53,975 nucleotides of DNA from an uncultured archaeon (GTDB taxonomy: Archaea; Aenigmatarchaeota; Aenigmatarchaeia; CG10238-14; SCSR01). The stretch is from NCBI GenBank assembly GCA_964646855.1, contig CAZYHQ010000003.1:1-53975 (forward strand). The letters run 5' to 3'. Shown here in pieces: positions 1 through 53,975 of this stretch. Made by a program: the position numbers and the translations under genes. The number at the start of each line of letters is the position of its first letter. The first letter of the stretch is position 1. The notes under the pieces were generated by a model. It was not told the origin of the DNA. It saw only the letters and a list, made by a program, of their open reading frames with translations, and made no database searches.

Positions 1-51
1 AGCAGTAATAGAATAATTGTTAGGTTGTAAGCTTTTTAAAGTTTTATGCGA

Positions 52-1191
52 TTATGGTTTGAACAGATTGTACCATTTGTTCTTCTTCCCGGCAATGTGT
101 TCGGCCAAAATGTTTCCTGCCATGAATCCGAACACGAGACCGTGCCCGCGGTAACCGGCCGAGAAATAAACACCAGAATGTTTCGAGTGCGGCCCAATTC
201 GCGGCCATTGATCAGGAAAACCAGCTACCCTGCACCTCCAGTTGTGAGTTGCCCGCATTTTTAATTTGGGGAAGAATTCCTGAAAACTTCTTCTTGCGCC
301 CTCTGTGCCGAAAAACAGAATCCTGTTATCGAATTTTCTGAAAGCGTGATAATGCACACCAAAGTTCCAGAACAATTCTTTTCCGGGCCAATGAACATCG
401 AACCACTTTTTCGGAAGTTTAGCTGTGGCAAGACCAAAGTCTCTTCGAATGTGCAGGTTGGCAGGCAACCAACTCACTGGCGTGGATGTCTCTGTGGCAA
501 AAATAATTTTCTCAGCAATCACAACTCCTCTTCGCGTTCTTAGATGGAAAACGTCTTTGTGTTTTCTGATGCTCAAAACGCGGCTATGTTCGAAGACAAT
601 TGCATCTTTCTGAGTCGCGGTGCGCGCAAGACCTTGGACCAGTTTCGTTGGCAACACTTGGGAGTCGTAAGGACTGTATACCGCAGCCAACAGCAATGGA
701 GAGTGGACTATTCGCTGTAGTGCGTTTCCTTCAAACCACTTGACCTTGAATCCCGCTTTTTTCAGCGAACGGTATTCTTTTTGCAACGGTTCCAAATTCC
801 TTTCATGCAGTGCGACATTCAATGAACTGGTGCGCTCGAGACCGCATTCAATTTTTTCCTTTTTCAAAATTTTTGCTAGTTCTAGCAACGCATCATTAGT
901 TGCGAACCAAGCAGAACTCGCCCTTTTAAGGCCAAATTTTTTCACTGCCTCGACGAAATCGTGCTCAGTGCCTAGAACCAGCATTCCAAAATTTTTGCTG
1001 CTTGCCCCACTGCAAATCGTGTTTGCCTCGAGCAGGGTAACCCCTATGCCGCGAGACGCCAGGTGGTATGCAGTGCTGGTGCCTGTGATTCCGCCACCGA
1101 TTACTGCTACTTCGGTTTTGATTTCACCTGATAATCTAGGAAATTGCTGTTTTTTTACATCCGCATACCAAGGTGGATGCCGAGTGTACAT
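52..1191 (-). CDS. FAD-dependent oxidoreductase (DAO / glycine-oxidase-like family)
   Basis: Complete 379-aa ORF. N-terminal Rossmann FAD motif VAVIGGGITGTSTAYHLASRG. DAO-like length and layout. Confidence 0.8.
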   Translation of the reverse strand: MYTRHPPWYADVKKQQFPRLSGEIKTEVAVIGGGITGTSTAYHLASRGIGVTLLEANTICSGASSKNFGMLVLGTEHDFVEAVKKFGLKRASSAWFATNDALLELAKILKKEKIECGLERTSSLNVALHERNLEPLQKEYRSLKKAGFKVKWFEGNALQRIVHSPLLLAAVYSPYDSQVLPTKLVQGLARTATQKDAIVFEHSRVLSIRKHKDVFHLRTRRGVVIAEKIIFATETSTPVSWLPANLHIRRDFGLATAKLPKKWFDVHWPGKELFWNFGVHYHAFRKFDNRILFFGTEGARRSFQEFFPKLKMRATHNWRCRVAGFPDQWPRIGPHSKHSGVYFSAGYRGHGLVFGFMAGNILAEHIAGKKNKWYNLFKP

Positions 1192-1205
1192 AAAATATTT
1201 TTATT

Positions 1206-1583
1206 TTACTCTTTATTATTTCTTAAGAATTCTTCAACAATCTTTCTCCACGGAGGATAGTTTGTTGTCACTTGTCCCCTTGGCTGCTCCTCGACGAAAA
1301 CGGAATCTTCCAATGCTGTAAGCATGTGCACGGTGCCGGGTTCGACGTCAATGACATCTCCAGCTTTCACAGTTTTTTCCAGCTCTTTGCCATTTTCAAT
1401 GTATCTGTACACGAAACTGCCGGAAACGAAAATGTGTTTTATCGCAAGTCTATGGCTGTGTCCTCCCCTCGACGCACCTTTGTTTGTGGTGACAAATAAA
1501 AATTCACGGTCGCCGACAGTAATTTTGAAGACTTCCCCGCGCGCGTCTTTCTGCGGCTGTTTTATTTCAACGCCTGCTCCCAT
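1206..1583 (-). CDS. Cupin-domain protein
   Basis: 125-aa ORF with cupin-like His/Glu pattern (GGHSHRL...VEPGTVHML). Overlaps the uL11 3' end by 22 nt. Confidence 0.55.
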   Translation of the reverse strand: MGAGVEIKQPQKDARGEVFKITVGDREFLFVTTNKGASRGGHSHRLAIKHIFVSGSFVYRYIENGKELEKTVKAGDVIDVEPGTVHMLTALEDSVFVEEQPRGQVTTNYPPWRKIVEEFLRNNKE

Positions 1584-2068
1584 TTGCCATCGTCAACTTC
1601 TTTGATTAGTTCCTTGCCTTTTTTGCCTTCGACAGTCATAGGCATGCTCGCTGTCGTGCCAAGTATCTGCTTGACAGCGGCTTTCAAATCTTTTGCAAGC
1701 AGCGAATCCTTTTTCATCTTTGCTATTTTTACTATCGATTCGAATTTCAAATCGCCTACAGAAGTCTTTCCTTTGGTTTTTTCTTCCTCGGTGATTTTCG
1801 CAAGTTCGACGCCCAATTCTTTTTTGATCAGACTAGAAACAGGCGGAGTGCCAACTTTTATCTCAAACTCCTTCGTATCGGCATCAATAACAATTTTCAC
1901 CGGCACTTGCATCCCGGCATAGTCCTTTGTTTTCTCGTTTACTTCTGTAAAAATTTCCTGGATGTTCACTTTCATCGCCGACAATTTCGGGGCGGACGTC
2001 GGTCCTGGTGATGCTTTGCCCCCTTCCACCAACAAATCAAGAGTCTCTTTTCTTCCCATGCTAATCAC
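1562..2068 (-). CDS. rpl11: 50S ribosomal protein uL11
   Basis: 168-aa ORF. GGKASPGP...VPVKIVIDADTKEFEIKVGTPP is typical archaeal L11. Sits in the conserved FtsZ-SecE-Spt5-L11 cluster. Confidence 0.93.
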   Translation of the reverse strand: MISMGRKETLDLLVEGGKASPGPTSAPKLSAMKVNIQEIFTEVNEKTKDYAGMQVPVKIVIDADTKEFEIKVGTPPVSSLIKKELGVELAKITEEEKTKGKTSVGDLKFESIVKIAKMKKDSLLAKDLKAAVKQILGTTASMPMTVEGKKGKELIKEVDDGKWEQALK

Positions 2069-2085
2069 AAGGAAATTCCAAATAT

Positions 2086-2526
2086 TTATTTCTTAGCCTT
2101 CTCCAAGACTTTTACGAATTCGACAGAAACAGTGATGGGAATAGGCACTGCCGCCTCCAGAAGCTCTATCGTGGTCTCACGCTTTATTTTGTCGTATCTG
2201 GTGACCTTGCCCCTTTCTCCCTTGAAGGGTCCGCCTATTATTTCCACGATGTCGCCGAGCCCCAGCTCGACCTCTACTTTTCTCGGCTGCAAGAACCTTT
2301 GCAACTGCGAAATTTCAACAGGGGATTTTATCACTCCGCGGATGTGCGGTATCAGTTGGATAGCACGCTCGACTTCAGAGAGTTCGCCCTCGATAAATAC
2401 GTAACCTTTGATTTCCTCTGGATGGACCAGCGACTGCACCTTTATTCCTTCAGCTCTGGATTTCGCAGCTATAGCATCGATGACTATGTTCTCTCTCCCG
2501 ACCACGGTTTTTACAGTGAATATCAT
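2086..2526 (-). CDS. spt5: Transcription elongation factor Spt5 (archaeal NusG)
   Basis: 146-aa ORF with an NGN domain plus a KOW motif (GDIVEIIGGPFKGERGKVTRYD). Conserved position upstream of L11. Confidence 0.9.
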   Translation of the reverse strand: MIFTVKTVVGRENIVIDAIAAKSRAEGIKVQSLVHPEEIKGYVFIEGELSEVERAIQLIPHIRGVIKSPVEISQLQRFLQPRKVEVELGLGDIVEIIGGPFKGERGKVTRYDKIKRETTIELLEAAVPIPITVSVEFVKVLEKAKK

Positions 2527-2544
2527 TTAATCAACTTCATCCAA

Positions 2545-2718
2545 TCAGCTCAAGAAAAGTATTGAAACTATGTAAAGCAAGAATCCGACAATGCCAACAA
2601 CGAAAGCTCCTATTGCGCAAATTTTTGCTGTGTGAAAAAACTCGTCCTTGTCCGGTTTCTTCGCAATGTTCAATACTCGTATGTAACTGTCTATCCTTTC
2701 TCTTAATTTCAAATCCAT
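2545..2718 (-). CDS. secE: Protein translocase subunit SecE / Sec61-gamma
   Basis: 57-aa ORF found by manual translation and absent from the ORF track: MDLKLRERIDSYIRVLNIAKKPDKDEFFHTAKICAIGAFVVGIVGFLLYIVSILFLS. Single C-terminal TM segment. Canonical position between ftsZ and spt5. Confidence 0.8.
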   Translation of the reverse strand: MDLKLRERIDSYIRVLNIAKKPDKDEFFHTAKICAIGAFVVGIVGFLLYIVSILFLS

Positions 2719-2736
2719 AGAATCACTTGAAAATTT

Positions 2737-3825
2737 TTATTCGATGAACTCGACGCCAAGGAACTCATCAACTTTTTTCTTGCTTTCCTTCGTCCATTTC
2801 TTTTCCGGGCCGAAAATTTGCGGCGACTTGACTCCGGTCACGACGAGCATCGTTCTCACCCCTTCCCCGAGCGATTTGTCGACCTGCGCTCCCCAGATTA
2901 TTTTCGCGTCCTCGGACAGCTTCGACGAAACCATTTCGCAAATCTGCTGCGCCTCGCGGATTGTTATTTCGGGGCCGCCAACAACGTTTACCAAAGCTCC
3001 TGTCGCGCCGCTTATGTCTACGTTTATCAGAGGGTTGTTCAAAGCCTTTTCGATCGACTCGAACGCGCGGTTGTCCGTGTCGCTCTCGCCGACACCGATC
3101 ATCGCCAGACCGCCCTGGCCCATAACTGCTCTAACGTCGGCAAAGTCCAAATTGACCAGCCCGGGTTTTGTAACCAGCTCTGAAATTCCCTTTACTGCGT
3201 TAACAAGAATTTCGTCAGCCACTTTGAACGCGGTAGCTATGGCAACGTCAGGGACAATTTCCAACAGCTTGTCGTTGGGTACAACTATCAGAGTGTCGAC
3301 AGCAGTTTCCAAATTTTCCAGTCCCAGCCTTGCATTGGCCATTCTCTGCTTGCCTTCCATCGTGAACGGAAGGGTAACTATAGCAATAGTCAATGCGCCC
3401 AGTTTTTTCGCTATGTCGGCAACGACAGGAGCGCTGCCAGTTCCGGTCCCTCCCCCCAGCCCGCAAGTCAGAAAAACCATGTCCGCGCCCTGCAGCACCC
3501 TCTTCAGATCATCCTTGCTTTCTTTTGCAGCTTCCATTCCCAAGTTCGGATCCGCGCCCGCGCCCAGACCGGCGGTGAGCTCTTTGCCGATCAAAACTTT
3601 TCTATCCGAGTCGGTATACAGCAGGTCCTGCGCGTCCGTGTTCACAGCAACAGTCTCGGCACCCTGGATGCCAACTTGCATCAAACGGGTGATCGTGTTG
3701 TTGCCAGCGCCCCCGCACCCGACAACTTTTATCTGGGTCTTCCTGCTCTCCAGCAGCTCGCGCAGTTCTGCGTCGTCAGCGCTGCTTTTTTCCTGCCATT
3801 TGTCAGAAAGCTGTTTGATTCCCAT
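2737..3825 (-). CDS. ftsZ: Cell division GTPase FtsZ
   Basis: 362-aa ORF with the tubulin signature GLGGGTGTGSAPVVA and N-terminal VVGCGGAGNN. Confidence 0.97.
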   Translation of the reverse strand: MGIKQLSDKWQEKSSADDAELRELLESRKTQIKVVGCGGAGNNTITRLMQVGIQGAETVAVNTDAQDLLYTDSDRKVLIGKELTAGLGAGADPNLGMEAAKESKDDLKRVLQGADMVFLTCGLGGGTGTGSAPVVADIAKKLGALTIAIVTLPFTMEGKQRMANARLGLENLETAVDTLIVVPNDKLLEIVPDVAIATAFKVADEILVNAVKGISELVTKPGLVNLDFADVRAVMGQGGLAMIGVGESDTDNRAFESIEKALNNPLINVDISGATGALVNVVGGPEITIREAQQICEMVSSKLSEDAKIIWGAQVDKSLGEGVRTMLVVTGVKSPQIFGPEKKWTKESKKKVDEFLGVEFIE

Positions 3826-3867
3826 AAAATCAGATATAATTATTTCCTAAAACTAAAGATAAATGCT

Positions 3868-4557
3868 TTACTTGGTGTAGACATCCAAAAATTTTAATTT
3901 TTCTAAATCACCCACCCATTTCAGGGCGACGCTTGCAATGCTTTGCTTTGTCCTCACTGGGATGTCCAGCTTTTTCTTGAAGGAAATTTCAGCTTCCTTG
4001 TTGGCAATAGACATATCCATATCAGCCAGGTCGATTCCAGTAAAATTATTCACCACGGATTTCAGTTTTTCTCCAGCGTCTTTGATCTCGGATTTGATTT
4101 CAAGTTCGTACTCCAACTTTTTTCCGGCCAGCGGATGGTTGAAATCAACCTTTATTCTGCCGCCGTCGACGCTTATGACCCGCCCGTTGAGGTTGTTTAT
4201 AGTTACGTAGCTCCCGGGCTCAGGGTCAACGTTCTGCTCTACGAAATTCGACATGGGAATTAGTTTTATGAGATTCGCATTTCTTTCTCCGAAAGCCTTT
4301 TCCGGAGGAATTTCGAGTTTTTTCTTTTCGCCAATCTGCATGCCTTCCACTGCTTCTTCCAGACCTCTGATAATCAGGCCGCTTCCGACGATCACGGTAA
4401 TCGGCTTGTAGCTTATCTTTTCGTTGTAGACATTTTCTTTTTTCGCAACATCGGCCACAGTAAGGTCAAAAATCTCGCCAGTGTCTTTTATTCTGCCGAC
4501 AAAGTCTACCAATACAAAATCTCCGCTCTTCATAAACTCACTTAAACTTTTCCCCAA
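3868..4557 (-). CDS. FKBP-type peptidyl-prolyl cis-trans isomerase (SlyD-like, long archaeal type)
   Basis: 229-aa ORF with FKBP core motifs (VDFVGRIKDTGEIFD, VIVGSGLIIRGLEEAVEGMQIGEKK, DFNHPLAGKKLEYELEI) and an inserted flap domain. Confidence 0.85.
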   Translation of the reverse strand: MGKSLSEFMKSGDFVLVDFVGRIKDTGEIFDLTVADVAKKENVYNEKISYKPITVIVGSGLIIRGLEEAVEGMQIGEKKKLEIPPEKAFGERNANLIKLIPMSNFVEQNVDPEPGSYVTINNLNGRVISVDGGRIKVDFNHPLAGKKLEYELEIKSEIKDAGEKLKSVVNNFTGIDLADMDMSIANKEAEISFKKKLDIPVRTKQSIASVALKWVGDLEKLKFLDVYTK

Positions 4558-4630
4558 TTTCTAATGAATACTTAAAAGCATTTCCGCAATTAAGGATTTA
4601 AATTTAACAATCGATACCAAAAGTAGTGGT

Positions 4631-4987
4631 TTGATGGTTTTCGGCAAGGACGAAAAAGAAGATTGGAAAGAATTTCTAATCCCCGAAGCGCAGCAAACGC
4701 TTGCAAGCTTAATCGAGTCTGCAAAATTCCACAAAGGAGCCTACACCCGTTCTGAAGACGTGAAAGTTGCGCAACTCTGGTCTGCACTTATTGAAATTAA
4801 AAAAGAACTGGACGCAGTAAAAGAAATGTACGGCAAAGTCGAGGGTCCGTTCAAGGCAATAGTCGAGATGGGAGACGCAGAGAAAAAGAAAACTATCCAG
4901 CGACTGGTAACAGAAATGTTAAAACCAACTGATGAAGAATCTCAAGCAGCAACTCAGAAGCTTGTAGAAAGCTTGATGAAATTCTAA
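4631..4987 (+). CDS. Hypothetical protein (helical, acidic)
   Basis: 118-aa ORF in an otherwise ORF-free interval. No recognisable motif. Confidence 0.5.
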   Translation: MMVFGKDEKEDWKEFLIPEAQQTLASLIESAKFHKGAYTRSEDVKVAQLWSALIEIKKELDAVKEMYGKVEGPFKAIVEMGDAEKKKTIQRLVTEMLKPTDEESQAATQKLVESLMKF

Positions 4988-5012
4988 ATTAAATAATTCT
5001 GAGTTTGATTGC

Positions 5013-5252
5013 ATGCCATATGGAAAATTTGTCGACGCCTATAAAATCGGTTTGAATCACAGACTTACACTTCCAGTTAGAATTATGGAAGAAATTGGCA
5101 TAGACGTCGGCGACTACGTATTACTTTACTTCGACAAACAATCGCGCTCAATTACATATGTTCCGTTAAAAGAAGGCGTGATGCTGCCTTCTTTTGTTGC
5201 CGACAAAATACCCAAAGAAGTTAGAAGCAAATTGAAAATAGAAGTCGAATAA
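5013..5252 (+). CDS. AbrB/SpoVT-like DNA-binding protein
   Basis: 79-aa ORF. RLTLPVRIMEEIGIDVGDYVLLYFD resembles the swapped-hairpin AbrB/MazE fold motif. Confidence 0.5.
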   Translation: MPYGKFVDAYKIGLNHRLTLPVRIMEEIGIDVGDYVLLYFDKQSRSITYVPLKEGVMLPSFVADKIPKEVRSKLKIEVE

Positions 5253-5393
5253 TCAAACCATTCTTTTTCCTTGGCAGATTTTGCAGAACATTCCCATGAA
5301 GCACTCCGGACAAACCCGTGAGTGGCATGTCTTGCAAGTTAACAAACCGTGCGCATAACGTTTGCAACTAGCGCAGATTCCACCAACAACCAT
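5253..5393 (-). CDS. Small cysteine-rich protein (four CxxC pairs, putative double zinc ribbon)
   Basis: Manual translation gives MVVGGICASCKRYAHGLLTCKTCHSRVCPECFMGMFCKICQGKRMV (46 aa). It has 8 Cys arranged as 4 CxxC pairs. Confidence 0.4.
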   Translation of the reverse strand: MVVGGICASCKRYAHGLLTCKTCHSRVCPECFMGMFCKICQGKRMV

Positions 5394-5426
5394 AATTAGA
5401 AATCAGTTTTTCAGTTTAAATTTTTG

Positions 5427-5555
5427 TGCAGGGAGTGGGATTCGAACCCACGAAGGGACTAACCCACAGGATTTCTCATATCATCTTTTTTTCAAAACTT
5501 AAGTTCCGTTCGACAACTTAAGTCCTGCGCCATTGCCAGACTAGGCGACCCCTGC
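5427..5555 (-). tRNA. tRNA-Leu (anticodon UAA) with a 44-nt intron at the canonical 37/38 position
   Basis: Manual fold. Acceptor GCAGGGG/TCCCTGC, 3-bp D stem, anticodon stem CAGGA/TCCTG, loop CUUAAG[intron]A, long variable arm, T arm GTGGG-TTCGAAT-CCCAC, discriminator A. Confidence 0.8.
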
Positions 5556-5597
5556 GTAAATGAATATTTGGTTTTCAGAATTAGTAAACTTATAAGC

Positions 5598-6227
5598 TTA
5601 TTTTAATTTTTTGATCTGCTTGACGAACTCGCTCATTTTCTTTTCCAGAATTTCTGCCGCAGTAGAAACAATCTCTTCCGGCTTCAATCCGCTTGAAGTT
5701 TCTACAGTAAATTTAAAACTCTCTTCGTCGCTCTTGCCAACAGTTTCAGAATCATAACCAACTACTGCCGCCTGCCATTTTGCATGTTTCCTTCCGATTC
5801 CAAGCTGCGCGGTAGCCTCGAATTGAATTTCCTGATTTTCAAACAATTCTGTGATAGGAATTTTTTCGTAAACCGGTTTGACATCTTTGTCAGCAGACTT
5901 CAGATCTCCTGAATATACAACAGCAGGACCTTTTTTCTTCAGCGTCAGTTTTACTTGGCAATTGCTGCAACCTTTTCCGCCGCACTTGCATTCCTCTGGC
6001 AGGTTGTAAGATTTTGCATCAAAAGTCAACGGAACCAGACCCAAGCGGTTTGAAACAACTTCGTCCGGAAGAGCGGAGTCGTTTTTCTTGAAGTCCACCC
6101 ATTCTACAGCCAAGGTCGGAACTTCCGACAGCATAATTCTGCGCAGGGCGGAAGCAAACGACGGCTTTACGCCTTCGACTGCAAAACGAATTTCAGAATC
6201 GGTTTTGTTGTTAACTTCAACTTTCAT
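5598..6227 (-). CDS. rpoD: DNA-directed RNA polymerase subunit D (Rpo3)
   Basis: 209-aa ORF. SFASALRRIMLSEVPTLAVEWV...VSNRLGLVPL plus a Cys cluster (CKCGGKGCSNC). Downstream of the S13-S4-S11 genes as in most archaea. Confidence 0.92.
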   Translation of the reverse strand: MKVEVNNKTDSEIRFAVEGVKPSFASALRRIMLSEVPTLAVEWVDFKKNDSALPDEVVSNRLGLVPLTFDAKSYNLPEECKCGGKGCSNCQVKLTLKKKGPAVVYSGDLKSADKDVKPVYEKIPITELFENQEIQFEATAQLGIGRKHAKWQAAVVGYDSETVGKSDEESFKFTVETSSGLKPEEIVSTAAEILEKKMSEFVKQIKKLK

Positions 6228-6279
6228 TGCATCACAATAACAGTTAATTTGCTTTTTGAAACAATTTAAAGATTTCTAA

Positions 6280-6672
6280 CTACACTCTGCGGCCTCTGCG
6301 GCCACCCTTGCCTTTCATTTTTCCGTGAATAACAGGAGTCACGTCTTCGATCATTCCGATTCTTAATCCGGCTCTTGCTATTGCCCTGATCGCAGGCTGG
6401 GCCCCGGCACCCGGCGATTTTGATTTTGTACCGCCCTGAGCGCGAACTTCTATATTAACACCTGTCAGACCTTTTCCAATTGCCTCCTCGGCAGCTTTTC
6501 TTGCAGCCTGCATCGCAGGGAAAGGACTTCCGCCCTCCCTGTCCTTGTCAGTCATCATTCCAGCCGTAAACCTTGACAGAGTTTCCGCGCCAGTTAGGTC
6601 GGTAATGTGAACTATCGTGTTGTTTGCAGTAGACAGTATGTGCGCCACTCCCCATCTTCTTTCCCCTTTCAT
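6280..6672 (-). CDS. rps11: 30S ribosomal protein uS11
   Basis: 130-aa [22 protein letters not shown]...GRRGRRV C-terminus typical of S11. Confidence 0.95.
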
Positions 6673-7166
6673 TGCGTCACCGTCTCGATCTTCGTTTCAA
6701 CCTTTTTCACAACTTGAATTTGCAGCTGGATTTTTTCCTCTTCGTCTTTTGTAACAAAATAGCTCGGGTAAGTAATTCTTCTTTCACCGATTTTTACATG
6801 GCCGTGGACGATAAGCTGGCGGGCCTGTTTCGACGTGTTCACCAAACCCCTTTGCAGCAAAACAGTCTGGAGCCTCCTGCCCAGAAAATCTTCCAAATTT
6901 ATGCCCAGCACGTCGTCAAGCGCCGAACCTTCTTTCAAAATCCCGGCCCCAACCAATTTCTGCACTAGAACCCTTTCCTTTTCCTTGTCGTGCTTGGCGG
7001 CAAGCTCCCTTGCAAGCCTTCTGTATTTTCTCAGCTGCGCTTCGACTCTCCACAGTTCCTTTTTCGTTTTCAGCCCATAAATTTTCAAAATCCCCCTTTC
7101 CGATTCCAGTCTTTTTTTGTCAAATCTTTTTGCCGGGGTTTCGTATTTTTTCCTTTGTCGCTTCAT
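6669..7166 (-). CDS. rps4: 30S ribosomal protein uS4
   Basis: 165-aa [15 protein letters not shown]...[10 protein letters not shown] plus an S4 RNA-binding domain ([13 protein letters not shown]). 4-nt overlap with rps11. Confidence 0.93.
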
Positions 7167-7173
7167 TCTATCA

Positions 7174-7812
7174 CTATTTTTTCTCTTCCTTCTTTGCCGC
7201 CGCAGCCGGCGCAGGTGCTCCGCCCGCCGCAGGAGCTTCTACCCCAGCCTTCGTCATTTGGATTTTAATTTCCTTCCTCAAAACACCGACAACCCTGCCC
7301 AGCCTGAAGTGGCTGCGTGTTCTCTGCCCGCGCACAGGCTGTCCGAGCATGTGCCTCCATCCGCGGTACGTCTTCAGGTCAACTTGCTTCTGAACATCGA
7401 ACTTCGCTGCCGTGAGTATGTCGCTCCCGCTGATGTGGGAACTCTGTCCGGTCGCAGGATCATTTCTCCTGTTCAGGGCAAAAACTGGAATTCCGAACGC
7501 GGAAGGATTTTTTATCACTTCCTCAATTTTCTGTATTTCAGCCGGGCCGTACTCGCCGAGCCTTTTGTGCGGATCAAAACCGGTGACTTTGATGATCGCG
7601 TTTGCTAAAAAATGGCTGACTCCCTTGATGTGCTTGATCGCAGTAATCAGATTTTTCCCTCCGTCCAAATCCGTATTTGCAACCCTGACTAGCGCTTCGG
7701 GCCCTGCCTTCTGCACGAACTTCTGCTTTTCTTCTTTCTTCTCGGGTTTCTTGGAGTCTTCTTTAACTTTGTCCAAGTCCTTTGCTTTTCCTTTTTTGCT
7801 GCTTCCCACCAA
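7174..7812 (-). CDS. rps13: 30S ribosomal protein uS13, with Lys-rich N-terminal and Ala/Pro-rich C-terminal extensions
   Basis: 212-aa ORF with an S13 core (LVRVANTDLDGGKNL...KTYRGWRHMLGQPVRGQRTRS). The true start may be the internal GTG near 7716 (VQKAGPEALVRV). Confidence 0.9.
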   Translation of the reverse strand: MVGSSKKGKAKDLDKVKEDSKKPEKKEEKQKFVQKAGPEALVRVANTDLDGGKNLITAIKHIKGVSHFLANAIIKVTGFDPHKRLGEYGPAEIQKIEEVIKNPSAFGIPVFALNRRNDPATGQSSHISGSDILTAAKFDVQKQVDLKTYRGWRHMLGQPVRGQRTRSHFRLGRVVGVLRKEIKIQMTKAGVEAPAAGGAPAPAAAAKKEEKK

Positions 7813-7866
7813 ATCACATGTCTAATATATTCTATCTGAATAACTTTTAAACCTTTTTAAAAAATG

Positions 7867-7974
7867 TGGACCGGGCGGGATTTGAACCCGCAGCTTCCCA
7901 CTTTGGCTATAGTAAATGCCATGCGGGCGGTCTACCGTTGGCCTGATTTGATTAATCATTTGGCCTACCGGCCC
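7867..7974 (-). tRNA. tRNA-Ala (anticodon GGC) with two putative introns
   Basis: Manual fold. Acceptor GGGCCGG/CCGGTCC with the G3:U70 alanine identity pair. Anticodon stem CCCGC/GTGGG, loop AUGGCA[14-nt intron]A. T arm GCGGG-TTCAAAT-CCCGC. A 22-nt insertion lies in the D-arm region. One mismatch in the D stem. Confidence 0.7.
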
Positions 7975-7982
7975 AACAAGAA

Positions 7983-8144
7983 TTATTTTTTGTTTCTGGT
8001 CCATTTAAGTTTTGCTTTGCCTCTGCCCATCATCTGGTTTTTTTCGCACTTTCCCGAACACCAGTAGTAAATCGTCCCGTCGTTTTTCACAAACACTTTC
8101 CCGACACCAATTTTTATGTTTGTTCCGCAGAAAGAGCAGCGCAT
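7983..8144 (-). CDS. rpl24e: 50S ribosomal protein eL24
   Basis: Manual translation gives MRCSFCGTNIKIGVGKVFVKNDGTIYYWCSGKCEKNQMMGRGKAKLKWTRNKK (53 aa), the typical L24e zinc ribbon. Follows S28e as in the conserved L7Ae-S28e-L24e cluster. Confidence 0.9.
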   Translation of the reverse strand: MRCSFCGTNIKIGVGKVFVKNDGTIYYWCSGKCEKNQMMGRGKAKLKWTRNKK

Positions 8145-8148
8145 GCAA

Positions 8149-8358
8149 TTACCTCTGTTCCATTCTTACTGCTGTTTCCATTTCGGTTTCTCTAAGCATG
8201 AGAATGTCTTTTTCCCTGATAGGACCGATGACGTTACGAGTTAAAATTTTTCCCTGATCAGGCCCGTCCAAAACTTTGCAACGAACCTGTATTACTCCCC
8301 TTACCCCGGTTCTGCCTAGAATTTGCAAGACTTCAGCAGGATAAGAAACATCGGCCAC
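8149..8358 (-). CDS. rps28e: 30S ribosomal protein eS28
   Basis: 69-aa [29 protein letters not shown]...[18 protein letters not shown]. Confidence 0.93.
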
Positions 8359-8368
8359 GCTCTACCAC

Positions 8369-8737
8369 CTATTTTTCAGCAGCTTCGATTCCCTTTAAAA
8401 TTTCTTTCAGCAAGTTTTTTCCCTCGCCAAAATCGACCACTGCAATTGCCGCGGACTGGACATCGATTCCCGTTGCACGCCCAAGCTCTTGTTTGCTCGG
8501 AATGTAAACGTAAGGAATCTTTTTCTCGTCGCACAAAGCCGGCAGATGCATGACAATTTCTTCCGGATCGACGTCTTCTGCTATAATAACCAACTGCGCA
8601 ATTCCCTTTTCTATCGCCTTGGTTGTTTCGTTAGTCCCTATTCTTATTTTGCCTGTGTTTTTCGCAATCTCAACTGCTTGCAGAACCTTGTCTCCAACTT
8701 CCTTGGTAACGCTGAATTTGACATAAGCTTTCGGCAT
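8369..8737 (-). CDS. rpl7ae: 50S ribosomal protein L7Ae (eL8 / kink-turn binding)
   Basis: 122-aa [56 protein letters not shown]. Confidence 0.95.
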
Positions 8738-8760
8738 CTTTACACCTCATTTGCTTAAAC

Positions 8761-10422
8761 TTATTTGTGAGTAAAGTATAAAACCGTTTCTTTGCCAGGT
8801 TTGTCCACCCTACAAAAGCCCACCCGGTAAAACTGAATTATGCTGCCCTTCTTCAAATTTTTGACCTCTTTCTCCGCGAGTGCTACCATCGCCTTGCCGT
8901 TCGGCATCACGATTTTTATTTTCACGCTCGGCCCGGAGACCCAATGGATTTTTGGCAGGTCGTAGCTGATTTCCTTTGAAACGAACCTGGCATCTTTTTT
9001 CAAATTGACTGTAAACAGGTTTATGAGCCCGACATCCTTCTCGTAAAACCTTTCGAAGTCCTCCCTCTCGACGAAAATCCTTTTCGCGTCCAAGCGTATT
9101 TTTCTTTTTCCCCTTTTTGGGAAGTCCGGATGAAAATTGATTTTTATGTTTTTGATTTTTGGGGACTTCAACACGGAAATTTCTATGGGGTCAAGTACAG
9201 CAAGATATCTGTTTGCCTGCGAGTCGATCAGCCTTCTGTTTTCTGCGTACAAAATCTCTTCCGGCACTGCGACGTCAGCAAGACTCAGCCCCATGCCGAT
9301 TACAAAATTTCTCAGCGCCTGCGGCTGTATGCCCCTGCGTTTCAGCGACATCAAACTCCACGTCCTCGGGTCGTCCCAACCGTAATAAATTTTTTTCTCT
9401 ATCGCCTTCCTAGATTCTGTTTTGCTGAGCTTCGCATCTCCCACCCGCAGAAATCCGTAATGGATGAATTCGGGCTTCCTCCAACCCATTTTGTCCCAGA
9501 TGAAATTTTCCATCATGTCCTCTATTACCAAATCCTTTCCGCGCAGCACATGCGTTATCCCAAGCGCATAGTCATCAACCGCCCAGGAAAATTCCAGCAT
9601 CGGCCAAACCTTGTATTTCCTGCCTACAAGAGGATGCTTCCTTTCAACCACACGCATCAAGACCCTGTCCCTGAATGCGGGATTCGGATCTTGCATATCT
9701 GTTTTAAGCCTGAGCACGGCCTGCCCCTCTTTGTATTTTCCAGCCAGCATTTTCTTCCACCTTTCCAGATTTTCTTTGCCAGAAAAAATTCTGTGCGAGC
9801 AGGCAACTCCCTCTCTGCGATTTATTCTTAAAGTTTCTATGTCGCATTCGCAAACGTATGCAATATTTTTTTTGATGAGCGTTTCAGCAAATCTGTAGAA
9901 AATCTTCAACCTTTTCGACTTCAAAACAAGCTTGTGATATTTCACTCCAAGCCACGCCAAATCGTTTTTTATCATCTTGTAAGCTTCTGGTAAAATGAAT
10001 TTTTCCTCGCTGCCTATAGTGTCGTCAATCACCAGCAGGAGCCTGCCCTTGTAGCGCTTTGCATACTCGTCATTCAGAATTACCATCCTCGAATTTCCTA
10101 TGTGCAACGGGCCGGAAGGATAAGGCGCCAACCGCATCACAACCTTCCCCTTTACTGCATTGGGCAGTTCGGCCAAACCGGTTTTCTCCGCAGGTTTCTC
10201 CTCGATTTTGTACTCGCCAATCCGTCTTTTTTGTTCGTCAAAAGGAATAGAATTCACTTCTTTGACGATTTTCCTGATTTCTTCCAGGGCCTCCTTAATT
10301 CTTTCCTTTGCCTCGGGCATTTCGGCTATCACCTTTCCCAATACCGCATGAATGTCCGCAGTCCCGTTGTGCTCGAGGGCGTTCAGCAGGGCATGTTTCC
10401 TTATTACTTCATCCATACTCAT
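8761..10422 (-). CDS. gltX: Glutamyl-tRNA synthetase (archaeal type)
   Basis: 553-aa ORF with class I HIGH-like motif (PSGPLHIGNSR) and KMSKS-like motif (AKLSKTESRK). Archaeal/eukaryal GluRS length. Confidence 0.9.
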   Translation of the reverse strand: MSMDEVIRKHALLNALEHNGTADIHAVLGKVIAEMPEAKERIKEALEEIRKIVKEVNSIPFDEQKRRIGEYKIEEKPAEKTGLAELPNAVKGKVVMRLAPYPSGPLHIGNSRMVILNDEYAKRYKGRLLLVIDDTIGSEEKFILPEAYKMIKNDLAWLGVKYHKLVLKSKRLKIFYRFAETLIKKNIAYVCECDIETLRINRREGVACSHRIFSGKENLERWKKMLAGKYKEGQAVLRLKTDMQDPNPAFRDRVLMRVVERKHPLVGRKYKVWPMLEFSWAVDDYALGITHVLRGKDLVIEDMMENFIWDKMGWRKPEFIHYGFLRVGDAKLSKTESRKAIEKKIYYGWDDPRTWSLMSLKRRGIQPQALRNFVIGMGLSLADVAVPEEILYAENRRLIDSQANRYLAVLDPIEISVLKSPKIKNIKINFHPDFPKRGKRKIRLDAKRIFVEREDFERFYEKDVGLINLFTVNLKKDARFVSKEISYDLPKIHWVSGPSVKIKIVMPNGKAMVALAEKEVKNLKKGSIIQFYRVGFCRVDKPGKETVLYFTHK

Positions 10423-10582
10423 GTTTTTCTTTTATCCCGATTTAACTTTTGCACGCGCATGATGAAATTTACAGTAAAATATACTTTACTTCATTTACTA
10501 TTCATAATATGTTTAATAACATATGGTACAAAACAAATATATTTTAAGTATAAATATCACTCAATCGAATAAAATATTAGGT

Positions 10583-10879
10583 ATGAACGTGGCGGCAAAG
10601 GAAAAAATTGTACCAAAACTTTTTCTGCGAACGAAACCTGTAAAAATGCTCTCAAGTTTGCGCAGCGGTCCCAAATACGCTACAGTTATATCAAAGGAAG
10701 TTGACTGCACTTATTCTCACACCGTGAAATTGCTGGATTTGTTCAAGGATTTCGGCCTGGTTGATTTCGAAAAAAAGGGCAGGATAAAGATTATCAAACT
10801 GACAACTATAGGAGAAGATCTCGCGCACGCAGTAGACGGAGTTTTGTTGAAACTTTCTAGAATTAAAGAGAAGAGCTAG
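10583..10879 (+). CDS. Winged-helix transcriptional regulator
   Basis: The ORF track gives 10523..10879. ATG at 10583 (MNVAAKEK...) is the preferred start. HTH-like segment YATVISKEVDCTYSHTVKLLDLFKDFGLVDFEKKGRIK. Confidence 0.55.
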   Translation: MNVAAKEKIVPKLFLRTKPVKMLSSLRSGPKYATVISKEVDCTYSHTVKLLDLFKDFGLVDFEKKGRIKIIKLTTIGEDLAHAVDGVLLKLSRIKEKS

Positions 10880-10953
10880 ACAATAAATTTTTCTCTTGCG
10901 AAGAAATGTCAATCATATAATCAATAATGGAATTCTTTTGTTGTTGAGGAGGC

Positions 10954-11301
10954 TCAAATCATTTCCATTTCTTTCTTCACAACTTCGAGTAAGGTTTTTT
11001 CTATGTACCTGTAGAAAAATTCCGGGGTCAGTTCGTAGGTTGTTTGAAATTTTTTCCTGCCACTCTCATCGATATTGACTTTTTTGTGGACTTGAATCAG
11101 ATCCCATTTGCGCAGAAAATGCAGCGGCTTGTAGAACATCGCAGGCCTTTCTATGCGCGAGATCCCAATTGCAGCTTCAAGTTGCTGTGCTTCTAGCTTG
11201 CCACCATTCTGTTTCAGAAGTTTTATGATCAGAGTTGTACGCTCTTTTATTTTGCCTGTCTTCGGGTGGTTCCCGATAATTAGGTGCATCGTAGTTTTCA
11301 T
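10954..11301 (-). CDS. Hypothetical protein, possible winged-helix fold
   Basis: 115-aa ORF with no diagnostic motif. Confidence 0.45.
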   Translation of the reverse strand: MKTTMHLIIGNHPKTGKIKERTTLIIKLLKQNGGKLEAQQLEAAIGISRIERPAMFYKPLHFLRKWDLIQVHKKVNIDESGRKKFQTTYELTPEFFYRYIEKTLLEVVKKEMEMI

Positions 11302-11337
11302 ACAAACAATATTTGGTTAAACAAATTAATAATTACA

Positions 11338-11535
11338 TCAACTTAGCAAGAGCCCGGCTAGAAAAAGCAAAACCGCTATCGAGAAAGAAATTATTGCAGA
11401 CGGAAGCTCGAGTCTTTTGTCGCCGTAAAAATGAAGAAATTCTGTCAGAAAATTTTTCCTACCATAGTATTGCAATACGTCTCTGATACCATGGACAAAC
11501 GCAAGAACCGCCAAGGCAATCAAGACAAAATTCAT
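11338..11535 (-). CDS. Small membrane protein (two hydrophobic segments)
   Basis: Internal ATG of ORF 11338..11718 gives MNFVLIALAVLAFVHGIRD...FSIAVLLFLAGLLLS (65 aa). The upstream part of the long ORF overlaps tfs out of frame. Confidence 0.4.
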   Translation of the reverse strand: MNFVLIALAVLAFVHGIRDVLQYYGRKNFLTEFLHFYGDKRLELPSAIISFSIAVLLFLAGLLLS

Positions 11536-11539
11536 GTGA

Positions 11540-11860
11540 TCAGCTGTACTCTCTCCAGACGTTTCCGCAAGTCTTGCAGCGGTAGAACCTGGTTGGCGGC
11601 TCGTCCGCCCCGCGGGTTTGCTGCATTGCCCACTCGGCTTCAACTTCTTTCTCGCACTTCGGGCAGAGAATTTTTGTAATCGCAAATTCTGAACTTTCCT
11701 CGGTGTTAACTTTTGCAACTTTTTCCTCGCCGTAGTTGGATGTAAAAGAAATTTCTTCAGTCAGTGGATACTCCTTGTTGCACTTCCTGCAGGAAAAAAC
11801 TTTCCCACCGGCGGAACTTTTTATAACGAGTATGTTCCCGCAGGTCTCACAAAATTTCAT
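11540..11860 (-). CDS. tfs: Transcription factor S (TFS) / RNA polymerase subunit M-like
   Basis: 106-aa ORF. N-terminal zinc ribbon (CETCGN...CRKC) and C-terminal TFIIS-type ribbon (CPKCE...QTRGADEPPTRFYRCKTCGNVWRE). Confidence 0.88.
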   Translation of the reverse strand: MKFCETCGNILVIKSSAGGKVFSCRKCNKEYPLTEEISFTSNYGEEKVAKVNTEESSEFAITKILCPKCEKEVEAEWAMQQTRGADEPPTRFYRCKTCGNVWREYS

Positions 11861-11962
11861 TAGAGAATATTGTTGTGGATGGTTTAAAAGTGTTATGGAG
11901 CATTAAGAGATTTACTATTTATTTATGGGTTTTATTTCTGTCAAAAAACTAAATTTATTTTA

Positions 11963-13198
11963 ATGAAGATCAGTCTATCCAAAAAAGTCATTTTGATAAT
12001 GGCGATAGCCGTCATCGGTGTCGTTGCATTTTTTGCAACAACATTTCAAAACATGAGCTTATTTTCGGAAAAAATCATGGAGACCCCGCAACAAACAACG
12101 GCTTTGCCGCCTGCAACTCAGCAAACCGAAACTACTAGCGGACACGAAAGCCGACCTTCACAGGGAAGCACTTTCAGGGAAAATCCTGAAATTCCTTCTG
12201 ATCAGGAGATGCAGAGCCTGCCAGACTGCAGCGGAAAATTATTTTCTGCAAATCCTGTCGACCTAGGAAAAATTACCGAAATTTCCCCTCTTGGAAATAT
12301 TGCTCCTCCCGGGCATACGTTCCCCACCGAGCATGTATTTTTTCACATAACAGCGGGCGGCCAGACGACTGACACAATACCATTATATTCGCCAGCAGAT
12401 GTGCACATCACGCTCATAACCTTTGACCACGGCGTCACCCAAGACCCTGTGGATTACACAATATGGTTTGCTTTGTGCAAAGACGTGATAGGATACTTCA
12501 ACCATGTGAAAGAGATTTCTTCCGAGCTGCAGCAGATAGTGTCGGAGTCTCAATGCAAGTTTCAGGGAGAGGATAAGTCGAAAAGATGCAACATTGAAAC
12601 CCTCGAATCGGTCGAAACTGGAAAGTTTATGGGGCGCGTCGGAAGACTGCAGGGAAATTTTGATTTTGGCCTCCTGGATCTGAGGAAGACGCTCACTTTC
12701 GCAAATCCGGACCGCTACGGCACAAGATCTCTGCACATTCAGTGCCCCTTTGACTATTACAATGCCACGATGAAGGCAAAATTTTTCGACCTGTTTGCCA
12801 GAACCGATGGACGGTGCGGAACAACAGCGCAAGATGCAATTGGAACTCTCAAGGGTAACTGGTTCTTTGGCAATGCGCGCGCCGACTTAGGAACCGACTG
12901 GGACAAGTATCTGGCGTTTGTGCAGGACAACGAAGACACGGCAAAGTCAGTGGTATCTATTGGAGGAGTTTTTATAACTGCCGAAAAATTCGAGTTTACA
13001 CCGCAGTCGTCAGGACTGGTCAACCGTGAATTCACAGGCGTGACTCCTGATGGAAATATTTACTGTTATGAAGGCCAATCCTTTTCTGGAAAAATACTTG
13101 TCCAGCTCGTGAGCAAAACAGAATTGAAAATCGAGCGTCAGGACGGAAGTTGCACCGGAAGCTTTTCGTTTTCTATTCCTACAAATTACAATCGTTGA
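11963..13198 (+). CDS. Membrane-anchored or secreted protein, paralog of 21335..22552 (putative LytM/M23-like barrel)
   Basis: 411-aa ORF with an N-terminal hydrophobic anchor. Blocks shared with 21335..22552: GH.(F/T)PT.H, SPAD..IT, DY.I....C, Y.HV.E.S, FDF, GNWF, (I/V)LVQ. Confidence 0.6.
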   Translation: MKISLSKKVILIMAIAVIGVVAFFATTFQNMSLFSEKIMETPQQTTALPPATQQTETTSGHESRPSQGSTFRENPEIPSDQEMQSLPDCSGKLFSANPVDLGKITEISPLGNIAPPGHTFPTEHVFFHITAGGQTTDTIPLYSPADVHITLITFDHGVTQDPVDYTIWFALCKDVIGYFNHVKEISSELQQIVSESQCKFQGEDKSKRCNIETLESVETGKFMGRVGRLQGNFDFGLLDLRKTLTFANPDRYGTRSLHIQCPFDYYNATMKAKFFDLFARTDGRCGTTAQDAIGTLKGNWFFGNARADLGTDWDKYLAFVQDNEDTAKSVVSIGGVFITAEKFEFTPQSSGLVNREFTGVTPDGNIYCYEGQSFSGKILVQLVSKTELKIERQDGSCTGSFSFSIPTNYNR

Positions 13199-13229
13199 TT
13201 CGGATAAAACAAAAAAATTCTGGGAGAGA

Positions 13230-14222
13230 TCAATTTTCTCCCTCTCCAATTATTAGCTTGGTATTTTCAGCAAGTCTTAGCGATGCAGTTGCTTGACCAA
13301 AGGACTCTCCGTATTTTGTTTCGTTGAATGCGATTTCAGCACGCACCAAGTGACTTAGCGCCTCTTCGAACAAGATTTCAGCGGAGTTTCTCAAAGTGGC
13401 ATTTGTTTGACTCGACGCAGAAAATTCTGTTTTCAGTTCGGCAACTTCTTCTCTTGCATCATTTAGTCGTTCTAAAGCCCTTTCCCTCTTATCTTGTAGA
13501 AGACTTAGAAACGATTGAAATTCTTCTTTAGCTTCTGCGGCTATTTCATTTGCAAGCACTTTAATTCGTATTCTAGCTGTTTCGCTGTTGTTGAACTTCA
13601 GCAACAAATCTTCTAGCGCTGTTCTCTGTTCAGCTGTAAGATCTCCTTTAATTCCTATCTCTATTCTTACTTTGGATTCGTTAGTAGTGCTAAGCATTTT
13701 GTCTATGAAATCTTCAATCGCTGCTTTCTGCTCTGCAGTAACATTGCCTCTTATCTCGATCCTCACTTTGACATCAGTTTTCACAACCCTGATTTCTTCT
13801 TCATGCTCTTCTATTTCAGCTTTAATTTTTTCTTTGGATTCACTTCTGCTCATTTTTGCAGAAGAATCAGACGCAACTTTCAGCATTACTTCGTGTTCAG
13901 CTTCTGATTTTGAAGCAGCCTCTAATTTATTTTTCAGAACCATTTCTCTAACTTCCAGCAATCTTTCACGTGCAACTTCGAGGGATTTTTCAGCTTTAGC
14001 AGTGGAGTCAAATGTCAGAATCAGACTCAGTCTGTCAACTGCTACGTCCAATGGCCAAATCGGAGAATCTGGAGTAACACCTGCTGTAACTATTTTACCG
14101 TTTGCAGTAATTTTATTTTCTGCAAAGCCTTTCGCACTGATGTCACTTTCTCCGAATGCAGCTGGAACAAAGCCTATGCTGACCATCAATGCTGTTAGTA
14201 TAGCGAAGAGTTTTGTCACCAT
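13230..14222 (-). CDS. Secreted coiled-coil repeat protein with N-terminal PDSP(I/L)-type helical domain (DUF5667-like)
   Basis: 330-aa ORF. Signal peptide MVTKLFAILTALMVSIGFVPAAFG. GVTPDSPIWPLDVAVDRL...LEVARERLLEV. Internal repeats VRIEIRGNVTAEQKAAIEDF / VRIEIGIKGDLTAEQRTALEDL. Confidence 0.6.
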   Translation of the reverse strand: MVTKLFAILTALMVSIGFVPAAFGESDISAKGFAENKITANGKIVTAGVTPDSPIWPLDVAVDRLSLILTFDSTAKAEKSLEVARERLLEVREMVLKNKLEAASKSEAEHEVMLKVASDSSAKMSRSESKEKIKAEIEEHEEEIRVVKTDVKVRIEIRGNVTAEQKAAIEDFIDKMLSTTNESKVRIEIGIKGDLTAEQRTALEDLLLKFNNSETARIRIKVLANEIAAEAKEEFQSFLSLLQDKRERALERLNDAREEVAELKTEFSASSQTNATLRNSAEILFEEALSHLVRAEIAFNETKYGESFGQATASLRLAENTKLIIGEGEN

Positions 14223-14334
14223 ACAATCACCGAAACTTTATTGCAGCCCGTCGCTTTTAAACCAAAACTAAGATTTAGGGTCCAGACCCTAAATTATAAA
14301 AATATTAAATACGTACAGAAATTACAGTACACAT

Positions 14335-15099
14335 ATGGAAGACGAGATTAAACTATCCAAGGATATGCTAAAAACAATGTCTGTGGATACTAGGGCCTCG
14401 ATCCTAAAATCCTTGGAGGCCAGGCAGATGACCGCTTCTGAGATTTCCCGCGTTCTAAATAAGCACGTCACTACAGTTTCCGAGCATTTATCTTTATTGC
14501 AAAGTTCGGGACTGGTCGAACGCATCGAGCGACCAGGCCACAAATGGATTTATTACAGATTGACCAAGAATGCCGACAGAATCCTGCACCCGAAAGTTTA
14601 TTACCGCTGGGCAATCATTCTGAGTTTGTCTGTAGTTGTTTTTGTAGGGACCATGGTCTCTTCAACAAATGCGTTGCCTGGAGATCCGCTGTACGGACTT
14701 AAGCGTTCAATCGAAACAGTGCAGCTTCTCGCCGCTGGCACAGAATACGAAAAAGCAAGACTGCATTTGGAAAATGCAGAGAAAAGATTGGACGAGGCAA
14801 AGGCTGTCGCAATAAAAAATAAAACCGCCGCCGCGGAAACAGCAATCATAGAGTATGCGAAAGAAATCATCGATGCAGACAAACAGTTGGAAATCGAACG
14901 CAGGAATGGGAAAGATGTTGGAGATTTGCTAGAAAAAGTAGTGGAAGACACTTCAAGGCACATTTCCATTCTTGAAAACATCAAAGACAGACGGCCAGAT
15001 TTGGAAAATGAAATCGAATCTACTTTAGAGATATCCAGAGAATCACACGACAAGTCTAAAGATCAACTGGAGAAATTGAAAGCTCCTCAAGGCAAATAA
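14335..15099 (+). CDS. Membrane-tethered ArsR-family HTH regulator with extracytoplasmic DUF5667-like domain
   Basis: 254-aa ORF. ArsR-type wHTH (RASILKSLEARQMTASEISRVLNKHVTTVSEHLSLLQSSGLVE), one TM segment (WAIILSLSVVVFVGTMV), then LPGDPLYGLKRSIE...LENAEKRLDEAKA. Confidence 0.65.
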   Translation: MEDEIKLSKDMLKTMSVDTRASILKSLEARQMTASEISRVLNKHVTTVSEHLSLLQSSGLVERIERPGHKWIYYRLTKNADRILHPKVYYRWAIILSLSVVVFVGTMVSSTNALPGDPLYGLKRSIETVQLLAAGTEYEKARLHLENAEKRLDEAKAVAIKNKTAAAETAIIEYAKEIIDADKQLEIERRNGKDVGDLLEKVVEDTSRHISILENIKDRRPDLENEIESTLEISRESHDKSKDQLEKLKAPQGK

Positions 15100-15230
15100 T
15101 TAAAAAATAAAAAATTCGAGCTCTTCGTACTGAGAAGTATCTTAACATCTGAATCCCTTTCAAGAGTCTTTACAAGTCTCTGGACGTTTGGTGAATAAAG
15201 CTTTATTTGTGTTGTATTTAATTTGTTTCA

Positions 15231-16388
15231 ATGCCTTCTAAATATCTGTTCACTTCAGAATCTGTAGCAGAGGGTCATCCTGATAAAGTTGCTGATCAAA
15301 TTTCAGATGCAGTACTCGATGCTGTGATTTCGCAAGATAAAAATGCGCGAGTAGATTGCGAGACTTTGATAATGCAGGGAACTGTTATTGTCACAGGGCA
15401 AATTACAACAACTGAAAAAATTAATTACAAGCGGATTGTGCGAGAAGTTTTGAAAGATATTGGATTGAATAATGCGAAAGATGGGTTGGATTGGGAAACT
15501 TGCGGAGTTCTTGTTTCGATAGAAGAGCAATCTCCAGATATTGCAATGGGTATTAACAAACTACCCGAAGAACAGGGCGCAGGTGATCAGGGACTGATGT
15601 TTGGTTACGCGACAAACGAAACTCCCGAGCTTATGCCCCTTCCGATTGTTCTTGCGCACAAACTTGTAAAAAGATTGTCAGAAGTTCGCAAGCAAAAAAT
15701 TCTTCCCTACTTGAGACCAGACGGAAAATCACAAGTTACGGTCGAATATGAAAATGGATTTCCAAAACGAATTGACGCGGTTGTCATCGCAGCGCAGCAC
15801 GATGAAAACATTTCTCGCGAGCAATTAAGAAACGATGTGGTTGAGAATGTGATTAAATTCGTTATTCCTTCAAACATGATTGACGGCAACACGAAATTTT
15901 TCATAAACGAGACTGGAAGATTCGTCATCGGCGGAACACTTGCTGATACGGGACTGACTGGACGAAAAATTATTGTCGACACTTACGGCGGAGTCGGTTC
16001 GCACGGCGGAGGATGCTTTTCTGGGAAAGACCCGAGCAAAGTAGACCGCTCAGGCAGCTACATGGCAAGGTATATTGCAAAAAATATTGTAGCGGCCGGC
16101 CTGGCTGACAGATGCGAAGTTCAAATTGCATATGCAATCGGAGTTGCCCAACCAGTTTCTGTTATGATAAATTCTTTTGGCACCGGGAAAGTTCTTGACG
16201 AGAAATTGGTTGATGCTGTAAAAAAGATTTTCGACATGAGGCCGGGGATGATAATCAGAAATCTGAATTTGCTCAGCCCGATTTACAGGAAGACCGCTTG
16301 TTACGGGCATTTCGGCAGAGACGAAAACATGTTCACTTGGGAGAGGACTGACAAAGCCAGCGAGCTAAGGAATTTGCTGGCTGTATGA
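15231..16388 (+). CDS. metK: S-adenosylmethionine synthetase, bacterial/eukaryal (MetK) type
   Basis: 385-aa [63 protein letters not shown]. Confidence 0.95.
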
Positions 16389-16466
16389 CAGCCGGGGAAT
16401 TTCCCGGAAAGCGATAATTTAAATACGTTAATCACCAACTGAATATTCTCAAAAGGAGTGAATTAA

Positions 16467-16613
16467 ATGGCATTTGGAAGAGACTTCGGGCCTAGGGAAA
16501 TGCATAAGGCAACTTGTGCCGATTGCGGCAACGAGACCACAGTTCCCTTTAAGCCGACTGAAGGAAGACCAGTATATTGCAAAGAATGTTACCCTAAGCA
16601 CAGAAAATATTAG
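16467..16613 (+). CDS. Stand-alone CxxC-x17-CxxC zinc-binding domain protein
   Basis: Manual translation gives MAFGRDFGPREMHKATCADCGNETTVPFKPTEGRPVYCKECYPKHRKY (48 aa). Spacing is exactly CxxC-17-CxxC. GGAG-like SD upstream (aaaggagtgaattaaATG). Confidence 0.65.
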   Translation: MAFGRDFGPREMHKATCADCGNETTVPFKPTEGRPVYCKECYPKHRKY

Positions 16614-16669
16614 ATAGAAATTAGACAGAATTTCTAAGCTGTAAATCTGGGCGTCAAATTAAGGATAGC

Positions 16670-16909
16670 TTAACTTTTTCTAGTATTTATTTTATAATGC
16701 GCAGTGTCGTCCTTGACCTTTTCCAGGACTTTCCTGTTTTTTACAAGGGCGTTCAAGTGGTGCTTGACCGTGTTTAATTCGATTATCTTGTCGAACTTGC
16801 TGTTAACCCTGAAATTGATCCCTAGCGCGGATATTGGCATGCTCGATTCCCTGAGTATTTTCAAAATTTCAGGTTCCAGGTAAACGTTGTCGCTATTCCT
16901 TCCTCGCAC
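16670..16909 (-). CDS. Hypothetical small protein, possible winged helix
   Basis: 79-aa ORF. No conserved motif recognised. Confidence 0.4.
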   Translation of the reverse strand: MRGRNSDNVYLEPEILKILRESSMPISALGINFRVNSKFDKIIELNTVKHHLNALVKNRKVLEKVKDDTAHYKINTRKS

Positions 16910-17001
16910 TCAATTAGATTGGTTTTTGTAGGACTTATAACATTATGTAAAGCCTCGGGTCCGGCACACACAGATATTACTTTGGCCAAGAAAATTATGT
17001 C

Positions 17002-17103
17002 ATGAAGAAGTGTAACTGGTGCGGCAAGGATGTTCCTTTTGCGAAAATAAAAGTCAAGGGCAAGTTTTACTGCTCCGAGGAATGCAAGAAGAGCTGCGAA
17101 TGA
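17002..17103 (+). CDS. Tiny Cys-rich protein (C-x2-C-x16-C-x3-C, TRASH/MYM-like)
   Basis: Manual translation gives MKKCNWCGKDVPFAKIKVKGKFYCSEECKKSCE (33 aa). Very short, so weak. Confidence 0.3.
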   Translation: MKKCNWCGKDVPFAKIKVKGKFYCSEECKKSCE

Positions 17104-17186
17104 GTGCGAACGACGGTGAAAGACAAGGAATTTAAGTTGATAAAGTGAAATTCTCCTTCTAAAGAAAGGCAAACAAAGGTAAAATT

Positions 17187-18464
17187 ATGGTTAAATTTTC
17201 AGAAATGGGTTTGAAGCAAGAAATAGTGAGCGCGCTGGACGACCTGGGTCTGGCAGAGGCGTTTCCCATCCAGGAGACCGCTATGCCGCACATACTCAAC
17301 GGCGAGGACGTCATTGGCCAGGCGCACACAGGCTCGGGAAAGACGCTCGCTTTCTCGGTTCCCATAATACAGAAAATCGATTCGTCCGTCCGCGGGATTG
17401 CCGCGCTGATTCTTGTCCCGACAAGGGAGCTTGCAACGCAGGTCAGGGAAGAAATCAAGAAATTCTCAAAATACACAGGCACGAAATCGATTCCAATCTA
17501 CGGCGGCACGAGCCTGCGCATGCAGTACGACATGCTGAAGTGGGGGCAGCAGATTGTAGTCGCAACTCCCGGCAGGCTGCTCGACCTGCTGGAGAGAAAG
17601 GCGATATTCCTCAACCACGTGGAGTATGTCGTCCTCGATGAAGCAGACAGGATGCTCGACATGGGTTTCATCGACGACATCGAGCGGATTTTAAAAAATG
17701 TTCCGAAGCACAGGCAGACAATGCTCTTCTCCGCCACGATGCCGGAAAACATCATGCGCCTCTCGGAAAGGTACATGAAAAATCCTGTGAAGATTTTGCT
17801 CGACACGGACGACTTGAGCGTCGAGCTCATCGACCAGACTTACCTTGTTGTAGACGAACACAAGAAGCTCGACCACCTTTCGGAAATCCTGAAAACGATT
17901 AACGGCAAGGTGCTGATTTTCTGCGCCACGAAAAGCAGGACGAGAAGGCTTGCCAGCGATTTGTACAGGCACGGATTCCGGACAGTTGCGATACACGGAG
18001 ATCTTTCGCAAAATCAGAGGGAGGATGCAATCTGGAGATTCAGGGAAGGCAAGACAAACATACTTGTCGCCACAGACGTCGCTGCGCGCGGAATCGACAT
18101 TCCAGACGTGGAGCAGGTCATCAACTACGACGTGCCGATGGATCCGCTGATGTATTTCCACAGGATTGGCAGGACTGCGAGGGCAGGCAAGAGCGGAAAA
18201 GCGCTGACACTCGTCTCCCAACACCACTACGACGATTTCCAAAACATCCTCAAACACACGGAAGTTTTCATCAAGCAGCTGAACGAGGAGATGGGAATAA
18301 AAGTCGAGCACAACGGCGGATACGGAAGAGGAAGATCGGAACATTCCGGTGAAGGACGCTTCCAGCCAAGGCAAAAATTCGGCAGACGCCCTTTCAGAAA
18401 GAGATTCAAGACCGACATGCGGCACGGAAGCAAATACAATTCTTCCAGGCGAAGATTCAGATAA
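17187..18464 (+). CDS. DEAD-box ATP-dependent RNA helicase with Arg/Gly-rich C-terminal tail
   Basis: 425-aa ORF with a Q-motif region, AHTGSGKT, DEAD (VVLDEADRML), SAT and HRIGRTARAG. Confidence 0.95.
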   Translation: MVKFSEMGLKQEIVSALDDLGLAEAFPIQETAMPHILNGEDVIGQAHTGSGKTLAFSVPIIQKIDSSVRGIAALILVPTRELATQVREEIKKFSKYTGTKSIPIYGGTSLRMQYDMLKWGQQIVVATPGRLLDLLERKAIFLNHVEYVVLDEADRMLDMGFIDDIERILKNVPKHRQTMLFSATMPENIMRLSERYMKNPVKILLDTDDLSVELIDQTYLVVDEHKKLDHLSEILKTINGKVLIFCATKSRTRRLASDLYRHGFRTVAIHGDLSQNQREDAIWRFREGKTNILVATDVAARGIDIPDVEQVINYDVPMDPLMYFHRIGRTARAGKSGKALTLVSQHHYDDFQNILKHTEVFIKQLNEEMGIKVEHNGGYGRGRSEHSGEGRFQPRQKFGRRPFRKRFKTDMRHGSKYNSSRRRFR

Positions 18465-18501
18465 GAAAGTCACATGCGAAATGTATAATCAGGGATAACT
18501 T

Positions 18502-19818
18502 GTGGGCTGGCTCGAAAAAATTTTCGGCAAAGAAGAAGATGTTGCAAAGCCAGAACAATCAGAACAAAAAGTGTTCGATACCAACAATCTGAAAGAATTT
18601 TTAGACGCCCATTACCAGACTCAGATGAACCCGTTTTTTAAAACTGCAAAATCAAAGTACGACGAAATTCAGAATGCGGTTGACGACCTTCGCAAAAGTT
18701 TAGGAAATCTATCTGCGGCGGAATACACAGACACTGTTGATCCGCGTTTGCTGTCGGTCGTTGTCGGTCGGAGAAAAAATTTTATTCAAAAGATGAACGA
18801 TGTTGCCAAGCAGATGAAGACGCCGATTAAAAACGAGTTCGATTCCATTCTGAATTATAACAACTCCTCGGTCTTTTCCTTGAACTATGCGAACGCCACG
18901 ACAGTCGACGATTATACACGAGTTGCAGAACTGTTCAGAAAGGAGGCGTCTTCCGTAATCTCGAATTTCAGAAAAATAGAAACCCTGTTGACAGAATTCG
19001 GTTCTATGGTCAAGCAGAAAAACAACTTGGTAAATTCTGTCGCCTCTTCGAATGACAGACTTCTTGCGATAACCGGCGACATTTCAAAAATTTCAGAAAA
19101 GAAAAATCTTATCGAAGAGCTGCGTGCCAGCATAAAAAACTTGGATGAAGACCAATCAAGAATTTCTGGCGAAATCGCCGACCTGGAAAAAAGCAAGGAA
19201 TGGAAAACAAACAGTGAAATGCTGGAGCAGAGAGACGAGCTGCAGACAAAAAAATCCCAGATTTCCGTCGAAACTACGCAAATGATTTCGCCCTTGGTGA
19301 AACCGGTAAAAAAGTTCAAAAATCTGTTGGACAACAGCAAGGAAAACTTTCAAAACAAAAAATTTGTCGAGCTCTTTCTGGACGACTACTTAAATGCTGT
19401 CGTCTCCAACGACGCTGCGATTTTTAATTCTTTGCTGGAAAAGCTCGAAGAAAACATCCTGAATAAGAAAATTGATCTGAAGGAAAATGCAAACAAAATC
19501 TTGCAAACTACAGCAGCATTGCGGGAAAACGATACGCTGGCCAAGTTTAAAGCCGACTACGGAACTTTGTCTAGAAAAATCCAGGATTTGGAAAATGCTA
19601 TCGCGAATTCGCAAATCCAAGGCATTAGAAGAAAACTGGAAGCGGACTCGGAGTCGGCAAGGCGAAAGAGAGACGAGCTTAGCGTCAGGCTGCCCAAAGA
19701 GGAGGCCAACCTGAATTCGATTCGAGCTAAGCTGGAAAAAGACAAATCAGAACTGGAACTCCAGGTCGGCAATCTTACGAACACTAAAATTAATTTGGAT
19801 TTAAAACTACCAGTGTAA
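18502..19818 (+). CDS. Coiled-coil protein of unknown function (GTG start)
   Basis: 438-aa ORF with heptad-rich, Lys/Glu/Asn-rich composition. Starts at GTG 18502. Confidence 0.6.
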   Translation: MGWLEKIFGKEEDVAKPEQSEQKVFDTNNLKEFLDAHYQTQMNPFFKTAKSKYDEIQNAVDDLRKSLGNLSAAEYTDTVDPRLLSVVVGRRKNFIQKMNDVAKQMKTPIKNEFDSILNYNNSSVFSLNYANATTVDDYTRVAELFRKEASSVISNFRKIETLLTEFGSMVKQKNNLVNSVASSNDRLLAITGDISKISEKKNLIEELRASIKNLDEDQSRISGEIADLEKSKEWKTNSEMLEQRDELQTKKSQISVETTQMISPLVKPVKKFKNLLDNSKENFQNKKFVELFLDDYLNAVVSNDAAIFNSLLEKLEENILNKKIDLKENANKILQTTAALRENDTLAKFKADYGTLSRKIQDLENAIANSQIQGIRRKLEADSESARRKRDELSVRLPKEEANLNSIRAKLEKDKSELELQVGNLTNTKINLDLKLPV

Positions 19819-19900
19819 CCGAGCTGAAAAACTAATTTATAAATTTCTGAAAACTTTTTAGAAACAGCAGTTTAATTTCGGCCAAGAACAAAATTAAATT

Positions 19901-21307
19901 ATGGGAAAGGGCATATCGACATCTGTGATAGCGATTATTGTCGTTGCGTTAATTATAGGTCTTGCAGCCTTTTCATTGCAGTCATTTAAAATCGAGCAAG
20001 AGCACGAACCTGTAGCAGAGACTTCACAAACTCCAATTCAAACACCAGTTGAACAACAAAAAACTGGGCGAGATCCAAAACTCGAAGAACAGTCCAAAAG
20101 ATTGCACGAGTATGGCATTGACTGTACTCATGAAAATACGTATGGGACACGAAACAGTTTCGCAGTCGATCAGAAAGACTCTAATGTCATGTATGTTGGA
20201 ATTGAGGGAAGAGGTGTGTACAAGTCAATAGACAAAGGCATGACGTGGAAAAAAATCATCAATGGTCTAGTCGCATACCCTGACATGAACGATAAAAGCG
20301 AATTATGCTTCCCAGACATTTCTGAGATATACATAGATCCTGCAAACACGCAGCGGCTGTTGATGGTAACCTCGGACATCACAAGCGCTTATGTGGATTG
20401 GCCGTACGGAGAGACAGGAGGCATCTGGGAGAGCCTTGACGGCGGGGATTCATGGAAACAGTTGATCGAAGGCGAAATAAATGTTGCCGGCAGCGGCTCT
20501 TTGGCAGTCGATCCGAAAAATCCAAAAATAATGTATTATCCGGTCAACCCAGACTCGCCAACTTTTAAGGAGACGCCGATAAAAGAAAGCTTGAACAAAA
20601 AAAGCAGCGTGTACAAGACTGTGGATGGCGGGGAGACGTGGGAGGAGTTGGCTATGCCGATGCTTCCTTCACTGCAGGCAGTGGTGATTGCCATAGACCC
20701 TGAAAATTCCAATCACATAATATTTTTCACACAATCGCACGACCACATTTACGGGGAAAATTTTATCACGGAAGTATTTCTGCACAAGCAACACGCGATC
20801 CTAGAATCCTTTGATGCCGGCAAGTCTTGGGGCACATTGGGCGACACCTTGCCCGATCCTTACAGGGCATTGTTTGACGGCGACGTTTCGCAGAATAATT
20901 TCAATCACATGATTGTAAGACCGTTCTTGTTCGGCTCAGAATTTAAGCCGGAAACAACCGAACAGAAAAGTTTCTACTCGACTGACGGAGGTAAGACCTT
21001 CGAACAAACTTCAGTGTTCGTTTGGGTAGGACACTATAATCCGCATGACAAGGAAGGAAACCACCTGTTAGGTTATGCCTCAACGATGGCGAAAGTTGTG
21101 GAGAGTAAGGACGCAGGTAAAACATGGCAAGAAATCGGCACCCCTGCGGAGGTCGCCAGCTACAAAGTCAAGGTAGACAATTTCGTTTGGGATCCGAAGG
21201 ACCCCAGCACAGTGTACATGAGCGGAGATTTTGGAAATATCTGGCAGTCTACAGACGGCGGGAAAAACTGGAAAAATATTCTGAATCTAAACGAACTGCC
21301 AAAATGA
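19901..21307 (+). CDS. Surface or secreted BNR/Asp-box repeat beta-propeller protein
   Basis: 468-aa ORF with an N-terminal MGKG + hydrophobic anchor. Seven Asp-box-like repeats (SIDKGMTW, SLDGGDSW, TVDGGETW, SFDAGKSW, STDGGKTF, SKDAGKTW, STDGGKNW). Confidence 0.8.
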   Translation: MGKGISTSVIAIIVVALIIGLAAFSLQSFKIEQEHEPVAETSQTPIQTPVEQQKTGRDPKLEEQSKRLHEYGIDCTHENTYGTRNSFAVDQKDSNVMYVGIEGRGVYKSIDKGMTWKKIINGLVAYPDMNDKSELCFPDISEIYIDPANTQRLLMVTSDITSAYVDWPYGETGGIWESLDGGDSWKQLIEGEINVAGSGSLAVDPKNPKIMYYPVNPDSPTFKETPIKESLNKKSSVYKTVDGGETWEELAMPMLPSLQAVVIAIDPENSNHIIFFTQSHDHIYGENFITEVFLHKQHAILESFDAGKSWGTLGDTLPDPYRALFDGDVSQNNFNHMIVRPFLFGSEFKPETTEQKSFYSTDGGKTFEQTSVFVWVGHYNPHDKEGNHLLGYASTMAKVVESKDAGKTWQEIGTPAEVASYKVKVDNFVWDPKDPSTVYMSGDFGNIWQSTDGGKNWKNILNLNELPK

Positions 21308-21334
21308 TTTTTCTCCACAAAACAGATTAATTCT

Positions 21335-22552
21335 ATGGCAAAAGGCGTGGCCACTATTGTGATTATTGTGGCTGTTATTGCAATTATAGTACTTTTTGTT
21401 TTTGTAGGCGCACAATTTCCAGAAATTAAAAATCAAATTTCTCAAATCGGGCCGTCTGAACAGCCAACTTATTCACAAGAAAGAAAAACATTTGGTACAT
21501 CAGGGTGCATCGGAACTGGAATGGTAAGCTTCACTTCGCCTCCAAGAAGATTGGAAGACATAGAAATGATACAGCCCATCGGTTTAATCAATGCAAACAG
21601 CGGACATATCACGCCAACCGACCACGGATACTATTATCCTCCTAACTGGAACCCGCAAAACAATCCTGCGGAATTCAGGGACGTCCTTTCCCCCGCTGAC
21701 GGTACAATCACCACAGTTCAGCTTGTCGCAGGAAGACAGGGAGACTACAGATTAATTATCCATCACACATGCACATTCTACACGATTTACATACACGTCT
21801 ACGAACTTTCAACCAAAATTGCACAGGCTGTAGGAGAGATGAATGTAATGACAAAGAATACAAACATTCCTGTCTCTGCTGGTGAAGTTATCGGAAGATC
21901 AAATTCATTCGATTTCAGCGTGCATGATGACAATGTGATTTTGAAAGGATTCATCGTGCCAGAACATTACTACCCTGAAACATGGAAAATCCACACGGTT
22001 GACATGTTCGCGTATTTCGCCGAGCCAATAAAAAGCCAGTTGCTTGCGAAAAATATCAAAGAGTCAGAGCCTAGGGCGGGTAAAATCGATTACGATATCG
22101 ACGGAAGACTTGTTGGCAACTGGTTCGTCGAAAACACCAACGGATACGAAGGGACGGAAAGCAACCGAAACAAAGGCAGATACTGGGCAACACATTTATC
22201 ATTTGCATATGATGGAATTGATCCGACACTGATAATGATTTCTATCGGCGATTACAATGGAAAGTCTGAGCAATTCGCAGTCAAGGGAAACTCGCCGAAT
22301 CCTGCTAACGTAAGCGCAGCGGACGGAATTGTAAAATATGAACTGACTGATTACGATTACAAAGATGGAACAGGACAATTTTGGAGTAGAATAAATTATT
22401 CCAAAGGTGTGAAAGCTGTTGGAAAAAATGAAGTTAGTGGCGTTGTGTTAGTTCAGATGACCGACGATAGAAAAATTAAATTTGAAGTTTTTCCAAGCAA
22501 GACAGCATCGGATGTAACGGGATTCTCAAATTCAATAATTTATGAAAGGTGA
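21335..22552 (+). CDS. Surface or secreted protein, paralog of 11963..13198 (putative LytM/M23-like)
   Basis: 405-aa ORF with an N-terminal MAKG + hydrophobic anchor. Shares conserved blocks with 11963..13198 (see that feature). Confidence 0.65.
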   Translation: MAKGVATIVIIVAVIAIIVLFVFVGAQFPEIKNQISQIGPSEQPTYSQERKTFGTSGCIGTGMVSFTSPPRRLEDIEMIQPIGLINANSGHITPTDHGYYYPPNWNPQNNPAEFRDVLSPADGTITTVQLVAGRQGDYRLIIHHTCTFYTIYIHVYELSTKIAQAVGEMNVMTKNTNIPVSAGEVIGRSNSFDFSVHDDNVILKGFIVPEHYYPETWKIHTVDMFAYFAEPIKSQLLAKNIKESEPRAGKIDYDIDGRLVGNWFVENTNGYEGTESNRNKGRYWATHLSFAYDGIDPTLIMISIGDYNGKSEQFAVKGNSPNPANVSAADGIVKYELTDYDYKDGTGQFWSRINYSKGVKAVGKNEVSGVVLVQMTDDRKIKFEVFPSKTASDVTGFSNSIIYER

Positions 22553-22561
22553 ATTAAAATT

Positions 22562-23653
22562 ATGAACTGGAGAGGCGACAAAACTTTACCGTGGACTTTT
22601 ATTCCTTTTTTGATGCTTCTCGCTTTACTCATAGGCGAAGTTATGCCGGTAGTAATCGGAATCTTTGGCGGAGTTTTTGCTACGTATGGAGCAAAAGAGC
22701 CAATAATTAAATCTCTGCCCGACTTCGGTCTTGTGCTTATCATTTATTCTGTCTATGGCTTTCTTTTTTGGCTTTTGTACCGTTACATTAACTGGCGAGT
22801 TGTTGCTGTATTCGCCTTTGTTTTGGCTTTCGTGTTGGAGGGATACGTGTATTGGCAGGTGCCGGGAAGTGTGAATCTCACGAACACTGTTTCTTTCGAA
22901 ACCATTGTTTCTTTTTTGATTGTTTATTTTCTGGTTTTAATTGTACCATATCTCATTTTCCAAGCGATTCGGCACAAATTGAAAAAGCGTGGGATTTTAC
23001 TCTCTATCGTTATTGTCCTTGCCCTGAATATTTTAGGCCTTGGTTTTACGGCCTATGTGATGCTTGAGAGAGGCCTATTCCCCTGGCAACCGGTTGTGCA
23101 ACAAAACCAATCCGAAATTAATGTGAAAGAATATCCCGATCTAAAAATGGTTACACCTTACGTCAATGAAAGTGATATAAGCTCTATTAATGAAGCGTTT
23201 AGCAGTTCCGACAATGCTCCATGGGGGTTCAAACACATGGGTATTGATTTTATGACATCATCGGATTTAGTGTACTTTCAAGCCGTAGCCGACGGCACAA
23301 TTACAAACTTAAAAACTTCCAAAGAAAACGAACAACAAGGCTGGCATACCGAATTATGCATCGATCACCGTCCATATCTTGTTTGCTACAATTTCGAAAC
23401 TTTGTCTTCAGACCAAGCTGATGGCGACAGACAGAAAGAAAGTATCTGGGTCAGTAATGGAAAGCACGTTAAACAAGGCGACATTATCGGACAACTGGTC
23501 TATGGTGGCAACGGTGCCCATGTTGATCTAGGTGTTATCCAGCCGAGCAAAGGCCGTTATTGTCCTGAACAGTATTTTACCGACGATGCAAAAGCTTCTA
23601 TTCTGCGCCTAATCCACAAAGATCATCCGACTTGGAGCATGTGTTATGAATAA
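22562..23653 (+). CDS. Polytopic membrane protein with C-terminal M23-like peptidase domain
   Basis: 363-aa ORF with about 5 TM segments. Then GFKHMGIDF (HxxxD), AVADGTIT, GDIIGQLVYGGNGAHVDLGV (M23-like, with HxH degenerated to H-V-D). Confidence 0.65.
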   Translation: MNWRGDKTLPWTFIPFLMLLALLIGEVMPVVIGIFGGVFATYGAKEPIIKSLPDFGLVLIIYSVYGFLFWLLYRYINWRVVAVFAFVLAFVLEGYVYWQVPGSVNLTNTVSFETIVSFLIVYFLVLIVPYLIFQAIRHKLKKRGILLSIVIVLALNILGLGFTAYVMLERGLFPWQPVVQQNQSEINVKEYPDLKMVTPYVNESDISSINEAFSSSDNAPWGFKHMGIDFMTSSDLVYFQAVADGTITNLKTSKENEQQGWHTELCIDHRPYLVCYNFETLSSDQADGDRQKESIWVSNGKHVKQGDIIGQLVYGGNGAHVDLGVIQPSKGRYCPEQYFTDDAKASILRLIHKDHPTWSMCYE

Positions 23654-23675
23654 AGAACCAAGGAGCGAATAACTT

Positions 23676-23909
23676 ATGAAAGTATGGAAAATTCTTGTTT
23701 TGATACCGTACATTCTTGTTGCAATATGGATCGGCTTTTGGTTTGCGGATCTGCTGAGAGGCGGGAGTTTCGGCATAGTTGGAATCATTCTTTACCCGTT
23801 GTTCATTTTGTACGGGATCTTCGCAGCGGTAATCTATTCTGTAATTTTGGGAATTGCACTGCTCATTCGATGGCTTGTAAAAAGGCTTAAACCATTGCAC
23901 GAAAAATGA
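23676..23909 (+). CDS. Small membrane protein (2-3 TM)
   Basis: 77-aa hydrophobic ORF. Its stop codon lies inside copy 1 of the 19-bp repeat. Confidence 0.5.
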   Translation: MKVWKILVLIPYILVAIWIGFWFADLLRGGSFGIVGIILYPLFILYGIFAAVIYSVILGIALLIRWLVKRLKPLHEK

Positions 23910-23925
23910 GACTTTATAAGTTTCT
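23907..23925. repeat. 19-bp direct repeat TGAGAnTTTATAAGTTTCT, copy 1 (n=C)
   Basis: Read directly. 18/19 identical to the copies at 24435 and 24819. Contains a TATA-like core (TTTATAA / TTATAAA). Confidence 0.9.
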
Positions 23926-23937
23926 TCGTCAGCTTCA

Positions 23938-24417
23938 TCAAAAGTTAAACCACCATATGTAAAAGTTCAGCACTGCCGCAATGCTCACCCATAAAATGTA
24001 CGGAACCAGCAACCAAGCGGCCTTTCTAGAAATTTTGTAGAAGGAAATTATCGTGGCGGCTATCGCAACCCACAACGCAATTATGTTGATCAATCCGTAA
24101 AAAATCTCTCGCATTCCAAAAAATACAATCGACCATGTAGCGTTCAGAAATAATTGCGCAACAAAAACGTACAGGGCGTTTTTGTCTTCCCTTTTCTTGA
24201 AACCTTTCTGCCAGACAAGGTACAGGGAAATTCCCATCAGAGTGTAAAGAGTGATCCACACGGGGCCGAACAGCCAGTTGGGTGGGGCGAAACCCGGTTT
24301 TACTAATGTTGCATACCATTCTGGAATTGCAGATATTGTAAATATAGAACCGACTACACCAGCGAGTTGGCATATTAGAATCGCAATAATTAGTTTTGTA
24401 ACTTGCACTTTCGGCAC
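23938..24417 (-). CDS. tspO: TspO/MBR family tryptophan-rich sensory protein
   Basis: 159-aa ORF with 5 TM segments. FAPPNWLFGPVWITLYTLMGISLYLVW and a Trp-rich C-terminal half. GTG start at 24417. Confidence 0.85.
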   Translation of the reverse strand: MPKVQVTKLIIAILICQLAGVVGSIFTISAIPEWYATLVKPGFAPPNWLFGPVWITLYTLMGISLYLVWQKGFKKREDKNALYVFVAQLFLNATWSIVFFGMREIFYGLINIIALWVAIAATIISFYKISRKAAWLLVPYILWVSIAAVLNFYIWWFNF

Positions 24418-24434
24418 AATCCTGTTTGGAGAAG

Positions 24435-24453
24435 TGAGATTTTATAAGTTTCT
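24435..24453. repeat. 19-bp direct repeat TGAGAnTTTATAAGTTTCT, copy 2 (n=T); possible BRE/TATA promoter of tspO on the minus strand
   Basis: Read directly. On the minus strand AGAAACTTATAAAATCTCA centres about 27 nt upstream of the tspO GTG. Confidence 0.9.
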
Positions 24454-24818
24454 ATCTTCTAGTTTCCCGCGGGGCAACAAAGAAGTCTGCATCTGTCGCA
24501 GCTTGGAGGCAGTTGCAATTCGGTATGTTGTGGACAGAAATTCCTTTGTAGTAACCGCAGTTGCTGTCCTTTGTCCACTGCCCGCAGTAACCGCAATTGA
24601 CATGAGCTCCCGACATTTGGCTAACTCCTCACATGGCTGATGCAAGTTCTTACATGCCGATGATAAAGCCTTACTGGCTTCCACATATGACACTTTGGAC
24701 AACTATGTTTCATTCCAATCACTTCAATCCAGCAGAAAAAACCATTCTCAAATATTTCCAAGAAACACAAGAAAGTAATTTTATCTGTGTAACTTGTTGG
24801 GATTGCGAGGTTAAGTAG

Positions 24819-24837
24819 TGAGAGTTTATAAGTTTCT
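24819..24837. repeat. 19-bp direct repeat TGAGAnTTTATAAGTTTCT, copy 3 (n=G)
   Basis: Read directly. Overlaps the stop codon of minus-strand ORF 24826..25278. Confidence 0.9.
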
Positions 24838-25278
24838 AAGAACGGTCGAATCGTTAATTACATCAGATTTTATTAAGCTACTTACATCAGCATGTACACT
24901 GTTTTCTAAATTCATATTGGTTATTTCCTCTGCTCGTCTATAACCATCTTTGATTGTTTCTGGATCTGTCACACCATAAGTTCTCGCTCTGAAGTCAACA
25001 AATCTGTCAACCAAATTCAAAACAAGCATCCACACAATGTAATGTCTGTCTTCGCTTGGAAGATGAGCATAAAAAGTCTGAAACGTTTTGTAATTTGATA
25101 CATAGGACTCGGCGCATTCCACACCAGCTTCCCATTCAACCACACCGGGAAAATATTTGTCATCAAGCGAAGGATTCAATTTTTCTAGTTTGGGTGTTTT
25201 TGATTCCAGTATCTGTTCTAAAACCAATCCCATCTTCTTTAAAGGCTCGCTAAGTCTGCGATATCTTTCGGATAACAT
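24826..25278 (-). CDS. Hypothetical protein
   Basis: 150-aa ORF, downstream partner of 25285..25491 (6-nt gap). No motif recognised. Confidence 0.5.
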   Translation of the reverse strand: MLSERYRRLSEPLKKMGLVLEQILESKTPKLEKLNPSLDDKYFPGVVEWEAGVECAESYVSNYKTFQTFYAHLPSEDRHYIVWMLVLNLVDRFVDFRARTYGVTDPETIKDGYRRAEEITNMNLENSVHADVSSLIKSDVINDSTVLRNL

Positions 25279-25284
25279 AATTTG

Positions 25285-25491
25285 TTATCTGGGAGATTGC
25301 GAATATAGTTGACTGAAAAATTCTTTGGCAAGCTTGTATTTTGAACCAGCTTCTGCTTTTAGTTCGTAACCATCTTTATCCAAACGTTTTTGCTCAGACG
25401 ATATTAAATACCAGACTAAAGGTTCCAAACGAAATTCTCTTACATAAAATTTTCTCGCCGCGTCTCTTAATTTTCTGAGTGATTCAATCAT
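25285..25491 (-). CDS. Hypothetical small protein
   Basis: 68-aa ORF immediately upstream of 24826..25278 on the same strand. Confidence 0.45.
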   Translation of the reverse strand: MIESLRKLRDAARKFYVREFRLEPLVWYLISSEQKRLDKDGYELKAEAGSKYKLAKEFFSQLYSQSPR

Positions 25492-25616
25492 AATTACAGC
25501 TTGTGTCAGAACTTTAAATCCTTTGTTATCGATTTATTTCCTGCCAGTATTCGCACTGCGCAAAAACCTACTTAAACTTTAACATACTTAAATAGATGAA
25601 AATCTAAATAAATCTT

Positions 25617-25871
25617 ATGTCGAGTAAAGTAATGACAATTTCTCTAAAGGAAGAAGTCGAAAGAGAATTGAGAAAATTAGCATTGCAAAAATATGGCAGA
25701 ACCAAAGGGGCATTGGCTAAAGTCATAACAGAAGGTGTGAGGGAATTGGAGAAGAAGGAAAAAATTGATTCCGGGTCTATGAAAATACTCGAGATTATCA
25801 AAAAAATTGAGGGTAAAGGTTACGGCGGATTAATAAAATACAAATCAAGAGACGAATTGCATGAAAGATGA
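25617..25871 (+). CDS. vapB: VapB-like antitoxin (ribbon-helix-helix type)
   Basis: 84-aa ORF. MTISLKEEVERELRKLALQKYGRTKGALAKVI resembles an RHH. Overlaps the downstream PIN gene by 11 nt. Confidence 0.6.
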   Translation: MSSKVMTISLKEEVERELRKLALQKYGRTKGALAKVITEGVRELEKKEKIDSGSMKILEIIKKIEGKGYGGLIKYKSRDELHER

Positions 25872-26292
25872 AATGTTTTTCGATACTAACATACTTGCAT
25901 ACGCATTTGACGAAACTGAACGTACAAAAGCACAGATTTGTGCTAAGTTAATTAAAGACGTCACGAAAAGTGATATTTTAGGTTGCCTCTCTAATCAAGT
26001 GCTTGCGGAATTTTATACTTCTCTTACTGAAAGACTTCGCAAACCGCTGCCAAAAAATCTCGCATTATCTCTTACAGAAAGTTTTATCGCTTCGTCTGAT
26101 TGGAAGAAAATAAATTATGATGAGAATACAGTTCGAAGAGCTTTAGACATAGTGGAAAAATTCAACTGCTCAATATGGGATGCGATTATCGTTGAAACAA
26201 TGAAGGAAAACGGAATTAAGAAAATTTTTACTGAGGACAAATTCTTCGATAAAGTGCCGGGTATAGTTGCAATTAATCCTTTCAGAAAGTGA
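25861..26292 (+). CDS. vapC: VapC toxin (PIN-domain ribonuclease)
   Basis: 143-aa ORF with an N-terminal FFDTNIL acidic motif and further acidic residues spaced as in PIN (E..., WDAIIVE, TED). Confidence 0.8.
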   Translation: MKDEMFFDTNILAYAFDETERTKAQICAKLIKDVTKSDILGCLSNQVLAEFYTSLTERLRKPLPKNLALSLTESFIASSDWKKINYDENTVRRALDIVEKFNCSIWDAIIVETMKENGIKKIFTEDKFFDKVPGIVAINPFRK

Positions 26293-26363
26293 GAGTCTAC
26301 AGCAGTAATTTAATCTTTAAATTCTTTCTGTGCGCGGCGAATATGCAGAATTAAGTTGGACGT

Positions 26364-26383
26364 TACCACTACCTTGAGTGGTG
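26364..26383. promoter_or_regulatory. Palindromic site TACCAC-N8-GTGGTG (site A)
   Basis: Read directly: TACCAC TACCTTGA GTGGTG. Followed by hairpin GGTTG-GTG-CAACC at 26393-26405. Lies in the intergenic region upstream of PIN gene 26454. Confidence 0.6.
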
Positions 26384-26453
26384 ATTTTGAGAGGTTGGTG
26401 CAACCTTGCGGAGTGCTAAATCAAAATATACAAATTGAATTTTTAAATAATCT

Positions 26454-26933
26454 ATGGAAAAGTACAGAATTTATTTGGACACAAATACAGTTCAAGACTT
26501 CTTCATTAACCAAGCTTTAGCATTCAAAGGCAAGAGACCATTTCTGATGCCGAAGAAATTGGAATTCTTTATAGACAACATAAGTAAGATGGATTTTGTA
26601 ACTTCGTTCTACACAGAAGCCGAAGTAATGAGGGAGTTGGTAGCAGGTTATGGAATGGATAAAAATAAGGTTGGAGAAATTTGGGACGGGCTCATTAAGT
26701 TGTTAAACTGCGAGTTTATAGCCGAATTCAAATTTGACCGAAGTCTAGCAGAACTTGCCGGCAGTCTGAAATTGAGATTAAGGACTATGATTAACTTCCA
26801 GCATCTGAGAATTGCAATGAGCATAAACGCTTACTTGGTTACAGGTGATAGTGATTTAATCAAAAAATCAAGAGAAAACAAACTTTACGATAAGATTTTG
26901 AGTTACATAGAATTAAGAAAACTTATCGCTTAA
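26454..26933 (+). CDS. PIN-like domain protein (orphan)
   Basis: 159-aa ORF. N-terminal IYLDTNTV and C-terminal YLVTGDSDL acidic motifs in PIN-like spacing. No adjacent upstream antitoxin ORF. Confidence 0.55.
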   Translation: MEKYRIYLDTNTVQDFFINQALAFKGKRPFLMPKKLEFFIDNISKMDFVTSFYTEAEVMRELVAGYGMDKNKVGEIWDGLIKLLNCEFIAEFKFDRSLAELAGSLKLRLRTMINFQHLRIAMSINAYLVTGDSDLIKKSRENKLYDKILSYIELRKLIA

Positions 26934-27033
26934 CTTTCCTAGCCAACTCTTCGAAGAAATCTCTATGTTTTTTAACGAATTCTATCCATTCTTTCTTTTT
27001 TTGTTCAGGCAAGTCATTTTTCCCCTTTCTCAT
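26923..27033 (-). CDS. Possible 36-aa basic protein, convergent with and overlapping the PIN gene 3' end
   Basis: Manual translation gives MRKGKNDLPEQKKKEWIEFVKKHRDFFEELARKVKR. TATA-like TATATATTCTATAATAG about 20-35 nt upstream on the minus strand. Short, so weak. Confidence 0.25.
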   Translation of the reverse strand: MRKGKNDLPEQKKKEWIEFVKKHRDFFEELARKVKR

Positions 27034-27057
27034 AATTCTCTTTAGTCTATTATAGAA

Positions 27058-27132
27058 TATATAGATTTACCACCTACTGCGGTGGTAAATTCCGGCTTTT
27101 GCTACCACTAGCCACGGTGCCAAATCTATATA
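27058..27132. promoter_or_regulatory. Composite palindromic element (site B): outer 11-bp IR, inner TTTACCACC-N6-GGTGGTAAA, second TACCAC-N8-GTGCCA
   Basis: Read directly. TATATAGATTT (27058-27068) pairs with AAATCTATATA (27122-27132). TACCAC-CTACTGCG-GTGGTA at 27068-27087. TACCAC-TAGCCACG-GTGCCA at 27103-27122. Confidence 0.65.
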
Positions 27133-27157
27133 CTAAGTATTTTTACAGAAATTTTTC

Positions 27158-27397
27158 ATGGGGTCGCAGAAGAGAATTGCTATAGAAAAGCACGAAGATA
27201 TTTCTTGGATTATACTAGATAATAATTTTGAGGTCACACGTAAAACTCTTGTACAACTATTCGGAAAGATCAATCAAATAAAAAAATTGTTTGAACCAGT
27301 CTATTTGTTCGTTTTTAAACAAGTTGAACTTGAAGGCATCGATACAGGGCATTCATGGGTAAAAGTTATAAAAATCCGACATATTCATAAAATTTAG
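27158..27397 (+). CDS. Hypothetical small protein (first gene of the 27.1-29.4 kb module)
   Basis: 79-aa ORF, 26 nt upstream of the 493-aa gene. No motif recognised. Confidence 0.45.
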   Translation: MGSQKRIAIEKHEDISWIILDNNFEVTRKTLVQLFGKINQIKKLFEPVYLFVFKQVELEGIDTGHSWVKVIKIRHIHKI

Positions 27398-27423
27398 ATA
27401 CTTTACTTGTCCAATAATTAACA

Positions 27424-28905
27424 ATGGCTGACAGACTTTTTGTTTTTACTGCAAGTGGAGCTGAAGCCGAAAGACATTACATAGACACGATTGAAGAAGG
27501 ATTTGCTTTTGATAATATTAAAAAATTCTTATCAAGTGAAGAAGCAAATCTAATTAAAAATATTTTTAGAGATCAAAAGATACGTGCGTGGGGTGCGACA
27601 CCAGGCTCTGGTAATAAACGCACATGGAACAACTTGCAAACCGGCGATAAGATTCTTATTTACAGGAATAAACATTTTGACTATGCTGCTGAAGTGGTTT
27701 TTAAATTTCATAACAAAGACTTAGCCGAACACCTTTGGAAAACCAATTCTATGGGTCAAACTTGGGAATACATGTATCTTCTGGACAATTTAACAGAACT
27801 ATCTGTTCCTATAAATGAATTTAATAAAGTTCTCGGGTTTTCGGACAATTATGTCCCACAAGGATTTGCTCAAATAAAAGAAGAGAGATTGCAATCATTT
27901 TCTTCAGTTGATGATTTTTTAAATTATTTGGTGGAGGGACGATGGATTACTGAAAACAAAGAGATTCCAAAAGAAATACAGAGACAAATAATTCGAGAAA
28001 AAGTAAGTAGTTGGCAGATTAGCAGAACTGAAATCTTAGAACAAAATTTGGAAAATCTAATTATTGACAGATTAGATAATCTTGAGCCAGGTTTACAACT
28101 CATGGAACGACAAAAAGATCTTGGGGAAGTCGGCCGTTTGGATTTGCTATGTAAAAACCATAATTATAATTTTGTAGTTATTGAATTGAAAAAATCTAAA
28201 GCAGGGTCATCTGTAATTGATCAAACCGTTCGCTATATGGGATGGGTAAAAACAAATTTGGCAAAACCAGGCCAGACAGTTCGTGGGATAATTATTGTCG
28301 GTAAAGAAGACACATATCTCAGATATGCTGCAGCCGCCTTGCCTGGACTGATAGATGTAAAAGTATTTGACATAGGTCTGAGATCAATTCAAAATGAACA
28401 AAACCCCAAAATTAAAATTGACATAGAAGAAAAAAAGTTACAAACGCTTACAGATTCTATAATGCAGTCTATCGTAACCTGCAACGAAAAATTTATGGGT
28501 CGTAACAGAGGTGAAAACGTTTTCAAACCAACAAATGAATTTCTTCGAGGTTCAAAGATACTAAAAACTCCAGTTAAATCTAAGGAAAATTTCGCGGATT
28601 TTATCGATGCTCTTTACAAAATTATTATTGAAAGTTCTGGAAATCTTGATCGCGTTCCGAATAACTTTAAAAATCTAAATTTTGTAGGAAATGAAATCAA
28701 TTTGTTGAGAAATTATTTTAGACACGACATAGAACATGGGGATTCAACTGCAACCAAGAGACAGAAAACTGTAACAATCTTAAAAAAATATACTGGTAAA
28801 TCTGATTTTGAAAGTTTTGATATAGAAACGCTTATTTCATTTCAGGAAGATTTGCTTGGAAAAGTTTTACAATTCCTTCAAGATTTAGAAAAATCTATAA
28901 TTTAA
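27424..28905 (+). CDS. Multidomain protein: N-terminal reader-like domain + NucS/DUF91-like PD-(D/E)xK nuclease core + C-terminal HEPN-like (Rx4H) domain
   Basis: 493-aa ORF. The central segment GRLDLLCKNHNYNFVVIELKKSKAGSSVIDQTVRYMGW...VRGIIIVG has a D...E-x-K layout as in the NucS C-terminal domain. The C-terminal LLRNYFRHDIEHG fits Rx4H. Confidence 0.6.
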   Translation: MADRLFVFTASGAEAERHYIDTIEEGFAFDNIKKFLSSEEANLIKNIFRDQKIRAWGATPGSGNKRTWNNLQTGDKILIYRNKHFDYAAEVVFKFHNKDLAEHLWKTNSMGQTWEYMYLLDNLTELSVPINEFNKVLGFSDNYVPQGFAQIKEERLQSFSSVDDFLNYLVEGRWITENKEIPKEIQRQIIREKVSSWQISRTEILEQNLENLIIDRLDNLEPGLQLMERQKDLGEVGRLDLLCKNHNYNFVVIELKKSKAGSSVIDQTVRYMGWVKTNLAKPGQTVRGIIIVGKEDTYLRYAAAALPGLIDVKVFDIGLRSIQNEQNPKIKIDIEEKKLQTLTDSIMQSIVTCNEKFMGRNRGENVFKPTNEFLRGSKILKTPVKSKENFADFIDALYKIIIESSGNLDRVPNNFKNLNFVGNEINLLRNYFRHDIEHGDSTATKRQKTVTILKKYTGKSDFESFDIETLISFQEDLLGKVLQFLQDLEKSII

Positions 28906-28986
28906 TTTATCACAAAACGGACAAGATAATTCTGCGTATCCTCCTCTCATGTAAACAATTTATCTTAAATAAATAAAAGAATTTTT

Positions 28987-29403
28987 ATGAGTCGGGAAAA
29001 TTTCATTATTAAAGAGATTTCTGCTGATGAAATTCCATACGCTGAATGGCAGAAAGCAGAGAATCTAGTAAAAAAGATTATGGAAAAAGAATTTGAAATG
29101 AAATTTAGTAAACAGAAACTCATAGTCGGTTACAAAACTAACGGTGAACCAAAACACAAAGAATTTGATCTGGTCTCAGAGGACAGTAATATAGTAGTAC
29201 AAGTTAAGAGTTCAAGCCCACAAAAAAGTGGTAGGAAACCTGCAACAAATATAGCAAGATGTTATGGAGATTGTTATCTACTAGAAAAGGTAACTGCATG
29301 GAAGAAAATCTTGGCGCTTACAAATAAAGAGTTTTACGAAATTTTCAAAAAAGATTCAGAAGGTTTAATTTCTGGAATTGAAGTTAGACTAGTTGAAAAA
29401 TAA
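28987..29403 (+). CDS. Hypothetical protein, possible minimal PD-(D/E)xK-like fold
   Basis: 138-aa ORF. EFDLVSEDSNIVVQVKSS gives a D...(Q)-x-K arrangement. Weak, motif-only. Confidence 0.4.
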   Translation: MSRENFIIKEISADEIPYAEWQKAENLVKKIMEKEFEMKFSKQKLIVGYKTNGEPKHKEFDLVSEDSNIVVQVKSSSPQKSGRKPATNIARCYGDCYLLEKVTAWKKILALTNKEFYEIFKKDSEGLISGIEVRLVEK

Positions 29404-29437
29404 TTCCCCCGCCCCGCATTCGCCCCAACGCAAAAAT

Positions 29438-29647
29438 TTATTTTTCATCAGAAAGCAACTTAGCTAAGCCCGATTTCAATTCGTTGTATTTTTTAATTGT
29501 TTTATCAATGTAATCCATAGCTTTCCTAACTCTTTTTAGATTAGGCTTATCTTTTGATCCTAAATACAAATATTGTCTCTTTCCATTTTCGTAATATGCA
29601 AAATAATAGTAACTCCTTTCCCCGCGAACTCTCTCTTCCAAGCTCAT
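29438..29647 (-). CDS. Hypothetical small basic protein
   Basis: 69-aa ORF (ERSYYYFAYYENGKRQYLYLGSKDK...). It is the only minus-strand gene in this stretch and is flanked by GC-rich direct repeats. Confidence 0.45.
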   Translation of the reverse strand: MSLEERVRGERSYYYFAYYENGKRQYLYLGSKDKPNLKRVRKAMDYIDKTIKKYNELKSGLAKLLSDEK

Positions 29648-29762
29648 GCTTCATTGATTAGAATTAATCTTTAAATCCTTAATTTCCCGGCCCCGTATGA
29701 GACGCGCGCAAAATATTTTCTACAGCAGAAAGGTTAAGTGTTTTGGAAAGAAGCTGTAATTA

Positions 29763-30935
29763 ATGGCAAAAAACGAAGAAAACAATGAAGAGGGTATTGT
29801 AGAAAGCAACATAGATAAAATTAGTGATGAAGATAGAGATTTCTATTCAGACGACAATCTTTATAATATCAATTCTTGGGGTGCCGATTTATCTTTTAGA
29901 GAACTAATTACGATGTATGATGAAGGAGAATTATTAAAACCAGAAATCCAAAGATATTATGTCTGGGATAAGGTCGAAGCAAGCAGGTTTATTGAATCTT
30001 TATTGATGGGTTTACCTGTACCAAGTATATTCCTAGCCAAGAAAGAGAATCGAAAGTTAATCGTTGATGGTTATCAAAGAATAATGACTGTCCATGATTT
30101 TATTAAAGGAATTTTTTCTACTGACAATTCGGTATTCAAACTTTCCGATATAGAAGGAATTAATGAAAAATGGAGAGGTAAAACGTTTGAACAGCTAAGC
30201 GCCGACGAGCAAAGAAGGATAAAAAGCACCACAATTCATGCAATAATATTCGAGCAGACAAAACCAGAAGGCACCGATACAAGTTTATATCAGATTTTTG
30301 AAAGAATCAATACTGGAGGAAGAACGCTCACCCCACAGGAAATTAGAAATTGTGTGTACCAAGGGAGTTTTAATAAATTATTGATAAAATTAAACAAAAA
30401 TAATTATTGGAGAAAATTATACCGACAAGAAAATATAGATTTAAGAATGAGAGATATCGAGTTCATACTCAGATTTTTTACGCTATCTGATAGAAATGTT
30501 TTAGAGAAAGGAGTCGCACAAATTTCATTAAAAAAAGAATTGAATCTTTACATGGGAAGCAAAGATTCAACTAATGAAAAAATGCTAATGAAAAGAGAGA
30601 AAGATTTTGAAAAAGTAATGAAATTTATTTATGAAAATTTTGGAGACGAAGCATTTAGAAATTTCGTTAAAAATAAAGATGGTACCTTCAAAGATTTTAA
30701 AACCCTATCAGAAAAATTCAATCCAACGATTTTTGATTCGATTGCCATAGCAACATTATATGCTTTGAAAAGAAATCCTGAAATAAACATTGCAAATCTT
30801 AAACAGAGAAGAATTTCACTTCTTAGAAACAAGGAATTTATAGATTACACTTCTGTGAGAACAACAAACATCAAAAATATTATAGGAAGAATTGATTTGG
30901 CATTACAACATCTTTACGGTATGAAAGATGATTAA
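29763..30935 (+). CDS. DUF262 (ParB/Srx-like, GmrSD N-terminal type) domain protein
   Basis: 390-aa ORF. PEIQRYYVWDKVEASRFIESLLMGLPVPSIFL...IVDGYQRIMTV matches the DUF262 signature (QR..vW, DGxQR). No His-Me/DUF1524-like motif seen in the C-terminal half. Confidence 0.75.
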   Translation: MAKNEENNEEGIVESNIDKISDEDRDFYSDDNLYNINSWGADLSFRELITMYDEGELLKPEIQRYYVWDKVEASRFIESLLMGLPVPSIFLAKKENRKLIVDGYQRIMTVHDFIKGIFSTDNSVFKLSDIEGINEKWRGKTFEQLSADEQRRIKSTTIHAIIFEQTKPEGTDTSLYQIFERINTGGRTLTPQEIRNCVYQGSFNKLLIKLNKNNYWRKLYRQENIDLRMRDIEFILRFFTLSDRNVLEKGVAQISLKKELNLYMGSKDSTNEKMLMKREKDFEKVMKFIYENFGDEAFRNFVKNKDGTFKDFKTLSEKFNPTIFDSIAIATLYALKRNPEINIANLKQRRISLLRNKEFIDYTSVRTTNIKNIIGRIDLALQHLYGMKDD

Positions 30936-31440
30936 TCAAAATATTGATTTGATGCTAAATAACTGTAAAGAAGAACTTAAAATTGCTGGTGGTATAAAAC
31001 AGGCAGTTGGAGCATCAAGCCCAGTAATGATGTTTATTACAAGATATATTTTGATTAAAGTATGTGGTACGATAGAGCTTGCATACAAGACGATTGTTGC
31101 AGATTTTTGTGAAAGTACTCAAAGTGTACAAGTCAAAAATTTTATTTCTGATAGAGTACGAAATAGTTCAGATAACCCAACCATACAAAATATATGTCGG
31201 TTATTGAATTCTTTTGATAAAAATTGGAATAAGAACTTTAAAAAAAAGATAAAACTACTATCGAATAGAGAGAAAATAATTTTGTCTTTAACATCATTAA
31301 ATGATGCTAGAAATGTTTTTGCACATGGGGGTAGCCCGAGCGTTTCTTTTGATGATGTTGTAAATTATTTTGATGATGCTTGTATAATGATTAAACTGTT
31401 GGATGAAGTGGTAAATTCATCTCAACCACAACAAAATTAG
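30928..31440 (+). CDS. HEPN-domain protein (MAE_28990/MAE_18760-like)
   Basis: 170-aa ORF overlapping the DUF262 gene by 8 nt. All-helical. SLNDARNVFAHGG is an Rx4H HEPN motif. Confidence 0.6.
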   Translation: MINQNIDLMLNNCKEELKIAGGIKQAVGASSPVMMFITRYILIKVCGTIELAYKTIVADFCESTQSVQVKNFISDRVRNSSDNPTIQNICRLLNSFDKNWNKNFKKKIKLLSNREKIILSLTSLNDARNVFAHGGSPSVSFDDVVNYFDDACIMIKLLDEVVNSSQPQQN

Positions 31441-31506
31441 CTGCATCAATTTTAGCAATAAGTAACAGGACTTTATTTAAGTTTCTGAGGGCAGAATGAA
31501 TAAAGT

Positions 31507-31692
31507 ATGGTTAAATATTTAGTAAAAGGAATAATTCACACAAAACTCCTAGATCCATGGCCTGTAGATAAAGACGGAGTTTTTACAAAGGTTACAGAGG
31601 AATTAAACAGACTTTCTAAAGATGGATGGCAACTTGTATCTGTAATTCCTGCTGGTAATTCTGACAGAGCACTATACATTTTCAAAAAATAA
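31507..31692 (+). CDS. DUF4177-like small protein
   Basis: 61-aa ORF. ELNRLSKDGWQLVSVIP...ALYIFKK resembles the DUF4177 pattern (LN..g.eGWELVsv...vfKR). Confidence 0.45.
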   Translation: MVKYLVKGIIHTKLLDPWPVDKDGVFTKVTEELNRLSKDGWQLVSVIPAGNSDRALYIFKK

Positions 31693-31885
31693 AAGGAATT
31701 AATGTCATTTCTTGAAGCGAGGTTCACTAATCTAAGAAATTTACCACGAGAAGTAGGGTTTGACGAGTATTTTAAGTGCTTGGTTTTCTTATAAAATAAA
31801 TATATTCTCTAAGCATGTTAACAGAAATTAAAGAATCCAAACACTTTAGAAAACTTTAAATATGTGATAAGCTATGTTGTAAACG

Positions 31886-32137
31886 GTGAGAATAATTCAG
31901 ACAGCTGAAATTAATGAGTTAAGAGAAGAGATTGCGGAATTGAAAAAAGTAATATCTGCGTTGCTTGCTTTGAAATCTTTAGAATTAACATATTCTACTG
32001 ACATACCAAATATCGAACAAATAAAATTGCTTAAAAATACTGGTCTAAATTCTATACAAATAGCTAAAATTTTAAATCGAACTGATGGCTATGTCAGAAG
32101 CGAGTTATCTCGCATTAAGAAGAGAAAAGGTGATTGA
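31886..32137 (+). CDS. Small HTH protein, paralog 1 of a 4-gene tandem array (GTG start)
   Basis: 83-aa ORF. ELREEIAELKKVISALLAL... then an HTH (LNSIQIAKILNRTDGYVRSELSRIKK). Confidence 0.5.
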   Translation: MRIIQTAEINELREEIAELKKVISALLALKSLELTYSTDIPNIEQIKLLKNTGLNSIQIAKILNRTDGYVRSELSRIKKRKGD

Positions 32138-32299
32138 ATGGGAAAAGAAGAATTAGAAGAATTACAATCGATAAAAAAATTGTTGATAATCTTGCTTATT
32201 AAGTCAGGTGTGTCAGCCGATATTATAGGAAAGTCACTTGGCATACATCCTAGTCGTATCAGTCAGATTTTCCCAGTCAAGAGAATAAGAGAGAAGTGA
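32138..32299 (+). CDS. Small HTH protein, paralog 2
   Basis: Manual translation gives MGKEELEELQSIKKLLIILLIKSGVSADIIGKSLGIHPSRISQIFPVKRIREK (53 aa). The ATG directly abuts the previous stop. Confidence 0.55.
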   Translation: MGKEELEELQSIKKLLIILLIKSGVSADIIGKSLGIHPSRISQIFPVKRIREK

Positions 32300-32304
32300 A
32301 AAAT

Positions 32305-32472
32305 ATGACTAAAAAAGATCTGAAAGATTTGGAACTAATAAAGAAACTCTTAATACTTCATATCTTAAAATCTGGATCAACACCACATGAGATAAGGGAC
32401 ATTTTAAAAATGAGCGGGACCGATTTCAAGAAAATGTTTCCCAAAAACGTGAAGAAATATTTTGAAAAGTGA
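32305..32472 (+). CDS. Small HTH protein, paralog 3
   Basis: Manual translation gives MTKKDLKDLELIKKLLILHILKSGSTPHEIRDILKMSGTDFKKMFPKNVKKYFEK (55 aa). Confidence 0.55.
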   Translation: MTKKDLKDLELIKKLLILHILKSGSTPHEIRDILKMSGTDFKKMFPKNVKKYFEK

Positions 32473-32476
32473 TTGT

Positions 32477-32650
32477 ATGACCATAAAACAAAAATCTGAA
32501 ATAGATTTGCTTGAAGAAATAAGGAAATTATTAATTGTTTCTTTGCTTGTTACGGGTGTAGACGCATCAACATTAGCAAAAATTCTAGGTTATAAAAGCA
32601 AAAGTTCTATAACAAACGAGTTTCCAGTTAGAAAACTCCAGAAAAAGTGA
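32477..32650 (+). CDS. Small HTH protein, paralog 4
   Basis: Internal ATG of track ORF 32462..32650 gives MTIKQKSEIDLLEEIRKLLIVSLLVTGVDASTLAKILGYKSKSSITNEFPVRKLQKK (57 aa). Confidence 0.55.
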   Translation: MTIKQKSEIDLLEEIRKLLIVSLLVTGVDASTLAKILGYKSKSSITNEFPVRKLQKK

Positions 32651-32660
32651 AGTTGGTCAC

Positions 32661-33458
32661 ATGGATCTTCAAGAATTAATTTCAAGAGGCCGTTTTTTAT
32701 TTTCTGGAGCTAACGAAAGATTGGATGTTTTCAGATTGGTAAATGGGCGACGAAGTGCAAAAGACATTGCAAAGGAGACCAAAAGAAATTTAAACAGTAT
32801 ACTCAATGACCTCAAAAAAATTTCACGTAAGGAACTTATAATTCCAAAAAAGGACAAAGACAGTAAAATTATTAAAAAGCACGGATCGATCGTATACGAA
32901 AAACACCCATTAGCTCAAGACATACCACTTTCATATTTTCAAGATACGGTAAAAGGTCAAAAGAAGATATCAGTGGATGGGCCTCGACACAAGAAAAACA
33001 GAAACAGTCTGTACTCGCCATTAAACTTCCCTACAGAAAATGAAATACTGGATATCGCAAGAGAAGGTGAAAACCAACTTTATGAATTCAAAAGAGCTGG
33101 TGCTGAACCAAAAGATATCACGAAAGAAGCTGCTGCATTTTCAGTGACAAAAAAAGGTGGATTGATATTTTATGGAATAGAAGATGATGGTAAAATTACA
33201 GGCACAGACCTCAGTCGACAGCAACTCGATCAGAGAATTAACAATTCAATAAAAAGTTCCATGGATCCGATAATTATTGTAGATATCAAATCAACTAAAG
33301 TCACTGGAACTGAGGTTATTCTCGTACGTGTACCACCTTGGAATAGAAAAGATGTGTATCAGTATCAGGGTAGAACATATATTCGAATGGGACAAAACTC
33401 GCTCCCAGCAAATTCGAGTATAGTCAAAAAATTACATAGAGGCGAATATGTTACATAA
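32661..33458 (+). CDS. wHTH + AlbA_2 (Schlafen-type putative DNA-binding) domain protein
   Basis: 265-aa ORF. N-terminal HTH-like region. The C-terminal segment REGENQLYEFKRAG...KKGGLIFYGIEDDGKITG...VILVRVPP...YIRMGQNS matches the AlbA_2 pattern (E..EFK...GG.i.iGv.D.G.i.G). Confidence 0.6.
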   Translation: MDLQELISRGRFLFSGANERLDVFRLVNGRRSAKDIAKETKRNLNSILNDLKKISRKELIIPKKDKDSKIIKKHGSIVYEKHPLAQDIPLSYFQDTVKGQKKISVDGPRHKKNRNSLYSPLNFPTENEILDIAREGENQLYEFKRAGAEPKDITKEAAAFSVTKKGGLIFYGIEDDGKITGTDLSRQQLDQRINNSIKSSMDPIIIVDIKSTKVTGTEVILVRVPPWNRKDVYQYQGRTYIRMGQNSLPANSSIVKKLHRGEYVT

Positions 33459-33606
33459 ATTACCTTTTCATTAAAGGAAAACCTTACGTCCAAACTGTAA
33501 AACCATATCTTAAATTCTCTATTAATACATGACAGAGAGAACAAATGATCCCCATGCTTGACGAGAGACTTTTAGGAAAAAGAAAACTATTGATTTATAG
33601 AAGAAA

Positions 33607-33762
33607 TTATCTATAGAGCTCAGACTCTTCTTCTCGAACTTTTTTCGGTGTTCTGGAGACAAAATAAAGAAGCGATTCTGTTTTCACTCTTTCCAATGGA
33701 GTTTCTGGGTAATATTTTCCTAATTGTTTTTTTAAATCTGCTAAGTTTATTTTTGATGCCAT
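33607..33762 (-). CDS. Possible 51-aa protein downstream of 33769..34161
   Basis: Manual translation gives MASKINLADLKKQLGKYYPETPLERVKTESLLYFVSRTPKKVREEESELYR. It begins 6 nt after the upstream stop. Weak. Confidence 0.3.
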   Translation of the reverse strand: MASKINLADLKKQLGKYYPETPLERVKTESLLYFVSRTPKKVREEESELYR

Positions 33763-33768
33763 ACATTT

Positions 33769-34161
33769 TCACTTCTTTTCAATCTTTAATAACTTTTCGA
33801 AGTTTAGTGTTGATCGTAGCTTCTCGAAATCAATCCTGTAGTAAACAGAAGGGTGCCAGGAATACTCGTATTTGCCAAGGTATGCGAATGCTTTTGACAA
33901 AACCGGTCCAACCTCTCTTTTAGTTAATCCGTCTTTCTCAAAAGAATCAAGAGCATGGTAAATTTCATCTTCACTATACCTATGAAATTCAGTTTCAAAA
34001 AGTGTTTTATAAAAAAATTCTCTGATCGCCAGAGCTGGGATAATGGGTTTACGGCCTGTTTCTTTCAGTAATTCTTGCGGTAAATTCTCCTCCAATTTTC
34101 CCAAAGATTGTAGCAACAATTCTCTGAGGATGTTTTGCTGTTTCTGCGACATAAATTTCAC
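33769..34161 (-). CDS. Hypothetical protein
   Basis: 130-aa ORF with no recognised motif. Shares a 28-bp upstream box with the GNAT gene. Confidence 0.5.
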   Translation of the reverse strand: MKFMSQKQQNILRELLLQSLGKLEENLPQELLKETGRKPIIPALAIREFFYKTLFETEFHRYSEDEIYHALDSFEKDGLTKREVGPVLSKAFAYLGKYEYSWHPSVYYRIDFEKLRSTLNFEKLLKIEKK

Positions 34162-34237
34162 TTATTTTTAACCTTTAAATTCTTTAAGCAAAGTATATTC
34201 TACAAAACATATTTCCGTGTGGCTAATCAGACAGGCA

Positions 34238-34624
34238 TCATTTTAGCGTTTTGACCATTATGTCTTCTTCAAGCGAAAAATCATATCCTCTTCTTGTGTA
34301 AAATTCAATCACGTCAAACACTTTGTTAGCCTCTAAAGAGACACAATATGAATCTTTTTCTTTAGCAATCTTTTCCATCCTCTCGAGTAAGGCGCCACCT
34401 ATCCCCCTTTTCCTATGATCTGGATGCACCAACAATTCTACCAAGTAAGCGCCAGTTCCATAAAAATGAATATATTCCCCAGTCCCGAAAATTATCATGC
34501 CGACCGTTTTATCATTGTATTTTGCACGAATTTTAAATAAGTTTTTTTCAGTTTCTTCAGTCTCGAATGTTAAGTTGGTTGTAGAATTAGGAGTAATTTG
34601 GGTTTCTTGCACAACAGCAGTCAT
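34238..34624 (-). CDS. GNAT family N-acetyltransferase
   Basis: 128-aa ORF with acetyl-CoA binding motif VHPDHRKRGIGGALLERMEKIAKE. Confidence 0.85.
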   Translation of the reverse strand: MTAVVQETQITPNSTTNLTFETEETEKNLFKIRAKYNDKTVGMIIFGTGEYIHFYGTGAYLVELLVHPDHRKRGIGGALLERMEKIAKEKDSYCVSLEANKVFDVIEFYTRRGYDFSLEEDIMVKTLK

Positions 34625-34703
34625 AGTTTCAAATTAATTTCTATGTTTAAATTAAAGTGAATTAAATTATATACTACAAAATATATTTCCGTGTGAATTG
34701 TTC

Positions 34704-34811
34704 CTAGTAAACCGGTTTTAAGTAAAGGAAGTAAACTGCTGCATACACAATTATTGCTATGAGTATGTACCAGATCAGATATTTCTTCCAATCTTTTTTG
34801 TATTTTGCCAT
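34704..34811 (-). CDS. Possible 35-aa single-TM peptide
   Basis: Manual translation gives MAKYKKDWKKYLIWYILIAIIVYAAVYFLYLKPVY. Short, so weak. Confidence 0.25.
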   Translation of the reverse strand: MAKYKKDWKKYLIWYILIAIIVYAAVYFLYLKPVY

Positions 34812-34960
34812 AATTTTAATTGTTTTTAGGTAATAAAAAGTAAAAAAATGCAAAAACACAGCTATTATATTCTTAAGAATATACTAAAAATTAATCAGAT
34901 TTATTTAAAACTATATATTTTATCACATATTTAACAATACATTTTGTATAAAATATATTT

Positions 34961-35234
34961 AAGTGAGTATTCGTGAGTCTTGAGACGAATTTTAAAGATC
35001 TTTATAGGCGGTTTGAATAGTGAGTTATATGTCGGCAGCTGGCCCTGGTTAATTATAGCCGTGACAGACTTTAAGGTGGATATATCAGGACTCTTGTTGG
35101 GGAGTGAGAGTTCGTAGGAAAACGAAGAGGATTCTTAGGTATCTGCGTGGCCATAGAAACGTAGGAAATTTCATAATTATTCGTTGATAGGTAAGAGTGA
35201 GAGTTAGTCGTCGAGATGGTCTAGTGAGAGCAAG
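34961..35234. repeat. Cluster of AGTGAG-core repeats (5-6 copies) plus a CGTAGGAAA pair in non-coding DNA
   Basis: Read directly. AGTGAGTAT (34962), CGTGAGTCT (34972), AGTGAGTTA (35019), AGTGAGAGTTCGTAGG (35103), AGTGAGAGTTAGTCG (35196), AGTGAGAGCAAG (35223). CGTAGGAAA occurs at about 35113 and about 35160. Confidence 0.75.
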
Positions 35235-35275
35235 AAGCTATAAATAGTTGTGAAACTAAGTAAAAGTAGATACTT

Positions 35276-35905
35276 ATGGGCGTTTTGGATAAACTGCGCC
35301 AAATATTCAAGCGATCTGCATCGATGCGCAGCGATGCAACAGCGATGCAAAGCGATGCAGCATCGATGGAAATACCTAGTTCTGAAGCATCCCCTATTTC
35401 CATTGAAAAGGATTCTCTACAGTTGGGAATTGCCGCTGGTTTTACTGGCCGTTCTTTAAGAAATATCGAGGATTCGTTGACAAGGATAGAATCCCAAATG
35501 GTTACGAAAGATTGGGCGACCTTGAACCTTAAAGCGGATCTCGAAAACATTCAGAATTCACTTGATTCTATACTATCTTCAGCTTCTGGGTTGCCGGAAA
35601 CTGTTAGACGCGGTATTGTTTCTGAGGTAGACCGAATTAGGACCACCCTTCAACCAACCTCACGCATGCTTGATATCATTTCTATTGCGCGCGAGGTAAA
35701 AGAAATATCTTACGAAGACCTGGCTAAGCGTCTTGGAATAGAAATTTCCAGTCTAAGAGGCCTGCTTTCTATGATGGGTAGAAGGATTTCTGCGATTGAA
35801 AGGTTTGAACGAGGAAACAAGGGTTGGATAAAATACAAAGAACCGATTACAGCGATGCAAAGCGATGCAAATCGCGAGCAAACTCTCGATGAATCACAAA
35901 AATAA
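35276..35905 (+). CDS. Hypothetical protein with C-terminal winged-helix-like domain; carries in-frame AGCGATGCA DNA repeats
   Basis: 209-aa ORF. C-terminal LDIISIAREVKEISYEDLAKRLGIEISSLRGLLSMMGRR looks HTH-like. The peptide TAMQSDA is encoded twice by an identical 21-mer. Confidence 0.55.
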   Translation: MGVLDKLRQIFKRSASMRSDATAMQSDAASMEIPSSEASPISIEKDSLQLGIAAGFTGRSLRNIEDSLTRIESQMVTKDWATLNLKADLENIQNSLDSILSSASGLPETVRRGIVSEVDRIRTTLQPTSRMLDIISIAREVKEISYEDLAKRLGIEISSLRGLLSMMGRRISAIERFERGNKGWIKYKEPITAMQSDANREQTLDESQK

Positions 35906-35913
35906 GAGCAAAT

Positions 35914-36138
35914 TTGCTAAGTATACTTACATACAAAGAAAGAAAAGGAGGAAAGAGGACTCAATACTTAGTGGTGCCATCGAGCATTGCACAAAGGACA
36001 GAAATGGACTCTTTCGTTTATTCCAGCCTTAATGAAATTATGGCATTTTCTGCAAGGAACGTTAACCTTGCCAATGTACAGACTAAACTTACCCAACATA
36101 TCACCGAGAATAATTACTATGAACTTTGGAACATATAA
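35914..36138 (+). CDS. Possible small protein (TTG start), uncertain
   Basis: 74-aa ORF from the track. Non-ATG start and no motif beyond a weak AbrB-like YLVVPSSIAQ. Confidence 0.25.
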   Translation: MLSILTYKERKGGKRTQYLVVPSSIAQRTEMDSFVYSSLNEIMAFSARNVNLANVQTKLTQHITENNYYELWNI

Positions 36139-36175
36139 AGGTTATGGCTAAAACTTTGCTTGTCCTTTAAAATTT

Positions 36176-36439
36176 TTACTTCTCCAACCTCTCCTTCATG
36201 CTCAGGAACCTTGCAACTTTGTCTATGTCGACCCCTGCTTTTAGCCTGACCATCTTCACTTGGAAAGGCTCCATCGACTGGGTGTCCACAAACATGCTCA
36301 GATGACCTTCGACAAGCCTTGCCACGGTTTTGTGGTGCAGCTTCGTGCGCCTGGAGATTTCCCTGTACCATATCCAGTTCCCGGCCTGAGCAATGCACCT
36401 TACTATTGTGAAAATGTTCCGTATCGTGTCTTTCCTCAT
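36176..36439 (-). CDS. Hypothetical small protein, winged-helix-like
   Basis: 87-aa ORF (WYREISRRTKLHHKTVARLVEGHL). GGAG SD and a TATA-like box upstream. Preferred over overlapping ORFs 36117..36398 and 36260..36490. Confidence 0.5.
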   Translation of the reverse strand: MRKDTIRNIFTIVRCIAQAGNWIWYREISRRTKLHHKTVARLVEGHLSMFVDTQSMEPFQVKMVRLKAGVDIDKVARFLSMKERLEK

Positions 36440-36463
36440 GTAATTTATTGCTCCTTCAGCTAT

Positions 36464-36513
36464 AAAAATGCGCCGGGTGTGTATAATTGATTTTTGATGT
36501 TCGGCGCATTTTT
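36464..36513. promoter_or_regulatory. 12-bp inverted repeat AAAAATGCGCCG / CGGCGCATTTTT with 26-nt spacer
   Basis: Read directly. Lies between the trmB-like gene stop and the start of 36176..36439. The left arm overlaps the TTTTTATA box of the latter on the minus strand. Confidence 0.6.
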
Positions 36514-36588
36514 TGAAAAAGCAAAACTAAGCGTTTTGTAACCGAGAAACCCGCATTTTACTCTTTTCAAAACGCATGGAAATTTAAC

Positions 36589-37404
36589 TCACACATTTGC
36601 AACCTTGAAATCGACTTTCCTGAAGTCGACAGGATGGGACTTCTCCCACAGGCTTTTCATGTAACTGTCCATCACCTTTGTCAGCGACGCGTCCTGCGAC
36701 CAGATCGAGTCGAACCTGAACTGCTCCTTCTTGTGCGGATCCTGATCCAGCCTCATCAGAACTTCCCTGCCGTCTGAAATCACAATCCTTGGATGGAGCC
36801 TTGTTTCAAACTGCCTCAGCTCTATGCCAATGCTTTGGTAGTACTTTGCCTTCATGTAGTTTTCCTCGCTCAGTTTCTCCATTCCGATTACCCTTATTTT
36901 TACTCCCCTGCGCACGCACCTTTTCGCTGCTTCTGCAAGCCTTGCCGAGCGGGAATAGTCGCGTGTCACTGCATAGACATACTTCGTGCTCCTTTCCATC
37001 AGCTCTGTAACCCTGTCGAAAAATTCAATCCATTCCTTTCCTTTCGATGTCCACACTCCGCTTACGACTTCGTTTGAAGTGCTGCTCTTGAACAGGTCGC
37101 CGACTTCTTTTGCCCTTTGTTTCAGGGACGAAAGCTCTTTCTCTTTTGTCTCGAACATTGTCTTCAAAAAAACGTTCGGCGAGACCGCCTTGTATTCCTT
37201 CGGCCTGCCGGAGAAAATTTCTATGACTTCCTTGTCCACCAGCGAGTTCAGCACGTCGTAAATTTTTGACTGCGGGATGCCGGACTCGACGCTTACCGAT
37301 CCGGCTCGAGCAGGACCCATGGAAACCAGCGCAAGGTAGACTCTGGCCTCGTACTCTCCCAGCCCGAAATTTTTCATCAGCTGTACTAACTCCGCCTTTT
37401 CCAT
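36589..37404 (-). CDS. TrmB-family transcriptional regulator
   Basis: 271-aa ORF. N-terminal LGEYEARVYLALVSMGPARAGSVSVESGIPQSKIYDVLNSLVDKEVIE is the TrmB wHTH. The C-terminal domain has TrmB_C-like length. Confidence 0.8.
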   Translation of the reverse strand: MEKAELVQLMKNFGLGEYEARVYLALVSMGPARAGSVSVESGIPQSKIYDVLNSLVDKEVIEIFSGRPKEYKAVSPNVFLKTMFETKEKELSSLKQRAKEVGDLFKSSTSNEVVSGVWTSKGKEWIEFFDRVTELMERSTKYVYAVTRDYSRSARLAEAAKRCVRRGVKIRVIGMEKLSEENYMKAKYYQSIGIELRQFETRLHPRIVISDGREVLMRLDQDPHKKEQFRFDSIWSQDASLTKVMDSYMKSLWEKSHPVDFRKVDFKVANV

Positions 37405-37442
37405 AAACTTAAATTAATTTCCGGTTGCTTATTTAGTTAACT

Positions 37443-37502
37443 TACCACTGCGGGTGGTGGTAAACTGGCTTTACCACACATTGCTGGCAGGTGTGAATTC
37501 AC
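37443..37502. promoter_or_regulatory. Palindromic site TACCAC-N8-GTGGTA (site C) plus extra TACCAC half-site and GTGAATTCAC palindrome
   Basis: Read directly. TACCAC TGCGGGTG GTGGTA at 37443-37462, TACCAC at 37472-37477, GTGAATTCAC at 37493-37502. Lies in the divergent intergenic region between the trmB-like gene and 37563..37871. Confidence 0.65.
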
Positions 37503-37562
37503 CAGCACACAACCGTCAATGTCTGTTCAACAGACAAAAAGAATTTAAATATTGAAAAGGAG

Positions 37563-37871
37563 TTGAAAAGCATGAGTAAATGGCAAACATCAACAGGCGT
37601 TGCAGAATTGATTAAGTCGTATATTATTGAAGCTCGAAAAGATCGTGTTGAACCAACCGATATAGCAAATTTTGATTATCTCAGACGGGAAGTTGAAAAT
37701 ATTTTCCCTCCTTACGCACCTCAGCATAGGATTATAGTCGAGATGAAAGACGGGAGAAGGTTAGAAAACGGCCCGTCTGTTGCCAACTCTTTATTTACTT
37801 ACGCCACAATTGTCAACGAGCCTAAAGGAATTAAAAGTGTGACCGTGGATTTAGTTAGTGTCACGATGTAA
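37563..37871 (+). CDS. Hypothetical protein
   Basis: 102-aa ORF. The start may be the ATG at 37572 (MSKWQ...). No motif recognised. Confidence 0.45.
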   Translation: MKSMSKWQTSTGVAELIKSYIIEARKDRVEPTDIANFDYLRREVENIFPPYAPQHRIIVEMKDGRRLENGPSVANSLFTYATIVNEPKGIKSVTVDLVSVTM

Positions 37872-37900
37872 ATCAAAGTTTTTGTTTTTCTAAAAATTTT

Positions 37901-40093
37901 TCAAACTTCCGGTTTAGGAATTTCCTCTGGCAGACCTTTTCTCTTTCTAACTCCCTTTACAACAGACTCAAACAAATCGTTTGGCAATTTCTCGAAAACA
38001 ATTTCAATCAAATTGTAAAATCCTCTGCCGCTTGTTGCGGATTTGAGTGTCGCGTCAAAACCGAACATCTCTGCCACTGGTAGTTTTGCAGTGATTATAG
38101 TTGCGCCTCTTTCTTCCTTCATGTCCAGAATCTGCCCACGCCTGTTCTCCACTTCGCGGATGACGTTTCCCATCAAGTCAGTGGGCACGTCAATCCTGAT
38201 GACCTGTTTCGGTTCGAGCATCGTTGCATTCGCTCTCAGCATCGCCTGGCGGATAGCATAACGGATTGCAGGCATGACTTGCCCGGGCCCCCTGTGCACA
38301 GGATCTTCGTGCAGGTCAGCATCAACCAGTTTCACTTTTATTTTCGTGCACAGCTCTCTGGCTATGGGCCCGTCATCGCAAACTTCTTTGAACGAGTCCC
38401 TCACCATTTCAATAATTTCGTTCATGAACTGTATACCTTTTGTCAGGTCAAAAAAGACATTTTTGTTGTAGATGACTGCAATATTCTTTGCCTCGTCGTA
38501 ATCCATGCCAGCCTCGGCAATCTTTTTGAAGAGCTCGATTTTTTTCGCCTTGATGTCCATGGTCGACGGGATGTTGCCCTCGATCATTTCCTTGTACACG
38601 CCGTCCTCCAGCGGCTCGACCTGTATGAAAAATCTGTTGTGCTTGTTCGGCGAGCGCCCCTCGACTTCCGGGGATTTTTCAAAAATCGTTTCTCTGTAAA
38701 CAACAATAGGTTTGCTCATCTCCACATCGATACCAAGTTCTTTCAATTTGTTTTCGACTTTTGCTTCTAAATGAAGTTCTCCCAAACCAGAAACCAAGTA
38801 TTCTCCAGTCTCTTGATTTATTTTTACTTGCAATGTTGTGTCTTCTCTGCCCAGTCTTTTTAATGCATCAACCAACTTTGGCAGCTCCATAGCATTCTTC
38901 GGCTCGATGGATTTTGTGACAACCGGCTCGAACAGGTGTTTGATTTCCTCGAAAGGTTCTATGACCGCGCCCGCATCTGTGACTGTCTCGCCGGTGAACG
39001 CGTCGGGAGTGCCGACTATCGCTGCGATATTCCCTGCATAAACCTCGTCGACCGGAATCCTCTGTATCCCTTTGTAAACCGCCACCTGCTGCAGCTTTTC
39101 TTGCTTGTGCTGACCGATCAAATAAACATCCTTGCCCTTGGAAATTTTTCCTGAGAAAAGCCTGCCTGTTGCGACGAAACCGACGTGCGGGTCAGGAACC
39201 ATCTTTGTGATTATCATTGCCAGCCTTCCGTTTGCATTGCAGCTCATCATGTCCTTTCCAACGTCGCTGTCCAGATCACCCTTCCAGACTTTATCCAGCC
39301 TGTACTTTTGCGCGTCCGCAGGATTCGGCAGGTGCTTTATTATCATGTCCAAAATTACTTGATGCAGCGGGGCTTTTTTTGCGAGCTCGTCCTCGTTTCC
39401 GGCATTGGTCAAGTCAATGATGTCCTTGAAAGTTATCCCGGTTTTTTTCATGTACGGTATCGAGATCGCCCACTTCCTGAACGCCGAGCCTATTGCGACA
39501 GTTCCCTCGTTTACGTTCACCAGCCACTTTTCCTTGTACGCATCTTCCGCATATTTTTGTATCAGTATGTTCACGTCGCGAATCACTTCCTCGAATCTTT
39601 GCATCATCATTTCCGGCGTCATTTTCAACTCGCGGATGAGTCTGTCGGTTTTATTGATGAACAGAACAGGTTTTACCCTTTCACGCAACGCCTGACGAAA
39701 AACAGTTTCAGTCTGCGGCATTATCCCCTCGACAGGATCGACAAGCACGATTGTTCCGTCGACGGCGCGCATCGCCCGGGTGACATCGCCGCCAAAATCA
39801 ACGTGCCCGGGAGTGTCGACAAGATTTATCAGATAATCTTCTCCTTCGTATTCGTGGGCCATTGAAACGTTTGCCCCGTAGATTGTCAGCTGCCTTTTTC
39901 TTTCCTGATCGTCGAACCAGGTCAGCATGGTCTTGCCCACGGTCTCCTCGGAAATCATTCCTGCCAACGCAGCAAGGTTGTCGGTCAGAGTCGTCTTGCC
40001 GTGATGCACATGGCTGCTCGTTGCAATGTTTCTTATTCTTGTAGGATGCTTCATCGCTTCAACGATTCTTTCGGTCAGGTCCTTTTTCGCCAT
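37901..40093 (-). CDS. fusA: Translation elongation factor aEF-2
   Basis: 730-aa ORF. GTPase G1 ([11 protein letters not shown]), [13 protein letters not shown], and the diphthamide-loop region [15 protein letters not shown]. Confidence 0.97.
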
Positions 40094-40125
40094 AAAAATC
40101 TACATGCAGAAAATTTGAAATAATT

Positions 40126-40719
40126 TTATCGCGCTCCCTCTGACTCCCTTTCGATTCTTTCTCTCTCTTTTATCGATTCGCTCTTGCTCGCATCGTTGTT
40201 GTACGCCGCGGTGATCTCGTTGGCCAGCGCGTCCGCCATACTCTCCTTCTTCCCGAAACTTTTTCTGTAGGAGGCCTGCACAATGTTCTTCAGCGCAAGA
40301 TCGACTCTTCTCTGCGGCGAAGTTATTACAGCACGTCGCACAATTATCCCTCCGACCTGGTATGCGGCAATCTCCTCGCGCAGCGCGGAATTTTCTATCG
40401 CTCTGACAAAAACCTCCAGAGGGTTTTTCTTCGTGATCTGTTCTAATTTTTCAAAAACGTTTTTCACGATTCTGTATTCCGTGAAATATTTCCCGCCCGC
40501 CCTGCCGGAGGTGAACACATGCTTCTTTCCCCTGTGCCCCGGGACCATCATCTTGTTCATGAGCCTTTCAACTATCGAAACTTTGGATTTGTAAAATTGC
40601 TTTTTTGCATTCCTGCCGCCGGATTTCGGCGTCAGCTTCGGCTGCAGGTTTATGTAATTTCTCAGCCCCGGGTCGCCAACCTCGACTCCCGACACGCTCC
40701 AGCGGTCGAAAAACTTCAT
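40126..40719 (-). CDS. rps7: 30S ribosomal protein uS7
   Basis: The track ORF extends to a GTG at 40767. The ATG at 40719 gives MKFFDRWSVSGVEVGDPGLRNYINL, the typical archaeal S7 N-terminus. Confidence 0.92.
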   Translation of the reverse strand: MKFFDRWSVSGVEVGDPGLRNYINLQPKLTPKSGGRNAKKQFYKSKVSIVERLMNKMMVPGHRGKKHVFTSGRAGGKYFTEYRIVKNVFEKLEQITKKNPLEVFVRAIENSALREEIAAYQVGGIIVRRAVITSPQRRVDLALKNIVQASYRKSFGKKESMADALANEITAAYNNDASKSESIKERERIERESEGAR

Positions 40720-40763
40720 CTCTGTTTTTTCTTTTTCTTGGATAATTTTTTCTTGCACAAAAA

Positions 40764-41186
40764 TCACCTGGTTGGTTTCTGCTTTTTGCCGGAAAGAATT
40801 TCGCTCAGCGCGACCCCGTTGATGGTGGTAACTTTGTATTTGATGCCTACCATGCTGCCCTTCGGCCCGCCCTGCGCGCCGCCTATGCTTTCGATGATGA
40901 CCTCGTCGTGCTCGTTTACGTGGTCTATCGCTCCCTCTCCAGGCACGTGGGCAGTAACCTGTATGTTGTTTTTCAGGAGCTGCACGCGCGCAGCCTTGGT
41001 CAAGCCGGAAGCTGGTTTCTTCTGTTCCACGGCCCTCTTGTCAATAACGATTCCCCTTCCCTGCGGCGCTCCCTCGAGAGGGTCCTTTTTCCACAATTCC
41101 AAAACCCTTCTTTTGTACTGGGTCTTTTTCCACCTAAACTTTTTTCTTCTGGAAGAAAGTTTTCTTGCGCCAAATTCTCCTGACAT
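40764..41186 (-). CDS. rps12: 30S ribosomal protein uS12
   Basis: The track ORF starts at a TTG at 41201. The ATG at 41186 is preceded by GGTGA at -6 to -10. [19 protein letters not shown]...[12 protein letters not shown]. Confidence 0.93.
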
Positions 41187-41204
41187 CTTTTCACCTTGCA
41201 ATCT

Positions 41205-41624
41205 TCATCTTACTATCAAGTCTGTTACTCCGTGGCTTCTTTGCAATAAATTCTTGTACAGCTTTAAATTTTTGCCTTCCCTGCCGATCACGACCGCCCT
41301 CTTTCCTTTGTCGACTTTGATTTCGATGACGATTTGCTCGTCCGCACCGTTTCGGATTTTTATTTCCGCCGCGCTCGGGATCAAGTTTTTCGTGAACTCG
41401 GCAGCGTTGTTGGAGAACTCGAAAATTTTTATGCTTTTATTTATCATGCTTTCCGCATGCTTCACGTTGTTGCCGTTCTTTCCGATAGCCAGGCCAACCT
41501 TCCCCTCGTCTATCACAAAATAAATGTTTTTGTCGTCTGACAGGCAGTCCCTGACAGGGGCGCCAGTGATGTTTTCAAAAAGCGTTATCAAACGAATCGT
41601 TTCTGTATCGAATGTGACTGTCAT
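41205..41624 (-). CDS. nusA: Archaeal NusA homolog (two KH domains)
   Basis: 139-aa ORF. GLAIGKNGNNVKHAE and VIGREGKNLKLYKNLL GxxG KH motifs. Conserved position between L30e and S12. Confidence 0.9.
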   Translation of the reverse strand: MTVTFDTETIRLITLFENITGAPVRDCLSDDKNIYFVIDEGKVGLAIGKNGNNVKHAESMINKSIKIFEFSNNAAEFTKNLIPSAAEIKIRNGADEQIVIEIKVDKGKRAVVIGREGKNLKLYKNLLQRSHGVTDLIVR

Positions 41625-41625
41625 A

Positions 41626-41889
41626 TCAATCTCTTATCACTAGTGTCGAAACCGGAAAAGGCTTTCCGCAAACAACCCCGAGGTCTTTGCTGCTGCCGTC
41701 AAACACCTCAATTTTTATTTTGCCCGACTTTATGTCCGCCTCGATTTCCTTTTTCATCTCCGGAGGAATGTTGTTTGCTATGACTATCAATTTCGGGTTT
41801 CCGTTTTTTATAGTTTTGACGCTATTCCTGAATCCCACTACAGCATTTTTGCTTTTTACTGCGCTTTGTATTTCTTCAGTCAGGCTCAT
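41626..41889 (-). CDS. rpl30e: 50S ribosomal protein eL30
   Basis: The track ORF starts at a GTG at 41916. The ATG at 41889 gives MSLTEEIQSAVKSKNAVVGFRNSVKTIKNGNPKLIVIANN, which matches L30e N-termini. Confidence 0.9.
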   Translation of the reverse strand: MSLTEEIQSAVKSKNAVVGFRNSVKTIKNGNPKLIVIANNIPPEMKKEIEADIKSGKIKIEVFDGSSKDLGVVCGKPFPVSTLVIRD

Positions 41890-41963
41890 TTCAAACTCAA
41901 CTAAAAATTTAATCACCGCTTTAATTTAAATAACTTTAAAAAATCCGAAAACCAGAAGCAGAC

Positions 41964-43103
41964 TTATTTCTTCTTTTCACTCCCTTCAAATTTGGCAATC
42001 AAATCAAACATTCCCGTTCCGGAAGGTATCACCTGGCCTATCATCACGTTTTCGAATATCCCCTGGAAATTGTCGCTCTCGTTTCTTATGGAGGCTTTTA
42101 CCAAATGTTTTATCGTTTCTTCAAATGCCGCACGCGCAAGTATCGAAGTTTTTCCTCCAGCAACCCCGTAACGGCCGATTGATCTCACGTCGCCTCTGAA
42201 AGTCATTATGTCCCCCACCAGCATCACATGCCTCACATCGACATCAAGCCCCTGCTCCTGCAAGGTTTTCAGCGCTTCGTTGATGACGACGTTTCTCGCA
42301 GCCTCTATTCCCAGAACCGCGGCTGTCTCGTGTATATCATTTGTAGATGTCCGCGTTTCGTCAATTTCCTTTTCAAGAAAAACTTGCTGCAGATTGCTGC
42401 CTATGGTGTTTATTATCCAATCCTCGCCCTCCCTTCTCACTACAGCATTGCTTACCCCCTTCACTCCGCCGACCTGTATGTTCAAAATCTTCTCTTTCAT
42501 TTTCTGCAAGTCTGAGATTGCCACTTCAGCCTTCGGCGCGAAAACCAGCTTGTCGCTTTTTATCTTTGCATCGATTTCTTTGATCGTTTCCTTCACAGCG
42601 TTCAAAACAGTTTGCTGCCTTTTTTTGTCAATAAGTTCTATTTCTATTGAATTTTCGTTTATGTTTATGGAAATCCTGCTTGCCACGTTCGAAACTTTCT
42701 TCTCGATTATTCTGTTGGCGATGTCGGCAGCCGAGTCGGCGTTGTTGGACTGCTTTTTCAAAAGGATTGTCATCATCGGAGTCTCCGGAGATTTTTTCGC
42801 GTCAAAAATTTCAATCAGCCTAGGCAGGCCGTATGTCACTCTGATTCCCGCAGTGCCTGCAAAATGGTAGGTACGCATCGTCATCTGCGTCGCAGGTTCG
42901 GAGATGCTCTGCGCAGCGATTATTCCAACGACTTCGCCAGGCTCGAACTTGCTGTTCGCGTGTCTTGTCTTTATCTCGTTCGTGAGTTTTTTAGCCTGAT
43001 CTTTGTTGAGCCTTTTTTCCTTTATAACTTTCTCTATCTCTTCCTGCAATTTCTTCGGCAGTTCCATTTCATCTAAATAATTTTTCGGCGATGCTTCTGA
43101 CAT
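41964..43103 (-). CDS. rpoA2: DNA-directed RNA polymerase subunit A'' (Rpo1C)
   Basis: [30 protein letters not shown]. The track ORF begins at a TTG at 43112. Alternative starts are the ATG at 43103 and the ATG at 43067 (just after the A' stop). Confidence 0.93.
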
Positions 43104-45576
43104 CCAAACCAACCCTCTCTATTTTTGACGGGTCCAAGCCATCCTCACCGGGAATGAACTGGACAATTCTGTTCGACGCGTCTCTGATCGTTCCGTCGTA
43201 CTCGACCTTCAAGTCCTGCAGAGCGCCAACCAATCTTCTTTCCATGTAGCCGCTGTGCCTGGTTTTCAGGGATTTGTCCATCAGGGATTCCCTGCTGTTT
43301 ATCGCGTCGAAGAAAAATTCATGAGGCGTCAAGCCGTCCTTGAAACCCCTGCTCACAAAACCCCTCGATTCCAAACGTATGTCTCCCTTTTTGAAGTGCG
43401 GAAAAACCCTTTCATGGTAGCCTCTTTCCATCCTTTCTCCCATGACCATTTCCTGGCCGACCATTGCTGCGGTCTGCACCATGTTGACGAGATCTCCCCT
43501 CGCCCCGCTTTTGGCCATTACAAGTGCAAAATTATTGTTCTTTATGTAATGTTCGATAATTTTCCCGACTTCGCTCAGCGCCACGCTGAGCCTTCTTTTT
43601 ATTAACGTCTCCAGGCTTTCCTTCGGCGATCTTCCTACCAGGACTTTCAGCTCGCCCCTGTTGAATTCCTCGATAAGCTTGTCGACGTCCCTTTTCACGG
43701 AACTGATCACATTTCTTATTTCGTTCTTCGCTTCCTTCGGCAGGTCCTGGTCGGATATGCTTATCGTGAAGCCGTGAGTCATCAAAAATTCTATGGAAAG
43801 TTTCGTTATCCTGAACAAGAACTGTTTGGTAAAGTGGGAACCGTATTCCTTTTCCAATTTGTCCAGTATCTTTCCGCTCTCCGCGCCTACGGCCGCCTTG
43901 TCAATCGTCCCCTCCAGAAGTTTCCCGTTTTTGACAACCACAGTGTCCCCGGCCTTTGACCTGTGTTCGATTGAAAAATCTTTCGGCAAAAACAGGCTGA
44001 AAACTTCTTTCCCGGTCAATGTTTGCGCGTCAGGCATCACGATGTCGGTGTCAACACCGCGAATCAGCTGCGTGAATTCCTCCCTTGACAATTTTTTATC
44101 GCCGTTGGTAAGCAGATACAACCCTGTAAGATGGTCCCTCACAGCTCCGACAATCGGTCCGGAGAATCTCGGACTTCGTATATTTTTCGCAACGGACATC
44201 AGAATACCCGCTTCAACTTGCGACTCCTCGGTCTGCGGGATGTGGAGATTCATCTCGTCGCCGTCGAAGTCGGCGTTGTACGGAGGAGTCACGCACAGGT
44301 TTAGCCTGAAAGTCCTGAAAGGCATGACCCTTACCCTGTGCGACATTATGCTCATCCTGTGCAGGCTCGGCTGCCTGTTGAAAATGACGACGTCGTTGTC
44401 TTTTATGTGCCTCTCAACTATGTAGCCGGGCACGACCTCTTTTGCAATTTCTTCCTTGTTCAGTTCGGTTATTTTTTTCCTCCGGCCGTCAGGACGTATG
44501 ACGTAATTTGCCCCGGGCCAGACTTCGGACCCGTTCAAAATAAGTTTTTTAATTTCTTCCAGGTTCCTGTCGTTGATTCTTATCGGAGTCGTAAGTTCTT
44601 TTGCAATTATTTCCGGCACGCCCACCTCGTCTATGTCGATCATCGGGTCGGGACTTATGACCGTTCGCGCGGAAAAGTTGACTCTCTTCCCGGCAAGGTT
44701 TCCTCTGAACCTGCCTTCTTTTGTTTTCAGTCTCTGCGAAAGCGTTTTCAAAATCCTTCCCGACCTGTGTCTGGCAGGCGGAACGCCGGATATTTCGTTG
44801 TCAAAATAAGTAGAGATGTGATACTGCAGCAGCTCCCAAAGATCCTCGATTATGAAGTCGGGCGCGCCAAGGTCGATGTTCTCCTTCAGCCTCTCGTTGA
44901 TTCTGACAACGTCAACGAGCTTGTGGGTCAGGTCGTCCTCAGACCTCTCCCCCGTCTCCAGCGTGATCGAAGGTCTCACGGTAACAGGCGGTATCGGGAG
45001 AATCGTCAACGTGAGCCACTCGGGCCTGCTCTTCATGCCTATGGTATCCAAATCCCCGGTTGTTATTTTTTCCAGCCTTTGACGTACTTTTTGGGCGTCA
45101 AGATTTTCGTTATTTTCGATAAAACTGTAAGGTTTTATGAACTTCAGTTTTTTCTGTTCTGTGTTGCAGTACGGGCATTTTTTTCTCGCGACTTTTATAA
45201 GCTCTTTGATTGTCAGCCTCTTTTCTTTGACTTCGGCAACATCCTTCTCGTTTATCAGAACCCTGCTGCATTTCCTGCAAAAAACTTTCAGAAGAGTGAA
45301 CAAAATTTTTGCGTAGTGGACATGGATCACAGGGCGCGTCAACTCGAGGAAGCCGAAATGCCCCAGGCAGTCACCGACAGAACCGCCACAGCTCCTGCAT
45401 CGTACGCCCGGGTCAACGACGCCGAGCCTCGGATCCATCAGCCCACCCTCGATCGGATAGCCTTCCTGGTCGTAAAGCTCAGTCTTCGTTATTTTTCCCA
45501 CAGACATTTTCCTGATCAGTTCCGGGTCAACGATTCCAAAATCAATTTTTTCTACTCGCATATCAATTCCCTTCAT
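43069..45576 (-). CDS. rpoA1: DNA-directed RNA polymerase subunit A' (Rpo1N)
   Basis: Zinc-binding CRSCGG...C, catalytic [10 protein letters not shown]. Start chosen at ATG 45576 ([10 protein letters not shown]...), which forms an ATGA overlap with the rpoB' stop and is preceded by GAGG. Confidence 0.95.
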
Positions 45577-47369
45577 TCCTCTTTCAAAACTATTTTTGGA
45601 TAGATGAGCATGCTCTTCAGCTCGTCCAGCATAAGTTTGAATGCGTAACTCATCTCTATGTCCGCTATCTTCGTCTCCCCGCAGACCGGGCAATATTTTT
45701 TGTTCTTGATCCTGTCATGTATCGCAAGCAGGCCGCACTCGGTGCAGATTGGTATCGAGGTCTTGTCAGAATCAAACCTTTCTTTCAAAACCAGCGCAGC
45801 GCCGTGCGCAATAAGGCAATCCTTCTCCATCTCCCCCAACCTCAGCCCGCCCTCCTTGCTTCTTCCCTCGGTCGGCTGTTTTGTCAAGAGCGTCACAGGC
45901 CCTCTGGACCTTGCATGTATCTTGTTCGAGACGAGGTGGTCAAGTTTCTGGTAAAATGTGCTTCCGATAAAAATTTCCGCGCCGAATCTTTTTCCGGTCT
46001 TGCCGTCGTACATAATTTCCCTGCCGTCGTTATTGAACCCGTAGTTCTGCAGAGTCTGCCTGATTTCGTCCTCTGTGACAGGGTTGAACGCCGGCGAATA
46101 AATATACTTTCCGGACAGTGCGGCGGCCTTGCCCCCTATCAGTTCCAAAAGTTGTCCGATTGTCATACGCGAAGGAATGCCGTGCGGATTGAAAATCAGG
46201 TCAGGCACAATCCCGTCTTTCGTGAACGGCATGTCCTCTTGCGGAACGATAAGCGCAATCACACCTTTTTGTCCGTGCCTGCTCGCAAGCTTGTCCCCGA
46301 TCTCGGGAACTTTCGGATCCCGTATCACAACTTTTATGAGTTTCGTCCCGTCTATGGTCTCTGTGATAAAAACCCTGTCAACAATCCCGCTGTCGCCATG
46401 CCTCAGCCTGACAGAAGTCTCGCGAATGTTTTCAATCCCGGTGATGAACTGGTCCATTGTTCCGAGGAAGCGGAGCGGAGAAATTCTGCCTATCAAGATT
46501 TCGTCCGAGCCCACTTTTGTTTCAGGATTAATTATGCCGTCTTCCGGCAGATGTTTGTAAGCATCCTCCCCGGCATAACCCCTCACGCCGGCCTGCGGTA
46601 TGCCCAGCACATCCTCTTGCCCGCCCATGTATCTTTTTTGCTCGGCCTCGTATGTCCTGTACAAATAAGACCAGAAAAGCCCGCGCTGGATTGCAGAAGC
46701 GCTGATCACAACGCTGTCCTCCATGTTGTAGCCCTCGAACGATGCGAGCGCAACAATCAGGTTCGTGCCGTTGGCGTGCTTGTCGTAGCTTATTACTTTG
46801 TGCACGTGAGTCTGCACAAGCGGCTTCTGCGGATAAACCAAAACATTTGATTTCGTGTCGGTCCTTTCCAAAAAGTTTGTAGCAAACAGGCCGATGGACT
46901 GCCCGACCATTTTCGCGCCGTAGTTGACCCTGTCGCCCCTGTTGAATTCCGGATAAGGAACGAAAGACGCCGACAGGCCCATGATGACCGCGGGGTCCAG
47001 CTCAAGGTGGGTATGCTCCGGAGTCATGTCCTGCTCGTGCAGCGCAATATACGTGTTCTCCTCCTCTTCCGCATCCAGGTATTCTATCACACCGTTTTTT
47101 ATCAGGTCGTCCCAGCTCATCTCGCCCTTCTTGACCTTTTCCAAAATTTCATCCGTGAGTTTTGATTTCCCGTTTTCAACAATTATCAACGGCCTCCTGA
47201 CCCTGCCCGAATCAGCAAGTATTCTCACCACATCCAGATGTTTGTGGTACGCTACGTTCACCAGATCAGAAATCAAACCTATTCTTCTTTTCTGCCTCAT
47301 GCCGTTTACCAGAGCTTCCGGCTCTTTTGTTTCCCCGATGTATCTGCCGTCGACGAAAACTTCAGCCAT
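45573..47369 (-). CDS. rpoB1: DNA-directed RNA polymerase subunit B' (Rpo2C, C-terminal half of split B)
   Basis: Conserved GDKLASRHGQKGV, PDLIFNPHGIPSRMTIGQ, GEMEKDCLIAHGA, C-terminal Zn ribbon CTECG...CPVCG. ATG 47369 is preceded by GGTGG. 8-nt overlap with B''. Confidence 0.95.
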   Translation of the reverse strand: MAEVFVDGRYIGETKEPEALVNGMRQKRRIGLISDLVNVAYHKHLDVVRILADSGRVRRPLIIVENGKSKLTDEILEKVKKGEMSWDDLIKNGVIEYLDAEEEENTYIALHEQDMTPEHTHLELDPAVIMGLSASFVPYPEFNRGDRVNYGAKMVGQSIGLFATNFLERTDTKSNVLVYPQKPLVQTHVHKVISYDKHANGTNLIVALASFEGYNMEDSVVISASAIQRGLFWSYLYRTYEAEQKRYMGGQEDVLGIPQAGVRGYAGEDAYKHLPEDGIINPETKVGSDEILIGRISPLRFLGTMDQFITGIENIRETSVRLRHGDSGIVDRVFITETIDGTKLIKVVIRDPKVPEIGDKLASRHGQKGVIALIVPQEDMPFTKDGIVPDLIFNPHGIPSRMTIGQLLELIGGKAAALSGKYIYSPAFNPVTEDEIRQTLQNYGFNNDGREIMYDGKTGKRFGAEIFIGSTFYQKLDHLVSNKIHARSRGPVTLLTKQPTEGRSKEGGLRLGEMEKDCLIAHGAALVLKERFDSDKTSIPICTECGLLAIHDRIKNKKYCPVCGETKIADIEMSYAFKLMLDELKSMLIYPKIVLKEE

Positions 47370-48852
47370 TCTTACCACCCTTCTGCACAACAGCCATTAT
47401 CGCCTTCAGCTCCTTTTCGTTCACTGCCCTTGTCACTTCAGCAGTTATCGCCAGATATTTTCTCAAACCTATCGTCGCTCCCTCCGGAGTTTCGCTCGTG
47501 CACAGCTTGCCGAAGTGAGTCGGGTGCAATTCCCTGGCCTCGAAATGCTCCTGCGTCGAAGTCAGCGGCGACAAAACGTTTCGCATGTGGGAAAGTGTTT
47601 TTATGTAGCTCCCCCTCTCCAGCCTCTGGCTGATGCCGGTCCTTCCGCCGACCCAGCTGCCTATTGCCAACGCGGACACGAGCTGGTTTGTCAGAACGTT
47701 CGATTCGACAATCGCCTGCAGCGGAGGCAGCCTTCCCCTCTTCGTCAATTTCTGGTAGTTGTAAGTTATCCTCGTTATCAATCCCCACTTGCCCAAAAGT
47801 ATCGAGCGCAGCAAAATTTCCATCAGGTCTCCGGCAAGGCGCAAACGTTTGTTGGAGTAGTGGTCCAAATCGTCGTCCTCGATTTTTCCAAGGTGCAGTT
47901 TCAAAATTTTTCCCACAGCCTTGGCAAGGAACATCGCCTTGCTCATCCTGTCGCTGCTAGACTGCCCCAGGTGCGGCAGCAAATACCTGTCCACGAGCTT
48001 TATCGCCCTCTCTGTCCTGTACTCTTTTTGCGGAATCTTGATGTGCTTGCCGATTTCGTCCAGCCCGGCCTCTTTTGATGGAACATCGATTTGGTAAAGA
48101 TTTACCGCGAATTCTTCCTGCACCTCCGGATCCAGCGAGACGGCAGTGAGGAGATCTTTGTCGCTTTCCAATCCGAGAGCTTTCAGCAAAATCATAACAG
48201 GCAGTTTGCTTACGTTGGCAAAAGAAATCGTGACCGTCCCGTCGTTTTTTCTTTCCACCATGTGCCTCTGCACATAGCCGTCCTTTTCCGAATGCACGCG
48301 GCCGATTTCCGCGACATTCCCGGAACTCACTTTCGACACGATGACCCTGTTGGGCGCTATCTCTTCTACAAGGACAAGAATCCTCTCGGTGCCGTTTATT
48401 ACAAAATATCCGCCGGGGTCGTCGGGGTCTTCGCCGACTTCTATCAGTTCGTTTTGCGACATTGGCGCAAGCGGGCAGATTTTTGATTTCAGCATCACAG
48501 GCAAATCCCCGAAGTTTACAACAACGGATTCGCTCTCGATGTTGTTCAGTATTGGAGTCATTTCTATGTACATCGGCGCCGAGTAGGTCAGGTTTCGCTG
48601 TCGTGCTTCCATCGGCAAGATTCCTCTGACCGAGCCGTCCGCTTCTTTTACAGAAGGCTCGCCAAGCTTGAACTCGCCAAGTTTTATTTTGAACTCTCCC
48701 AAGTCAGGAACTTCAGGCTTGATTGTCCCGATTTCTTCCAGGACTTTCGGGATTCTGCGCGTGATGAAATCGTTGTACGACTCAGTCTGGAATCTGACAA
48801 AACCCCGCTCGCGCGCGAGCGTGTTGAGCAATGTTAAAAATGTTGTGTTCAT
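47362..48852 (-). CDS. rpoB2: DNA-directed RNA polymerase subunit B'' (Rpo2N, N-terminal half of split B)
   Basis: 496-aa ORF. SYNDFI..., GYFVINGTERILV, DDDLDHYSNKRLRLAGDL, HFGKLCTSETPEG. Confidence 0.95.
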   Translation of the reverse strand: MNTTFLTLLNTLARERGFVRFQTESYNDFITRRIPKVLEEIGTIKPEVPDLGEFKIKLGEFKLGEPSVKEADGSVRGILPMEARQRNLTYSAPMYIEMTPILNNIESESVVVNFGDLPVMLKSKICPLAPMSQNELIEVGEDPDDPGGYFVINGTERILVLVEEIAPNRVIVSKVSSGNVAEIGRVHSEKDGYVQRHMVERKNDGTVTISFANVSKLPVMILLKALGLESDKDLLTAVSLDPEVQEEFAVNLYQIDVPSKEAGLDEIGKHIKIPQKEYRTERAIKLVDRYLLPHLGQSSSDRMSKAMFLAKAVGKILKLHLGKIEDDDLDHYSNKRLRLAGDLMEILLRSILLGKWGLITRITYNYQKLTKRGRLPPLQAIVESNVLTNQLVSALAIGSWVGGRTGISQRLERGSYIKTLSHMRNVLSPLTSTQEHFEARELHPTHFGKLCTSETPEGATIGLRKYLAITAEVTRAVNEKELKAIMAVVQKGGKNG

Positions 48853-48856
48853 CGTT

Positions 48857-49096
48857 TCACCCTTTTATGACAACCCTGTAGTATGTAGTCTCCCCAGCAG
48901 TTTGCGATTTCCTGACTATTTTCACTACGTCCCCGATCTTGCCGTTGAGAATTTTTATCTGCTGGTCGGTGTCGAGAATTCTCGGCAGCTGCCGCAGGGT
49001 TATTTTGTATCTGTTGAGCAGTTCTTCCTTTTCCTTTTCGTTCAGCAGCGTGTGTTTGGGCACAAGCTCGTGTTTTGCAATATCGATTTCTTTCAA
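48857..49096 (-). CDS. rpoH: DNA-directed RNA polymerase subunit H (Rpo5)
   Basis: 79-aa ORF. HELVPKHTLLNEKEKEELL...LPRILDTDQ...GDVVKIVRKSQTAGETTYYRVV. Confidence 0.92.
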   Translation of the reverse strand: MKEIDIAKHELVPKHTLLNEKEKEELLNRYKITLRQLPRILDTDQQIKILNGKIGDVVKIVRKSQTAGETTYYRVVIKG

Positions 49097-49309
49097 TGCA
49101 CCACCAAAATTTTGGACGTTCGAGAAAAAGGACTGAAGTCAATTCCCGCGTGTGTAGAAAATTCTAGGTCATATATCAAAGCAACACCATTCTCGAGATG
49201 GTTTTATCCGCTTGGCAGACCGATCGGATATCCCTTAATTAGTATTTGCAATCTTTTAAATTTAACTGTTGCTGGTCTACAGCTATCAAATTTTAAGGAA
49301 AAGTTCAAG

Positions 49310-49397
49310 CGCCCGGAGCGGGATTTGAACCCGCGTCACAGCCGTGACAGGGCTATACCTTTCCAGTCTATATCCTAGGCCGCTAGACGATCCGGGC
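49310..49397 (-). tRNA. tRNA-Asp (anticodon GUC) with a putative 15-nt non-canonical intron between the D arm and anticodon stem
   Basis: Manual fold. Acceptor GCCCGGA/TCCGGGC, discriminator G. Anticodon stem TAGCC/GGCTG, loop CUGUCAC. T arm GCGGG-TTCAAAT-CCCGC. There are 35 nt where 19 are expected between the acceptor and anticodon stems. Confidence 0.7.
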
Positions 49398-49438
49398 TTG
49401 ATTACAAATACACAGTTAGTATTTATAAAAATAAATGT

Positions 49439-49556
49439 GCTAGCGGACGTCCTGCAGTTCCCATGCTTTCGCACAGTACAACGCAGATCGCTGGTAGTCT
49501 TATCTTCTGAGTTCGGAACGGGATCAGGAGTTTCCCTACCGCTTTGATCCGCTAAC
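49439..49556 (-). rRNA. rrf: 5S ribosomal RNA
   Basis: The minus-strand sequence GTTAGCGGATCAAAGCGGTAGGGAAACTCCTGATCCCGTTCCGAACTCAGAAGATAAGACTACCAGCG...GTACTGTGCGAAAGCATGGGAACTGCAGGACGTCCGCTAGC has the conserved 5S loop motifs. Terminal helix GTTAGCGGA/TCCGCTAGC. Confidence 0.88.
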
Positions 49557-49606
49557 AAAAATAATATGTATCACTACAATTTAAATTTTACTGAGCAAGT
49601 CAAATT

Positions 49607-50449
49607 ATGACATATATTATTCCCACCCAGTTCGCATCGCACATAGCAAAAAATCTTGAAGAGAGAGGGCATGAAATAATTCATCCATTGAAAAATCGCG
49701 ATGGAAAATTTTACCACCCTGACGGCACTTTTTATACCAGAATTCCAGAAGCAGAAGGTTTGCGTGAGGCTCTCGTTCTCCATTCGGGTGCTCCGCGCCC
49801 AAATGACGGCGTCGTAGAGCTGGATTTCATCCTGGGTATTTTGCAGAGAAACTCGGTCAAGTTCGACGTTTTTATGCTATATTATCCATACGGTAGGCAG
49901 GACCACATACGCGATCCTGGCGAAACTGTGTACGCAGAAGACCTTGCAAAATCAATATTCTCCAGAGGCGCGGGAAAAATTTACGTAATCGACGCCCATT
50001 TCTCAGAGCAGGATTGGGTTAGTAAATATCCGATTGAAAATGTTTCTGCGGATTCTTTGATTCGTGAGTCGGTGAACGATCCCGACAGTGTATTTATCGC
50101 GCCAGACGTCGGTGCAGGCAAAAGATTCGGAACCGCGAACATGTATAAGACACGGGAAGATTCGTCCAACGTCAAGATTAGTTCCCTTGACGATCTTGCT
50201 GAAACTGTAAAGGACAAGCACGTCGTTATCCGCGACGATATAATCAGTACTGGCGGGACAATGATAGCCGCGAAAGATAATTTACTCCGATTGGGTGTTC
50301 GGAGAGTCAGCGCGGCAGCAACACACGGCTTGATGGAGGAAGGCCTCAATTCGGTTTACAACAAGTTCGAAGGAAATTTGCACGTCACTAACACTATAAG
50401 TTCTCGATATTCGAATGTCGATATGACGCCTCTGATTTTAAAAAGATAA
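49607..50449 (+). CDS. prs: Ribose-phosphate pyrophosphokinase (PRPP synthetase)
   Basis: 280-aa ORF. YYPYGRQDH and PRPP-binding loop VVIRDDIISTGGTMIAA. Confidence 0.75.
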   Translation: MTYIIPTQFASHIAKNLEERGHEIIHPLKNRDGKFYHPDGTFYTRIPEAEGLREALVLHSGAPRPNDGVVELDFILGILQRNSVKFDVFMLYYPYGRQDHIRDPGETVYAEDLAKSIFSRGAGKIYVIDAHFSEQDWVSKYPIENVSADSLIRESVNDPDSVFIAPDVGAGKRFGTANMYKTREDSSNVKISSLDDLAETVKDKHVVIRDDIISTGGTMIAAKDNLLRLGVRRVSAAATHGLMEEGLNSVYNKFEGNLHVTNTISSRYSNVDMTPLILKR

Positions 50450-50452
50450 GAG

Positions 50453-50581
50453 TCCCCCGAGCCGGATTCGAACCAGCAACTTTTCGCTTTCTGTCCGAGC
50501 ATTTCCTGGCTGAGAAATGCAATTGCAAATCCCTACAGGCGAACGCTCTTTTACGAATTTTTACCGTTGAGCTATCGGGGG
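50453..50581 (-). tRNA. tRNA-Tyr (anticodon GUA) with a 44-nt canonical intron and an unusually long (20-nt) D-loop region
   Basis: Manual fold. Acceptor CCCCCGA/TCGGGGG with the C1:G72 archaeal Tyr identity pair, discriminator A. D stem GCTC/GAGC. Anticodon stem TTCGC/GCGAA, loop CUGUAG[intron]A. T arm GCTGG-TTCGAAT-CCGGC. Confidence 0.75.
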
Positions 50582-50616
50582 AATAATAGAATTAGCTGCT
50601 GTGGAAATATAAAAAC

Positions 50617-52071
50617 TTAGCGTTTCCCACCAGCGAACACACGGTTGGAGTAGGAAGTTTTTGTCTGGTGCTTTGTGGTGCTGTACATTACAGATGCTAT
50701 CGGTAATCTCATTTCTCCAAACACATCGACTCTCGGCTTGAAACTGTACGACAGAACTCTTTCTTCTCCGGCCTTCAGCGAATCAAGCCTCCAGATCAGC
50801 GCAGTTCCGGTGTTCATTTTTTTGACAGCAGGTTTAAGGGTGTGGAATCTTTCAACAACCTCGCACACAGACGGCACGGAATCCCTTACAACAATATCCT
50901 TCACCTCGCCGATCGACCTGTTTTTCACTTCCAGATGGACAAAAATTTCTTTCCCCTTTGTCAGAGGCCCTGTCTGCCCGACCCTTTTCACAACTCCGAT
51001 TTTGAAAACGTATCTGAAAGCAACAACAACAGCGGCACCGACAACAATAAGCAAAGACCAAACTTTCCACAAGTTGAACTGGTAGACTATGACAACCTCT
51101 CCTCCCGGCGCGAGTGATTGCACGAACCAGCTGTAAACCAATGATGTGCCTTCGGATCTTACAACATCAGGCTTCAGCTCAGGATCAAAAATATCCTTGG
51201 CTACAATCGGAATGGCTTCGCTTATGTAAAAATTACTTGCCGGTACATTGCCCTCGTTCTTGACTTTTACTATAACCTTAATGTTCAAAACTCCGAGCTG
51301 CGTAGATTTCTCGCTTATCGTAGTCGAAGGAACTTCTCCCAATTTTATGTTCAGTCGTCGCAAATCTTCTGAGGTGCTGACCTGTCTTCCTGCAAGGTCT
51401 TTCAGCACAGAAACAATAGTATACTCTCCAGGCTCCTCGTACTTGCCGAAGGAATAAGTGTTGTTTATCTGCTTGGACGAAGTCGGCAGCATGCTCGATA
51501 CTTCATCAGTAAAGTTCTTTACGACTTTGCTTCCCCTTTTCACCAAAGTCTCCAAAACATATTTGTCGGAAGTCAGACCTCCGCCGTTTGTCACGGTGAC
51601 GCCGATTGTCGCTGTCTCTTCTGGTTTGAATTCTGCCTTGTCAACCTTCGCCTCGGAAATGAAAACAGGGACAGTTCTTTTCACACTCACCTGGATCAGT
51701 CTGCTTGCAATCACGTTCGGATAGTTCAGCGATTTTGCCGAGACGTTGAAAAATATCTGCGATTCCAGCGCGTCTAGAAAAGCGGTGAAGGATATTTTGG
51801 AGGTGGCGTTGGCTCCGCCGTCAGCGGTCACCCGTTCCGGCGACGGAAAATTGGTAACTTTGCTTATCGCGGAAGGAAAAACAGAAATCGAAAACGTGTC
51901 TCTGACTCCTTGATTGTTTCTCACAGTCAGCTCAACGGTTTTTGAAGTTCCGGTGAACAAATTTATTTCTTGTTCAGATAAAAAAAGATCAACATCAGCA
52001 GCAAACGCAACATTAGAAAATATTACCGCAGACAAAACAAAGAACGTTACAGCAATTATCTTCGAATTCAT
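50617..52071 (-). CDS. Large surface or membrane protein (signal peptide, Ig-like/CARDB-like repeats, C-proximal TM)
   Basis: 484-aa ORF with an N-terminal signal (FFVLSAVIFSNVAFA). Repeated beta-rich segments of the type ...TV.N.G..., one TM segment (WSLLIVVGAAVVVAF), then a further beta-rich domain. Confidence 0.6.
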   Translation of the reverse strand: MNSKIIAVTFFVLSAVIFSNVAFAADVDLFLSEQEINLFTGTSKTVELTVRNNQGVRDTFSISVFPSAISKVTNFPSPERVTADGGANATSKISFTAFLDALESQIFFNVSAKSLNYPNVIASRLIQVSVKRTVPVFISEAKVDKAEFKPEETATIGVTVTNGGGLTSDKYVLETLVKRGSKVVKNFTDEVSSMLPTSSKQINNTYSFGKYEEPGEYTIVSVLKDLAGRQVSTSEDLRRLNIKLGEVPSTTISEKSTQLGVLNIKVIVKVKNEGNVPASNFYISEAIPIVAKDIFDPELKPDVVRSEGTSLVYSWFVQSLAPGGEVVIVYQFNLWKVWSLLIVVGAAVVVAFRYVFKIGVVKRVGQTGPLTKGKEIFVHLEVKNRSIGEVKDIVVRDSVPSVCEVVERFHTLKPAVKKMNTGTALIWRLDSLKAGEERVLSYSFKPRVDVFGEMRLPIASVMYSTTKHQTKTSYSNRVFAGGKR

Positions 52072-52110
52072 AATGTATATTTGATTTTCTGCGTTTTAAA
52101 AGTTAGTTTG

Positions 52111-52770
52111 TTATTTGATGAACCGTTTGAGCAGCTCCTCGAGACTAAATTTCTTTTTCTGCCCGCCAAGTTTGTATTTTTCGCTCAACTCCCTAATTCT
52201 TTTTTCTAGCGCGTCAGCTATCGGCTCAAACTCCAGGAAAATTTTGTTCCCGTATTTGTTCAGGTAGGTCATGTCCTCGAAAGGAAACCTTGAAACCTCT
52301 TCCCCTTCCTCGGCAGGATAACCTACGGCAATAATCGCAACTGGCCTCATGTTGTCCGGCAAGTCCAGAATTCCCTTTACCTCTTCCTCGTCGAAAGCCG
52401 CAACCCAGCTTGTGCCCAGCCCGAGTGCGTTGGCAGTCAGAAGCATGTTGGTCACAGCAGCGGAAGTGTCTTGCACAGCGTAGAAAACTTCTCCTCTTTT
52501 GCCGTATTTCGCCGAAATCCTGTCCAAGTCTGCGCACACAACTATGTCCACCGGCGCGTCTGCTACCTGCTTCTGCTTCAATGCCGATTCAGCAAGTCTT
52601 CCCCTGATTTTTCCGTCGTCAACAACAACGAAACCCCACTCCTGCATATTTCCTGCAGAATGCGCGTAGGTAGCCATGTGCAGCATCAGACCAATCAGCT
52701 TGTCGTCAACAGGCTTATCCGAAAATTTTTTGACTGATTTCCTTGTTGTGATAGCTTGGAATATGTTCAT
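52111..52770 (-). CDS. Nitroreductase family protein
   Basis: 219-aa ORF. ITTRKSVKKFSDKPV N-terminal motif and the GLGTSWV core of the NADH oxidase/flavin reductase fold. Confidence 0.8.
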   Translation of the reverse strand: MNIFQAITTRKSVKKFSDKPVDDKLIGLMLHMATYAHSAGNMQEWGFVVVDDGKIRGRLAESALKQKQVADAPVDIVVCADLDRISAKYGKRGEVFYAVQDTSAAVTNMLLTANALGLGTSWVAAFDEEEVKGILDLPDNMRPVAIIAVGYPAEEGEEVSRFPFEDMTYLNKYGNKIFLEFEPIADALEKRIRELSEKYKLGGQKKKFSLEELLKRFIK

Positions 52771-52794
52771 AAATTAAAGATGCTTTTTAAAACG

Positions 52795-52980
52795 TTAAAG
52801 CCTTTTCGTACTGCCGCATATTGGGCAGCACCACATTTCTTCCGCGGACCCGGCTGCGGAAGCATCAGTAGGAAGAATCGTCTGTTTCGTCATTGTATTT
52901 TTTTCGTGAGAATTTTTCAGACAAGTCTCACACAACCTGTAACTCCAAGAGTTACTTCTCCGTTCCATTTTCGTTTGCAT
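52795..52980 (-). CDS. Possible small zinc-ribbon protein
   Basis: Internal ATG of track ORF 52795..53016 gives MQTKMERRSNSWSYRLCETCLKN...MWCCPICGSTKRL (61 aa) with two Cys pairs. TATA-like box upstream. Confidence 0.35.
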   Translation of the reverse strand: MQTKMERRSNSWSYRLCETCLKNSHEKNTMTKQTILPTDASAAGSAEEMWCCPICGSTKRL

Positions 52981-53026
52981 ATTCCAATTTTTAAAAAATA
53001 ATATAGTTGTTAACACACTTAAAATT

Positions 53027-53975
53027 ATGGATTATTCAGTCTTGGCAGAGACTTATGAGAAATTAGAGTCTGTTCCGTCGAAGCTCAAAAAGGCAGATAT
53101 ACTTGCAGATCTTTTTTTGAAAACGCCTGCAAGCCAGTTGCCGAAGGTGGCCCTGCTCGTACAGGGAAGGGTGTTTCCGTCTTACTCCGAATTCGAGCTC
53201 GGAATTGCAAATCAGATGATGATGCGGGCGATTTCAAAAGCAACAGGTTTTTCTGCAGAGGCAGTCGAAGAAAAATTTAGAAGAAATGGAGACTTAGGGC
53301 TGACAGCAGAGAAGTGTATTGAATCAAAAAAACAATCAACACTCCTGCGGAAAAAACTTACAATAGATTTTGTTTTTGAAAATCTGAAAGAGTTGGCAAC
53401 AATTGCAGGTGAAGGTTCGCAGGAAAAAAAACTAAATCTGATTGCAGAATTAATAGTTTCGGCTCATCCAAAAGAGGCTCGATATATCGCAAGAACAATT
53501 TTGCAGGACCTGCGGGTGGGTGCGGCAGAGGGAATAATTCGCGATGCAATTGTTAATGCGTTCCTAGTTGGGAAACAAACAACAAAGGAAGAAAAAGAGA
53601 AGATGACCGAAGCCGTTGAATACGCGTCCAACATCCTATCTGACTTTGGTGAAGTTGCAAGAATCGCCAAGGAGAAGGGCGTCGACGGTCTGAAAAAAGT
53701 TAAGGTGCAAATCGGCAAGCCGATACAAGTCATGCTTGGAGAGAAAGCCGAAAGTGTGAAGGAAGTTTTAGACGAGTTCGGCGAAATTATTGCGGAATTC
53801 AAATACGACGGGATGAGGGCGCAGATTCACAAGAAAGGAAACGAAATTTGGGTTTTCACTCGGCGGCTGGAAAACGTTACAAGGCAATTCCCGGATTTGG
53901 TCGAGTTGTGCAAGAAAGGATTGAAAGCAAGGGAGTGCATAGTTGAGGGAGAAGTTCTTGGAGTCAGCCCTAAAA
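53027..53975 (+). CDS. lig: ATP-dependent DNA ligase (5' partial; runs off the window end)
   Basis: Manual translation from ATG 53027: MDYSVLAETYEKLESVPSKLKKADILADLF... (DNA-binding domain). Adenylation motif I EFKYDGMRAQIH is in frame at about 53795-53830. No stop before the window end. Confidence 0.9.
   Translation, partial: MDYSVLAETYEKLESVPSKLKKADILADLFLKTPASQLPKVALLVQGRVFPSYSEFELGIANQMMMRAISKATGFSAEAVEEKFRRNGDLGLTAEKCIESKKQSTLLRKKLTIDFVFENLKELATIAGEGSQEKKLNLIAELIVSAHPKEARYIARTILQDLRVGAAEGIIRDAIVNAFLVGKQTTKEEKEKMTEAVEYASNILSDFGEVARIAKEKGVDGLKKVKVQIGKPIQVMLGEKAESVKEVLDEFGEIIAEFKYDGMRAQIHKKGNEIWVFTRRLENVTRQFPDLVELCKKGLKARECIVEGEVLGVSPK

Follow-up and report, generated by a model that had tools for sequence, protein, structure and literature searches.

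A putative Type IV modification-dependent restriction endonuclease with a HEPN-like helical tail from an uncultured archaeon

What does a single archaeal polypeptide do that joins a recognisable nuclease to two domains from unannotated families, and is it built for defence? The gene that raises this question (27424-28905, + strand, as are all features of its product given below) is an ATG-started open reading frame of 493 aa plus stop codon in the window, by which we mean the whole 53,975-nt stretch of DNA analysed. A first-pass annotation, made from the sequence of the window, had proposed that the product might be a stand-alone immune effector. The proposal is plausible and can be sharpened: the protein is better labelled a modification-dependent restriction endonuclease of Type IV to which an accessory tail is attached. 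Taking all domains together, we regard the protein as probably a single-polypeptide enzyme of this type, located in an AT-rich, defence-type island on the chromosome of an archaeon and equipped with an accessory HEPN-like tail. In the proposed mechanism, the N-terminal domain would capture a modified base in incoming DNA by flipping it into a cage formed by W56, W68, W105, W114, Y116 and Y118. The base read might be N6-methyladenine, by analogy with the YTH domain of T. gammatolerans McrB (Tg-McrB), or a modified cytosine, as in EVE enzymes. Once the base is bound, the NucS-like nuclease, probably dimeric, would be in place to cut close by. The third module, a helical tail bearing E...R-x4-H-D-x2-H-G that appears to have been added in this lineage, would most likely provide either a second active site, an RNase of the HEPN-like, metal-independent kind, or a module for both dimerisation and catalysis. 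The protein may thereby cleave RNA as well as restrict DNA, in the manner of known HEPN-REase fusions; this proposed role is the least secure step of the explanation. Overall, most of the first-pass annotation holds up. Type IV enzymes are modular, and new sensors inform the phage-host conflict over DNA modification and serve epigenetic mapping.

Domain architecture and genomic setting

The full-length AF2 model (mean pLDDT 84.7) resolves three domains and two low-confidence linkers (aa 199-204 and 317-325, pLDDT<50). It shows the domains as discrete, independently folding units in prediction, joined by flexible connections: an N-terminal alpha/beta domain (aa 1-198; 27424-28017), a NucS_C-type PD-(D/E)xK nuclease domain (aa 205-316; 28036-28371) and a C-terminal all-helical tail (aa 326-493; 28399-28902). 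The 493-aa frame reported at first pass is real, with all three peptide segments quoted from it located where they had been placed. An assembly or frameshift artefact is ruled out because P0002, a 498-aa protein from an independent sample, has the identical three-domain fusion in one uninterrupted ORF at 64% identity.

The assignment of the middle domain rests on Pfam, phmmer, Foldseek and conservation. It matches Pfam PF01939 (NucS_C) at E=1.6e-10 (41.5 bits; gathering cutoff 24), phmmer matches NucS 2vld at E=1e-3, and a Foldseek search with the full-length model superimposes EndoMS 5gke with an rmsd of 1.9 A across 110 columns (E=1.5e-6). Conservation marks the catalytic residues D240 (28141-28143) and E254-L-K256 (28183-28191), along with Q267-x3-Y271 (28222-28236); across the homologs, 114/114 share D240, E254, K256, Q267, Y271, G273 and G288. 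These comparisons identify a bona fide NucS-type PD-(D/E)xK nuclease with intact active-site residues and predicted catalysis, in full support of the NucS_C/DUF91 PD-(D/E)xK core that the first-pass annotation had recognised.

The gene lies inside an AT-rich stretch, with GC of 0.30-0.35 across about 25 to 35 kb versus 0.40-0.52 to either side. Its neighbours include an RHH+PIN pair (25617-26292), a DUF262/GmrSD_N gene (29763-30935) and a RiboL-PSP HEPN gene (30928-31440), and the contents of the island besides the gene itself include TA, DUF262+HEPN and Schlafen-like genes. Both the GC profile and the annotated neighbours agree with the initial description of an AT-rich island with toxin-antitoxin, DUF262 and HEPN genes nearby. 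A search of the island edges detected no convincing att-like repeats and no tRNA there, the sole tRNA being tRNA-Phe at 49309-49397. Neither of the two flanking ORFs, one of 79 aa upstream and one of 138 aa downstream, is a conserved partner: related loci contain no homolog of either, and the downstream ORF has no PDB match.

The helical tail and its HEPN-like motif

The tail is defined by an HMMER family, by its AF2 model and by a HEPN-like active-site signature. A word-indexed homolog search with the tail alone gave zero matches; an exhaustive HMMER scan was needed, which recovered 178 cluster representatives, the domain being C-terminal in 101 and stand-alone in 43. Its partners fall into at least 34 unrelated clusters and include GmrSD_N/DUF262, HNH, DUF262+HNH, RVT_1 (reverse transcriptases), STAND, TPR and HTH modules, and by this measure the tail is an unannotated promiscuous domain. 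On the N-domain/NucS_C scaffold it occurs only in the 493-aa protein and P0002, and probably in the fragment P0121. The domain was not found on plasmids, and stand-alone tail proteins have no adjacent DUF262 or nuclease and neighbourhoods that are not obviously defence-related.

Conservation centers on R429-N-Y-F-R-H434-D435-I-E-H438-G439 (28708-28740), with distal partners at E403 (28630-28632), R410 (28651-28653) and K445 (28756-28758). Among 132 tail domains, with a median identity of 28% to the query, R429 is kept in 131, H434 in 132, D435 in 128, H438 in 121 and G439 in 122, and the distal residues E403, R410 and K445 in 131, 122 and 120, respectively. An Rx4-6H match alone is not beyond chance, because 24% of tail shuffles contain at least one (two in 2.3%); R429-x4-H434 is significant because it persists (131/132 and 132/132) at such low identity. 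The first-pass annotation had counted the Rx4-6H signature twice. Its first instance (R429...H434) is the conserved one, whereas the second, overlapping instance depends on R433, which is kept in only 80/132. In the AF2 model of the tail (alignment A3; pLDDT 93.0, pTM 0.87), which contains six helices, R429 lies in the final turn of helix 421-433 (tail residues 102-114), the loop opens with H434, and the following helix begins at 442. E403 sits at the end of the preceding helix and is followed by G-S-G-x3-R, giving E-x6-R versus the HEPN-typical Ex3[KR].

HEPN domains are four-helix up-down bundles with a conserved acidic residue in the core helix before the motif, and their Arg is typically followed by a polar residue (mostly N/D/H). 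Their motif spans the end of a core helix and the start of the following loop, and they are fused to REase-fold, HNH, ParB/DUF262, RT and STAND/TPR modules (PMC3710099). The tail resembles them in the R-x4-H at a helix end, in the invariant upstream Glu and in the conserved loop between the two, and its partner repertoire (REase fold, HNH, DUF262, DUF262+HNH, RT, STAND/TPR) parallels that of HEPN domains. Unlike them, it has additional conserved residues outside the HEPN signature, D435 and H438; the residue after R429 is N430 here but Thr, Leu or Ala in most members (Thr in 60, Asn in 34, Leu in 13 and Ala in 7 of the 132 family members); and it matches no HEPN family by profile or fold. The query tail alone has no Pfam match at E<=10, and 35 tail domains scanned at relaxed cutoffs against Pfam and PADLOC shared no recurrent family; in particular, no HEPN family recurred at E<=1. 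Against PDB sequences the tail profile returned noise only (GGA3, designed proteins). Foldseek searches with the tail model gave nothing significant in the PDB (best, a designed bundle, E=0.23) or in BFVD, and the HEPN toxins 8yuf and 8xdj scored E=1.6-2.6 (prob 0.15 or less, TM 0.21-0.29), although Foldseek has low power on small helical bundles and these fold negatives are not decisive. The likeness noted at first pass to ARNVFAHG in the neighbouring RiboL-PSP HEPN protein holds as far as the peptide goes, which is present there, but hhalign of the tail profile against that protein finds no relation (probability 0.2%). HEPN membership of the tail, as judged from motif and model, is unproven: of the HEPN fold first proposed, the invariant R-x4-H at a helix end stands, while a HEPN profile match and a significant fold neighbour do not.

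These discrepancies bear on the strongest alternative, which keeps the core as a Type IV enzyme and denies that the tail is a HEPN RNase. The tail would then be either a new fold with another chemistry, for example a metal site of H434, D435, H438 and E403, or a module without catalytic activity, acting in oligomerisation or regulation, that gates the nuclease. We consider this unlikely, but it merits weight. A model with a pLDDT of 93 that lacks a significant structural neighbour, the unmatched HEPN profiles, the atypical residue after R429 in most members and an H-D-x-x-H-G plus Glu set that exceeds HEPN needs and resembles metal ligands all argue for it, as do the approximately 40 homologs that do without a tail. 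Set against these points are the R-x4-H spacing, the helix-end position, the upstream Glu and the fusion repertoire, all of which fit HEPN, and the six or seven near-invariant polar residues retained at 28% identity, which would be unexpected for a purely structural module.

A related, tentative proposal concerns both unannotated domains jointly: the tail may be an undescribed catalytic effector domain repeatedly recruited by defence-type scaffolds, and the N-domain a Type IV sensor family that possibly reads N6-methyladenine. Here the tail, predicted to be all-helical with an invariant E...R-x4-H-D-x2-H-G site and no neighbour in the PDB, would have arisen either as a new HEPN branch that is very divergent or as an independent invention. 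Its apparent scaffolds comprise DUF262/GmrSD-like proteins, HNH proteins, retron-type reverse transcriptases, STAND/TPR proteins and the Type IV enzyme described here. Establishing the function of the tail, HEPN RNase or new, would extend to DUF262, retron-type RT and STAND proteins and would test the coupling of DNA and RNA attack in single-chain restriction enzymes. The idea of such a joint attack is shared with HEPN-DNase fusions (PMC3710099) and with the tandem-nuclease Type IV systems termed CoCoNuT (PMC11090510).

The N-terminal domain as a predicted modified-base sensor

Under the preferred reading as a Type IV restriction endonuclease, recognition would reside in the N-terminal domain, whose assignment as a predicted modified-base sensor draws on AF2, fusions and marginal profile matches. 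The domain is modeled with pLDDT mostly >90. Searched alone it has no Pfam match at E<=10, and by this criterion it is an unannotated family absent from Pfam. Its partners are almost only nucleases (NucS_C, Mrr-like and three HNH types) or the McrB GTPase. The HNH-type partners are a classical HNH, HNH_2 and a Cys/His-rich HNH-like module, and further fusions join the domain to a D...EIEH module and to an Mrr-like core. In P0041 the domain stands without NucS_C on a McrB GTPase (E=1.3e-7 for its AAA module against E. coli McrB 6hz4), and a DUF2357+PDDEXK_7 McrC-like gene follows directly. The HNH_2 module of other relatives (e.g. P0051) is homologous to the HNH of VcaM4I (E=1.8e-5), and for this reason the N-domain can be said to take the position of the EVE sensor in VcaM4I. 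Read from domain composition, this architecture is characteristic of Type IV (modification-dependent) restriction sensors. The reader-like module, which the first-pass annotation had offered as its weakest inference, is thus well supported by domain swapping among HNH, Mrr-like, NucS_C and McrB partners.

Profile and structure comparisons point to the PUA superfamily. Among 177,635 PDB sequences, the Tg-McrB YTH domain 6p0f ranked first with two profiles, at marginal E-values of 0.036 and 0.026. Both alignments are collinear through an N-terminal strand and helix, an (F/A)WG element, a GD-x-hLhY strand and a C-terminal Y-x-P-x-G. By hhalign, the WG...GD-x-hLhY stretch aligns with EVE over 26 columns (pairwise E=0.0013, probability 19%), and the best N-domain matches to Pfam EVE are sub-threshold (E=0.05-0.1). 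Foldseek with the full-length model retrieved the EVE-HNH enzyme VcaM4I 6yex (E=9.5e-4, prob 0.97) as well as MspJI, in a search dominated by the nuclease domain from which the contribution of the N-domain is not separable. EVE-NucS_C fusions occur in parallel (P0071, P0090, P0111). The PUA/EVE-like fold suggested at first pass is therefore retained in part: marginal profile and fold links to YTH and EVE favour it, whereas a Pfam match is missing.

A conserved aromatic set (27589-27777) comprises W56-G57 (27589-27594), W68 (27625-27627), W105 (27736-27738) and T113-W114-E-Y-M-Y118 (27760-27777). Alignments A1, A4 and A5 show no variation at W56, G57, W68, W105, T113 or W114, Y116 and Y118 are retained in at least 90% of N-domain homologs, and W56-G57 aligns with the FWG of Tg-McrB-N 6p0f. 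In YTH domains of the Tg-McrB-N type, a cage of two or three aromatic residues holds the flipped base. We infer a divergent PUA-superfamily (YTH/EVE-like) reader, whose invariant aromatics would form the candidate base-binding cage.

Known systems help to place this predicted sensor. VcaM4I and TspA15I (EVE-HNH; 6yex) likewise combine an N-terminal PUA-superfamily sensor (here predicted) and a C-terminal nuclease in one polypeptide that has no methyltransferase partner. They differ in that the present sensor does not qualify as a Pfam EVE domain, the nuclease is of NucS-type PD-(D/E)xK instead of HNH, and a tail of 170 aa is added. The YTH domain of Tg-McrB is a binder of m6A DNA (PMC12707154, PMC7544203). 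It is the top, if marginal, PDB profile match, and McrB homologs with a McrC partner carry the same N-domain at their N-terminus; the effector here is a fused nuclease, however, unlike the GTP-driven McrBC motor (6p0f, 6p0g), and m6A specificity is carried over to the N-domain by analogy alone. A close organizational parallel is END(Mag), in which an iEndoIII sensor fused to a NucS-like nuclease restricts modified-guanine phages experimentally (PMC12191111). There, too, the sensor is joined alternatively to a NucS-like PD-DExK nuclease or to McrB GTPase, but it is EndoIII/Ogg-like as opposed to PUA-like, and END(Mag) was reported without a third domain. By analogy with these systems, the N-domain may represent a widespread sensor family for Type IV restriction that reads N6-methyladenine. 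Learning what it reads would annotate many genes now listed as 'HNH endonuclease' or 'hypothetical'.

An improbable alternative is that the N-domain recognises RNA that is modified or damaged, a site without modification or some small ligand, and that the protein serves in RNA or DNA quality control or as a toxin instead of in restriction. PUA-superfamily domains (YTH, PUA, ASCH) are often RNA binders, YTH-McrB systems have been predicted to target RNA (PMC11090510), some McrB relatives recognise unmodified sites (PMC12707154), and the gene of one homolog shares 4 nt with that of a SPOUT RNA-methyltransferase; moreover, the fold assignment of the N-domain is not secure. Nevertheless, the partners are overwhelmingly restriction-type DNases (HNH_2 as in VcaM4I, Mrr-like, NucS_C) or McrB followed by McrC, and the nearest solved relative binds DNA, not RNA (PMC7544203), both of which argue for a DNA-directed sensor.

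Homologs of the core and the mismatch-repair alternative

In about 40 homologs the protein consists of the two-domain core alone (N-domain + NucS_C, about 321 aa), which by this comparison is the functional unit there. In the loci of these 321-aa homologs the tail is absent as a separate downstream gene within 7-8 kb. Reference genomes from at least eight phyla (44 loci) and 29 plasmids carry the N-domain family, and the plasmid copies go under the names of HNH or restriction endonucleases. Its spread is sporadic and HGT-like, spanning archaea, CPR, Firmicutes, Bacteroidota, cyanobacteria and actinobacteria, and comparison of homolog loci revealed no conserved neighbour gene.

This distribution also argues against the least tenable reading, a housekeeping NucS/EndoMS-type mismatch-repair endonuclease with lineage-specific extensions, which we regard as extremely improbable. 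NucS/EndoMS (2vld, 5gke) is nearest to the nuclease domain in both sequence and structure, and the two share a catalytic C-terminal PD-(D/E)xK domain with its D...E-x-K and Q...Y residues. The resemblance, however, ends there. The NCBIfam NucS equivalogs score 47.5 and 26.2 bits versus cutoffs of 216 and 252, with a match limited to residues 204-291 and to the C-terminal half of the models, and alignments to NucS chains in the PDB are confined to 127-209 and 132-214. The N-terminal domain of NucS, which serves DNA binding and dimerisation, has no relation to the N-domain studied here, whose family recombines with HNH and McrB modules. Sliding clamps (PCNA/beta) are bound through Qxx[LIVM]xx[FY][FY]; the C-terminus of the 493-aa protein (...LQDLEKSII) is without this motif, and the 321-aa homologs stop directly past the last nuclease strand. 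Together, the equivalog scores, the half-length match and the missing clamp tail effectively refute NucS orthology. The first-pass annotation had also raised the prospect that the homologs would turn out to be housekeeping NucS proteins with PCNA-binding tails; instead they are tailless in this sense, sporadic and set in neighbourhoods that vary between genomes, with copies on plasmids, and the gene studied here is itself island-borne. One observation bears on the possible target under the Type IV reading: a close homolog adjoins a C5-methyltransferase and Vsr, an arrangement that would fit poorly with a family targeting 5mC regardless of sequence context.

The nuclease core and its homologs

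The query has three domains, and its NucS-type nuclease is intact. Its gene (27424–28905, + strand) opens with an ATG and encodes 493 residues in the ORF listing; all three peptide segments cited in the first-pass annotation were found in this ORF, and each motif coordinate was re-verified at the nucleotide level in the window. The AlphaFold2 model, built from a 41-sequence alignment (mean pLDDT 84.7), is organized into three separate domains: an N-domain (residues 1–198), a nuclease (~205–316) and a C-terminal tail (~326–493), connected by low-confidence linkers (residues 199–204 and 317–325, pLDDT < 50). The full-length pTM of 0.46 means that the placement of the domains relative to each other is not defined by the model.

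The central domain matches Pfam NucS_C (PF01939) at residues 206–291 (E = 1.6e-10; 41.5 bits, gathering cutoff 24), aligns by sequence over these residues to Pyrococcus abyssi NucS and EndoMS, and superposes on EndoMS 5gke (Foldseek E = 1.5e-6, rmsd 1.9 Å, 110 columns). The active site looks intact, because all 114 homologous nuclease domains keep D240, E254, K256, Q267, Y271, G273 and G288. The profile match, the fold match and the invariant catalytic residues bear out the NucS_C/DUF91-like PD-(D/E)xK core first recognized from sequence. A NucS orthologue was rejected: the NCBIfam NucS equivalogs stay below their cutoffs (47.5 and 26.2 bits versus 216 and 252) and match by their C-terminal halves only, the N-terminal part of the query has no relation to that of NucS, the clamp-binding tail is missing, and homolog neighbourhoods vary between genomes. 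Experimental precedent for the effector half comes with a different sensor: the modification sensor iEndoIII has either McrB or a NucS-like PD-DExK nuclease as its fusion partner, and the fusion with the nuclease restricts phages whose guanine is modified (PMC12191111).

About 40 homologs from a large protein collection (44–61% identity, ~321 aa) span query residues 1–321, that is, the N-domain and nuclease. P0002 (498 aa, 64% identity), which comes from a separate, independent sequencing run, is the sole homolog with the full layout in one uninterrupted ORF, and the 123-aa fragment P0121, 63% identical to the tail, is probably a third sighting of the tail on this scaffold; among ~15 billion predicted proteins, the three-domain combination was seen in the query, in P0002 and probably in P0121. 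No separate tail gene lies within 7–8 kb at any locus of the 321-aa homologs. Since the tail is rare among homologs and not encoded separately beside them, the functional unit is the two-domain protein, with the tail as a rare, lineage-specific extension. At one locus (L007, 7001–8634), the homolog P0019 overlaps a downstream SPOUT-type Methyltrn_RNA_2 gene by 4 nt, and this RNA methyltransferase gene and P0019 possibly form an operon.

Architectures and fold of the N-domain

For the role of the N-domain, the decisive evidence is architectural. Pfam gives no match to the domain, even with the threshold relaxed to E ≤ 10; in the N-domain alignments W56, G57, W68, W105, T113 and W114 are invariant, with Y116 and Y118 nearly so. 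Apart from NucS_C, it forms the N-terminus of McrB-type GTPases, including P0041, whose AAA module matches E. coli McrB 6hz4 (E = 1.3e-7) and whose gene is directly followed by an McrC-like gene with DUF2357 and PDDEXK_7. It is further joined to classical HNH modules, to a Mrr-like core in a haloarchaeal plasmid protein, and to HNH_2 modules homologous to the HNH of VcaM4I (E = 1.8e-5), a characterized EVE-HNH enzyme whose EVE sensor sits exactly where these relatives carry the N-domain. Its partners in 44 reference genomes were a Cys/His-rich HNH-like module (18), HNH or HNH_2 (9), a D...EIEH module (5), NucS_C (4), an McrB GTPase (1), and a truncated or short ORF or unclassed C-terminal part (7). 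These genomes belong to DPANN archaea, CPR bacteria, Firmicutes, Bacteroidota, cyanobacteria, Actinomycetota and proteobacteria; 29 plasmids also carry the domain, and the annotation of these plasmid genes is "HNH endonuclease" or "restriction endonuclease". One N-terminal module shuffled over restriction-type effectors is a hallmark of sensor domains in Type IV (modification-dependent) restriction (PMC12707154, PMC6765204), and the N-domain architectures show this behaviour.

Both the A4 and the broader A5 N-domain profiles rank the YTH domain of Thermococcus gammatolerans McrB (6p0f/6p0g) first among 177,635 PDB sequences, with collinear alignments and marginal E-values (0.036 and 0.026, respectively). 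That domain binds m6A-containing DNA, not RNA (PMC12707154, PMC7544203). Similarly marginal is the hhalign comparison of the W-G...N...G-D-x-hLhY stretch with the EVE of EVE-NucS_C fusions (pairwise E = 0.0013, probability 19%), which exist in parallel to the query's own layout. Foldseek with the full-length model retrieved VcaM4I (E = 9.5e-4, prob 0.97) and MspJI, again a marginal fold link. Taken together with the architecture, the best reading of the N-domain is a divergent PUA-superfamily reader; the N-terminal reader-like module proposed earlier is thus upheld by shuffling over NucS_C, HNH, Mrr-like and McrB effectors, with YTH/EVE links that stay marginal.

Several individual loci extend this picture. 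An 833-aa McrB homolog of a Candidatus Tenebribacter davisii MAG (L044, 1404–3902) carries the N-domain, then a second PUA/EVE-like region (YWFVCQGKTF...W...GDIIINY), then the GTPase, a possible case of tandem readers. The 442-aa "restriction endonuclease" of a Halorubrum ezzemoulense plasmid (L055, 3992–5320) consists of N-domain, Mrr-like core and a ~140-aa unannotated C-terminal region, another third module appended to a sensor-nuclease core. In an Aenigmatarchaeota MAG (L002, identical to L011; 9020–12075), the neighbours of a 61%-identical 321-aa homolog include a Vsr endonuclease, a C5 DNA methyltransferase and a HATPase_c_3 protein; this setting bears on which modification the family can tolerate in its own host.

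The C-terminal tail and proposed mechanism

A word-indexed homolog search with the tail returned zero matches; scanning 1.84 billion representatives exhaustively with HMMER yielded 178 proteins at E ≤ 1e-3. Among the 149 matches listed (150 less the query), the tail forms the C-terminus of 101 and makes up a stand-alone protein in 43, and at least 34 unrelated partner clusters were found. Annotated partners include GmrSD_N/DUF262 (n = 9, some with HNH or GmrSD_C), retron-type reverse transcriptases (n = 2), MerR/HTH modules, TPR and STAND NTPases; many lack annotation. In P0141 and P0160 (L061, 2567–4177), reverse transcriptases matching retron-type RT-effector classes (PADLOC E ~1e-139), the C-terminal tail occupies the position of protease, TIR or Toprim effectors in other RT classes.

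Across 132 tail domains (median 28% identity to the query), H434 is kept in all, E403 and R429 in 131, D435 in 128, T370 in 124, R410 and G439 in 122, N354 and H438 in 121, and K445 in 120. By chance, 24% of shuffled tail sequences contain an Rx4-6H match; the evidence is therefore the conservation and not the motif itself. The AlphaFold2 tail model (35 sequences; pLDDT 93.0, pTM 0.87) contains six helices, with R429 in the last turn of its helix, H434 as first residue of the following loop, and the invariant E403 closing the preceding helix. By the HEPN definition used here (PMC3710099), this motif position agrees with HEPN, the conserved loop lies where HEPN has an insert between two helices, and the fusion repertoire is the same (REase fold, HNH, ParB/DUF262, DUF262+HNH, RT, STAND/TPR). 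In the neighbouring two-gene DUF262+HEPN system HEPN is a separate protein; the nine tail-bearing DUF262 proteins have the tail fused to a DUF262 of the same NsnA/PD-T4-2_A type. Against membership, HEPN profiles do not match the tail, Foldseek against PDB and BFVD gave nothing significant (HEPN toxins only at E = 1.6–2.6, TM ~0.25), and in most members the motif Arg is followed by T, L or A. D435 and H438, also conserved, go beyond the HEPN signature and could form a metal site with E403 and H434. Neighbourhoods examined around stand-alone tail proteins were not visibly defence-related. The tail thus appears HEPN-like by motif, motif position and context, and is not assigned as a HEPN member. 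The first-pass annotation holds for the most part; of its HEPN claim, the near-invariant R-x4-H stands and the fold is unproven.

In the proposed mechanism, the N-domain would flip a modified base and hold it in an aromatic cage; the closest solved relative makes N6-methyladenine the best guess for this base, with modified cytosine as the alternative. Base binding would bring the nuclease, probably dimeric, to cut foreign DNA bearing the mark. The tail would most likely add a second nuclease activity (RNase if HEPN-like) or a dimerisation-dependent control step; known HEPN-REase fusions (PMC3710099) and tandem-nuclease Type IV systems (PMC11090510) offer parallels. We consider it likely that the core is a Type IV restriction enzyme, favour somewhat less firmly the combined description of such a core plus tail, with these caveats, and propose only tentatively that the tail is an RNase. 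Type IV enzymes that join a sensor to a nuclease, the use of NucS-like nucleases as effectors in such enzymes, and fusions of HEPN with DNases are all known already; new are two domain families that lack annotation, namely the widespread sensor and the promiscuous tail, and their rare co-occurrence in a single polypeptide.

The surrounding island

GC content is 0.30–0.35 across the gene's stretch (~25–35 kb) versus 0.40–0.52 on both flanks, which carry archaeal housekeeping genes (split RNA polymerase B'/B'' subunits, A' subunit, EF-2 and GluRS); therefore the host is an archaeon and the AT-rich island looks acquired. Several defence-type genes, all on the + strand, share it: a VapBC-type toxin-antitoxin pair in which an RHH-like 84-aa ORF overlaps a PIN ORF (25617–26292; PF01850 E = 7e-16), a weak second PIN-like ORF (26454–26933; E = 0.0032), and a two-gene defence module (29763–31440) whose DUF262/GmrSD_N gene (29763–30935; PADLOC NsnA E = 1.3e-67, PD-T4-2_A E = 6.6e-49) overlaps by 8 nt a 170-aa RiboL-PSP HEPN gene with the motif ARNVFAHG (30928–31440; Pfam E = 6.4e-19). 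A 265-aa Schlafen AlbA_2 protein (32661–33458; PF04326 E = 2.5e-20) has an HTH-like region N-terminal of AlbA_2 and weak PADLOC CasR/CARF-HTH matches, and is also defence-type.

Starting 82 nt downstream of the query gene, a 138-aa orphan ORF (28987–29403, + strand) shows a PD-(D/E)xK-like pattern (FDLVSED...VVQVK) and is possibly a small nuclease; it has no match in Pfam, PADLOC, NCBIfam or PDB and no homolog at any related locus. The 21-nt unit ACAGCGATGCAAAGCGATGCA is in tandem at 35318–35359 with another copy at 35849–35869, all within ORF 35276–35905, whose 209-aa product has no Pfam match and bears repeated "MQSDA" peptide segments at its N- and C-terminal ends. Three intergenic copies of a 19-nt AT-rich direct repeat, TTTAA(T/C)CTTTAAAT(T/C)CTT, lie beside gene starts or ends within the island (26309–26327, 29663–29681 and 34167–34185); the repeat may represent a TATA-like element of archaeal promoters or a regulatory element particular to the island.
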